This document shows, piece by piece, positions 1 to 64,000 of a stretch of 64,000 nt of DNA. The position numbers and the translations under genes were made by a program. The notes beneath the pieces are model-generated. The model searched no databases and had not been told where the DNA came from. It was given only the letters and a program-made list of their open reading frames with translations. Position 1 is the stretch's first letter. Each line of letters begins with the position of its first letter. The DNA is from Podarcis pityusensis (taxonomy: Eukaryota): the NCBI GenBank assembly GCA_964106645.2, contig OZ067048.1; one strand, 5' to 3'.

Positions 1-2179
1 AAAGTTTTGGATTACTCCTGAACCTGAAAGTTGCTGATACCAAAGAAGCTGAGTCACCTGTTGTTGGATGTATTGAGGCTGCACATGAACATGAGGCTAG
101 AGAAGCAATTGAAAATGTCCCTGCTCATGGGAGAGTGCTTGGCTAAGGATAAATCACTCATAGACGCTATCAGACAGATCATGCTGCCTAGTGAAATATC
201 TGGAAAAGGGGGCTCTTGCATCTCTGTAGAGTATACTTACAAGTTTGAATTGATGCCTGGTCATCAACACAATCCAAATTTCTGCAAGCCCCACCTACAA
301 TCATCTGCAAAAGCATTCTTCAGAAGACAAGACTGTTTATAACCATCCTAAATTCAGCAAAATTCTCTACTGGTAACTTAAATAACAAATATTGCAACAT
401 CTCTGAGTTAGATGGGACCTAACTGAGTCAACTAGCCCAACTCCCTTTCTGGTAAAAGATAACTGTATGTAAAGCATCCTTATTTGATGCTTATCATTGA
501 AAAATAATAATAATAGGAGAGGAATTCTTCAATCTTCCTGTGCAGCTTTTTCAATTGCTGGATTTATTGTATCACAAAGTAGCGGAACAGTATGGATCCC
601 TAATTTAAAAAAAAGCTAATTGCTTTCTGAGAATGAGTTCATATAAGTACTTTGAGTGCTGTTATATTAAATAGTGTGTGTTTATCTGATGTTCTAACTG
701 TGCAGCCTTCTCAGATGTACTTAAAAAATACACACCCTAAGATGTAGAGCAAAATTTAGAATGTGATTGGTGATTCCCGAAGTTCAGCGCTAGTTGGTAA
801 TCCCTGTGACACTTTCCCCTGGGGCTGCAAGCCCTTTTTGCAGCTACAGTGCTGCCCTAGAGAAGTAAATGCTTCCTTTGGAATGTAGAGTTTGGGGCAT
901 TACAGATTAATCACTATTAATAGATTGTGTCTCTTGCAAAAACATGCTATCAAGGCTGACAAATTTACAGGCTGGAAAATGTAGAAATGGCAGTAAATAA
1001 CTGCAAAAATGCAAAGGGAAAGAAGATGAATAAAGCATACAGAGAGAGGCAGAGATCCATGTTTTTAATGTGGACTCTATTTTAAATTTAACATTATTGC
1101 ATTACTTGTATAAACCTGAAGACCTAAGTAATTTGAGTTTGAATATGACTTCTGTTAGTTCACAGAATGTGACCTATCTGCTACTGTGTTTAAAGCATTC
1201 AGTTGCTGGCAGTACCATGAACTACTACAAATTCTCTATCACTGTGCTTCACTAGCAGAAAATACAGCCGTGGCATACAATTTAATCACCCTTTTCTACC
1301 TCTGTACTTAAGTAGAGGAAGAACCTTATATGAGGAAATTTTTGTGGATGTTAAACTTTGTGTGTTACTTCAGACACTTTTTAGATAGCACAGAAGGGTA
1401 GTGAGTAGTGTGTCAGTGCAAATGAATGCTTTTAATTAGTATAGGATGTAATGGCAAATGGACTTTACCAACATCTTTCACATAACTGGTTAATCTTGGG
1501 GGGGGGGGTAGTTAACAAACAATAACAGTAGGCAACATGGCTAAAGCAATACTTTCAGCTGTTTGTAAGTAGAAAATGTATTGGTATGTAAAAATTATGC
1601 CAGACTCATGTGAGAGGCCTGTTCCAGTTGCTGAAAGAGGCAAAACCAGCTAATCTATTAGAGTCATTTTCCTTTCTCAGATCCTTAAGAGTAGGGAACT
1701 CGCATGACGCTGCATGTGTGTGTGTATGTGTGTATGGATATGTGTTAGTTGCAGTCCAATTTGCTGTCTACAGCTCATTATTTTGGGCTTTGATCACTGG
1801 ACTCTAGTGAGAAGCTAGCTATCTTTAAACTTTGTTCTCCCCCATGGCCTTGGATGCATTTTGATTAACTCCATTCTTTAATAGTTGAAGCCCTGCCCCG
1901 GTTGAGCACAGTCCCAAAATGGTTTCTACCTCTTGGTACCTCTCATGTTAGATGTGGATTGCTAAATTGCTAGGAGTTACAGGCATCTTTTACTGCAGAT
2001 ATTATAGGTGGGTTATAGTGAATATTACAGACCTCAATATTCCTCTAAACTGAGTTTTTGCCATTTTGTAAGTGCAAATATCTGTACAAGTACAAATTAC
2101 TAATAAAGACTATTTTTGTGTGCTTTCATAGAAATGTGAACCAACATAACTGTTCAGTTTTTCTGAATTATTATTCTAG

Positions 2180-2812
2180 GATCAAGACCACCTTTAATAC
2201 TTCAGTCTCAGCCTCCACCTTACTCATCACCTAGAGATGTTCCCCCAGACATATTATTAGATTCTCCTGAAAGAAAGCAAAAGAAACAAAAGAAAATGAA
2301 GTTAGGCAAGGATGAAAAAGACCAGACTGAAAAAGCTGCAATGTATGATATCATTAGCTCTCCATCTAAGGACTCTACTAAACTTACGTTAAGACTTACT
2401 CGTGTAAGATCTTCAGATATGGACCAGCAGGATGATATGCTTTCTGGTTTGGAAAACAGTAACGTGTCAGAAGGGGACATTTCCTTTAATGTGCAGTATC
2501 CAGGACAGACTTCTAAAACACCAGTTACTCCACAGGATATTAATCGCCCATTAAATGCTGCTCAGTGTTTGCCGCAGCATGAACAAACAGCATTCCTTCA
2601 GGCACAACAAGTGCCTGTTTTACAGCCGAACACTTCCGTTTCTGCAAAACAACCTCAAAATCCTTTGGTACAGACGCATCAACAGGTTTCACAACATGGA
2701 ACTATCACGCCATATGATGAAGTAGAATTGGATGCATTGGCTGAAATTGAACGGATAGAACGGGAATCAGCTATTGAAAGGGAACGGTTTTCAAAAGAAG
2801 TGCAAGACAAAG
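2180..2812 (+). CDS. NIPBL: NIPBL exon 9 (SRPPLILQSQ...FSKEVQDK)
   Basis: tag|GATCA acceptor, AAG|gtaaaa donor; 633 nt; overlaps ORF 2296..2868. Confidence 0.97.
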
Positions 2813-5495
2813 GTAAAACTGTTGCGTATGTGCTGTATTTATATTTAATCAAATTTCCTATCCCCTAGAAGCCCTTGAAAATAAACCATAATCTCCATAT
2901 AAATTCACATCCTTAGTACAAAGTTGGTGATTAGTGGTGTCTAAATATTTAGAGAACAAACTTGTAGTGTGACAAATCTCTCTTAAACCGAAAAGGAATA
3001 CAATTTAGGTTGTAATCTTGTGTATACTCACTTGGAGATAAGTGCTACTGAACTCAATTGGATTGACATAGGATAGGGAGGGCTGTTTACTGTAACTTGC
3101 ATTTGTCTTCTCAAGAGTAGAGCAAGGGATAAGGGAAAAGCTTTGTAATTGATGATAGCCACTTTTTGCAGCATTCATCCTGTAATGCATTTGTTAAGGT
3201 GGGCAGACTTTCAGCTTGCAGGATCTGGTTTTTGCGTGTGTATATTTGCCAGAGCCAGTTACAACATACTGGTGGTGAATCTAGCTGGAAAAAATGTGGC
3301 TGGAGCTGGACACAATTGTAGTGACCTCCCTTTATCAGTAGACATTTACATCTGAACTACACACCAGAGACTTAACATCACACAAAGATCTTGTTACAGT
3401 GATTGCATTTAGTATATTATTTTTCTAAACATCATAATCCAACGCTGATCAATTCTGCCTTGTGCTCCCCCCTCATTACCTCAAGTGATGAGAAATAAGA
3501 AGAAAAGAAGGGAGGGAAAGAATGGAACTAATATCAATCCTGTGCTTGTTTAACCACAAATAAAACTAGTAACATCTTTCATTATCAAAATAACAGACTT
3601 GCGAACCTACTCTACTTAAAAAACTAAATTAATTCATTTTAGGAGATACATCTAATATCTACCCAATGCATATATAGTCAGAAATGTCACCAAGATATGA
3701 GTGATTGAAAGCCATACTAGAACTAGGTTGAACAATTTCATAAAAGTAAGATAACAGATCACCAGAGTTTGTCGTCATCAGACCTGGAGAGCTTTTATTT
3801 GCATGTTTACTTGGAAATGTAACTTTGTGTTCAGTTGAGCTTAGTGTGCTATTCCCCCCCCCCCCCCAGATTTGTTGTTAGTAGATAGAATGGGAGTTAT
3901 ATTTAGGGGGGAAGTGGGATTTTTTTGAGGAAGGAAGTGGAAGAGTAGGAAGAGAAGAAGAAAATATGAAATAGGCAGTTCCTAAGTTGGCACAAGTTTA
4001 GCTCTGTCACCAAGAGGATAGAACTACATGCACTTTGGGCAAGTCATTGGTGGGGAGGTGGGTACAAAGAGAGGAAAAGTTTATGGGCAGCACTTCTCTC
4101 AAATAGAACAAACTCTCAAGTTTCATCACAATTAAGGCTGCAGGCACAGCTCTCCAACTTCTCCTGGCTAGTTCAAGGCAAACTTTCTCCTTGCAAGGGG
4201 GAGAAGATATGGAGGGAAAAGAGAGGGAAAACAGCTGTGGCTCCTGCATATGGATTCTCACTTCTATGAATGGATGCTTAACATGCTTGGGAATGAGAGG
4301 GGAATTTGATCAAATAGTTGCTCTCACCTCAGAATTTTGCTAGTTGGTACCCCAAGCAATTTTTTGTCTCCATCTGGGCTGCTAACTTTGCCTCATCAGA
4401 AGCAACTTAGTTACTCTTATTCTGGCCTTTTGAACAGGTGCAGATCCACAGTTAGGGTAAAAATGCTGCTGGACATGTGCACAAAGCAGCAATAAAAGAT
4501 AGAGCATGTCAAGTCTCTCAGGGGAGACTATTGGCAGGCAAAATCATCATGATTGACATTTTACCTTGCAGTGTTCTGCTTGCCTCCACACTGAGATAAT
4601 AGAAATGGCTGTTGCTGTTCAGTATGGGAATATCCATGTAGCCTACTTACATTTCATTGTTAAAGCATTTTGGCAGCATTTCCTCAACATCTGCTTCATG
4701 GAGAAATGGAAAGACAACCAAACCTACTGAATTGTTGGATAGTCAATACTAGTAAAAGACATAGGAAAAGGGCTCCGTCTTTATTTTAAAAGTTGTCTGA
4801 ACACTAGTTTATACCTTTGAAATTCTTTTTTCCAATAGCTTGTGATACATATTTGGTCTGACACCAATAAGTTAATCACCAGTTCTAGTTGCAAACAGCG
4901 ATATCTTGAAATAGCATAGAGCCATCTTAGGGTCCATTGACAAAGAGTTGCCTGCAATTTCAATTGTAACGTTTTATCCATAATTGGTTAAAATTGGACA
5001 TCTCAAGTAATTCGGCAGAGCATTGCTAACATACAACACCACCAGTTTTCTAAATCTGAAATATCTAGGAGGTATAAGATATCAGTGATACCATGGTTTG
5101 TAAATACAAACACTTACATTAGTTCTTCTGAAATCAGTGTAGATGACATTGTTTTAGCTCCATTGGTCCAGTGAAATAGTCCAATCAGCATACATGCTGC
5201 CTCTTTTTTTCTTTGAAATGATAGCTCTCAGTAAATTTTATAGCACCTGATAAGACCATGGGAATTGCCCTTGTTTGTTGTGTCTTTGCCAGTATGGACA
5301 ATGGAGGAATGTTTCCCTCTTCTGGGTTAAACCTAGAGCTGGGACAATGGGTGCAATGCACACATGCCTTGCAGCTGCTGCAGACGTGGGAGAGAGGTAT
5401 CAGATCCTATAGTAACAGGAATGCTTTCCATACCCTGTGAGATTGAGAAGATGTTAAATAGATGGTGCTATGCGAAGGATAGGTAGCAAGTAGAG

Positions 5496-5692
5496 CAGAA
5501 CTTTTCAAACTGTGTGTTGTGACACGTCAGCATGTTGGCTGCGGTGTGTCTCGTGAATGCTCTCCGTGCTCCTACCGGGGCTGGAAAGTGGTTAGTTTAA
5601 CCTCTAATTTGTTAATAAAACTGATTTACTGTCTTGCAAAATTATGTATGTCTAAAAAGTGTGTCACCAACATGAAAAGTTTGGGAGTGCCT
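5496..5692. mobile_element. Degenerate non-autonomous hAT (Charlie-like) element
   Basis: Imperfect TIRs CAGAACTTTTCAAACT / AGTTTGGGAGTGCCT; no clear TSD. Confidence 0.55.
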
Positions 5693-7236
5693 TTCCCTAA
5701 TAATCTGATGCAATCACTGTTGTGCCATTAGATAAGAATGCCATGTCCTGCATAATTTACTACAACAGTAGAGCTATATTTCAGTGATGGAAGCCCGTAC
5801 CATACCAGGTCACTATTTCAGCTGTCAGAAGACACCAAGTGTGTGATACAAAGTCTAAAATTCATTTTCCCTTTAATGAAGCTTTAATCTGTTTTAATGG
5901 TTTAGCATAATTATGTTTCAAAGTGTTGATTGGCATTACTTTACTTGTATACAGATTTAGTGTTTCTTTTTTCTCTTGTAAATCTAATACTTTTACTAAA
6001 TTTATCAGATCATTCTCACTTATGTATTCTTACAGCTGGTTCAGAAACGTGTGTTACATCTTAATGTTAGTGACACAATATGAAGGTGTCCTGAAATCAG
6101 CTTCCTAATCATTACAAATCCATATTTACCTTTTTTTGCTTTTTTATAAACTTTTTTTTTAAAAAAAACATTCTGCTTTCCCCTCCCCTCAACCCATTCC
6201 CAGATATTTGGGATATGTAAACTAAAAATGCTGCTGTGATGTGTGGATTGCGCTTTTCAAGGTATGTTGAGGAAAGCTTGACAGTCAGAACAAATCTTGT
6301 GCCCAGTTAGATATACTTAAAAGATTTAGTAGCCCAGGAGATCTGAATTATAACTGTATCATAGCAGCTTTTTGCCTTGCCACATTGTCTACTAGTGAGA
6401 GCTTGAGAAAAATGAACTGAGAGATACCACTGTAAGTTTGATACTATTAATTGAAAATTCATTTCCTGAGTTAAAAATACACAGATCAACATCAAATTGT
6501 TTGACTATCCATCAACATTCTACATGAGTCAGTGCAGCTTCTATTAATTATGTGGCTCAAGGAATGGATAATATATAAAATCTGATTCATAAATTACAGA
6601 ACATAGGATAAGTTGAGATTCTGGATGATCTCAAATTGGAGTGCTCGTTGTTGTTGTTTTAGTGAGGTAAATCCAGGGGTCTGTAATGCTTGAATAGATT
6701 CTGGAGATAGTGGGCTAGGCAACATAACTCGAGCAAATAATGACAGTTTTAGGTGGGCTTTGATGGACTGTGAGTCAGTATGTGTAAAAATGCATGCATT
6801 TAGAATAACATAGTTCCAAGCCATGATTGAAGTCCTGTGCTGAGATTCCTTATCCAATGAAAGGAGAAGCAATTGGTTTGACTAAATGTAGATCTGATTT
6901 AAAACAACTGAAAAGCTACATATGTCCACAACCTTTTTGAATGGTTTGATGCACCGAGTGTGTGTTGAAGTCTCCACACACCTTTCATGCACAAAGCCAA
7001 AGAGTTGCATCATCACTGTTTTAAGCTTCTTCCAGTTTTCTGTTGTATGTAGGAAATTCTATCCAAAATTCCACAAATTAAGAAATTTCTAGCGATTATA
7101 AGACTTCTCTTAATTTCATTCTAGTATGCACATACCTGTAAGTGAACAAAAAGGAAGTGGCCATGTTTTATGTTGTGCTGTTTTCTGTGGTGTGTTTGCC
7201 ATATTTAAATATTGAGCTTCAAGGATCTCATTTCCT

Positions 7237-7741
7237 TTTTAAAAAAAAAAAATATTTATTACTTTTCCAACAATTTATACACTACAAAAACAATACAATA
7301 CAATACAAAAACACTACATAACATTGACATATTAAACACATTAAACTAACAAAACAAAACAAAAACAATAAAATAAACAATTTCAATATCCCATCTTTCA
7401 TTCACTTATTTCCACGACCTCCTCACACCTCCCTTTTTGTATTCCACTTCTATTAATTGTTTCAGCAATTCCTTTCCATCTTCCTCTGTTTTCTATCCTA
7501 TTAATTATCTTAACACATTCTAACCTTATTTTTTCCTTTAATACTCTATTAATCTATTTATACTTAATTCCTTACAACATTTCTACTAAAGCCATATAAC
7601 TTCATTCCAGCATTTTTCTAACATTCATTAATTTTACAGTATTTCTGTAAATAGTCTTTAAACTTTTTCCAATCTTCTTCCACCAACTCTTCTCCCTGGT
7701 CTCGGATTCTGCCAGTCATTTCCGCCAATTCCATATAATCC
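7237..7741 (-). mobile_element. 5'-truncated L1-type LINE (ORF2 C-terminus plus 3'UTR)
   Basis: Perfect 17-bp TSD CAAGGATCTCATTTCCT (7220-7236, 7742-7758); - strand encodes DYMELAEMTGRIRDQGEELVEEDWKKFKDYLQKYCKINEC* (7740-7618); AATAAA near the 3' end. Confidence 0.85.
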
Positions 7742-8359
7742 CAAGGATCTCATTTCCTAGGATTATATATGATCTGATTTCAGTCACTTTGATCTTTGAT
7801 TCAATGAAAAGTCAAAGAATCTGATTACATCCTTCAGAGTTCAGAGGTAATTGTTTAACTATTAACTATTTCCTTCTACTAGTGTCTCACTCTTTTTCTT
7901 ATCAGGAGATGGATTTAATGCATATTTTTAAAAAGACAGTTTTATGTCCACTATTGGTAGTTTTGTAATCTAAACTAATTGTATGCAAATGATCTATTGT
8001 AATTCTCAACCCTATTTATGGACAGAGAAATTGGGGATGGGGAAGGGGGAATAAGCATTTCATCATTTTTCTGGAGAGAGGAGAAATGGGATTAGGCTTG
8101 CCATTGTAAATGTAGTTATATCTATTGAAACATGTGGCTAATGAATGTGATAAATATATTATAATTGGTAGTAGAATGTCATCCAGAGTTTACAATTTCC
8201 AAGTAATATCCAAATAATATATATCGGTTCATAACCAAACAGTTACTGTAAAGAGTTACTGGTGAGGAACACCATGATGCAGGCAGGATGCCTTTCGTTG
8301 CCCAAGAAGTATCGTGGTGGGTGCTCCAACGTAACGAATTCAACAGCAATCAGCAAATA

Positions 8360-8419
8360 AGCAGTACAGTATATCCGGATTGGATGAACTGTTTTGAACT
8401 AGACTCTTCGTCAGCTGAT
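8360..8419 (-). ncRNA. Type I hammerhead ribozyme motif, probably inactive (G12>A), in a likely Penelope-like element remnant
   Basis: - strand: ATCAG CTGACGA A GAG-TCTAG-TTC AAAAC AG...CTGT A CTGCT; stems I-III can all form. Confidence 0.65.
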
Positions 8420-10009
8420 AATGAAATTAAAGACATTACTTACAATGAATGACAACAAAAATAATACTGAGCAACTTGCATATTAAATAATGAATAAATA
8501 ATGAATAAGGAATACATACAGTAGTTTTTTTAGAATATCCATACAGGTAAATATAGTACTTGTGGATCAGAGCTCATTAATCAGTGTAGCTAACGGATAC
8601 TGATACAACCGATGTAAGAACTTATAAAGCAGTAGTATAGCTTGTTTTTCTCATTAATCCCCCCGCTGCTGTTGCAAGAAACTGTTGGCAGCCTGGCCAC
8701 CATTTTGCATTCTTTACATTGCCTGGACCTAACACCATTCCAAGGCATTGTAGAAGGAAAAAGTGTTCACCACAAAAAATGGTGGAGAGCATTCAGATAA
8801 AATTTTCAAAGTGACATATTTTTCTGGGTGAAATCTCCAAATACTTTCAGAAAAAAAGGCTTTTGAGAAATTTTGGTTCAACTAAAATTGTTGTATTTAG
8901 GGATACAAACAAATGCATGCCAGGAGATCAAAAATAATGAGGTTTTAAGTGTACAGGTGTATAATGTCTGTTTACTTTCTGATTCCCCAAGCCACTCTGC
9001 CTTGGCAAAACTCGTTCTCCTGAGGACTGTAAAAATAGGTGGGTTGTCATGCTGACCACAAGACATGGCTGATGGTCTGAGTTCTGATTGCTGGACTATA
9101 ATTTCTGTAGTCCTAAAAATCTGTACAAGAGCTATAGATTTATTAATGAACTTTGTGACTGTTGAATACTAGTCATTTCTTTCTTTGGCACTATCCAATC
9201 ATCCAGGCACTGGTTTGCTCTATGCTCAGTCAAGTAGGAGGCAGGATTTCTCTGTGCAATGATTTTCTTTCCACCTTCACTTTTATAGTGCTATGGTACC
9301 TGTCTTTCAGAAATTGGGTTTTCCTCCACCTTTTCCACCACTGCTTCAGCAGCCAGGACTAAAGAGACCTAGTTTAGCTACCTTTAGTTTTTTAAGTTCT
9401 TTACTTTGGGGGCAGGGGAGGGTTTACTAGAGAATGATGGATGGTGTTCCTCATAGAGATGGCACTGCCTACTGGAAGGAACAGGCAGGTTCACTGAAGC
9501 CTTTTGCCTCCTCTCCAGTGGGAGGAGTGATCCCTCACACCAGACTGACTTTTCCTGCCTGCAGTTGGTGATGATTGAGTCTCCTTGTTCTCTGTTGAGT
9601 ACTTGCCTTTTCTTGGTCTGGTGCTTTTCCTATTGTATATTTTTGAATTGGTGATGTTTTTGTTTTTATTTTTACTTTGCTTCCTCCTCTCCCCCTTTGG
9701 TGCTACTACAGTTGTTTGTTTATTTCCCTTTTGTTACCCCAAATTGTGGGCTGTTTGTTTAGGAATAAGGAGCCACAGAACTAAAATAGAAAATGAAAGT
9801 GACCACCAGAACAGGTGAAGTCTTAGCTCAACTCCGTTGGGGGGGGGGGGGAGGGAATCAAATCCTATCATTTCCCACTGATACATTTGGAAATAAGCAT
9901 TGCCTAGCAGTTCTTGCATTGGCAGGCAGCAGAGCTCAGGGCTCCCCCTGGTGGATGTCAGGAATTTTGTAAAAGCTCATTGCTAACCACAAATCTTTTA
10001 GACAGAATA

Positions 10010-10048
10010 CAGTGGTACCTCGGGTTACAGATGCTTCAGGCTACAGAT
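10010..10048. mobile_element. Solo terminus of the CAGTGGTACCTC Tc1/mariner-type MITE family
   Basis: TA|CAGTGGTACCTCGGGTTACA, same terminus as the copies at 23837 and 36971. Confidence 0.65.
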
Positions 10049-10360
10049 GTAATTCAGAATCATATTTATTCCTCAAAGAATATTTATTTATTTAATGAAT
10101 GTTGATGAAATTTAATTATTTCCTGTTCTTGCTGGTATAGTTGGTTCTACCTTGCTGTAGATGGTTCAAACATAATTTAGTGTGACTGTTTTGTTTTTAA
10201 ATCTCACTAGCTTTCCCTAATTCATTTTAAGTTATATTGTTTTCTACAGCAGTCCAGTTATGTGTCATAGTCTATGAACATACAAAAATGCATATGTTTC
10301 ATTTCCTTGATAAATTCACTAAAATGAAGATTTTTAATTTATTCTTTCTTTGATTTGCAG

Positions 10361-11869
10361 ATAAGCCTTTGAAGAAACGAAAACAAGATTCCTATCCACA
10401 GGAGGCTGGAGGTGCTACTGGAGGAAATAAACCAGCTTCTCAGGAGACAGGTTCTGCAGGAAATGGGTCGAGGCCAGCCTTGATGGTTAGTATTGATCTG
10501 CAACAAGCAGGACGGGCGGACTCTCAGGCAACTGCTACTCAGGACTCTGACATCATCAAAAAGCCTGAAGAGATAAAGCAGTGTAACGATGGTTCTGTTT
10601 TTGTTCCTCAAGAGGATGTTATTGGAGTACTTAAACTAAAATCTGAAAACCACCCTGACATCCCTAGGAAAAAGTCAGATTCCGAAGGTGTAAAGGTGGA
10701 AATACAACACAATGAAAACAAACAAGCAGAAGTGCAGCAAAATGAGAGTAAACGGATAGAAACTAAACATACTGAAAGCAAGCAGGCAGAAATTAAACAT
10801 GAGAGCAAACATGAGAGTAGACAGGTGGATGTGAAACCAAACGAGAGCAAGCAGAATAATGGCAAACAGGAAATAAGGCAACGACCTGAGACTCCAAAAC
10901 AGAAAAATGAAGTGAGGCCAGATACTCCAAAACAGAAAAATGAAGGCAGGCCAGAAACCCCAAAGCAGAAGAATGAAGGCAGGCCAGAAACCCCCAAACA
11001 CAGACATGAAAACAGGCGGGATTCTGGTAAATCATCTTCAGAAAAGAAGCCTGATATATCTAAATATAAAATGGACATGAAATCTGATCCTTCCAGAGTG
11101 AAATCTGAAAGGCCTGATGCATTAAAACAGAGGACAGATGGACGTTCAGTTTCTGACTCTCTAAGACGGGATCATGATAACCTTAAACAAAAATCTGAGG
11201 ACAGGGGTGAATCAGAAAGACACAGAGGAGATTCATCCAAGCTGAGAAGACCTGAGTATTTGAGGTCTTCGAGTAAGGCCGAGCATGACTCTAAATATAT
11301 CATTAAATCTGATAACACAAAACCTGAAAAACTAGACAGAAAACACAGGCATGAGTCTGGTGAGTCCCGGGATAGGCTGTCATCTGGGGATCAGAGACCA
11401 AGACCTGACAGCCCTCGTATTAAACAAGAAAGTAAAAGTGATATTGGTAAATTAAGGCCAGATAGGCCGGGTTTTAAATCACACAACAGTAAAGATGAAC
11501 GAAGGACAGATGGTAATAAGAGCAAAATGGATGGTAACAAAGCACACACAGACAATAAAGCGGAATTTCCCAGTTATTTGTTGGGGGGAAGATCGGGGGC
11601 TTTGAAACACTTTATCATTCCAAAAATCAAACGTGATAAAGATGGTAATGTAATGCACGAAGCAAGGAAATCAGAAATTAAGGGTGAACCGAAGGACAAA
11701 GTTGAGAAGATTGGGCTTGTGGAGGATCTAAATAAAGGAGCTAAACCAGTCGTTGTTCTGCAGAAGCTTTCTTTGGATGATGTACAAAAAATTATTAAGG
11801 ATAGAGAAGACAAATCTAGAAGCTCTTGTTTTAAACCTAACAAGAACAAGTCATCCAGATCAAACAAAG
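10361..11869 (+). CDS. NIPBL: NIPBL exon 10 (large exon with PETPK repeats and PxVxL motif)
   Basis: cag|ATAAG acceptor, AAG|gtaggt donor; 1509 nt; ORF 10369..11925. Confidence 0.98.
11746..11760 (+). other. NIPBL: PxVxL HP1-binding motif (PVVVL) encoded in NIPBL exon 10
   Basis: CCA GTC GTT GTT CTG within GAKPVVVLQKL; established chromoshadow-binding motif of NIPBL. Confidence 0.85.
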
Positions 11870-14691
11870 GTAGGTTTTCAAGATTTTATCCATTATGTTT
11901 AGTATCGTGGTGTGTTTTATTCTAAATTTTAATTTTGGTAAAGAGGGTTTTTCTTGTTGCTGTTGCTGCTGTTGTTGTTCCTAACCATGACTTTCCTAAA
12001 TCAGTTTGTGTAAACATAATTGTTTTGTATTAGATTGTACTTATATAGCTTGATTATCCAAAAAGGTTGTTTAACAAAGATAAAAGTATTGTAGGTGTTG
12101 ATTTTCTACCCCACAGGAAAAGTACATGTTTTTATTTCAGCCTAGCTGTGGAATCGAGTTTATTATATATTTACTTGGGCATTATTTCTTAGTGTTTCTA
12201 GCTTTCATCTTTGGTGGTAACCTGCTGCATTTTTCAGAAAAATAGTAAAATACAATACTATCTGTTTTATCCAGCTAAGTATAACCAATGTGGACTTTTA
12301 ATGGGTCTAAATTAAGTCATGTCTTTTAATTTCAGTGGGTCTACACTGAGTATGACCAATATTTATTAGCTTGGTATAATGAAACAAACATGGCTCTAAA
12401 AATTCCAGGTGTAGGCTTGTCCTAAAGTTGGAATTTCACAGAAGTCACCAATCTGCCTAGATTACCTAGCTTTCGGGAAATAATAATTACATAATCATTT
12501 CCCTGTTTAATACCTTATCAACAAAGTATACTTGGATCAAAACAGATAAAAGAAAACAAATAGATTTTTTTATTTTTCAAAAAAATCATGATTTAGTAGG
12601 TTTGTGAAAATAAAACGGTATTTGGTGCTGAGAAGGCATTGCAGTAAGTGCCGTCTGGAATTCTTTGAAGAGGAAGTATGCCACTATCAAGAAGATTCTT
12701 TCACTTGTAGCCGCCTGCTGAAGCTCAGTTGACAGAAGCACACAAGGAAGAGCCTCAGATGAAGATTTAGTGCTAACTGTTTAATTCTGCATATCAACCT
12801 AGAAAGTGGAAATTAGTTTGTTTTTGTAAATATTGTACAGTATAAGCAATGATCAGCCATGTACACCTAGTTAACCATGTTCAGCTTGTTTTGCATTTCT
12901 GTTCTTGTCCAGGTTGTAGCTACTCATTTCTACGCATGGTAGTCCTTTCTCAGTTATTAATATCCTTTCCTTTAAATGTTTTTGCTCAATATTGCACACA
13001 CATGTAACTATAATTAATGCAAATTTCAGAAATATATATTTGAAGGCATCAGTGTATTATATGTCTTTATTTCTGTAAACATTAACTGAATGTAGAAGAG
13101 TGGCTAGCTTTCAATCTATGTTTGGTTGCAAAATATGGGATCTATACTTAAATAGAGCAATTACTGTATGGTCACTGATGCTGGAACTACAACTCCCATT
13201 TTAGCATTTTAAAAATGGCTACATTCACATGTCCATGGTAAGCTATGTTCCTCAGCACAAGCAGGGAGGAGCAGAGTAGGTATAATGGGCTTGTGCATGG
13301 TACACCATGGTTTCTGGCTCACTGATATGTGAATGTTGTCATTATTAAATGCAGACCTACAGTTGGGTTTATTTCTTGATTTCATTGTCACTTCAAAAAA
13401 TGAACTATTTCCTTTCACAGATGTGCCTGAGACAATAGTAACTAAGCTGTAAAACAAGCATACTTTGATAGTTAATGTAAAACTGGTTTATTTAAATAGC
13501 TCTTGATCTATAACTAATATCTGGGTCAGAGACTTTAATTTGAGCACATGAACAGCTTTCATGAAGGATGTATTAAACATTTTAGATAACTGAACAATCT
13601 AGAGGGTGGAAGTATGCATCAGGTGGTCAAAGTGGGAGAAGAGGTGTCTGAGTTTTATCTCATCCTCAGTCATTTGTTCTGTTAGAGAAGGGTAATGCCT
13701 CATTTCTCATAACTGGAGAAAGATCCTTGTTTTCACAGTGGTTATGTTGCAGCTCACTGTGGATAAATAGAACAGGAGGGGAGCAGAGACTAGAGAGAAT
13801 GATCTGATTTAGCATGCTTACTTTGCTTGTATTCAGTAAACAAAGTTAAAAACTTTGAAACTGCCAAGCTTACCTAATGCCTTCTTTGCATTTGACATTC
13901 TTTCATTGCTGTTAATGAACATGGAAAATTTTCCAACGCTTTCTTTTTCTGTAGGAAATTTTTCATTTCCCACATCGTTCGAAGGTGACTCCCAGAAAGT
14001 CTTTATGGGGGTGGGGAGGCTCACCAAAAGTTGGAGAGAGGCACCTTTTGTGAGCAGAAATTTGTGGGAGGCACCTTCACCCAATGTTCAGCAGTTACTG
14101 TCAGCTGCTTACAACACAGCTCACTGTGTTAAGGCTTTGCTGAGGGCAGGAGGGGGCATGTCCTTGAATTGAACTGTATTATTGATGTATTTGCCACTTG
14201 TTTGTACAGTATGCTTGTTATAAATAATGCCAGCGTATCTAAAGTTGCTCTGCTATAAGTTGGGAATATGCATTTTGTTAACATAACTAGCTTTTAAAAG
14301 TTGCCTTCATCTGGTTACATGCACAATCTGCTTACATATGCAAATATGAAATGGGTAATGAATGGGTGCAAATAAAACATTGTGTATTGTGCTTATGAAG
14401 AGTCATGCTGAAGTAGGCTGCTTCTGAGAGGGAGATGATCTTTTAAAGTTTTATTTTTTGCAAACAAGAGCTGTTGATTGATTTGATATTTTAATTAACA
14501 ATTTGTACTTTAAAGTTTGAATTAGGTCTTTTTGCTGATAATGCTGTGTGTTGCTAGCTGCTATAACTTTTTAAGTTTTAGAAACTATATTGTGATACCG
14601 TGTGAAAGGACAGGTGAAAGTGCTAATCAACACATGCAAATATTAATTTGTTTAGAACCTTATTCACTCACAGTGTACTCTTCATTGATAG

Positions 14692-14874
14692 GTAGCATAG
14701 ATCAGTCAGTGTTAAAGGAATTACCTCCAGAACTCCTAGCAGAAATTGAATCTACCATGCCTCTCTGTGAACGAGTGAAAATGAACAAACGTAAGCGTAG
14801 CACAGTAAATGAAAAACCAAAATACGCTGAAATCAGTTCTGATGATGACAATGACAGTGAAGTGGCTTTTGAAA
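14692..14874 (+). CDS. NIPBL: NIPBL exon 11 (SIDQSVLKELPPELL...VAFE)
   Basis: tag|GTAGC, AA|gtaagt; 183 nt. Confidence 0.97.
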
Positions 14875-15307
14875 GTAAGTAGAGTGGTGATTTCTCATTT
14901 TGATAACGGTGATATATTGTGTTAAAAATGGTTTGTGGTGTCTTCCTAATCAGTCCTGCCAGATGAGCAAGGATGAGGCCAGGGTAGTTCACATGGGGGG
15001 GGGGGGAACCAAGTAGGTACACACACTCCCAGCATTCTGTGGTCTTCATCGAGTAACACAGTGTCTGAAGTAAATCACTTCCTGATTGAGCATAGTAAGG
15101 AAACAGCTAAGTAATCTGCAGTGTCACATTTTGAGTACCTTAGATAAAAGCAAATAGGAGCTGAGACAGAATTTAGCTACTGGCTCTCCTTCACAAGTCT
15201 GGATGGTTTTCTTGTGTAGGGTACTGTAGACATATTGAGGAAACTATAGTAGGCTGTGTTGAGGTATGCTGGTGTAGTATGGCAACTCTTGGGGAGATAA
15301 CTTAGAC

Positions 15308-15443
15308 AAGGCATAGGCAAACTCGGCCCTCCAGATATTTTGGGACTACAACTCCCACCATCCCTGACCACTGGTCCTGTTAGCTTGGGATGATGGGAGT
15401 TGTAGTCCCAAAACATCTGGAGAGTTGAGTTTGCCTATGCCTG
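15308..15443. mobile_element. Palindromic hAT MITE
   Basis: Near fold-back over its whole length; perfect 8-bp TSD ACTTAGAC (15300-15307, 15444-15451). A related decayed copy lies near 47181-47298. Confidence 0.88.
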
Positions 15444-16524
15444 ACTTAGACAAAGGTCACTTAATAGGAATTCACTACAATACAGAGATAAACGCAGTCA
15501 TGGAACTCATACATGGCTCTTTTTCTTTAAACAGTAAACAAATTTGTTTTGAGAACTCATCTGTGGTGCTTCAGGAAGTTGTGTTTTATAGAAAAATTAA
15601 TCACCTTTAATGAACTAGTTGGGCTGAAAAAGATGGCTTACTATGTTTTCCTTCCCTTCCTAGAAACTGAGCAAAAAGTGAACAAAATGTAAAGAAACAC
15701 CAGAAGAAAGGTTTTATGGTTCAGTGGAAGGGTTTGAAAAATTTTGGAGTGGAAAATAATATGCACATGCCTACTTCTGGGTTCCTGTCCTACTACTTTC
15801 ATGGTGCTGCAGATACGCTTTATTTACAAGAAGATAAAATGAATAGGCCCCTAAACAAAGTGTATTGCAATTTAATTGTATTTCTAAAACAAAATTAAAA
15901 GAATTAGGGGGAAATGGAAAAGAATAATGCAGATAATGGTGTCCTTGGTCTTGAAATGAAAATCAAAGTTTTAGCTAAAAAGTATACCTTTCAGTAACTG
16001 AAGCTAGAGATACACAGTTTTATCCAGTCAAGGAACACTAATTTCAACCAATAGGCAATTAATAAAGAGTAAGAGGGAGAAAAGGCATAGGAGGGAAATT
16101 CAAACTTACATTTTGAAACTTTTCTGGAACATACTAATTTTCTTATTAAGGGAGAGGCAAAAGAAGAAAGGTTGCAGAAGTTTGATGGAATAAGAGACAT
16201 TAGGTTTATCAAGAAGAGGGTCAGATTAATGTAGAGTCCAGGCAGGAACACCAATATATATATATTTAAGGGCTCCCCTCCAACTTTTGAGAGCCTGAAA
16301 AGTGAGAATCAGACATATAAACTGAACACCTGATGAGATTTGGAGCCAGGGATGAAAATGGTAAAGAAGAGAGAGCATGTTTGTTTCAGTGAGCAAGAGG
16401 AATAATGTAAGTAAAGGAATTCTGGAACAGCATCAAGGTTTCAAAGAAGTGGCCGGCACACAAGTCAGTTCTGCATGCACATCTGGGATGTTGCTGCTTA
16501 ATTAAAAAAAAACTAGCACTACCA

Positions 16525-16559
16525 CAAACAAACAAACAAACAAACAAACAAACAAACAA
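16525..16559 (+). repeat. (AAAC)n microsatellite
   Basis: Direct reading. Confidence 0.9.
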
Positions 16560-16967
16560 TCCACACCTCAGCCTATATATTTAGCAGTGGGAATTTCTGA
16601 AGTGAAAACAGCAAATGAAAGTCAGACATCAACCATAAGAATAGCTTATACAGATCTTGACCCAAAAATCCAAGGTGAGATGGAGCCCAGGTAAGCACAG
16701 CAATACCTTAGACAAGAAATAAAAGGCTGAACAAGCTTTTGGGAGCAGAAACAGGAAAGGATGGGCTTCCGTGTTTCTATATATTGAATACTGTGCTTGA
16801 AAACTTTCAGTAGAATTCAGCAACTTGAGCTTTATCAGTTTGTCCTCCATGATTACTACTGCACCAAGAAAGAAGTGAAAACATGCTTGTGAATTGCTCC
16901 TAGCTGGAAGATAAGTTGAGTTTCTTTAAACTGGACTTTGCATTCATAACAGTGTGTTAATTTCTAG

Positions 16968-17171
16968 CTTCTCGGAAAAGGCATAAAAAGGATAGAGAGG
17001 ATGATAAAGCTTGGCAATATGAAGAACATGACAGACGAGCTTCTGGAGAACATAAAAGGAGTAGCCACTATCATGAAGGAAGGAGGAGCTCTGGTAGCAG
17101 TCGATATCGCAATCGTAGTCCAGAAGACTCGGATGTAGATGATTATTCTCCCCCTCCTAGCCTCAGTGAGG
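16968..17171 (+). CDS. NIPBL: NIPBL exon 12 (SRKRHKKD...YSPPPSLSE)
   Basis: tag|CTTCT, GG|gtaatt; 204 nt; not in the ORF track, translated by hand. Confidence 0.96.
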
Positions 17172-17990
17172 GTAATTATCACACCGCTGTTAAACTTGCT
17201 CTCACATTAGTGATAATTTTTTCCTAAGGCTTAATTTTTTAAAAAAGTATTCTTAAGAACCTGACTTACTGACAGATAGTTTTAAAGTTGTATTGGTCAT
17301 ATTGAATGTCATGATAAACCATACTTTTTAGTGACAGGAAGAAGCCTAGTCTCCCCTGGCTTGTATTCCCCTTCTACTCCAGTATGTCTCCAAGGAGAAG
17401 TGTGGAAGTTTTTGAGAGTGATTAAATGTGACACAGCTACCTGAACCTAAGAATTACTGCACTCACACGATGAAATCTTGGCTTAATAAGCCACGGTAAT
17501 ACATGAGTTGCATGCACCTACACATAGCCCCTGTGTCACTTCTCCTTTTATGTAGGCAACAAAACAAACTAGGAAGCTGCAATTGCCCATAGCTTTCCAT
17601 TCATGTGAACCAGGAACTATGGTTAATGACTTTGAAAAAAGTCAGGATTTGGAAGTCAAACATGGTTTGAATTTGAATTGTGATCCTGGCTTGCTTGGAA
17701 GCTGTTAACCTTGGCTGTGAAGCTAGTTTATTTCAACAACCCATAACTAAGATTAACCTCAGTTTAGGGTTTGGACATAATGCTAAGCTTCAGGTAACTG
17801 AAAGCAGAAGCAAAAGTTTCCTGTCTCCTCTCACAGCCATACAGCAGGAGGAGAGGAGAGCATATGAGCCAGGGAGGAGGCTGGGCTCATTCCCATCTCC
17901 ATAAACCATGATTATAGTGATGTCTGAACACAATATTTGCATTACCATATAAGAAAGCATTTATGGAAATGTTCCATTTTATATTTTAAG

Positions 17991-18062
17991 TGGCTAGAAA
18001 AATGAAGAAAAGAGAGAAACAAAAGAAGAGGAAAGCTTATGAACCAAAGCTAACACCAGAAG
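17991..18062 (+). CDS. NIPBL: NIPBL exon 13 (ARKMKKREKQKKRKAYEPKLTPE)
   Basis: aag|TGGCT, AAG|gtaagg; 72 nt. Confidence 0.96.
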
Positions 18063-18167
18063 GTAAGGTTGCTGCTGCCGTTGTTTCCTACCTTTAATGT
18101 CTTTGCCATTGTTAGTTGCCATTAATTGATCATGCCTCAAATATACTATACTTCATATTTTTATTAG

Positions 18168-18257
18168 AAATGATGGATTCGTCTACCTTCAAGAGGTTCA
18201 GCGCTTCAGTAGAAAATATTTTGGACAATTTGGAAGACATGGATTACACTGCGTTTG
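18168..18257 (+). CDS. NIPBL: NIPBL exon 14 (MMDSSTFKRF...DYTAF)
   Basis: tag|AAATG, TG|gtaaat; 90 nt. Confidence 0.96.
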
Positions 18258-19526
18258 GTAAATAACCCTTTTCCTATCAAATGATACATAGATGGCTATA
18301 TATATTGGCCTTTTTTGACTGACAAATTTAGTGGACTTGAACATTATTTTCCTAAAACTCCCCCTCCCCATGGCACTGCTTGAGAATTCAAGAAAGAATA
18401 GTCATTGTAACCAGCACAAAAATTCCTGTTTAGACAGGGTGGAATGATTGTGTTGCTTAGACTTTTGTTCTGAAATTCAGGGGTTTTTTTACCCAGCTTT
18501 TGCCAGGGATCTCTAACTGCTGTACTTGCAGACATTGGCTATGTTTACACATCATTTACACCTTAATTGTTTTATGCAATTGAGCAGTGTACTGGTGGAG
18601 TCACCACTTCACTCCTCCTGCTTTCTTGGCTGCACCAGGAGCAGCTTGTTGTGTCATCTAGACTCAGGCTTGTGGTTTGCTTCTCACTAAATAAACCATG
18701 AATAGTAGCTAAGTCATCTTCTGTGTACCACTTGTGTTTCGTTGGGGGGAAACAAAATGTGAGCCAAGGTTTGCTTGACAACATGCCAATGCTTATGATT
18801 TGTTTCCAGCATTCAAGTCACACAGAAGGATCAAAGCCAAGACTTTTGAGCAGCATGCACAAGCACAATTCTCATTCATATTAAACCATGGAATGGCATA
18901 GGGGGTCCCCCTGGATCATGAACTTTAGAACCCTGCTCAAAACTTTAGAACCCTGCTCAGAATAGCTTCAGTTTCTGTCATCACAAAAATTTAAAGTTCA
19001 TAACTTCTCAATTCTTCTGCAATGTTTCAGTGGACCATTGAAATGGATCTGATCTATGGAGCAGTTTGAGAAACTCTGAGCTAGGTTTTGAGAGACAATC
19101 TTCTAGCCTATACTTCTGAAGTTGAGAGGGATGGAGAAATTAGTTGGGCTCACATTCTTCATAATCCCATCTCCCAAACTGATACATGAACTGTGATGCA
19201 TTTCTGCAACAAAAATATGCTTATAAAAAAGCATATATTTGGGGAGAGTGTACACAAAAATGCGTATATTAGGCAAAATTGCAAAGGAAAAGTATATATT
19301 AGGTGAAATGCACATGAAAATGCACACAAATTATTAGTGGACTTTAAAAGTAATGCAAACTGATACACAACTAAGGTGAACTGAAGACTGGAAAAATAAG
19401 GAACAAAGATAAAATAAAAACAGCAGCTCTAACTTTCTTGAGATATTGATGACTATCTTTAAAATGGCTCTGTCATGCTGCTGCAATGAAAAGAAAAATG
19501 AAATCTTTCAATTTCTTCTTCTTTAG

Positions 19527-19630
19527 GTGATGATGATGAAATTCCTCAGGAGTTTTTATTGGGAAAGCATCAACTTAGTGAATTGGGCAGTGAATCTGCT
19601 AAAATTAAGGCAATGGGCATTATGGACAGG
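19527..19630 (+). CDS. NIPBL: NIPBL exon 15 (DDDEIPQE...MGIMDR)
   Basis: tag|GTGAT, AGG|gtaagt; 104 nt. Confidence 0.96.
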
Positions 19631-20272
19631 GTAAGTTATTGCTGCCTTAAAAATGAAGAATGCAGCAGATTTTTGTTCACAGAGGGATTCTTCAACAAAT
19701 ATTTTTCATCTGGAAGAGATGTTATCTGAGAGCTCTTTTAATCTCCAGGGCATTTGGGACAAAACGTAAAAGACAAGTGTCTGCTGTCAGTTAAATACAG
19801 AGACATTTGTTATTTGTTTTGGTAACTCACAACTTATTCAGCTTTATGCTCTTGGCAAATTAAGAAATTAAAATAAATTTAAAAGATGGAAAAAATGGGG
19901 TGAGCATCCCAGGAAACCCCGTTTGGGAAGACCACCCACTCAAGAACCCCATGGGTTTTGACGATACATTATTTTGGCTTTAGGCGCTATCTGGACCGTA
20001 ATCCCAATGTAACTTGAGAGTTGCCTGCAGTCTAGTCTGAGCTCTGTCTGGGCACTAGGAGACAGTCCCCGCCCTCCAAATCCTAACCTTGAGCTGAACT
20101 AGGATCTACTTCCAATTTTATTTGGAGCCATTACTTTTTTAATTGGCAAGTGAAAGGAAGGATACACAATTTGAGGATGAAAGACACTACTCTGTTTATA
20201 AGTCCAAGTGGTGGACATAGAGATTATCATATACATGAAGGATAATTGGTAGATGAAATGTTCTGTTTTTAG

Positions 20273-20359
20273 CTTTCAACAGAAAAAACGGTGAAAGTCC
20301 TGAACATATTGGAGAAGAATATTCAAGATGGTTCAAAGCTTTCTACTCTTCTTAACCAT
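20273..20359 (+). CDS. NIPBL: NIPBL exon 16 (LSTEKTVKVL...STLLNH)
   Basis: tag|CTT, CAT|gtaagt; 87 nt. Confidence 0.96.
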
Positions 20360-21578
20360 GTAAGTTGCTAAATGATGCTAGTATCATTGTATTTATTTTA
20401 TACATTAATTGAGAGGCTAGAAATAGCCTCTCCAGCTCTCCTTCTGAACTGGAGACTGCACTTGAGGAATCCTAATAAGGCTGGTTCAGATGGCATGGAG
20501 TATACTGTGACATTGCTAGCAACCTCAGCTGAGAATGTCACATAGAGAAAATAGTATCTAATCTAAGTAACATACTAGGAAGTCATTTCTACAGAGAGCC
20601 TCTTTAGATTGAAATAGAGGTTCTACTAGTCTAGGTATGCACAACTCGAATAACCACAAAGGATTTGTTTATATTTTATCAACAGGACATCACTGATACA
20701 TTAACTGAAGACAAGCATCATGTTATAATTTTAACTAACCAGTGTTCTCTTTAGCTAATTTTTTGACCTTTCATTTCTCCATGTCCCATACTGCTGTTTA
20801 TTATCTCTCTCCAAGTAGAGACTTTTCTCTTTCCTTATACCACCATAGACCTGCATTCTCCTCTCTAGCCTCCCCACTTTCTGCTCCCATTTCCAAATAC
20901 CTTTGTATCCCATTTGTTACCTTTCTGTTCTCCCTGCAGTCTATATACTTTTCTGTATTCCCTCTGTACCCGATGTATTACTCCCCCCCCAACTTTCTCT
21001 TCCCATTACCTAGGCTTCTGTGCATCCCATTTTGTTACATTTTTCTGCCTCACATCTGTTTCCTTCCCTGTCTCCCCACCCCCCCGCCCCCATTCCATTT
21101 CCTTCTCCCTGACCTCTTCTACTCTTCCTTCTTAATGTTGGTGGCTGCAGTGCAAAAGGGTTTCGCTCACTTAGCAATGCACACACTGAGGAAATCACAG
21201 ATGCTAACCAAGGCTATTTGTATTTACTCTAGCAGAAGACTGTGGCTACCTTTCTTGAATTTGACACTGAAAGTATAAAGTCTAAATATGCATCTGTGGA
21301 AAACAGGAATTCTGGACCTCTCAAGCCTAGAGTTGGCACATGCCTGCCCTCTAGTGTCCAATTTTTATTTTGAAATGTAAACTCACCTGAAGGCTTGGGA
21401 TGGACAATTTACATACATGCATATTGCTCTATATTTCTCAATCAGTGATATGTCTGCATGTTTTTTGTTCTCAAAGGCTGTTTTCCATTATTGTAACTGA
21501 CTTCTTAACTGACTTCTGTGACTGACTTGTGTCAAGATCTACATTCTATTTTTTCTCTTTCTGTTGGTTTGCCTAGAG

Positions 21579-21764
21579 CAGGCGTAGTCAACCTTTTTAT
21601 ACCTACTGGCCACTAATGCATCTTTCTTGATGGTAAAATTTCCTTACCACCCACCAGTTCTCAATGGAAGGAGGATTCAGCTTGTGCCGTAGAACCCCCT
21701 ACCGCCCACCTAGAATCCTGAAACGCCCACTTGTGGGCGTTAGAGACCATGTTGACAACCCCTG
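21579..21764. mobile_element. Non-autonomous hAT MITE
   Basis: TIRs CAGGCGTAGTCAAC / GTTGACAACCCCTG; TSD GCCTAGAG/GCCTAAAG. Confidence 0.85.
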
Positions 21765-22486
21765 GCCTAAAGGAATACTGTAGCAAAGGGTTGTGACCAC
21801 TATATAATGCCTTATCCACATCATGCTAGATTCCACAGAATTAGACTTTAGAGTGACTTGTTTACCTTCCACTTTGAGAGGGAGGTAATGCTCTTACTTC
21901 CCTGTTACTGGAAATAGCTGAATGCACTTGCATTGGAAATTCAGATTCCTTACTTGGAACAGGAGCTCTTCCAGAGTGACTTTTCTCTGTTTTTGTGTTG
22001 ATCCTTCCTTCCTGACATGGTTTCCTACTTGGTTAACAGAAGATGGAAAAGAGTAAAAATTTTTTTATCAGAAATGATGTTCTATAAGAGTTTATCTTAA
22101 TGGATGAAGAAATACTGAGTAAGGCTCCAATACTGCCATGAATAGTGTGAGCCTCACTCACTGTTGTCATTCTGCAGGGTCATTTTGGGTGAGGCTTACT
22201 AACCAGAAAAAAGCCCTGGCTGATTAGACGCAAGAGCACAGCTGGTGAAAAATTTGGCAACTGTACTTCAGGAAGGGTTTTTCTGAGATTGTAGCATTGT
22301 GCAATATATCACAGAGATTCCTGGTTTGTATTTGGCTTTTGGGAGGTTTTAAAATATCAGTAATCACTAAACTTTTTCATATTGATATATGAGCTATTGC
22401 TGCGTAAACTTTGCTCACATTTATTGTCTCTGATTGCTTTTTAAAAATGTTTTCTTTTAAACTTAGCACTCTGAATTTTTCTGCAG

Positions 22487-22718
22487 AATAACGACACTGA
22501 AGATGAGGAAAGATTATGGAGAGACTTGATCATGGAGAGAGTCACAAAATCTGCAGATGCCTGTCTTACAGCTATCAACATCATGACATCACCCAACATG
22601 CCCAAAGCTGTATATATTGAAGATGTAATAGAAAGAGTTATTCAGTACACTAAATTTCACTTACAGAACACACTTTATCCTCAGTATGATCCTGTTTACC
22701 GATTGGACCCTCATGGTG
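22487..22718 (+). CDS. NIPBL: NIPBL exon 17 (NNDTEDEERLW...RLDPHG)
   Basis: cag|AAT, TG|gttagt; 232 nt. Confidence 0.97.
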
Positions 22719-23236
22719 GTTAGTATAACAGATATATTTCTTGCTTTTGAAATCATACTATTGTAGAGAATATATATGCAGATCCAAAATCATCATCACC
22801 ATCTCCTCCCTCCTCCTCCTCCTCCTCCTCCTCCTCCTTTATACTCTGCCCATCTGGCTGGGTTTCCCCAACCACTCTAATGTAAAGTAAGCCCTTTTCA
22901 GCTTTACTTAGATATATATTTTGTGTAAAGTATTGATATCCCGCCTTTCTATTCCACCACTGGTGTGCCCAGAGTGTCTGCCAACAACAAATTTAAAAAT
23001 ATAGAGAGAGATCTGAGAGGGCTGGGGAGGCTAAAATAAATTTAACACTGCCAAGTATATGTGGTGTAATGGAAAAAAGGGAACTGTTGATATTCTGGTC
23101 CCTGATTGTTTGGAGTATTAAAAGTCACTATAAATACCTTGAATTGAGACTGGCAACAAGTGAAGCTCAGACAAGTGTAAAACAATTTGATTGACTACCT
23201 GGCAGCTCATTTTGGAGCAATTGAAAGGACAGCCCC

Positions 23237-23500
23237 ATAAGAACATATGAATGGCCTTGCTGGAACAGACCAGTGGTTCATCTCGTCCAGCATCCTGTGC
23301 TCAAAGTTACCAATCAGATTGCCCATGGGAAGCCCACAAGCAGAATCTGAACACAATACCACTATCTCCTCCTGTGGTTTCCAGCAACTGGTATTGAGAA
23401 GCCTATTGCTTCCAACTGCGTGGACATTGCAGCTAGCAGACATTGATAGCTGCTAGCTGATCTAGTGATATATAGCTGCTGATAGACCCATGCAAAGCAC
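23237..23500 (-). mobile_element. CR1-like LINE 3' fragment
   Basis: cataagaaca...gaccagtggttcatctcgtccagcatcctg resembles the reverse complement of a reptile CR1 3' end; recalled similarity, ends approximate. Confidence 0.55.
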
Positions 23501-23836
23501 ATCACAGCGGTCTATTTTCCTTTTCATTATGTTCTTCTTGTATTTTTCAAAATATTGGCTTGTGCTTTAGAGGGTTCCCATTGCTATCTGTGCCAGCTGC
23601 AACTTAAAGTATAAGTTGCATTTTCCCTGAAAATTTTGACTATGGGAAAATCCTGTCGGGATCTGAATAGTCTGAAATTATTTGGTGTCCTGTCATAATT
23701 GATTTGAGTAAATTTAATTTGCATACTTAATGGTGTAAAAGCTTCGTTAAGTGTTCCCTTCAGAAGGTCTCTCTCCTCTCATACATACAATACATACAAT
23801 CAACTTGATTTATTATAGTCAACTTGGTTGACTATA

Positions 23837-24051
23837 CAGTGGTACCTCTGGTTACAAACTTAATTCGTTCCGGAGGTCAGTTCTTAACCTGAAACCATTC
23901 TTAACCTGAGGTACCACTTTAGCTAATGGGGCCTCCCGCTGCCGACACGTGATATCTGTTCTCATCCTAGGGCAAAGTTCTTAACCCAAGGTACTGCTTC
24001 TGAGTTAGCGGAGTTTGTAACCCAAGGTGTTTGTAACCCGAGATACCACTG
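23837..24051. mobile_element. Tc1/mariner-type (Tigger/pogo-like) MITE
   Basis: TA TSD; TIRs CAGTGGTACCTC / GAGATACCACTG. Confidence 0.88.
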
Positions 24052-24168
24052 TATTTCATCTCGGGAGATAAGAGAAATATATGAGCTTGGTGAGGAGAAG
24101 TTTTATATCTAATATGGTTGCATTGTGCTAAATTTCTAAAAAATGTGTCTTGTTTTAAAATTTACTAG

Positions 24169-24320
24169 GTGGTGTATTAAGCTCAAAAGCAAAGCGTGCC
24201 AAGTGTTCTACCCATAAGCAAAGAGTAATCGTGATGTTATACAACAAAATTTGTGATATTGTTAGCAGTTTGGCTGAACTGTTGGAGATACAGCTTCTTA
24301 CTGACACCACTATTCTTCAG
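24169..24320 (+). CDS. NIPBL: NIPBL exon 18 (GVLSSKAKRAK...TDTTILQ)
   Basis: tag|GTGGT, CAG|gtaggt; 152 nt. Confidence 0.96.
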
Positions 24321-24753
24321 GTAGGTTTGATCCATTTTATCTAGATTTCTCTTCCCCTTCTGCACACACACACAGGTCTAAAGTTCTTCTCCAGTGGATA
24401 TTTTTTTTCTTTTACAAGCAGTAATAATGAAACTTCTTAAATTTAAGCTACTAGATTTTAAAAATTATTTTATAAGGCAACTTGGACAGTCAGTTATGAA
24501 TATATATGATATGGAAAATATATGCATCTTTGAAGAACAATAACTACAAAATACCCAAGGAAAACAAAGGTGTTTTTCTGCTTAAATCTGAGGTGCTTTT
24601 CATCCCTGTTGTATGCTACTGCGACTAGTATGGGAATTGGAGAACACAATTAAAAAGACGATGATCAGAGGTCTTTTTCTGTTGAAAAGATTTTGTTTTC
24701 ATTTTATCAAGTATTATGAGAATTTATGTATATATTTCCTTTTCTGTTAATAG

Positions 24754-24834
24754 GTTTCTTCAATGGGGATAACACCTTTTTTTGTAGAAAATGTCAGTGA
24801 ACTTCAGTTATGCGCCATCAAACTTGTCACTGCA
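24754..24834 (+). CDS. NIPBL: NIPBL exon 19 (VSSMGITPFF...IKLVTA)
   Basis: tag|GTT, GCA|gtaagc; 81 nt. Confidence 0.96.
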
Positions 24835-25399
24835 GTAAGCACATCTTTTAACCAATATTTAATTGTAAATAAATGAATGACTTCTGGTGGTGCTGGTGGT
24901 TTTTTAAGGAACTTTTGTGGGGGGTGGCATTCATGAATTACTTAATCTGGTCCTGGTCATGCCCTCACTTCTAACTGCCTGGCAACAGGTTCTTTTCACC
25001 ACTGAACTGCTTCCCACTAAGCTTTGCCCGATAAGCCAGATTGCAGCTGGTTTGTGAGAAAAGTATAAGAACACCACCACCACCACCACTGATCTTTCAC
25101 ACCATTATTTACCTTAATTGTTAGAAGCAAGGATATGCTGGCAGGAGCACTGCCGATCAAACAAATCTATTACTGTACTTTGATAGTAGGAAAGGGTTAA
25201 GGAATTATGTTACTGAGACCATGTCTGATGTGTCTATGATGGGACACTAACTTGATTTGGGACATGCTGAGAGTAGCTGAAAACCTACAAGGAGATATCC
25301 CTGAGAGAGAAATCTCATGGCTATAGCAAATGCAGATTGGGCTGATTTTTAATTTCTTTTGAAGCAATGTAGATTAGGATAGCAGCTTTAAAGCAGCTA

Positions 25400-25826
25400 C
25401 CGTATTTTTCCATGTATAACATGTCCCCATGTATAAGACGACCCCTATTTTGGGGGACTCCAATGTAAGAAAATGGGGGGGATTGCCCAGGGTTGTTGAG
25501 CGTTTTTTTTTGGGGGGGGGTGCCAAAAATCACTAACCCGACTGACAAACGCTACAAATTGCAAGTGTCGCCAAAGCCACAACGCGTCTGCTCGCCCGCC
25601 GACAGAAGCCGGCATTCGCACGCCCAATTGCCGCAGCGACAGCCAATCCACAGCAGCCCTTGCCGCAGCTACCAATCACCCACCAAATCGCTGCTGACAA
25701 GCTCCTGCTCGTGCCTGCAACCAATAGCCCGTCTCCTCTCTGCACTATGCATGTATAAGGCGACCCCAGATTTTTAACATTATTTTAGAGTAAAAAAACC
25801 CTCGTCTTATACACAAAAAAGTACGG
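25400..25826. mobile_element. Tc1/mariner-type non-autonomous element (CCGTATTTTT termini)
   Basis: TA TSD; TIRs CCGTATTTTTCCATGTATAA / TTATACACAAAAAAGTACGG; CpG-rich interior. Confidence 0.82.
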
Positions 25827-26163
25827 TAGTTTGTCCAGCCTGATGGCTCAGTGTGTGAACAACTTTGTGAGCCTCACTAGGTTTGAAAGTTTACTTAGAA
25901 AACAATTTGAGTTGGTATTTTCAACTCTCTTAAATTAATGTTAGTAGTACCTTCTCCAAAATAATTTAAAACCATTTAATACATTTACATTAATACCACT
26001 TTTCTGGATTCATACCTCTTGGCTATAGATATTGATTGGTAATAGGAAAATAACTTTATGTTTTAATAAGTGTGTATGTGTGTTTGTAAAATAGTTTGTA
26101 TTTTGGACAGCAAAATAAACAGGAAATGAAATACATATAATAACCATAATGAACTTTTTTCAG

Positions 26164-26264
26164 GTCTTCTCAAGATATGAAAAGCATAGGCAGTTGATAT
26201 TAGAAGAAATTTTCACTTCACTTGCAAGGTTACCAACCAGCAAAAGAAGTCTGAGGAACTTCAG
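26164..26264 (+). CDS. NIPBL: NIPBL exon 20 (VFSRYEKHRQ...SLRNF)
   Basis: cag|GTC, CAG|gtaatg; 101 nt. Confidence 0.96.
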
Positions 26265-26575
26265 GTAATGTACAGTGCTAATTTCTCTCTCCCTCTCCTC
26301 CCATCTTTTGAAGAAGTCTGTGTTTTTTTAGACATTTTATTGTTAACTGCCTGATTCAAGGGGCACGCTAAGCCAAACTATGTCTGCATAACTGCAGGGT
26401 TGGGATTTGAATCTAAGGTGCAATTTCAGATTTTGCATACAAGGCTTGTGGCTGTTGGGAGAGTAGAAAACACATCAAATGTCAGATGAGGGAAAACTCC
26501 TACCGTCCCCTACTTTTTGCTTGAATTTTTTCAATTTTTTGTTAATATGGCTTAACTGAATATTGGTTAACGAAA

Positions 26576-26785
26576 TGCCAGTGAGGTTTAGTGGACTAAG
26601 ACTAGGCAAGCATCTATTCCAATCCCCACTCCACCATGAAACCCCCTGGGTGACCTGCGCCAGCTACTATTACAGCCCAACCTACATCACAGATTTGATG
26701 AGATGATAAAAGAGGGGTGGGGTATAGCATAGGATCAAGCCATGCAAAGCATGCCACTCTGAATGCTATAAAGGAAGGGTGGGAT
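26576..26785 (+). mobile_element. Old tRNA-derived SINE (MIR/Squam3-like), degenerate
   Basis: gccagtgaggtttagtgg head and ctgggtgacct core resemble the younger copy at 45830; ends approximate. Confidence 0.5.
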
Positions 26786-26833
26786 AACATTGAAGGAAGG
26801 AGATTTATGAGTGTGAGGCAGGAATGCTTAAAT

Positions 26834-27251
26834 AAGGCATGGGGAAAGTTTGGCCTGCTGACCAAATTAGACCCAGCAGGTCTAATTTGGCCTACAAGGC
26901 TGTTTTCCCCATGCCATACACCTCCTGTCAATCTGTATCTACACCCAGTATTAGGTTTAGGACAGGTAAAGACATTACTGCAAAGGAACAACCAAAAGCT
27001 TTGAAGTGCACTCCCAATTGTTCCATAGCACTTGGGAGCTGCTGATCCCTTCTGAAGGTGTGGATTGCTGTCATTAGCTCATGGGTGGTGACTGCAATCT
27101 CCACTGGGGTTCCTGATCCAAAGCTTTCACATGCTGAAAGTGGGACTTGAATTCAGCATCAACTCCCAAGTCCTGCTTTTGTCAGGGGTCTTCCTCTACA
27201 ACCTTGCTTGTAGTCAAGCTGGGCTGTAGAGCAGAAAAGTTCCCATCCCTG
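26834..27251. mobile_element. Non-autonomous hAT element
   Basis: TIRs AAGGCATGGGGAA / TTCCCATCCCTG; perfect 8-bp TSD GCTTAAAT. Confidence 0.8.
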
Positions 27252-27498
27252 GCTTAAATCATGTAGCTTCAAAGTAAAGTGATACACTTCTGTTGGATTA
27301 ACTTTTGTTCCAGAAATGTACTGCTCTTTGGGGGAAGCTTATTGCTTAGTTTGAATGCAAAACCACAACCCTATTGTGGGGATAAGATTTGAGATCATTG
27401 TAATAATTGAAGCCAATTGAAAAAAATGCCAAGGGTTTTAGTGTTTTCCACTGGGTTGATTTTTAACATTAGTAAAATAGGTTTGTGTTTTTCAACAG

Positions 27499-27637
27499 AC
27501 TGAACAGCAGTGACACTGATGGTGAACCTATGTATATTCAAATGGTGACTGCACTGGTGCTACAACTAATTCAGTGTGTTGTGCATCTACCATCAGGCGA
27601 GAAGGACTCTAATTCTGAAGAGGAGTCAAATAAGAAG
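27499..27637 (+). CDS. NIPBL: NIPBL exon 21 (LNSSDTDGEPMYIQ...ESNKK)
   Basis: cag|ACTG, AAG|gtgaaa; 139 nt. Confidence 0.96.
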
Positions 27638-27973
27638 GTGAAAAATGCTTTAGATTTATGTATTTAGCATATGTTCATATAGTTCTTACCGTTATCATCA
27701 TAAATTCATGGAATGCTGGGCCAGTGATGGGTCGGGCATGGAATGTGGGGAAAGAGCAAAGGGGGAAATGTCAGTTGGTGACACTTGAAGGAGAAGTTGA
27801 AAAGGCACTGAAGAGAGAGGAAGCAAGTAAACACAATATATCAGAGAGGAAGAAAAGTGAACCTGGGCAACAGAGCAGATAGACTGAAAGAACTGTGAGA
27901 AATGAATATTTAACTAACTAAGTTAACTGAGGTTGAGTTATTTGATCACAGTGTTCGTTGGCTGAGTGAATTA

Positions 27974-28143
27974 CCGTATTTTTTGCTCTATAAGACTCAC
28001 TTTTTCCCTCCTAAAAAGTAAGGGGAAATGTGTGTGCGTCTTATGGAGCGAATGCAGGCTGCGCAACTATCCCAGGAGCCAGAACAGCAAGAGGGATCGC
28101 TGCTTTCGCTGGTCTGGTGCGTCTTATAGAGTGAAAAATACGG
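27974..28143. mobile_element. Tc1/mariner-type MITE (CCGTATTTTT family)
   Basis: TA TSD; TIRs CCGTATTTTTTGCTCTATAAGAC / GTCTTATAGAGTGAAAAATACGG; related copy at 62304-62472. Confidence 0.88.
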
Positions 28144-28171
28144 TATATTTTGTTTTTAAGATAATGAAGTA

Positions 28172-28682
28172 GCGTATTTACCAAGTCTAATGCACCATTG
28201 AATCTAATGAGCACCTCAATTTCCAGAACATTGAAACCAAAAAAAGTATTTGCTGGTGAATGTACTGTATTGGCCTGAATTTAAGCCTCACTTTCCCCTC
28301 AAATTCCAACCATGAAAAGTTAAAGTGCAGCTTATATTCGCAACCTTACGGTATGCATCCAGGAGCGCAGGGCAAACAGCGCCCACCTTGTGCGTAGTTC
28401 CCCGTCCTCTCCCCCAAGGCCGGGAAGGGAGAGAGCAAGGAAGGGGAAAGGCTGCCGGCAATGCAGCCCCCCCCCCCGCCCAGTATGTAGCCAGGAGCAG
28501 GGAGAAAGGGAGCAGCTTATATTTGGGTATTTGTTTTTTCAATTCTAAAGGTGCGGTTTATATTCGGGTCTGGCTTATATTCAGGCCAATATGGTAAATG
28601 TGCCATCAAATCTAATGTGCACCTTAATTTTCACAGTGTAATTTGTCCAAAAAAGGTGAGTGTTAGGTTCAAGTAAATACAG
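28172..28682. mobile_element. Tc1/mariner-type MITE interrupted by a second element
   Basis: Outer TIRs GCGTATTTACCAAGTCTAA / TTAGGTTCAAGTAAATACAG with TA flanks. Confidence 0.7.
28265..28594. mobile_element. Nested Tc1/mariner-type MITE
   Basis: TA TSD; TIRs CTGTATTGGCCTGAATTTAAGCC / GGCTTATATTCAGGCCAATATGG. Confidence 0.82.
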
Positions 28683-28821
28683 TATTGTTCATGTTCATTA
28701 GACTCAAAAGTGATTGCAAGGTTGCATCTCCTTGTCCATAGTTGAGAAACGTCTGTATTATACTTGCTGTTGCATAAATCACAACACACATTCAGTAAGC
28801 AGGCGCTGTGTTCATTTTCAG

Positions 28822-28904
28822 GTGGACCAGGATGTCCTCATTACAAACTCATATGAAACAGCCATGAGAACAGCACAAAACTTCCTTTCCATTTTTCTCA
28901 AGAA
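28822..28904 (+). CDS. NIPBL: NIPBL exon 22 (VDQDVLITNSYE...IFLK)
   Basis: cag|GTG, AA|gtgagt; 83 nt. Confidence 0.96.
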
Positions 28905-29904
28905 GTGAGTAGAATTCAACTGTTCATCTGTTATAAGTTTTATTTCTGTGTTGCTGTCCATGCAGGGCTTTGTCTCCTTCCACTTGCTCAAGAGGCAGGG
29001 ATCATGATAAATATTACCCTTACCTCCCTTATTAAGCTCTTAGAATTCTATAATTCTTTCTTTCTCCCTGGAGAATATCAGGAATTATCCCACTCTACCA
29101 AAGACCTATGGCATAAATTGGTTGTGTGCAGAGCTCTTAGAATAGACATCTAATGCACATCATTGTTCAGAAAATTTTATAGCCTTTTTGTTTCCTTCCA
29201 CCCTCCCTGGTGAAAGAAGTATCTACTTCCACCATTGCTTAGTGGATCAAGTTTTGCATTCCTCTAGCATACAAAGCACAACACATCCCTGTTTCATTCA
29301 TCATCATCGTACTTTCCATCAAGGCTGCAGTTCCCTCAGCATCCCTGTCATCAAATGCTCCAATGTCAGATCTGTTGGACAGTTATCACAGTCTGGATAT
29401 CTGGACAAACAGAGAAAGGAACATTGGGACTTTCCTTCTCAAAATGTCCAGAGGCACTCAGAATCAACCCAAAACTCTCATTCAATGGCTGGCATTCAGT
29501 GGCAATAATCTATTTTCATGGACTACATGCAGACACTTCTGCATCATAAACAACCCTTCTCTCATAGTTTCTCTTTTCTTTGTCCCTCCCTCAATTCCGG
29601 ATAACTCTTGACATTTATGAGCTTGTCCATGGTGAAACTGGGAGGGGCTTGTTCCGGGGAGGCAAAAATGTGTGAGTGCTTTTATATTTAGCGCTCATTA
29701 ACCTGGCATCAAAAGGATGTTAAGGCACACTGCTTCTCCCAGGTGTGATTATCAGGCTTATTACTGTTATATTGTTCCACATTTATGATTATATATATAG
29801 TGCCAGAAAATTCTCACTTAAAATGTAAAAGAAAAAGCTAGGATTCATTGAAAGGTGAATTCATTATGTCTTATTTTCCCCTTTTCATTGCTTTCTTCAA
29901 ACAG

Positions 29905-30037
29905 ATGTGGTAGCAAGCAAGGGGAAGAAGATTATAGGCCACTCTTTGAGAACTTTGTTCAGGATCTCCTTTCCACGGTCAACAAACCAGAATGGCCAGC
30001 TGCGGAGTTACTACTTAGTCTATTGGGAAGACTGTTG
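29905..30037 (+). CDS. NIPBL: NIPBL exon 23 (CGSKQGEEDYRP...LLGRLL)
   Basis: cag|ATGT, TTG|gtaaga; 133 nt. Confidence 0.97.
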
Positions 30038-30611
30038 GTAAGATGCTTGGATTTTTGAAGCAATAATTCTGCTTCACTTTTAATAATGGCTTGCTTATTT
30101 TGATGTAAGTTGTGAAAATAGTCTTACTGTACTGAATCTGCATGTTGCATGCAGTGCAATGTGCTTTGAGCTGGTGCAGACTTAATATAAGAGTGATCCT
30201 TAACTAGGATGAGGGATGAAGAACAGGCAGTTTCACTCCTTTTCCTACCATTTCTTTTTTTAGACTTTGAATTCTTCTCCCTCCTGCTCTATTATCACTG
30301 TTCCATGTTAAGTCTCACCAGTGTTAAACATGGTTACAGAAATGGACTCCAGATTTCAAAAGCTATGTTTGAAGTATCCTTGAGTTAATGTTGGTCAACT
30401 GTAAATATATGCTAAATGAGACGCAGAAGAAATTTTCTTACAAATGGAGAGAGGATGGCTTTTGATCTGAAGTGGCCTGAATTATATGTGAAATGCTAAA
30501 TAATGTTACTGAACTCTTCCCATTATTGTAGGAGAGGATCAAGCAATATGGTCTTGAAATGTGAGGGGAATAAAAATGAAGTTTATATATTTTTTTCTTT
30601 CATTTTCTTAG

Positions 30612-30755
30612 GTCCATCAATTTAGTAATAAATCTACAGAGATGGCTTTGAGGGTGGCATCACTCGACTATCTTGGTACCGTAGCAGCACGGCTGCGGAA
30701 GGATGCAGTCACTAGCAAAATGGATCAAGGATCTATAGCTCGAATTTTAAAACAG
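30612..30755 (+). CDS. NIPBL: NIPBL exon 24 (VHQFSNKSTE...RILKQ)
   Basis: tag|GTC, CAG|gtttga; 144 nt. Confidence 0.96.
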
Positions 30756-31321
30756 GTTTGAGTGAAGTTATTGTTGATTATTTTAAGACAGGTTTCAGTG
30801 TAGAGATTAGTGTCCATAAAATATTTGGAGTAACATCCCATACAAAACAATGAGGAAAAATAGCATTGTGAGATTTCTTCTTTGTGTTACTCTCAAAAAT
30901 CAAGAGTGCCGTTGACCTCTCATTTTGATTAGTTTACCCTTAAAATATAAGTTTGTGGCAGTTGCCTCTGGGAGCATCCAGCTGTTAGCTGGGGTGATGT
31001 GGGAGGTGGAGGGTGAGGGGGAAGAGACAACATTTAATTTCATGGCAAAATAAAAATTTGCTGCAGAAGGAGCAGCCCAACAGGTTTGTTGGGAGATGGT
31101 GTTTCACACACTTGCTACTAATTGATTGTGCGTATGATGACTTTGTTTGATACCTTTTATTTTTGTTGTGTGTTAACATGTTGTGTGTGACATATTGATG
31201 CTCCCGGTGTGTTTTGTAATTTGTTTACTTTAAAGTGTGTTTAGATCAAATTGATCCAAGTTAGTGTGTTCTGATATTGGGAAGGGTGTGATTTTTATTT
31301 AAAATATATTGTGTATTACAG

Positions 31322-31411
31322 GTCTCAGGAGGGGATGATGAAATCCAGCAACTGCAAAAGGCACTGTTAGATTATTTGGAAGAAAATACAGAAACTGATG
31401 CATCACTAGTG
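31322..31411 (+). CDS. NIPBL: NIPBL exon 25 (VSGGDDEIQQ...DASLV)
   Basis: cag|GTC, GTG|gtatgt; 90 nt. Confidence 0.96.
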
Positions 31412-33185
31412 GTATGTTGTAGTTAAGAGAAAGTCTGTGTAATCCTTTCTGTCTTGAAGGCCACATCAACTGTAGGCCAACCCTTGAGGGTGGTATGCCC
31501 ATTTGGGCATGGCCAAAGTTTGCAGAAATAAATCACATGTGCGCGCACACCCACCCACCCACTCACACCCACACCCACCATGGTGCTGCATTGGAAAGGA
31601 AGGTCTTCTGCTTACCTTGCAAATGTGCTGGCTTGTTCCCTTTTAAGCTGAGTGAGTAAGGTCTTGGGAGACCTTAAGCCTTTCTCCCTTAGCACACCAA
31701 TAGAGGAGGTGGCACAAAGGCTACTGCCTTTTAAACTTTTAAACTGCAACTAAGTTAGATACACAGGCACCACAAGTTAAACATATAGAAAGGTGGTATG
31801 TATGGACATCTAAAAGGTTATGTAGAGATTGATATCAGCAGTTATAAAGTTCATGTTACTTGTAGCTTTCTGATATGAGGCAAAAAACTGGCAAAATTTA
31901 TTACTCTAGTGTTTTTCCCTGCTGAACTTTACATGTCAGTGTTTTAGTATTACATGCAAATTGCCTCTTTTTACTATAAACTGTTTTCTGCTTCATACAC
32001 ACCCAGTGTTAAGAAGTTTGGGGGCTGTCCTGACAAGCTCCTGCACTAAAAATTTACCACTACACCACTGTTCAGTATAAAAATGCTAGTTCTTCCAATT
32101 TGGCAATACTTTTTTTCTTTTTAATGTTTGTGGGGTTGTAATATAACCTAAGAAAGAGATGACAGAACCACATTTGATGGTAGTTACTAAAACAACTTGA
32201 GTGATTTTTGGGGGGGAAGTTCAAATAAAGGAGCAAACATGGAAGTGCAAATTAGACATTTTCCCTGCTCCCTTCTTAGAAGTTTGAGAAGCTGAAGCAG
32301 GAGTTGCACCTCCTCAGATGTGTCACAAATAAGTTTTGCCACTTTTTAAATGTTATGCTGCTTTTGCATGAGTGAAAGAGAAAAGTATCAAGTACTCAGT
32401 GTTGTGGATTTTGGATCTAACTTGCTCAGTACAGTGTACTGCCTATACTGACTGGTAGGCTTCCAGGCCGGAATTTTTCCTAGCCCTATCTGGAGATACC
32501 GGGAACTGAACCTGGGGTCTTCTGAATGTAAAGCATGTGCTATGCCTTGAGATGTGGCCCTTCTCCTTTATGGGGAATATACCACAGTTGTCATTGACTT
32601 TGCTTCCTATCATGTAAGCAGTCCTATATTATGGACAGAGGCACTCTGGGTAGGTGAAGAGTGGGCCCTAACACTTTTATGATGGTCACATTTAATAAGC
32701 AGTAGAAGAACACGTTCATTTATTATAGACTCTAAAAACAGTTTATAATTGTTTTATCATGTTTTGTAGTGTAACTAATCCAGGAGTTAAAGTGTATTTG
32801 CAAACTAAAGTAACTCTTGTACATGAAAATGGCTTTGGGTTAAATTCAACTATATGCAACTCAAAATACAGTTGATAAATTCAGCTATATGTAATTCAAA
32901 ATGTAGTTGGCTTGGAACATGGAAGTGCCCTGCTTCATTTCCAGTAACAAGAACTTATATCAATATATTCTAAAATACTAGTGTCTGCCTTATTTATTTA
33001 TTTATTTATTTACGAATGAAAATCTATATCCCTCTTTTCTGTTGCTGTAAAAATACTCAAGGCAGCTTTCATCAATTAAAAATATACTAAATAAGCATAT
33101 CCAACAAACAGTAGAAGCAATGAAACACTTTCTGACATTGTCCTTTTTGGGACTTATTTTTCCACACTCTCTCCTGCCGCACCAG

Positions 33186-33400
33186 TTTTCTCGGAAATTT
33201 TATATAGCACAGTGGTTTCGGGACACTACTATGGAGACTGAGAAAGCAATGAAAACTCAGAAGGATGATGATTCATCTGAAGGAACACACCATGCAAAAG
33301 AAATCGAGACAACGGGACAAATCATGCACAGAGCAGAAAGTCGCAAAAAATTTCTTCGCAACATCATTAAAACGGCACCTTCTCAGTTCAGTACATTAAG
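33186..33400 (+). CDS. NIPBL: NIPBL exon 26 (FSRKFYIAQW...SQFSTL)
   Basis: cag|TTT, AAG|gtgagt; 215 nt. Confidence 0.97.
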
Positions 33401-33516
33401 GTGAGTTCCACAGATAGGTCATTTTTATTTACTAAACAACATTTGGTGTTCATGTATTGCCATATTCTTCTGTTGATAAGCAAACGCTAAAGCAATATTC
33501 TACCACTTCATTACAG

Positions 33517-33619
33517 GATGAATTCTGATACTGTGGACTATGAAGATGCTTGCTTGATTGTTCGCTACTTGGCCTCTATGAGGCCGTTTGCCCAGAGCTT
33601 CGATATTTATTTGACACAG
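33517..33619 (+). CDS. NIPBL: NIPBL exon 27 (MNSDTVDYEDAC...DIYLTQ)
   Basis: cag|GATG, CAG|gtaaac; 103 nt. Confidence 0.96.
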
Positions 33620-35189
33620 GTAAACTGTGCCAGAAGTCTTAGTGAAATACAGTTGGCTTCCTGGTTCCAAACGCTTATGCGGTAGTGTGCAATATCTGTT
33701 CATTGTTAAGCGCAGGTATTTAATAGGTCGTGGTAACACCACATGCTTCCATAATTATGTATCAATTCCACAACATTTTTCTTTATCCTGCATGCATTTC
33801 ACACCTCCTTGAACTCTTTATTTCATCTGTGCATTTTTGTAACAAGAACCTTAAGTTAAAAAGGTGTCTTAAAAGGATAATGGTCCTTTGCCTACATATA
33901 CTTTATTTGCATTCTTGAATTTTAAGGCTGTTACCTCATAAAGTGTATATTCACACATCCTAGTAGAGCAGCTTAATAACTCAAAATAGAAAATAGTTTT
34001 AGTAGTTTGCTTGCAGTGCATGGTACTGCCATGATGAATGTCGTAATTTAGTAGCTTGATTATATTAATACTTAATAGGAATGCAAGCATGTTTGAATGG
34101 GTCACCACGCTAGGCCTCCAGAAATACAAGTGTACTCCTACTTTGTTTAATTTTTTGGCCTTCATTGTGGTTCTTGACCAGAGTGGATTAAAAAAGCAGA
34201 AAGAATAATGAAATAGCTACTATGGAGGACTTGATCCAAAATTATCACCAAAAAAATCAAAAGAAAACACATACTTAGATGCCTCTTTAAAGAAGGCATT
34301 ATCAACAAGCAAGCAGTCATATTTTATATCACTCTGGGCACAATCCACCTAACATTGCTATTGCACAGCCTCCATTCATTTCAAGGGGCAGGCCCTCCAC
34401 AAATCCACTTACCGGGGAAAATGTCCCTCACCTAGGCTCAGTGCTGTGGCCTAGATGTTCTCTTTACCTTCTTCCTGACCATATTTGATACAAGCAGCCA
34501 AGGCTCACTGTAGTGAGTTCCAATTCACTGCTGCATCTGCCCAACAGTGGTATAGACAGGATAGTCTATTTTCCTGGCCCCAAAATCATGCATCTTTGGT
34601 GAGGAGGAAGTGCTTTCTCTGTGATGGCCAATGAAAATCCTACCCTCTTACAGTTCAGCCAGCCGTAATATTCTCTGGAGTGGTCTTCAAGTCACATCAT
34701 TCTTGAGAAGTGTCACAGGTAATGGATGCACCTGCCCACCCCATAAGTGAATCAAGTGGGACACAGGCTGCCCCTACCCAGTCTCCTTTTGGAATAAGCT
34801 GGGCTTTGGAGCAGGCAAACACTTTCTGCTTCTGCCAGTTTCAAATGTCAGCAAGACGTAAGGCACCTCTTGCCCCCAGTCCTCCACATATGCAAGTGTG
34901 CACATGTTAAAGGATTTGAAGGAGGGGAATATTGGCTATTTCAAATAATGGCTTGGCTACTGAATTGTGGCAAAACATGTGGACCTTTCACATGGAGTGA
35001 AATGGGGTGGTGCAATTAATATGTTTGACTGAGTGCCCCTTTGGTGAGGTTATGTTAGATTTCTGGTAGCTGGTTTTTCATTTTACTTCAATTCTAGCAT
35101 GTTTCCTCACTTCATTTTTGTTCGTTAAACATTGCGTGCTACTTTTCAAAAGCAAATAAAATGCCTTTTTTTTTTTGTTTTCTTATTAG

Positions 35190-35288
35190 ATTCTGCGTGT
35201 GCTTGGTGAAAATGCAATTGCTGTTCGAACAAAAGCCATGAAGTGTTTGTCTGAGGTTGTTGCTGTAGATCCCAGCATTCTAGCCAGG
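35190..35288 (+). CDS. NIPBL: NIPBL exon 28 (ILRVLGENAIAVRTKAM...SILAR)
   Basis: tag|ATT, AGG|gtaaac; 99 nt. Confidence 0.96.
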
Positions 35289-35384
35289 GTAAACAAAGGA
35301 AACACTCTGTGACCATACACACATTTTTCTCACAAGCAGCTTTTATGGTTTCCCTCACTTTGTGTTCTTGCTTGTTGTTTATAG

Positions 35385-35531
35385 CTTGACATGCAACGTG
35401 GTGTCCATGGACGGTTGATGGACAATTCCACTAGTGTACGAGAAGCAGCCGTGGAATTACTTGGTCGGTTTGTGCTTTGTCGACCACAGCTTGCTGAACA
35501 GTATTATGACATGCTGATTGAGCGAATACTG
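35385..35531 (+). CDS. NIPBL: NIPBL exon 29 (LDMQRGVHGRL...IERIL)
   Basis: tag|CTT, CTG|gtatgg; 147 nt. Confidence 0.96.
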
Positions 35532-35879
35532 GTATGGCTACTTTTAAATTCTAACATTTTATAAGTTCAATTTTTACATAGCTCTTTATGATGAAATAAA
35601 TATGATGGTCCTCTGTTCACCTCTGTTGAAACATAGTTTCTGACAAGCATCTCAAACTGCAATAGTGAGCATTAAGAAGATTTTTTTCTCCATTTGTAAG
35701 GATTTTACACTAAGTGTTTTAGCTTATTAATCATAGTACTGTGTGGTCTCGTTTTAATAGACATTATATTAGTTATCTGTTGCTAATCAGCTTCTTATAG
35801 CTGCCCTATGTGTTGTAAGATGGGTAACATGATGATTTTTTTTCCAGTATTAAAATTTTTCTTTCTTTTGCTTCTTCAG

Positions 35880-36014
35880 GATACTGGTATTAGTGTCAGG
35901 AAAAGAGTCATAAAGATTCTTAGGGATATCTGCATTGAACAACCAACATTTCCCAAAATTACAGAAATGTGTGTGAAAATGATTCGCAGAGTCAACGATG
36001 AAGAAGGCATTAAG
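35880..36014 (+). CDS. NIPBL: NIPBL exon 30 (DTGISVRKRVIK...DEEGIK)
   Basis: cag|GAT, AAG|gtacag; 135 nt. Confidence 0.97.
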
Positions 36015-36515
36015 GTACAGTAAACAAATCACTTACTACAGGGGTGAGCAGCCTCTGACCTGTGGGCCCATCTTGGTTGGCAGGGGTTCCAGTTTTGCCT
36101 GTGAGGCCATTTCCCTCAAACCAGGCCCATCTGTCCATCCGCTGAAGTCATGGCATGCTGCTAAGGCAGGATTAAACCCTGTCCTCATGCCCATCAGCTG
36201 ACATCCTGCCTTAGCAGCATGCCATGTTTCCAGCAAGTAACAGGATTGTGCAGCCAGGACAGCGGGACTGAGCAGGGATTAAAGCACTTCTCAAAAGCAG
36301 TGTTTGGATCTCCTGTGAGCAGTGGGTGGTTGCTGCTTCAGCAGGGTGGGGGTTGCTTGGCTGAGGTTATATTGGTGCTGATTTCCCTTCTGTTCAAGTT
36401 GAGCTGCTAGTGATATGTGTCTAGTGAATTGGGCTTTTTGTAGACTCTTGTTGGTAGTTTAGAGACTGTGGAAAGCTACTTTTACCTAATCAATAGCTAT
36501 CCATTTTATTTCCAG

Positions 36516-36614
36516 AAACTGGTAAATGAGACATTCCAGAAGCTGTGGTTTACTCCAACTCCCCATAATGACAAAGAAGCAATGACCAGGAAAATACTGA
36601 ACATTACAGATGTG
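36516..36614 (+). CDS. NIPBL: NIPBL exon 31 (KLVNETFQKLWF...NITDV)
   Basis: cag|AAA, GTG|gtatga; 99 nt. Confidence 0.96.
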
Positions 36615-36970
36615 GTATGAGAATGCTATTGTTCCCATTGACTAATGTATCAGTTGTGATAAATAGAGTTGTGTCTTACGTGTTCTAATTTTTTTATTGT
36701 CCTTGACATGATTGGCGATTATCCTCTGTCCCTAGTGTTGGTTTATTCTTTAAAGACTGAGAGTTCTCATACTGTAGTGCTCAAGCAAATGTTGCAGTTT
36801 GCACACATCTCCCTTGATACATGTAAAATACTCTGGGTCTTTAGTGAGGTTCCCTATAACTAATCAACTATTCTAGTATAGCACGTATGTAGGATTGAAG
36901 TTGATTAAGTAAACATAGCATTAAATGGATTCAAATATTTTCAAGAGAGTTTAACAATACTCCTGCAGTA

Positions 36971-37211
36971 CAGTGGTACCTCGAGTTACAAACGCCTCAG
37001 GTTACAAATGCTTCAAGTTACAAACTCTGCTAACCTGAAAGAGTTACCTCGAATTGAGAACTTTGCCCCAAGATGAGAACGGAAATTGTGTGCTGGCAGT
37101 GCAGTGGCAGCAAGAGGCCCCATTAGTGGAAGCACGCCTCTAGTTAAGAACAGTTTCAGGTTAAGAAAGGACCTCCGAAACAAATTAAATTCATAACTAG
37201 AGGTAGCACTG
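36971..37211. mobile_element. Tc1/mariner-type MITE, same family as 23837-24051, opposite orientation
   Basis: TA TSD; CAGTGGTACCTC / GAGGTAGCACTG termini. Confidence 0.87.
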
Positions 37212-37516
37212 TACAATATTTTTATAGTTTTCAATTATATAAAGCAGATTTCATGTTTATTTGACATTGTTTCCAAAAACATATTTGGTCTGCTTTGGTC
37301 TTAAGTTGATGATTAATGAACTTAGATGGTGTTTCAAATATTTTAGATGCTATTCAGAAACCTATTAGTATTATGAATGAGCATGTCACTTTACAGAGCC
37401 TAATAGGAAAGAGGTCCCTGCTTCAAAAATAATGTAGGTTAGACAGAGTGAAGGGATAGTAACATAAAGCAATAGTCATAAGGTTAGAAAAAACTTACAT
37501 TTGGTATATTACTATT

Positions 37517-37886
37517 GTGGGTGGCGCTGTGGTCTAAACCACTGAGCCTCTTTGGCTTGCCAATAGAAGGTTGGCAGTTCGAATCCACACGACAGGGTGA
37601 GCTTCCTTTGCTCTCTCCCAGCTTCTGCCAACCCAGCAGTTCTAAAGCACACTAGTGCAAGTAGAAAAATAGGTACCACTGTGGCAGGAAGGTAAATGGA
37701 GTTTCCGTGTATTCTGGCTTCCATCACGGTGTTCTGTTGTGCCAGAAGCGGTTTAGTCATGCTGGCCACATGACTCGGAAGGCTGTCTGTGGACAAACAC
37801 TGACTCCCTTGGCCTGAAGCGAGATGAGAGCCGCACCCCATAGTCACCTTTGACTGGACTTAACTGTCCAGGAGTCCTTTACCTTT
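37517..37886 (+). mobile_element. Sauria SINE (Squam1)
   Basis: GGGTGGCGCTGTGG A box, GTTCGAATCC B box, CCTTTACCTTT tail; similar to the copy at 56398. Confidence 0.88.
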
Positions 37887-37961
37887 TCTTATTGATGTTT
37901 TAATATTCACATATGTTACTGTAGAAAAGTTACATGCAAATGAATTTTCATTTTCTCTTAG

Positions 37962-38015
37962 GTTGCAGCTTGTAGAGATACAGGGTATGATTGGTTTGAA
38001 CAGCTTCTTCAAAAT
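37962..38015 (+). CDS. NIPBL: NIPBL exon 32 (VAACRDTGYDWFEQLLQN)
   Basis: tag|GTT, AAT|gtaagt; 54 nt. Confidence 0.96.
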
Positions 38016-38418
38016 GTAAGTAACTGTTCAGATAACTTAATTTTTTCTAAAAATGGAACTCCCTCAGTTTGAGGTTTATACTGAATGGGGTAGGCTGTGG
38101 AATGGGAATTTGAAGGTGAAGGTGGATTCTTGAGGTTGCTTCCACAAATGGGAGCAAGACCTTTATGGGAAGCCATTTCAGAGAGGGGGGGTTGCCAGGA
38201 GGGTGAGAGGAAAGTCACCCTCCTCCAACCCCATTACACACACTTTTCTTTTGCTCCAATGCACTGCTTGCAAATTATTGGCCTATTGACAGTTGCTTCC
38301 CATGTGTGACAGAAATATAGTTCTTTGCTATTTTACATGCTTTCTTATGAAGATGGCTTGTATATTCTCAGAATCTAGCCATGAGTATCAACATTGTCCA
38401 TATTGTATATCTTTGTAG

Positions 38419-38527
38419 TTGCTAAAATCTGAAGAAGATGCTTCATATAAGCCTGTAAAGAAAGCCTGTACTCAGCTTGTGGATAATTTGGTTGAACACA
38501 TTCTGAAGTATGAAGAATCTCTGGCAG
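38419..38527 (+). CDS. NIPBL: NIPBL exon 33 (LLKSEEDASYKP...YEESLA)
   Basis: tag|TTG, CAG|gtaaaa; 109 nt. Confidence 0.96.
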
Positions 38528-39656
38528 GTAAAACAGTTATTTGCATTCCATTCATAAGCTATGTAGATTTTGTTTGTGGGTAGCAGAGCTCCAGGTGGAA
38601 TTCAAGTTACTCTTCCACATGACTGTACGAATTATTGCAGAAGTGTGTTCATATATAAACCTCATGTAGTGAGGTGTGTGTGCCTCCAACACTGTTAGCT
38701 TTCAGGAGGAATTGGAGAACATACCTGTCTACCCACGCACTTGGTGGCTAAAGAATACTGTAAGGGCCATCCTGAGATCACTGGATGAAATGTTTTTACC
38801 TGTAACTTTTTAGATATTTTTAACTGTAACTATTTTAGAATGCTTTTTAAATTTTATTGTGGATGTGTTTGCTGCCTTGGTCCCCTTAGAGGGGAAGAGT
38901 GGGATATAAATTCAGTAAATGAAATACACTTGACCATGTGATTGTGTAGCTAGAAAGCAGGTACAGGAGGACCTGTTCACATTGAGAGAAAGCATCTTAT
39001 GACCTAGCCTTCAGAACTATAACCATTACAAAATGAAGCACATAGTGCAGTTTTCTTGTGCACATTTTATGGTCTTAAACTGAATTGCAATAGTTCTGCA
39101 CTTGTGAAATAAAAACCCATCTAAATAATGTTCCTGTGGAAGCTTTGAGTGTTGCAGGGGAAGCAGATGTTGTCATGTCAAACCAGAAAGTAGACAGGAA
39201 CATGATAATAGACAGCTCCAAGGGGCACTGTTGGATGAAACATTCTCCTCCTAAGGCATCTACACCTTGCTGGTGAAGCTGGCTGGTTTGTTAAAGGCCC
39301 TTGCCTTATTTTGTAGCCTTTGACTTCTGAAAGACTGAAGTACAGTAGGGCACTCATCCTCGAGTCAGAGGAGGATGGTAGCACTGTGCCCTCTGATGGG
39401 TGAAGGGGGGCAAATGAGATATTCACAGTTCTCCCCTCCCCAGGAAGCAACACATGGACCTGGCCATTGCAAGCAGCTTTGGTTCTAATTCTGCTTGTTG
39501 ATTTAATTGTCCATAATATATCCAGGACGCACATGATACTAAATAATACTAACAACAGTTTTTGTATATTTGAACATCTTAATGGAATATTAGTTAAGTG
39601 TGTTTGTGTGTGCATATGTATATACATGTATGCTTACATTTTTTTCTTTTTTTCAG

Positions 39657-39793
39657 ATTCTGACAATAAGGGTGTGAATTCAAGTTGCTTGGTAGCTTGC
39701 ATAACCACTTTGTTCTTATTCAGCAAAATCAGGCCCCAGTTAATGGTCAAACATGCCATGACCATGCAGCCATATCTTACCACTAAATGCAGT
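39657..39793 (+). CDS. NIPBL: NIPBL exon 34 (SDNKGVNSSCLVAC...LTTKCS)
   Basis: cag|ATTCT, AGT|gtaagt; 137 nt. Confidence 0.96.
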
Positions 39794-40678
39794 GTAAGTA
39801 TTCCCTACTGTTTCCCCACATTGCCTCTGCTTATGTTATGTGAAACTCGTGATTTGAAGTGAAAATTGGAAGCAGCAAAGTTATTGGCTTTCCCTATTGG
39901 GTTTTAGGCACCAGGCCTAGGTAACTTATTTCCAGAGGAATTTGGGGTTGCTCTGATTTACTCCTTTATTTTTATATTGGTTATCTGCATAGGAAACAGT
40001 TGTAAACATCTTGCTGCTTTTAAATTTGCAAACTGGAGATCACGGGTTGGGAAAAAGGTTGATAGTCCTCTCTTGTGCCTCAGAAAGCATTCCTTTTCAT
40101 GCAGATGACTCTTCTTTAATTCATGGTAGTTTCAAACCTTATGTGCCCAATAGGTTTGCATGGTCTCCAGTGCTTCTCTCGGCAAATGGGTGAAGTGTGA
40201 TAACATGCAGACAGTGTGTGTACACATCAGAAGGGACCTTATTAGACAAATATCTACATGTTAGTCATATATGCTTTTTATGTTTGCTGCAGGGCAGTTC
40301 CAGCTCCAGTTATGGAGATGGTTTCCATGCCCCTCCCCCAGTAAGCCTACCTCCTCACTGCAGCAGGTCTAGGGGGCCCTTTACAGTGAGCTCTGTTGGG
40401 GTGTTGGCCCTTGTCATATGCCCATTCATGTCAACCCTTGCTGATGCTAGTTTAACCTTTATTTATTTTTAATAAAGTTGCTAACTGTTTAAACTCACAT
40501 ACTGGCAACTGTTTTTTTCTATCTGCAATATAATTTTTAATATTCAATTCAAGGTGTATTTGTAAACAGGTGGAATTGATCACTAGGAATGATTATTACT
40601 CATTTTATTCAGATACGTAGTAGTATAACAGCACATGAAAAGTGAAGAAGCTTAACCATATGCAATGTTTTTCTGTAG

Positions 40679-40819
40679 AGTCAAAATGATTTCATGGTGA
40701 TCTGCAACGTTGCAAAAATTTTAGAATTAGTAGTGCCACTGATGGAACATCCGAGTGAGACTTTCCTTGCTACTATTGAAGAAGATCTCATGAAGCTTAT
40801 AATCAAATATGGCATGACA
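40679..40819 (+). CDS. NIPBL: NIPBL exon 35 (SQNDFMVICNVAK...IKYGMT)
   Basis: tag|AGT, ACA|gtaagg; 141 nt. Confidence 0.96.
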
Positions 40820-41136
40820 GTAAGGTTTAATTTCTACTTCAAACTCATTTTGCATTAGCATGGTACTCATGTTAAATATGACTTGACTTCATATTTTTGT
40901 AATGGTTTTTACTGCACTTTATTGGCATTAGTCTTCTTATAGAGATGTTAGTTTTCTTATAGAAAAGAAAGCTAGAAATATATTAGAATAAAATCATATT
41001 CTCATAATAGCCCCAGAGCTTTCAGCTTTTGGCATTTGCTAAAATAAGAGCAAGATGTTGATTTTTCCACTGACTGCTTTGTATTGTCTTAGAGATTACT
41101 TCTAACAAAATCTAATGTGTTCTGCTTTGTTTCTAG

Positions 41137-41230
41137 GTAGTGCAACACTGTGTCAGCTGTCTTGGGGCTGTTGTAAACAAGGTCACTCAGAATTACAAAT
41201 TTGTATGGGCCTGCTTTAATAGATACTATG
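41137..41230 (+). CDS. NIPBL: NIPBL exon 36 (VVQHCVSCLG...CFNRYY)
   Basis: tag|GTA, ATG|gtaagt; 94 nt. Confidence 0.96.
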
Positions 41231-41329
41231 GTAAGTAAATTTTTATGCAGAATTTTCATTATTTTAAAGTTAATTAAACATCTAATAGGAAAAGAAACTA
41301 TGAAGACAAGTATTCTTCATTTTTTGCAG

Positions 41330-41484
41330 GTGCACTTTCAAAATTAAAAAGTCAACATCAAGAAGACCCAAACAGCACTATACTTACAGCAAATAAACCA
41401 GCACTCCTTAGATCTCTTTTCACTGTTGGTGCACTGTGTCGGCATTTTGATTTTGATCAAGAAGATTTTAAAGGCAACAGCAAG
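41330..41484 (+). CDS. NIPBL: NIPBL exon 37 (ALSKLKSQHQE...FKGNSK)
   Basis: cag|GTGCA, AAG|gtaaat; 155 nt. Confidence 0.96.
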
Positions 41485-41509
41485 GTAAATCATTCAACTT
41501 GTTTTTATT

Positions 41510-41568
41510 ATTGCTTGTAAGCCGCTCTGAGCCCGACCTTGGCTGGGGAGGGCGGGGTATAAATAAAA

Positions 41569-41612
<44 letters not shown>
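41510..41612 (+). mobile_element. 3' tail of a LINE/SINE ending in (ATT)n
   Basis: tgtaagccgctctgag...ggcggggtataaataaa followed by an (ATT)n microsatellite (about 41569-41612). Confidence 0.65.
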
Positions 41613-41613
<1 letters not shown>

Positions 41614-41765
41614 TATTTGCTTACTACTACATTTGGATAGACTGACATTTGGGGAAAAAATAAACTTAGACGAGCAGATTTTCCTATGTGATTACTTTTT
41701 AAATGAATGAAAATTTTCTCAAGCTTTCCCCCCTGAATTATCCACATTGTTTCCCCTTTAAATAG

Positions 41766-41856
41766 GTTAACATTAAGGATAAAGTACTTGAGCTGCTGAT
41801 GTATTTTACCAAACATTCAGATGAGGAGGTACAAACAAAAGCCATTATTGGTCTAG
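41766..41856 (+). CDS. NIPBL: NIPBL exon 38 (VNIKDKVLELL...KAIIGL)
   Basis: tag|GTT, TAG|gtaaga; 91 nt. Confidence 0.96.
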
Positions 41857-42692
41857 GTAAGAACATCAAAATACTGTGGTATTAGATGCACACAGATTTG
41901 CCTATAGTGGAATTCTGCTACCAGAGTTCCAGAGTGGTGGAAGCAGGAAAGAGAGCTTCTGCTGATTTCTGCTTTCCCCTGCAGCCTCCTACATCCCCCC
42001 TCCATCTGCTCCAGAGAGTTGGTGGATGGCAGGTGGAATTGGAAATTTGCAAGGGAAAGGGGAAATTGGTGGGGAAATGCCTCTTGTCCCTCCTCCAGAA
42101 GTAACCTGCACTGGATTGAAGTTGCTTTGATGAATAGCAGTTACCTTTGCATTTGTTGAATAGACACTCAGGATTACTTATGAGTTCTTGGTTATGATGA
42201 TTCAGAGCAATTGCTATTTAAATATAGGCAGTGACCATTCTGTTCTGACATGAGGTCCTTTTGGATCCAGAAGGGGGTGGAACAGGGGCAGGACAGGATA
42301 ATATGCACTCTGCTGACACCCACAGGGGCCAGGAATGGAACCCCTATGCAGAATGGTTGCCACCTGTACAGTATTCCATGAGGATTTGCTTCTGTGTTGA
42401 GATAGATTATTGTAAGAGTTTGATTCTATGCAAGCAAGTTTTACACTTCAGATAAATTCTAATGCTTCTAAAATGGGTTAGTACCCATGTTATGTATCTA
42501 TATACTTTTTGTGTCCTGTCGTAAGGCAGCTGATACTATTCCACAATTTGGCACAGTATCTTTTCAAAAGGAATTTGAACTAAAGTTGCCTGCAAATATG
42601 AATGTGGCCCCATTATAAACACTCATGACTTTCTTTTAAAATCTGCTTCAGTAAAATGATATACCAAATTGTATCATCTTATTTTCTTTCAG

Positions 42693-42866
42693 GGTTTGCA
42701 TTCATACAACACCCAGGTCTAATGTTTGAACAAGAAGTGAAAACATTATACAACAGCATACTTTCTGATAAGAACAGCTCAGTAAACTTAAAAATCCAGG
42801 TGTTAAAAAATCTCCAAACATACCTCCAAGAGGAAGATACACGGATGCAACAGGCAGATAGAGAAT
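42693..42866 (+). CDS. NIPBL: NIPBL exon 39 (FAFIQHPGLMFE...QQADRE)
   Basis: cag|GGTTT, AAT|gtgagt; 174 nt. Confidence 0.96.
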
Positions 42867-44180
42867 GTGAGTGATGAGCATTGTTGCACTTTAAATAAAC
42901 ATTTTAAAGAAGTAATTAATATCAAGTAACTGCAACTTAGTTTTCAGTTCCATCTCTGATGTTGTTTTCACAAAGAGCTTTCTGTGCATTGAAAACTTTA
43001 CAGATAATGGGATAACAAATTAGGAAAGATCTATACGTGCAGTAGAATGAAATGGTTGAATACAGTTTAAGCAGTAAACTTCAGGTGTATAATCACATTT
43101 TGAATGCACCCCCCAAAGTAAAAACATATTTGCAAGAAAAAAAGTGGCATAGCAGTGAAAGTGCTGTGCCAGAACCGTGTCAAGGTTTCTTGTGAGGGAG
43201 CATTAAAAGCATAGCAACTACCACCTGGAGTATGAACTGGTACAGTCTGCTCTTCCACTTTAGCCTTTTTCATATGTAGAAAAGGACTTCAAACAATGGC
43301 TGTTAAAAGTAGTTTCTCCATCATTGGAGGCAGCTACCCTGGAGTGGATTACTCCTCCCACTTGCTTCAGCAGGCGGGGCTTATGCAAATTATTCAAAGA
43401 ACCTTTGTCAATGGCAGTTGCAGAAGTAACTGCCCTTTTCCAGTTTCTCACCTACTTGCTCTAGAGTGATGGGGCTTCTGAGGAGCTCTGGCTCAGTTTT
43501 CAACTATACTTGGATTTTTTCGAGCAATTGCTGCAAACTCTCTCTCCCCCCCCCCCCCCCCGCCCGAACTTGGAATTGGTGGCAGGTTCTTTTAGAAGAA
43601 AGACTTGTCTGGATAGTTAAACTAGAAGGCACTTCCCCTTCCAGTCTTTCTGCTACCTCTGTAGTAAACCACAACAGAAATGATATTGTGTGGTTTCATA
43701 TCCAGAAATAAGCAATGCTTTTCTCCTGTAGAGGTAATGAAACTTTAAGCATTTGCAGCTGAAAACAACAAAGAAGTTTATGCTCCTCCCATGTTTTTGA
43801 CACAGGTATCAAGCTTGGGCTTAAACTGTATCTCTTGATCTTCAGCGGTGATGGTATTTCTCAAGAGGCCTTTCAGTCATCCCAGTTAGTGAGGAGGCAC
43901 ATGCTGAAATGTTGTCATGTTATGTTGATGAAATGAGTTAGTAGGGAAGAAGGAGATGCTGTTTCTGTGTTTCCAGAAAAGCATACAAATGTTGGACCAG
44001 GGATTTGGTTAAGAAGGAGTTAAGCAGTACCACTAAAAAATTGCCCATACCTCCTTAGGAAGCCTGTTCCCAACCTGTGTTCCATATAGTAGGAAAAACC
44101 ATATACCCGGTACTTGTATGTATATAATGTGATAAAAAGTGCTGCTAAAACATCTCCTTTGGTTTCTGTTTTTTTCATAG

Positions 44181-44371
44181 GGAAAAAGGTAGCAAAGCAG
44201 GAAGATCTGAAAGAAATGGGTGATATTTCCTCAGGGATGAGCAGCTCTATCATGCAGCTCTATCTCAAACAGGTCCTTGAGGCATTCTTTCACACGCAGT
44301 CCAGCGTCCGTCATTTCGCACTCAATGTTATTGCACTGACATTAAACCAGGGTCTTATCCATCCAGTTCAG
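44181..44371 (+). CDS. NIPBL: NIPBL exon 40 (KKVAKQEDLKEMGD...LIHPVQ)
   Basis: tag|GGAAA, CAG|gtatgc; 191 nt. Confidence 0.97.
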
Positions 44372-44889
44372 GTATGCAATTGCATAATTTGGGCTACTAT
44401 CCTATATACACATGCTTTGGAGTAAAATAAAAAATGTATTCACAAAAACCTTTTGCACTTGTTAATCTGCAACTTGATTTACGTTTTCAGTAATACATTA
44501 ATGAGCTGTTTATTTGCAGACTTATAGACAATAATACAGGAACTGGTGGTTTTCTTTCATAGAATCAACCTCTTAAGAGGTGCTCCAGAAAAGGTTCAAA
44601 GTTTCAAAAACTACCACCTGGTTAAACTGTTGTGCTATTATTTGAGTGACTTCTTCAGGTATTATTGTTTCTACTTTGCGGTTCTTAACTGAAATCAAGA
44701 AGTAAATTACACAGTTTTCACACTGCAGCTCTGTGGTGTTCGCATGGCCTTTCCAGACCTCTTTTTATGGTGCTCTGCAGGCAATGGATATTTGTAGCGT
44801 GTCAAACATGTACAATATAAAAGGAGGAAAATACAGACATCTGCAGGCATATGTGAAGATTTTACAATAAGTGTCTATCTCTCTTTCAG

Positions 44890-44997
44890 TGTGTGCCATA
44901 CTTAATAGCTATGGGCACAGATCCAGAGCCTTCTATGAGGAACAAAGCAGACCAGCAGCTGGTGGAGATTGACAAAAAATATGCTGGATTTATTCAT
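44890..44997 (+). CDS. NIPBL: NIPBL exon 41 (CVPYLIAMGTDPE...YAGFIH)
   Basis: cag|TGT, CAT|gtatgt; 108 nt. Confidence 0.96.
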
Positions 44998-45615
44998 GTA
45001 TGTATGCTTCTGTTTGTTGTGCTTATTTTTGTTCCTATCCAGTGAAGCCATTCGGTAATTACTTCCAAAATGGGGAACCAACCAACAAACCAGTCATTTA
45101 TTATATAGTCACAGACCTGCTAATAAAATGGGGAACGGTGGTGGAATGTATTTACTGACTAGAATCTTCAAGTACAATTTGATCTGACATTAAACCCTGT
45201 TTTGGAAGTAATGAGCAACTGTAGTTTACATTTATCAAGATCTGTTCGCAGGGAAGAGATGACGCCTGATGCACAATCCTAGCTTGCTAAATTGTGGTTA
45301 ACAAACTGCGAATGTAGATATGAACTCTGCCTCAATTAACATTATAACAAAAATGTTTGCATTGCAACTAGAATAGTAGTGTGGTCTGTTTAAGGCACAG
45401 AAAAAATGTGAAACTAGTCCTTGAAGTAATTCAAGTTGTGCATCCCTTCATTGTCCTTCCTGTTTTATATATTCCTTAAGGTTCTCACTCTGGGCCCTTT
45501 CTTCCACTCTGTACATTCCATTTCATACAAAGCAAGTATGCAGAGGAGTGATGGCTTTCGTCCTTACCTTCTATGTTTTTGTTCTGCTCATTACATGCAT
45601 ATCTATAGTCTATAG

Positions 45616-46406
45616 TAGGGTTGCCATATTCTGAAGATAAAAAACCCGGAAACATTTGGAGCACACACACCCCACCATCCCGTATCTCCTTCCTTGCCCA
45701 CACCCTCCTTCCCTCCCCTCTCTTTGCTGTCTTCGGCCTCCTGCTCACGAGACGCTGTGTCGCAGCCAGTTTACCCTGTCTCCCCGGCTCTCAAGCAGAC
45801 TAGGGGCAAGCTGAGAGGAAACAGGCCCAGAGAGCCAGTGTGGTGTAGTGGTTAAGAAAGGTAGTCTCGTAATCTGGGGAACCAGGTTCGCGTCTCCGCT
45901 CCTCCACATGCAGCTGCTGGGTGACCTTGGGCCAGTCACACTTCTTTGAAGTCTCTCAGCCCCACTCACCTCACAGAGTGTTTGTTGTGGGGGAGGAAGG
46001 GAAAGGAGATTGTTAGCCGCTTTGAGACTCCTTAAAGGGAGTGAAAGGCGGGATATCAAATCCAAACTCCTCCTCCTCCTCTTCTTCTTCTTCTTCTTCT
46101 TCTTCTTCTTCTTCTTCTTCTTCTTCTTCTTCTTCTTCTTCTTCTCCAGACCCCACTGTGGCGCTTTCGCTTCTAGGGCACAGCGGTGGCGCATGAGGGG
46201 GGTGGAGAGTGGCTGACCCTGAAGAACGTCTGCCCTCTCCTACCCTTTGGTGGCATGCACGTGCTCCTCTAACACCCCCCAAATAAAAAAATACCTCCCC
46301 CCCAAAACCAGGCATTTCATGTGCCATGCAAAAATCCACGTGGACAGGCATGCTCGCCCCCCAAAAGAGGACATGTACAGGAAAACATGAACATATGGCA
46401 ACACTA
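45616..46406. mobile_element. Non-autonomous hAT element hosting a SINE
   Basis: TIRs TAGGGTTGCCATAT / ATATGGCAACACTA; TSD GTCTATAG/GTTTATAG. Confidence 0.82.
45830..46146 (+). mobile_element. Squam3 SINE with (CTT)n tail
   Basis: tRNA-like head (TGGTGTAGTGG A box, GGTTCG B box), CORE-like ctgggtgaccttgggccagtcac and a (CTT)n tail at about 46080-46145. Confidence 0.85.
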
Positions 46407-46824
46407 GTTTATAGGGAATATTATTTCTTTCATTGCAGCTGCCATCAGCAATTCAGATTTTGGGGGAGCTATGGATATAATTAGTCCCACTAATTGTTTT
46501 GTGAGAGCAATTGGAAAAGCATTATTGAAAAACCTTCACTCTAGTAGGCTGAAGTGTGTAGCTTTGGAAAACACACATATATTTTCTCTTCCTTGGCCTA
46601 GAAAGACTACAAATATTAAAAACACAAATAATCCCCCTAACTGCAACATGTATATCAGTGTGTCAAAATTGTGCATGTTTGCTATAAAAAAGCAAATGAT
46701 TTGAAAATTGTTCACTAGAAAGCTATTGGGGAAATGAAACAGATAACTGAGCTCAAATCTTTGTGGCAACCTCTTTCTGTTCGTCCTAAGCAAAATGAAG
46801 ACTTATAAATGTTTTTAACTTCAG

Positions 46825-47025
46825 ATGAAAGCAGTGGCTGGTATGAAGATGTCATACCAGGTACAGCAAGCAATCAACACTTGCCGTAAAGATCCTGTGA
46901 GGGGCTTTAGGCATGATGAATCCAGCAGTGCTTTGTGCTCACACCTTTACTCCATGATCCGAGGAAACCGACAACACCGACGAGCCTTTCTCATTTCCTT
47001 ACTCAACCTCTTTGATGACACAGCT
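46825..47025 (+). CDS. NIPBL: NIPBL exon 42 (MKAVAGMKMSYQ...LFDDTA)
   Basis: cag|ATG, GCT|gtgagt; 201 nt. Confidence 0.97.
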
Positions 47026-48017
47026 GTGAGTCTAATGCAGACCTTTTTTGTACTCTTTTAAAAAAGTGCTTTTGATGAAGTATGATCTGCTTTAGAGAGC
47101 ATGTCTGGTTTTGAAAATAGTATAAAAGTTGCAGTATAATAACTGCATAGAAATTATGTGGTGACATGTTGAACTTTGGCAGCTGTCCCCAATCATGTGC
47201 TCTCCAGATGTTTTAGACTACAATTCCCATCATCCTTAACCATTGGTTATGCTAGCTGGGGCTAATGGGAGTCCAAATCACCAGTTTGGGGGAGGCTGGC
47301 CTGGAGAATTGCTAACAAAAATGAAGATGCATTCCCTCTACACAGGGCTAAACTTGGTTCAATCATATTTTTAGGTTTTCCTAAATGCGGGATTCCACCC
47401 TTAGGATTAACAAGGCAGGTGCTTGGTCAGATTTGAGTTTTCACTTCTTCTCCTTGACAGGAGTGAAACCCATCCCTCTCACTTCCCAGAATGCTTTGTG
47501 GCTTTCCTGGTTCATCTTAGCATCCTTCCAATGCCAAAAGAGCTCACTGTTTTTCTTTTTGGCACAGCCCCTGTATTCATAGTTGGAGTGGGTTGAGGCA
47601 CCAGGAGACAGAATCCATTCCTTCTGTGATGTTTCAGTGGCTAAAATTGCAAGAGCTGTTCACGCTCACAACTTGGAATAGGCATAATGGTTTGTATTCA
47701 AAGTAGTGGGAAGCCTCTCATTCTACAAGGATTTACCTTTGCACAATGGACTCTCCTCCATGCCTTCTAAATGCGCCAACTCTGTAGGGCTGAGATGTCT
47801 TCAGCCACCCCCCCAAAAAGAATCTGTTGGGACAGGGCTGAGCCCACTGATCTGAGGGGCCAGGTCTTGCAACGGTGGTGGGCCTTGTAGTGCATGCAAT
47901 GTCACACATGGAAACACCCCCCCCCCCAAAAAAAAATATGTTGGGTGGAACTCACTGGATACTGTATTCAAGGAGCAATAATGTGGCATGGAGCTCATTG
48001 AGCACAGAAATGATTGT

Positions 48018-48036
48018 GTCTGTCTGTCTATCTATC

Positions 48037-48087
<51 letters not shown>
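48018..48087 (+). repeat. (TGTC)n(TATC)n microsatellite
   Basis: Direct reading; ends 23 nt upstream of exon 43. Confidence 0.92.
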
Positions 48088-48110
48088 GTTATTTTCTTCT
48101 ACTTCCACAG

Positions 48111-48257
48111 AAAACGGAGGTCAATCAGCTTTTGTATATAGCAGACAATCTAGCCTGTTTTCCTTACCAAACCCAGGAAGAGCCACTTTTTATAATGCAC
48201 CATATAGACATCACATTATCAGTTTCTGGTAGTAACCTTCTCCAGTCATTTAAGGAG
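48111..48257 (+). CDS. NIPBL: NIPBL exon 43 (KTEVNQLLYIADNL...LQSFKE)
   Basis: cag|AAA, GAG|gtaagt; 147 nt. Confidence 0.97.
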
Positions 48258-48430
48258 GTAAGTGGAATTATATTATACAACATTACCTTCCTATGGCCCA
48301 CTGTATCTCTTCAGTCATTCAGGGTGAGGTAAAACCTTGGTGACCAGCCTTTTGGACAAGCGTGCTACTGAGTTCAAACTGAGAGAATGCCACTCTAGTG
48401 ATCAGAATCCTTTTTCTTCACTCTGCCTTA

Positions 48431-49277
48431 CAAGGGCATAGGAAGGGGGGGTGCCCCAGGTGCCATCATTGGGGGGGGGGACGACACACGAATTATCATG
48501 GAACAATTACTGCCCTACTAGGGCGGTTCATAAAAAACTTTTTTGAAAATGCCTGCACCGAAGGTCTTATCTTACTACACTAAGGATTATATAGCTATAT
48601 ATGAAATTTCATGCATATCAGTTAATATCTTGACCCTCATCCATGAAAATAGCTGTTTACTTGGCTGTTTTCCTATGTCGTGAAGGCTGAAATTTCAATT
48701 CAGTGGAGCAGGGTCAAGATATTAACTGATATGCATGATATTTCAGATATAGCTATATAATCCCTAGTTTATTAAGATAAGACCTTTGGAGCAGGCATTT
48801 TTGTTTTTTTAAAAAAGCTTTTTATGAACCACCCTACTGTCCTACCCTCCGCTGGGCTTCCCGGGTCCTGGAAAGTCAGCCTATGTGAAGAAAATGAGAC
48901 TAGGCCAAGTAGATTAGGCCTTGCCTTGCCTTCGCCCTGCCCCTTGCATGCAGCTGTTTTTTCTTGATTTTACTGCTGTGGTGTTTTTTGTTTTGATAAA
49001 CCACTTTGCAGGTTTTTTAAAATAAATTTTATTAAATAAATAAACAATAAATATAAATAAAATAACACAAGCCAAAACACAATCCATCCTGTAGATTTAA
49101 GTATCTGCCCATAGTCGCCTACTTGTTATCAGAGGCCCAGAATCCACATTCCTTTGTAAGAAAATAAGAAATAGCGTAAAACTGTTTTGTAGGCAAAAAA
49201 ATAAGAAAACTCAATGTGGGGAGGGGGTGACAAGAAATTTTCCACACCGGGTACCACCTGACCTTCCTACGCCTCTG
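48431..49277. mobile_element. hAT-like non-autonomous element hosting a fold-back MITE
   Basis: TIRs CAAGGGCATAGGAAGG / CCTTCCTACGCCTCTG; TSD unclear. Confidence 0.65.
48519..48836. mobile_element. Fold-back MITE with about 120-bp inverted arms
   Basis: Arms 48519-48637 and 48710-48836 are near-perfect reverse complements. Confidence 0.85.
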
Positions 49278-49758
49278 CCTTATGATGGCTTTGCCTCAAA
49301 TCTACCTAGCCTAGGCAGAAACATAATATTAGGAAAGCCAGACAAGAGTGTATGTCTGTGTACTACAACCAAATCCATGAACCCTATTGCTGTTTTCTGA
49401 ATGTGCCACAAATCTTGTGCCCACCAGCTGGGGCCCTGCACCCCCACTGCAGATAGATCACCCATACATTAAAAAAGAAATGCTGCAACCATGTAAGGGG
49501 CTGCTGGTAATCAGGTTAAGCAGTCCTTTGTCTTGTAGAATGCATTGACTGTATTCTGAGTTGAATATTTAATAGCTTAGATGTGTGTGTGGTTCATCCT
49601 TTGAGTCTGCTTTCCCAAAATCTCGCCACTTAATTTCCCTTGATTGATAGTTCATACTGGTGAATGACTACATGTCAGAACGGTCTTCAAATCTCTTTTT
49701 ATAATATATCGATAATGGTGTTTGCTATTTTTCTAAACTACCTGCCATTTTCTTTCAG

Positions 49759-50051
49759 TCTATGGTGAAATATAAAAAAGAAAGGAAGCCATCATCTGAT
49801 GAAGAGAGTGAGAGTGAAAGTAACAGTGAAAGTGACAGCGACAGTGAGGAGGAAGTTCACAAACCCCGAAAGTTGCGAAAACGTGCAGAGTCTGATTCAG
49901 ATACTGATGAAGAGAATGATATAAATGCTGTCATGAAATGTTTGCCAGACAATTCAGCTCCTCTCATTGAATTTGCAAATGTTTCCCAGGGCATATTGTT
50001 GCTGTTGATGTTAAAACAGCATTTGAAGAACCTCTGTGGATTTTCTGACAG
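49759..50051 (+). CDS. NIPBL: NIPBL exon 44 (SMVKYKKERK...LCGFSD)
   Basis: cag|TCT, CAG|gtgagg; 293 nt. Confidence 0.96.
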
Positions 50052-50084
50052 GTGAGGAGCATTCATGTTTTGCTTACTTTATCT

Positions 50085-50442
50085 CAGGAGTGGGGAAGCT
50101 TTTCAGTCTGGGAGCTGCATTCTTTTGCGACAACTTCTAGGGTGTGCATGGCAGTGATGGGTGGGGCTGGAAGCAAAACTTGGAGCAAGGGATGTCACTC
50201 TTACAATAGGCTACATTCGAGCCATGCAAAAGTCAGATCTTTCCTCCTGCACACCCAACCCATCTCTCCAACCTTTATTCAGGCAAGCAATAACTATTAT
50301 CACAGTTCAGATGCATTCTAGCCAAGCGAAAGCACTCAAGGAAGGCATGAAGTAGGGCTGGTGAGGAGTGTGGCTGAGGAGAGGCCTGGGGACTGGATAG
50401 AGTCCTGGAAGGCCACATTTTGCCTGAGGTTCCCTACGTCTG
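50085..50442. mobile_element. Non-autonomous hAT element
   Basis: TIRs CAGGAGTGGGGAAGCT / AGGTTCCCTACGTCTG; TSD CTTTATCT/TTTTATCT. Confidence 0.75.
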
Positions 50443-50685
50443 TTTTATCTGATCATTCCCTGTATTCACATTCTTGAGGATTTGTTATAGATTGAACTCA
50501 AAACTTGGGTGAATTCTGCATAATGCAGATGCATCTAGTAAAACCTAGTGCCATAATGTTTGTTTTATATAACACTAAGAATTTTGACCTAAGGGACTCA
50601 GAAGAATTGCTTATAGATTCTACTTTCAAAGGATGTGGGGAAATATTACTAACTTCAATCATTCGTTTTGTTTTCTTAATAATAG

Positions 50686-50860
50686 TAAAATTCAGAAATA
50701 CTCTCCCTCTGAATCGGCAAAAGTATACGATAAAACAATAAACAGGAAGGCAGGAATTCATTTCCATCCAAAACAGACGCTAGACTTCCTTCGAAGTGAT
50801 ATGGCTCATTCCAAGCTCACAGATGAAGTGAAGAGGAATATAGTCAAACAGTACTTAGAT
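50686..50860 (+). CDS. NIPBL: NIPBL exon 45 (KIQKYSPSESAK...VKQYLD)
   Basis: tag|TAAA, GAT|gtaagt; 175 nt. Confidence 0.96.
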
Positions 50861-51771
50861 GTAAGTATTGAGAGCCTGCAGAATTTTACTGCCTATCAAC
50901 TTCCTTATAAAAATGCTTGAACTCTGTTCTGAAATTTTAAGTTTTTGTTATTTAGAAGGTGAAATATGAAGAGCAGTGGTTACAGGCTGAAATTGTTTTT
51001 TTCTTCAGAGGTGAGGAATGGAGTATGCCGACTTCTTCCACTGCAAGTTCCCTTCTTCAGTTCGCTTGCTGAAGAAATGTGTATCTAATGCACAGAACTA
51101 GGCAAATTAGAGGCTGTTGGATGAGCTGCAGGTTGCATCATTTTTCCATTGACAATGCAATGTCATTGGGTTGGGCTGTCACAGTGAGCTTGAGATGGTC
51201 CATGCAAAAATTAAAGTGTAGGCTCAAGCTACATGTGACATCGCAGAATTTGCCACTGAGCACAAGCTTTTGCTTTCACACATTACCAACATACCCTAGT
51301 GTGCTGTTGTCCCGATCTGGGTTGGGGGGGCCCCATGCCTTCAATCTGCATTATGGGCTGCAGGGGAGTCTCTGTTCGTTCTACTGGGAGCTTTCTACCT
51401 AATGCAAATTTCATGCATGGGCCTGGCCCAGAAATGGACCACAGAGCAGGCAAAGAGTCAAAAGACTCCCTCTTGGGTTTGAGTTGGTGTGGTGCTAGCA
51501 AAATTTCCCCACAATTGCCAAAAGTTAACATTGAGGCTCTAATATGTAAGAGATCTAAAACCCTGCCCCCTTAAGGCCTATTAAGGAAGAGAACAATCCT
51601 TGCTTTCTCCAAGAAAAGATGTGTCACATGCTACTAAATTGATAGTGTACTCCGCAAATTGTCTTAATGTTACTCCCATAAGGCTTGCGCACCATCTTCC
51701 TTGTTTTCTTTTCTGTTTTCATAACTCATTTTAAGATGGCGCCTAATCTTCTTTCCAATATCCTTTCTTAG

Positions 51772-52002
51772 TTCAAACTTCTCATGGAACACTTGGATCC
51801 TGATGAAGAAGAGGAAGATGGAGAAGTGTCAGCTAGCACAAATGCTCGCAACAAAGCTATTACCTCGCTGCTCGGAGGAGGCAGCCCTAAAAACAATGCA
51901 GCTGAGACAGAGGATGATGAGAGTGATGGGGAGGATAGAGGAGGAGGCACTTCAGGGGTGAGGCGGAGGAGGAGTCAACGTATTTCGCAGCGTATTACGT
52001 AA
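51772..52002 (+). CDS. NIPBL: NIPBL exon 46; isoform A splices after 51957 (GGG|gtgagg), isoform B reads through to TAA at 52000-52002
   Basis: tag|TTC acceptor; FKLLMEHLDPDEEEEDGE...GGGTSG then VRRRRSQRISQRIT*, the known isoform B C-terminus. Confidence 0.97.
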   Translation, partial: FKLLMEHLDPDEEEEDGEVSASTNARNKAITSLLGGGSPKNNAAETEDDESDGEDRGGGTSGVRRRRSQRISQRIT

Positions 52003-52425
52003 AATGATTTTATGTGCTTATAAATGTCAGTCTATAATAAAATGTACACTGAGTAATGTAATCAATATGGAAAAAAAACCATTTTGTAGATAGAAATTCT
52101 TAACCATTTATACACCTTTTTGTAGAAAGTTCTAACAAAAACAATAAAAAACATAGAAGAGATTTTATCTAGCATAAAGTTTAATTTTCCTTTGGAATGT
52201 ACTGTGTGTATCCTTTTTATTGTTGCCAAGTTTTTATGTAGCTTTATGATTCATTTGTACATATAATTTTATATATCAATAAGAGTTAAAAGACACGGGT
52301 ACAATTTAATATGTGATTTTGCAAGGATGTTAACCCCTTGGCGCTGGCGGTCGCGGTGCGTCTCATTGCCGGCAATGGAATGTGTGCCGGGAAATCCCAA
52401 CTCCCGGCGTCAAGGGATTAAAAGC

Positions 52426-52431
52426 AATAAA
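52426..52431 (+). promoter_or_regulatory. Candidate poly(A) signal for NIPBL isoform B (also ATTAAA 52417-52422, AATAAA 52036-52041 and 52143-52148)
   Basis: Hexamers downstream of the isoform B stop codon; which one is used cannot be told from sequence. Confidence 0.5.
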
Positions 52432-52439
52432 AGCAATAA

Positions 52440-52817
52440 NNNNNNNNNNNNNNNNNNNNNNNNNNNNNNNNNNNNNNNNNNNNNNNNNNNNNNNNNNNNN
52501 NNNNNNNNNNNNNNNNNNNNNNNNNNNNNNNNNNNNNNNNNNNNNNNNNNNNNNNNNNNNNNNNNNNNNNNNNNNNNNNNNNNNNNNNNNNNNNNNNNNN
52601 NNNNNNNNNNNNNNNNNNNNNNNNNNNNNNNNNNNNNNNNNNNNNNNNNNNNNNNNNNNNNNNNNNNNNNNNNNNNNNNNNNNNNNNNNNNNNNNNNNNN
52701 NNNNNNNNNNNNNNNNNNNNNNNNNNNNNNNNNNNNNNNNNNNNNNNNNNNNNNNNNNNNNNNNNNNNNNNNNNNNNNNNNNNNNNNNNNNNNNNNNNNN
52801 NNNNNNNNNNNNNNNNN
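52440..52817. other. N-gap 1 (378 nt); further gaps at 53127-53406 and 53659-53798
   Basis: Runs of N. Confidence 0.99.
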
Positions 52818-52862
52818 ACTTTACGATCGTTGTATGCCGCCAAGGATGGAACTTCCAGCTAA
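52818..52862 (+). CDS. NIPBL: NIPBL exon 47 (isoform A terminal exon), visible 3' end only
   Basis: Immediately after the N-gap: ACT TTA CGA TCG TTG TAT GCC GCC AAG GAT GGA ACT TCC AGC TAA = TLRSLYAAKDGTSS*, the known isoform A C-terminus. Confidence 0.95.
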   Translation, partial: TLRSLYAAKDGTSS

Positions 52863-55800
52863 TGCATTTGTACATGCAGCCAAATTTTACAGGAAATGAA
52901 ATAACAGAAAAAAAAACTTGAAATATCAACTTTCTGGCAAAAAAAAAATCATTTTAATGAAGAGTAAGAATGACACCTGGGATGCAGGAAACAGAAGGAA
53001 ATGTTTGGTAAACATTTTTGTGGGAGCTTCCTTCGCTGTTGTGCAGCAGAAACTTCTCAGTTCATTTTTACTCCCACTGTATAATAGTTTAACAAAAATT
53101 GTTTATATCTTGGAAAAAAACCTTTCNNNNNNNNNNNNNNNNNNNNNNNNNNNNNNNNNNNNNNNNNNNNNNNNNNNNNNNNNNNNNNNNNNNNNNNNNN
53201 NNNNNNNNNNNNNNNNNNNNNNNNNNNNNNNNNNNNNNNNNNNNNNNNNNNNNNNNNNNNNNNNNNNNNNNNNNNNNNNNNNNNNNNNNNNNNNNNNNNN
53301 NNNNNNNNNNNNNNNNNNNNNNNNNNNNNNNNNNNNNNNNNNNNNNNNNNNNNNNNNNNNNNNNNNNNNNNNNNNNNNNNNNNNNNNNNNNNNNNNNNNN
53401 NNNNNNAAGGGATCCCCAGCAAATCTGGTGGAACGAATACTGCAATAAATTTTTTTACTTCTCTTTGTTACTTGTCTGTTTCCATTTGAATTTCTTATTG
53501 TAAAGATCTGTTTAAATCCATTTATATTATTTTGCAGTCTTTTATGTAAAATTTACTATATCAGTGGTTTTCAAAGCAAGACATAAATATTGTTTATACA
53601 GTTTGTATAGGCTGACTTCTGAATAATTGGTATCTTTTATTTTTATCCCTTAAAAGGGNNNNNNNNNNNNNNNNNNNNNNNNNNNNNNNNNNNNNNNNNN
53701 NNNNNNNNNNNNNNNNNNNNNNNNNNNNNNNNNNNNNNNNNNNNNNNNNNNNNNNNNNNNNNNNNNNNNNNNNNNNNNNNNNNNNNNNNNNNNNNNNNTT
53801 CATTTTCTTTCTAATGCTGTCTATATAGCAATGTTCAAAATTTGAGTGGGGGTGGGAACAGCCATCACTCTCGCCTGAGAAACTAGCAATGGATATATTT
53901 CACTTGGTTAGGACATCAGGAGATCAGACTGTTCTTGATCAGGAACAATGTATGTGACCCAAGAACACCACCTGTGCATTAGGATCCTATTGTTGGATTT
54001 TTTTTATGTGAACCAGAAAATCCTAGCTGCACTAGTGGTATTTTCACTTAACTGAATTACAGTCATAGGGTGCAAATATCAGAGGAGTAAATACGGATTT
54101 GTAACTGATTAATTGTGCTAATATGCTCATAAGTTATTCTCTAAATGTTAGGGGTCAGAACACTTGGTTGTACTGTAGTTACTTGAAATTTCTTTTCACC
54201 TTTTACACAGCAGAAATACTACTTAAAACTCTGGAGTGGTTGCTTAAGTATCTCTCATCACCAGGTTTAAAAGCAGCTTGACTTTCTGGAAAGTAGTGTC
54301 TCTCTCCCCCCCCCCCCCCATATTAACATACAGAGAAGAAATTAATAGCATCCAAATAATTAGCAGAGAACTACTTTAAGGTCTTTGTTTTCAAGCTTGT
54401 ATAAAAGTGGATGTTCATCAATCAATCAATCTTAGGATGCATTTATCTTATTCTGCAAAATTGGATATATGGTGGGGTGGGATTTTTATTACATCAGTTT
54501 ACAGAACTCTAGTGTGCTACTTGATCTGTTAGGAACAGTAGAATAATATTCAAATCCTACATTTTCTTATATAGAATTCAAGAATTAAACTAACATGACT
54601 AATTCTTCATCAGAATCTATTTAATAATTTTCTATGAAATAATTTTCATTTCCTCCTGTTTGTTTTAACTGTTGTATTGCAGTTTAGTGCTAATTTAGTC
54701 TTTTAAATTGGGAAAGCAAATGTTATACTTAGCATGGTTTTATAAAGAACAAGTAAAAGAAACCCATTAAGTGACTGACAGTTAGTAAGTCAAATTTACC
54801 CTCTAGGTCTGCTTTCCCCAACCCTAGTGCCTTCTAGATGTTTTGGTTTACAGTTTTTGAGTTTTAGATGGAAGTTGCAGTGTAAAACATATAGAGGGAT
54901 CGACATTGGGGAAGGCTTCTCTCTAGGTGCTTACAAATTGGTTTTATTACTTCTTTATTACTTTATTACTTATTCCAATACCTTCCTGGGTAGAATTAAT
55001 ATCTTAGTGGTTAAACTTTGTTTCTCTGGAATACAATTTAACAGCAAAAAATGTTTGAAATTTCATGTTAATATATTCCCATTGCTAATTAAGCTTGTTT
55101 CTTGCAGCAACTGTTCCAGGATATTTTGAGTTTACACAGAACTGATTCAAAGTTGTTTATTGTGTTTCCAGCACAAGCTCCTAAGGGGAGCAGGTATTGA
55201 TAATGGTGAGTGGATTATATGTTAAGTCTTGCTCCTGGAAGGGCATCAAGAATTGTAATAAATTCAACCTACTCCTTTTACGTATACAAACAAAACTGTT
55301 GAATAAGAAAATATGGATGTTTGATATCTCTTTATACATTCTGAATCTTGTAATCTCTGACCATTGATGAGCACTTGACAAGAGAAATCAATCTTTGGAT
55401 AATTTGATAAGGACAGCAATACTATTTTCAGGAATGGTGCCTTGGAACTGGGCAGAGCAAAGGGTATTCCTCCCTTCTGAGTTAAAGTTTACTTTTTAAT
55501 TAAATGTTGGCTTATGTTTTTCTTCAAATATACCCCTTCAGCCTCCAGGTAATTTCTGCAAAGATAGCAAGTACCACTGGAGGCAAAAGCAATTCTGTAC
55601 AGGGTTATTTGCTTTGGGATGCCACCTGAGTACTCCTCACAGGTAAGAATGTGAGTCCAACAGACACTCTTAGTTTAGATGATTTATAACATGAATAGGA
55701 AAACATGTTGCCCTCCAGATATTGTCGAGACTCCAGCTCTCAACACCAGCTAGCATGGCCAGTTGGGATTGTGGGAGTTGTTGTCAAGCACACATGGCTT

Positions 55801-55959
55801 TTAACTTGTTGCCCTCTATATATTGCTGAACATTCCTATATTAATCTGGATTTTCCTTTTAAGAACGTTGTTTCAAAGATCAAGTTCCGACTCTTAGTTA
55901 TTCAGAATTCTCTCTTTGGGGACTTCCTGCCTCACAGCCTATAATCCCATTTTAAATGT

Positions 55960-56103
55960 TAAACAGGGGGCACAATGGCTCTTAACCTGAAGGCTGGTGG
56001 CCTGAGCCTACCCAAGGACAGCTGTGGGCAGGATTCCTGCATTGACCGGGGGGGGGTGGACTAGATGACCCTCCATGGTCCCTTCCATCTCTAAACTTCT
56101 AGG
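55960..56103 (+). mobile_element. SINE fragment with CR1-type 3' tail (Squam2-like)
   Basis: ggactagatgaccct...gtcccttcca...tcta tail; a reverse-orientation CR1-type tail is also seen near 61556-61620. Confidence 0.55.
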
Positions 56104-56397
56104 AGGTTGATTTGTATATACTGTAGGGTATGTAGAGATGAAATGAGATCCAAGGGAAGACAGCTTGCCCAGCTGAGGATAGATGCACTTTACAAGACTC
56201 CCCCCCCCAACCGCTACCTCTTGTGCGAAAGTTTTGTGTGTGTGTAGTATTGCAGCCTAAATTTTACTTCTACCAATTTCTGTCTCAGATGTAATTCTTG
56301 CACATCTGCCCTTCTAATGGAGTAAGATACAATCGGTGTTGTGCCTTGCGTTCACAGCACAGTGGACTGTAGGAACTAGTATTTTGTAAATGGCCAC

Positions 56398-56745
56398 GGG
56401 ACGCGGGTGGCGCTGTGGGTTAAACCACAGAGCCTAGGGCTTGCCGATCAGAAGGTTGGCGGTTCGAATCCCTGTGACGGGGTGAGCTCCCGTTGCTCAG
56501 TCCCTGCTCCTGCCAACCTAGCAGTTCGAAAGCACGTCAAAGGGCAAGTAGATAAATAGGTACCGCGCTGCGGTGGGAAGGTAAACGGCATTTCCGTGCG
56601 CTGCTCTGGTTTGCCAGAAGCTGCTTAGTCATGCTGGCCACATGACCCGGAAGCTGTACACCGGCTCCTTCGGCCAATAAAGCGAGATGAGCGCTGCAGC
56701 CCCAGAGTCGGCCATGACTGGACCGGGGTCAGGAGTCCCTTTACC
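56398..56745 (+). mobile_element. Full-length Sauria SINE (Squam1)
   Basis: GGGACGCGGGTGGCGCTGTGG head, GGTTCGAATCC B box, CCCTTTACC tail; TSD TAAATGGCCAC/TAAATGGTCAC (56387-56397, 56746-56756). Confidence 0.92.
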
Positions 56746-56960
56746 TAAATGGTCACAATAGGCCTAAAATAGAAGGTGACTATGAACTAGGTGGGCAACA
56801 TCAGTCATAGTCTTCAAAGAAACTGAACAACAAAACCTTGTTGGGTCATTCAATTGTAATGGCCTTTGGGGACATACAATAAAGCTGTGACTGTGACCGA
56901 CCTGCCAGAATCGCCTTTCTTCTGCAAAAACACCATTTGAAAGTATTAAACAGCAAAAAA

Positions 56961-56966
56961 TTTATT
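56961..56966 (-). promoter_or_regulatory. Candidate CPLANE1 poly(A) signal
   Basis: AATAAA on the - strand about 385 nt past the stop, followed by U/GU-rich sequence. Confidence 0.6.
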
Positions 56967-57349
56967 ACATTACTACAAACTACTACTTAAATAATTACAA
57001 AACATGATTCAGAATCTTAGTTACGAATTATCTTTTTAATCACTGTGCAACTGTGGCTATTTAAATCTTGCTATTTAAATACTGCTTTCAGAAACTATGA
57101 ATCTTGTCTTTGCCCAATATACCAAACATAAGTATGTTCCAGGAAGCCCAAGTATATGTGGTATTGTACTGGCCTGCATAATTCCGTGATTTTGCTTTTA
57201 TATGCTAGCTTATTGGTTAGGAAAGAAGTGTTCTTTGCTTAGAATTTTGCCATAATATTATGCCATGATGGTCAGCTATCAGATATTGTTCCAAATAATA
57301 TTGGGCCTACTTTCCTTTTAAAGGGCAGAGCATCCAAGAAATTCTGGTT

Positions 57350-57490
57350 TTATTTTTCTTCCACATTTGCTACCATAGCCTCCACTGCATTCCAGTCAAG
57401 CTTGCTGAGGATGCTGCTAGTACTTTCAGACACACTGTCCAAGTTATTAAGGCTGGCAATGGAGCAAGCATCTTCATGAGGCAAAGACTC
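57350..57490 (-). CDS. CPLANE1: CPLANE1 last coding exon (ESLPHED...[21 protein letters not shown])
   Basis: cag| acceptor; conserved [17 protein letters not shown] motif; TAA at 57352-57350. Confidence 0.93.
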
Positions 57491-58219
57491 CTGTGGAGAT
57501 ATAAAAGGTAATCAATGACAGGAGTGTGTGATAGAGCTTAGCTAGTCAGACTAAGCTCCCTAAAGTGCTTTCTTCACCAACTTTATACTGACACCACCAA
57601 CTGCCAGGATTTCATTTCCCCACACTCCTCTCCTCCCCTGCTCTGACTTACAGTCTACCAAATTCCATATTTCCTCTCAGAGGGTGGTCTAAACATTCAA
57701 GATAGCCACTCCTTCGGAGCAGCAGCCAGGTCCTGCTTTAACAGCAGGAGAAAAATTATCCTGCCTGTCCAGCATTGCTGCCCATAATGTCAGCAAAGAT
57801 AACCTTATTTGGAGTTTCTGTGAGCTCACTCTATTTCAGCTTCTCTTCCCTCTCTCCCAGAAACCCAGCAGAGACAGTAGGGTGGGTGTATCCTGTGCTG
57901 CCAGGATCCCTACCACTACCGGCTTGGACTGGCACTTTCCCCCAGTTATCATGTCTGCACTTTTAGCCGGCACTGTCTTCTGCCCATTTCATCCTCACAA
58001 CGGTTAGTAGCAGCTGGTGCCTGCCCCAGAATCGTTTCACGGATAATCAGCATTTTGAACCCAGCCTGCAACTCTGAGCTCCCCTATATACCACAGTGGG
58101 GCAATGAACGATTCTTTGTTTTACTTCTCGGATGCATTTGCATAGAAAAGGGGATTAAAATAAAGTGACTGTCCCAAATATGCAGAATGAATAATGGATA
58201 ATTATGTTTCCACCCTTGC

Positions 58220-58362
58220 CTTGAAATGGGAATTAGAACCACCATACAGTATCCTCTGGATCTCATCAGGAATGCTCCAAACACTCATGGCGTCGTCTTC
58301 ACTCTCCTCATTTGTGTGAATTGTTGTGTCAGTCTCTTGGAACTTTCTCTGCTCATCAGAAG
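58220..58362 (-). CDS. CPLANE1: CPLANE1 penultimate coding exon (SDEQRKFQE...SVWSIPDEIQRILYGGSNSHFK)
   Basis: cag| acceptor; donor AAG|gcaagg (GC) or a weak GT 6 nt further; resembles human SPWTIPSEIHKIL. Confidence 0.88.
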
Positions 58363-59585
58363 CTGCAAGAGAGCACATTCTTTATTTGCAAGTATTTCTT
58401 TCCTTCAATTATCTCTTGTTAATTGGTGTTGTGGACCTAAATTCTGCAACCCTTGCTCCCAAAGTAAGATTTGCTAGTGGTTTCCACCTGCTCTAGAATA
58501 TCTAATATGGGCTACTGAGCCCTCTTATTTGTTCTACCCAATTATAACTGTCTTAGAGTCACCCCTGCCATGGTACACTTTGGGGCCTACTGTTCTCTGC
58601 TTATAGTTCCAAGTTCACAGAAGAGAGATGCAGCAAAATGAATCTGTTACAAATGGAAGGAATAAAGATTCTGTAATCAGTGCATGCAGTATTACAACTT
58701 GACCCTCAACCGCTTACTATTTGAAGCAAGATGCGCTACAAAGCGATGCAATATAAACTTCTCAACACAGCAAACTTTACTGTAATAAAGGGACTGCAGC
58801 ACAAAGCTCTGCTCCCATAGCCTCCTCCATTATGTTGGTCTTGACAGTGATGCCCACTGGACATGCCACTAAATGGTGTAATTACCAAGTACAAATTTGG
58901 CTACTTTGTTACGTTGAAATGGTATTCATCTCAAACATCATTGTTTTCCTCAAAGGCTCAGAAGGTTCTGCACAGGCACAAAAAGTGCTTTTGAAGTTAT
59001 CTATTGTAACACCAAGTTCAAGACCCTAGTTACGGCTTGCACAGCTAGTCAAATACACCAAACATTTTCAAAGCTCCTTCAACTATTGGGCAAGCTCACT
59101 CGCATTTCCAAGTCTTGGGGAAGCTGTCCAGACCAAGTTCTGGGAAGGTCCCCAACTCCAGCAAACAGCATTGGTAAAGACTTTTCATTATCCAGCTCTT
59201 AAACCCCTAACCTATGTATTTTGGACTTTTTAAAGTTTATAATACGACAAAAAACTTTCCTCCCGGAAGTTTCAGTGTTCACTGCAGGAAAGCAGAGATG
59301 AGCACCAATGAGCATTGTGAGAACTGGTCCAATAACAAACCTTGACTTCTCAAGTCAAGCTTGTAACTTGACCACTGTTGCAGGTGTCTCTTGCTTTTCC
59401 ACCGCATCTCCCCTTGATGGGATTCTGGTCCCTTTCTTCTGTAAGGAGTTTGGCATAGTCGGCCTTGAGCAGAAATGACACAAAATACCCAATTTATGGA
59501 TCAGGAATTGGAAAGCACAACTATATAAACTCCCCAATAGTTCAGTGCAATCTGGGCACTGTGGCCATCTCATTTCCATTCTTAC

Positions 59586-59683
59586 CTTTCCTTGGAGTTA
59601 TGCCACAGGACAGACTGGAAAAGGATCTCGTCTGACTCAGACTACCTTTGGAAGCAGCCTTCCTCCTTGCAGTGTGGCAGCTT
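59586..59683 (-). CDS. CPLANE1: CPLANE1 exon (SCHTARRKAASKGSLSQTRSFSSLSCGITPRK)
   Basis: tag| acceptor, AAG|gtaaga donor; 98 nt; bridges the phases of the flanking exons; low protein conservation. Confidence 0.7.
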
Positions 59684-60307
59684 CTACAAGGGATATACCA
59701 CATTTCTATCACAGCAATACTGGTTTCAGAAACAATATAAAAAAGTGCAAGAAAATGGCTTCTCATAACATTAGCAGGGTCCATGCTGGGGCTAATCATG
59801 TAACATTACAATACTATTGTGTTTGTAATGATGACCATGTGCCACTGCAGTGTTCAAATGGTTCATTTTTCCAATGAGGAGTTGGCATAAGGCAGATTCC
59901 CAACTACTGAGAAAACCATATCAAACTATTTGGCTTTCTATGCAAGTATTATGTACAGCAAAGAACTGATTCCATCATCTTACCAATTCAACTTGAGATG
60001 ACAGGGATTGAACCTGGGATCTTTACATATAAAGTAGATCCTCTACCACTAAGTTAGGTTCCCTTTTTGCTGTTAGCACTGGAAGTAGCACAGATATCCA
60101 CAACAATCTCCACAGCCTGAAGAGCAAACTACATGTTATATTAACATGCATATTTGAGTGTGTGTGTGCACATAACTCTAGCCATCCATGCTGTGGTCCT
60201 GACCCAGAAGGTGGGGGAAGCAGCAGCTAATATTTTTGTCTATTGCTCAATCGGTCTTACTTCTGAGCTGGGAAAATTAAAGACATTGGGGAGCCTGTAT
60301 ACTTTAC

Positions 60308-60472
60308 CCTCCAGCGGAAGCAATATGTGGTCTCTTGAAATCATGAGGTGATCTTGTTTTAGCTAATGAGTCAAAGTCACTTGAAGGAAGTTGCACAGTG
60401 TCAGACAACAGCTCATGCATCAGAGTGAGGGCTTCAGAGACTCTAATGTTATGATGCTCAGAAAACAAGGCT
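60308..60472 (-). CDS. CPLANE1: CPLANE1 exon (ALFSEHHNIRVSEALTLMHELLSDTVQLP...HIASAG)
   Basis: cag| acceptor, GG|gtaaag donor; 165 nt; resembles human [28 protein letters not shown]. Confidence 0.9.
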
Positions 60473-61186
60473 CTGAAGGGAATGAAAACAAGATGCCTAT
60501 TATTTCAGCCTATTATTACAAGTTTTGTTTCTTTACTGACATTTTGTCTAGTTTAAAGAAGAAAACTTAAGCCTGTCTAACCTTCGGGGGAAAGCAGAGA
60601 GGGATCCAAATTCATCTATGGGCCTTAAATTGTAAAACCCTTCTTTCTGTATAACCTCCCCAGAGAAACGGGACAGACAGCAATATACAACTTTTAGATG
60701 TACCATCTTTCCCCCTTTTTTGAGTAAGCCATTTCTGCCCAAGGCCTATTATTCAGCAAATCATCAAGGCTGGAGCTTCATATCCATGCCTAAGACAATT
60801 GTCCTTATGTAAAATTGCTTCATTTGATCTTATTTCCAGGCAGGTGACTGAAAGGTCTATATGGAGAAATCCTAAGTTCCCACCCCCACACCAACAGGGC
60901 TTTACAGAATGACAGGGCGACATCACAGTTGGGCCCAATGCTTAGGATCCAGCAGCCAGTGGCATTTCTGCCCATCCACACATCCAGTGAATGGGCAGAA
61001 GGGGAGCTCCATGCCAACAGAGTGACATCAGCTGATGGCTGCTGGGAAGCTACAGAGGCCAGCAGGGCTGACAGACACTTCAGCCTGATCCAAACTCCAC
61101 CTCCTGCCCAGGGTAAAGGGGTTGCAGTCACATACACCAGAACAAAATAAATGGAAAGACTGGAATGGCACTGAGCGATAACTTAC

Positions 61187-61248
61187 TTAGCTTTTTCACA
61201 TTTCTTTTTCTGCTGTAATTTAATATTCTGTGTTGTGATTCCAAGTGG
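61187..61248 (-). CDS. CPLANE1: CPLANE1 exon (PLGITTQNIKLQQKKKCEKA)
   Basis: tag| acceptor, AA|gtaagt donor; 62 nt; phases fit both neighbours. Confidence 0.85.
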
Positions 61249-62098
61249 CTATACAAGAAAGGCAAACGGTTACTAAAATTATCTTCTCTTTCCAATCTTC
61301 ATAACTGGTTACACATTCATCGTAAGTGCTTTTTCAGAGCTAGGATTTTGGGACTGTGCCCAAATGGAAAAGTGAGATGTGGCCACTCGACCAATAAAAA
61401 CTATTAAACTGGTTGCCTCCAAACATTTCAAGCCAACAAACATGGTCCACAACTATACTTTCAACTGACACAACCTGTGAGAATTTTCAGTCAACTGCTG
61501 GGGTGGGAGGTGACTAAATGCATCTTTGAATGATGGAGTGGTGTCTGCTGCCCTTACAGAATCACAGAATTGTAGAGTTGGAAGAGACCCCAGTGGTCAT
61601 CTAGTCTAAAGCCCTGCATAGACAACCCCCCCTCCCAAATTTGGTTGCATGTTCCCTGTCTTTCTTGGGCTGTAGGAGAAGCTAACCCATACTCAATGCA
61701 CTGTTCACTCCAACAAGCAAATGAATGAATGGAATGTGTGAAGGACAAAGAGAAAAGAGTATCTCTACTCATTTTGCTCTACCCACTATTGGTATGTTAG
61801 GCCACCCTTGGATTAAAGGATCAGGCTATGTGATCAACCCCTCCCCCCACTCCCCACCCCTTCTCATATTTTATCCCACAAATAAATAAGCTTTGATCAT
61901 TTCTGTATCTGAACCAGCCCCAAATGGATCCAGCAAATTTTAAAGCTGTAATAGATTGTACAGAAGAATGTAGAATTTGCAGCGGAAGCTGACTAGGGCA
62001 TTCATATTTGAGAACGACATCTTAACACATTTTAAAAATTATTTTCTACATTGAATTGTTACAGCCACATGATCATAATACAATGTAAGTAGTCTTAC

Positions 62099-62264
62099 CA
62101 TTTTTCTTCTAAAATGAAATGGATTGTGTTCTTTTGCCCTTTGTTCAGCCAGCGTTTGCAGATACTCAGCTAGCCTTTCCTTTCGCTTTCTTTTCATCCA
62201 AGTGTGTAACTCTTTTCTCTCTTTTTCTGTTTTACGTGAATGCCCACTCATTACACTGGAGAGG
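62099..62264 (-). CDS. CPLANE1: CPLANE1 exon ([35 protein letters not shown]...FRRKM)
   Basis: cag| acceptor (in-frame alternative start at 62255), ATG|gtaaga donor; ORF 62039..62278. Confidence 0.92.
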
Positions 62265-62303
62265 CTGGAATACAGCACAAAACTCAGACATAATTAACAC
62301 ATA

Positions 62304-62472
62304 CCGTATTTTTTGCACCATAACACTCACTTTTTTCCTCCTAGAAAGTAACGGGAAATGTCTGTGCGTGTTATGGAGGGAATGCCTACGGGTGGCATGC
62401 CTACGGATTTTCCTCCTCTAAAAACTACGTGCGTGTTATGGTCGGGTGCGTGTTATAGAGTGAAAAATACGG
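62304..62472. mobile_element. Tc1/mariner-type MITE (CCGTATTTTT family)
   Basis: TA TSD; TIRs CCGTATTTTTTGC / GTGAAAAATACGG; similar to 27974-28143. Confidence 0.87.
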
Positions 62473-62944
62473 TACTTCAAATAATTAGATGAAATAACAT
62501 TTAAAAGCATGTAAAAGTAGCATAGCAATATATATGTCTGTTTTGATCTCAAAGCACTATAAAGTTTCCAAAAATATCAAGTGCATGGAAAACAAAAGTT
62601 AGTCCACAACTAGAACTGGATTTGGACCTCTCTCAAGGTAACACTAATAACTTTATCATGTATCTCAGTGGAGCTGTGTGGGGAGGGAATAAATATCCAA
62701 GAGATGGATGGGAGTGAAGCCTTCCAGCTCAGTCCGATCTGCCTCTAGGATAGAAACAGCAACGCAGCCTTCCCATGATTGGCCAAATTTGGGGCAGGCT
62801 GAAATCCACTTCCCCGGATGGCGTGGGGACCATTTTTGGTGTTGTGCTGGCTGGGACACCCCCCCCCCCCGAGTCATGGCCCATCGCTGGATAATGGCGG
62901 GGATGGGGTGGGGATGTTGTCCCACAATGCCACCTGAGCTGTAA

Positions 62945-63128
62945 TTATTTACTTACTGCCTGCCTTCCAATGAGCTCAAGGTGGCATACATAGTTCTGCC
63001 CTCTGTAAGGTAGGTTAGACTGATAGATAATAATAGGTCCAAATTCACCCAGTGAACTTTATGGCTGAGTGGAGATTTGAACCTTGATTTTCCAAGGTGT
63101 ATCCTAACCTCTAACCACTCTACCACAA
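62945..63128 (-). mobile_element. Degenerate tRNA-derived SINE (MIR/Squam3-like)
   Basis: Reverse complement of a TGTGGTAGAGTGGTTAG head and GGTTCAAATCTCC B box. Confidence 0.55.
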
Positions 63129-63152
63129 TGTCACAGGTCATGTAGCAATTAC

Positions 63153-63284
63153 CTGGTTATTTTTTTTGCTTGTGTTTCTGTGAGACCCAGCTCTGAAGCA
63201 GAAATGCCACCCTCAAGTAGAAGATCAGCAATAATGTCAGAAACACCACTCAAGCCAGTGATCTGCAGAGGATCTTCTGAAAAA
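63153..63284 (-). CDS. CPLANE1: CPLANE1 exon ([43 protein letters not shown])
   Basis: tag| acceptor, CAG|gtaatt donor; 132 nt; resembles human QMTGLTDIADIIDDL...ELGLTE. Confidence 0.88.
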
Positions 63285-63569
63285 CTATTTTAAAAAAGCA
63301 ATTACATTACTGCAAATAGGAAAAACATACCACTTCTAGAAAAAACTAGGGAGTCAAATTTGATGATATATTAAATGTATAATTGCAATTTCATACCCTT
63401 ACTTAAACAAAAAAACAAACAAACAAACAAACAAAAGGCATTAGTGGAGACTTTCAATTTGGATCAGGACTTTGGGTGGGCAGGTGTTTTTTAACCCTTC
63501 CTCCCACAGGATTTTCCCATGTCCAGCTCTCCAGACAAATCTCCTATTTCAATATTTTCTCATACATAC

Positions 63570-63603
63570 CTCTCATCCACTTCTTCTGATCTAACATTAA
63601 TAT
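63570..63603 (-). CDS. CPLANE1: CPLANE1 micro-exon (INVRSEEVDE)
   Basis: Strong ttctttttgcag acceptor and AG|gtatgt donor; 34 nt; frame inferred from the next exon. Confidence 0.7.
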
Positions 63604-64000
63604 CTGCAAAAAGAAACAGAATTTACTGACAGCATAGACTGTAGAAAAGAAAGGCACCATAAGATACAACCAACATGGGACACTATACAAATACATTAGG
63701 ACAGAAACAGGAAAAGTGTGACCCTGTAGATGCTGTTGGATGCTAACTCCCGTCAGCCTAATGTCAGGGATCTTGGGAGTTGCAGTGTTTGGATTTGCTA
63801 AGCAGTCATCCATAGTTAATACCTTTGTATTTAGACAGTATTACGTTATTCAGGGCAACTACCAAGTTTAGTGTTAAAACCATAGCATAAGTCTATCACT
63901 AAAAGGGACCGTGAGGACAATACTCTAAAATAAACCATGAAAGCATTGCCACTATTTTTTGGCAGCCCACATAATTTAAAAAGCCACACTTCAAATGCCT

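Follow-up and report, generated by a model that had tools for sequence, protein, structure and literature searches.

In human NIPBL, isoform B arises from an extended exon 46, as set out in the passages on this isoform in two studies (PMC5372497, PMC4100155), and it takes in 211 nt of intron 46 (PMC4100155). Those passages describe no RNA structure, and the end of isoform B that they report lies upstream of the site of the hairpin analyzed here. Isoform A exceeds isoform B in every tissue, and their expression follows much the same pattern (expression passages of PMC5372497), which speaks against a strong switch between the two. The acceptor of human exon 47 scored as weak (0.41; splice-site passages of PMC4100155). 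RNA structures that bridge the elements of a poly(A) signal are treated in part of a review (PMC11870849); they share with our locus a stable stem beside a hexamer, whereas the NIPBL stem lies 5' of the hexamer and that hexamer is a candidate.

The passages on piggyBac in a study of coral elements give as hallmarks terminal inverted repeats (TIRs) of 12–19 bp, a CC[C/T]T end and TTAA duplications, and describe coral CMITEs as ~100 bp long with CCCCT/CCCTT ends (PMC2872659). CMITE families III and IV resemble the NIPBL element in being ~100 nt long, in carrying TTAA at either side and in having inverted ends of 13–14 nt with these termini (PMC2872659). In our alignment, the right end of family IV has 11 identities with the right arm of the element. 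Unlike the coral elements described there, the NIPBL element has a long imperfect palindrome as its interior and a mismatched outermost base, is seen in one copy and has no known cognate transposase. The relics Eulor, UCON, X_DNA and MER12x are likewise short, non-autonomous, DNA-transposon-like sequences in a conserved non-coding setting (PMC5753468). In contrast to the NIPBL element, none of them is placed under piggyBac in the repeat lists of this Repbase review, where the human piggyBac repeats comprise Looper, MER75, MER75A/B and MER85 only; deep conservation of the NIPBL element is putative.

The window (the whole stretch of Podarcis pityusensis DNA that was analyzed, 64 kb) includes the 3' portion of NIPBL, as shown by one exon that matched a solved Nipped-B-like protein (E 2e-38); the Pfam family Nipped-B_C was matched by two of the five frames tested. 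Exon structure, the read-through tail and a hexamer at the expected distance are as in human isoform B (isoform passages of PMC5372497 and PMC4100155); the human exon 46 has 189 nt according to the c. numbering (PMC4100155, in part). Directly 3' of a 92-nt element in intron 46, a run of N masks the end of the intron and most of exon 47. If the human coding length of exon 47 is assumed (365–366 nt in the exon passages of PMC4100155), the acceptor would lie 75–76 nt beyond the element, in agreement with the ~75 nt anticipated in the preliminary description, which had been made from the sequence alone. A possible second splice donor at 51998–52000 (position +42 of intron 46) overlaps the stop codon of isoform B. 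It agrees with the upstream-exon end of a human splicing event (230 nt = 189 + 41; PMC6609318), a match that suggests a third, conserved C-terminal splice form of NIPBL. A distal branch point at 52333 was rejected because three AG dinucleotides (52413, 52423 and 52432) precede the acceptor.

Table 1. Features of the NIPBL 3' end and of the element in intron 46, in window coordinates.
Feature	Position	Strand	Remarks
NIPBL exon 46	51772..51957	+	186 nt; from splice dinucleotides and reading frame
Start of intron 46, coding tail and stop of isoform B	51958..52002	+	Frame open to the stop at 52002
Proximal AATAAA	52143..52148	+	Predicted unpaired probability 0.93; downstream tract 46% U; predicted end near 52168
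Branch-point-like YNYTRAY	52328..52334	+	Directly 5' of the stem; one of three matches in 52014–52439; a lead only
Left TTAA, candidate target-site duplication	52330..52333	.	From sequence and scan
Left terminal inverted repeat	52334..52347	+	14 nt; begins CCCCT; 5' strand of the outer stem; predicted pair probability 0.95–1.0
Interior	52348..52403	+	G-U-rich middle helix; palindrome 52364–52377 as a 5-bp apical stem; 3' bulge with GGGAAATCCC
Right terminal inverted repeat	52404..52417	+	11 of 14 complementary; outermost position mismatched to the left end
Right TTAA, candidate target-site duplication	52418..52421	.	Spells ATTAAA with 52417 and 52422
Distal AATAAA	52426..52431	+	Candidate second poly(A) signal; +469 of intron 46
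NIPBL exon 47, coding part	52497..52862	+	Start derived from the human coding length; stop of isoform A seen at 52860–52862

Position +211 of the intron corresponds to 52168, which is 20 nt past the AATAAA at 52143 (+186). This hexamer is likely the signal of the documented short isoform B, whose end would thus precede the hairpin by ~160 nt. The distal hexamer at +469 does not fit the reported end at +211, while the one at +186 does. The preliminary description, which listed neither of the two upstream AATAAA hexamers (52036 and 52143), had taken the hairpin to mark the A/B decision point, a placement at odds with this position. The further AATAAA at 52036–52041 (+79) has a predicted unpaired probability of 0.86 and is followed by a tract poorer in U (29%).

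The ATTAAA at 52417 and the AATAAA at 52426 to which that description had drawn attention are both in the sequence, and these distal hexamers may form a second poly(A) site. ATTAAA owes its existence to the mismatched base at the end of the stem, which covers it partly (predicted unpaired probability 0.44). For the distal AATAAA, the predicted mean unpaired probability is 0.64 (0.67–0.99 per base in shorter context), and the distal AWUAAA hexamer is accessible by prediction. Because it ends about 65 nt ahead of the inferred acceptor, competition between 3'-end and splicing factors would be expected there whether the hairpin is present or not. Four TGTA motifs lie at 52198–52259.

The element is 60% GC and holds nine CpG (observed/expected, o/e, 1.1), against 26% GC over the 200 nt upstream of it and a CpG o/e of 0.21 for the window. 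In the sense RNA, the arms 52330–52347 and 52404–52421 pair at 17 of 18 positions, with 15 Watson-Crick pairs, two G-U pairs and one C-A mismatch; all three arm differences are transitions. The anatomy first reported for the element was therefore accurate in its GC- and CpG-rich composition amid AT-rich DNA, its 17/18 arm pairing with two G-U pairs and its 14-bp palindrome at 52364–52377, which was perfect on rechecking. The sequence GGGAAATCCC occupies 52389–52398, in the 3' bulge, and fits the kappa-B consensus GGGRNWYYCC.

Several features of the ends match those of piggyBac MITEs. The 84 nt between the TTAA motifs hold no transposase and lie within the MITE limit of <500 bp, TTAA stands at both flanks, and the 14-nt TIRs, complementary at 11 positions, fall within the range of 12–19 bp. 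The left end reads CCCCT and the right end TCCCT, with the strict CC[C/T]T absent; CMITE families III and IV and the metagenome element L001 (see below) also end in CCCCT. A scan for 14-nt arms that are flanked by TTAA, match at 11 or more positions and carry a CC end found one instance in the window versus 0.01 per shuffled window (200 shuffles); when CC was no longer required, the numbers were three and 0.135. This terminal anatomy and the shuffle rate of 0.01 support the earlier suggestion of piggyBac-like termini with a TTAA target-site duplication, and we consider a piggyBac-type origin of the element likely. Kolobok/T2-type MITEs end purine-first, and an assignment to them was rejected for the CCC ends found here.

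Copies of the element were then sought in and beyond the window. Within its 64 kb the element is present once. DNA patterns for a second copy or an orthologue returned nothing from viral contigs, nothing from genome contigs and, from metagenome contigs, L001 only; a protein scan of the metagenome contigs for the orthologous NIPBL locus confirmed none of 599 pattern matches. L001, the single locus from the metagenome scan for similar ends, is an independent 79-nt element with a perfect 17-nt TTAA plus TIR. Of 19 columns in its alignment with the right arm, 17 are identical, 13 of them preset by the search pattern, and its interior is not significantly similar to that of the NIPBL element (12% of 300 shuffles), so L001 illustrates the type of end and not the same family. 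At positions 301–379, with TTAA flanks and perfect 13-nt inverted ends, it is a very small piggyBac-type MITE; upstream of this element, the locus carries a degenerate direct repeat ~50 nt long. The string AAATCCCA is common to L001 and the bulge of the NIPBL element, an overlap that is not significant.

The inverted repeats listed for the window number 28, and about ten of these, besides the NIPBL element, look MITE-like by their ends, so such hairpins and lineage-specific insertions are common in this region. Among eight inverted-repeat elements compared, the NIPBL element had the most arm mismatches (3/14) and the highest CpG o/e (1.0). Two younger-looking elements of the eight retain a CpG o/e of 0.6–0.86, and CpG richness is thus no proof of selection. 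MITE-like elements with long inverted ends occur at 15309–15442, 36149–36226, 48519–48836 and 28268–28591; the first of these has near-identical 8-nt flanks, which we take to be hAT-like. Two pairs of related TA-flanked inverted-repeat elements (27972–28145 with 62302–62474, and 23834–24054 with 36968–37214) are presumably Tc1/mariner-like. Two SINE copies at 37519–37884 and 56405–56746, 74% alike, are in our view Sauria SINEs, which fits DNA from a lizard. A CpG-rich stretch at 25400–25800 (15 CpG in 181 nt, o/e 1.12) lies inside an element with Tc1-like ends.

The predicted RNA fold of the element has an energy of -41.3 kcal/mol (z -2.65, none of 200 shuffles as good), and a second shuffle run gave z -2.77, with 10 of 1000 shuffles as good; by both values the predicted stability exceeds that expected from composition. 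In 426 nt of context, the 13-bp outer stem is predicted to pair with a probability of 0.95–1.0. According to these predictions the element would be a static bulged RNA rod without an alternative state. A branched or switch-like fold, the former being the shape originally proposed, was rejected since the best predicted fold is a single bulged rod, and the small GGG-AAAT-CCC hairpin proposed with it reached a pair probability of only about 0.2. The long 3' bulge, which breaks the predicted stem, and the lack of an Rfam match also led us to reject a microRNA precursor. Pairing of the 5' arm with 52838–52856 (74% over 19 nt) was discarded, as 75 pairings of this kind occur within 3 kb.

Sense-strand specificity and uniqueness of the hairpin were not confirmed. 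Two G-U pairs of its stem had been described as working on the sense RNA, but the minus strand folds equally well (z -3.02). When the halves were aligned without favoring G-U, 30 Watson-Crick columns, seven G-U and three A-C were obtained (one-sided P 0.17); this 7:3 surplus is not significant and amounts to a hint of RNA-level selection. Nor is the hairpin alone in the window: of 2731 sliding windows, three have a better energy, it lies behind or beside other inverted-repeat elements, and z falls below -3.4 in five of the 15 best, several other elements folding better.

Prior records of the structure were then considered. At the gathering score, Rfam gave no match in the window, and the four sub-threshold matches were prokaryotic (E 0.85–6.4). 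Among the literature matches listed, none described a structure in NIPBL intron 46; this is weak evidence, since genome-wide screens mostly appear as browser tracks. NIPBL was absent from the supplements of PMC8052449 (five files), PMC11310781 (one file), PMC7941889 (12 of 20 files) and PMC3467077 (two of three files), and from the main text of PMC6116022. The 11 supplementary files of PMC1440920 contained neither NIPBL nor chr5 coordinates, and nothing relevant was found in PMC6440663 and PMC8208053.

The age of the element can be approached through the length of the intron. The starts of human exons 46 and 47 are 737 nt apart in one table row (PMC6609318), which, minus the 189-nt exon, gives a human intron 46 of 548 nt. 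The lizard intron would measure 539–540 nt, the human coding length of exon 47 being assumed, and about 451 nt without the 88-nt insertion. An insertion confined to lizards would thus require an ancestral intron ~97 nt shorter than the human one, although the first 211 nt seem collinear. By eye, ten of the first 11 letters of the human primer sR46b (PMC5372497) match 52089–52099, so the upstream part of the intron is homologous to human. Such comparisons lend indirect support to the ancient origin first raised as a possibility for the element, which is probably older than the split of lizards and mammals.

Transcripts were looked for with 69 words of 51700–52439, and 23 of the 24 runs listed hold all or part of this stretch; four of the runs may come from the source itself. 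By region, 38% of the words overlap sequence beyond +211, 15% the element and 10% intron 45. Five runs of a relative (organism C, from two studies), guessed to be RNA, hold 0.87–0.90 of the 69 words; if they are RNA, transcripts extend well past the proximal signal. A share of 0.90 would then fit a spliced intron 45 with a kept intron 46, and could equally result from a handful of substitutions. Among the runs listed, the shares were 0.64–0.77 for organism F, 0.23 for organisms D and E and 0.17 for chicken gut, the last two values possibly stemming from the coding part. The row for the human event across intron 46 is presumably in the format of a MISO retained-intron event. When macrophages were grown together with one cell line, the event changed by -0.38 and -0.33 PSI (PMC6609318), and processing of this intron can therefore vary.

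We conclude that the element is a real, likely transposon-derived hairpin, and that the main premise of the regulatory claim first made for it is at odds with the reported end of isoform B. Our favored reading, to which we assign a probability of roughly 0.4, is an immobilized piggyBac-type MITE that probably predates the lizard–mammal split and whose predicted static rod would at most fine-tune the processing of intron 46. A piggyBac-type MITE would have inserted at a TTAA site, lost its mobility through the mismatched outermost base, and been retained over a great age by selection. The rod would be carried in intron-retaining or long isoform B transcripts, 75–165 nt before a weak exon 47 acceptor and just 5' of the second hexamer cluster. 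There, the long duplex would attract proteins that bind double-stranded RNA or make the 3' part of the intron more compact, which would shift the frequency of intron 46 retention or the handling of long isoform B RNA. The documented short B end would likely be set by the upstream AATAAA, without the hairpin.

A younger origin is the chief competitor to this reading, though we hold it to be somewhat doubtful: the element would be a squamate- or lacertid-specific piggyBac MITE, a near-neutral passenger whose hairpin simply follows from its inverted ends. The many MITE-like elements in the window, several of which fold better, speak for it, as do the absence of a strand preference, the restriction of arm differences to transitions and the CpG kept by young elements. 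It would, however, make an intron length within 9 nt of human a coincidence, and it sits poorly with a single copy in 64 kb and, small numbers allowed for, with arms that are more diverged than those of other elements yet keep their CpG. An origin from host sequence, as a conserved hairpin whose TTAA-CCC ends are coincidental, is improbable: it would account for the lack of a second copy in the window or the three contig collections and for the departure from an exact CC[C/T]T, but the chance rate of 0.01 per window and the close likeness to the ends of L001 and the CMITEs speak against it. Least probable in our judgment is a MITE relic retained for a role at the DNA level, in which the CpG-rich palindrome and the kappa-B-like GGGAAATCCC would matter; the CpG o/e and the lack of an RNA-strand preference point that way, whereas one 10-mer motif is weak evidence and the pairing, with its 30 Watson-Crick columns, spans the whole element.

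A further rival reading concerns the function of the hairpin. That it controls the choice of splicing to exon 47 or cleavage at the distal ATTAAA/AATAAA, as first proposed, now appears quite unlikely. It could do so, for example, by drawing upstream UGUA motifs towards the hexamer, with U2AF and 3'-end factors contending for the same 65 nt. The short distance from the distal AATAAA to the inferred acceptor suits this model, and the four TGTA motifs would come ~80 nt closer. Structure can indeed bridge poly(A) elements (relevant part of review PMC11870849), the human acceptor is weak (PMC4100155, in part) and the human event across intron 46 varies between conditions (PMC6609318). Against these points stand a reported human B end that fits the proximal hexamer, a distal AATAAA that is predicted to be mostly unpaired and not occluded, a predicted fold without a second conformation, an ATTAAA that hinges on one mismatched base in the stem, and the shared tissue pattern of human A and B (expression passages of PMC5372497). 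Unlikely too, if a little less so, is the broader possibility that a piggyBac MITE from before the amniote radiation has been kept as an RNA hairpin that balances splicing, retention and 3'-end formation, and hence the NIPBL isoform ratio.

NIPBL is dosage-sensitive, and its choice between isoforms A and B is left unexplained in the isoform passages of PMC5372497 and PMC4100155. Should the element prove specific to lizards, it would be one more MITE among about ten in the window. If it is common to amniotes and acts on intron 46, it would offer a 92-nt, testable handle on the A/B choice and a rare case of an exapted piggyBac relic. In the event that it does balance the isoform ratio as an RNA hairpin, it would be an ancient piggyBac relic not among the human families listed, and a non-coding target for Cornelia de Lange syndrome that has gone unscreened.
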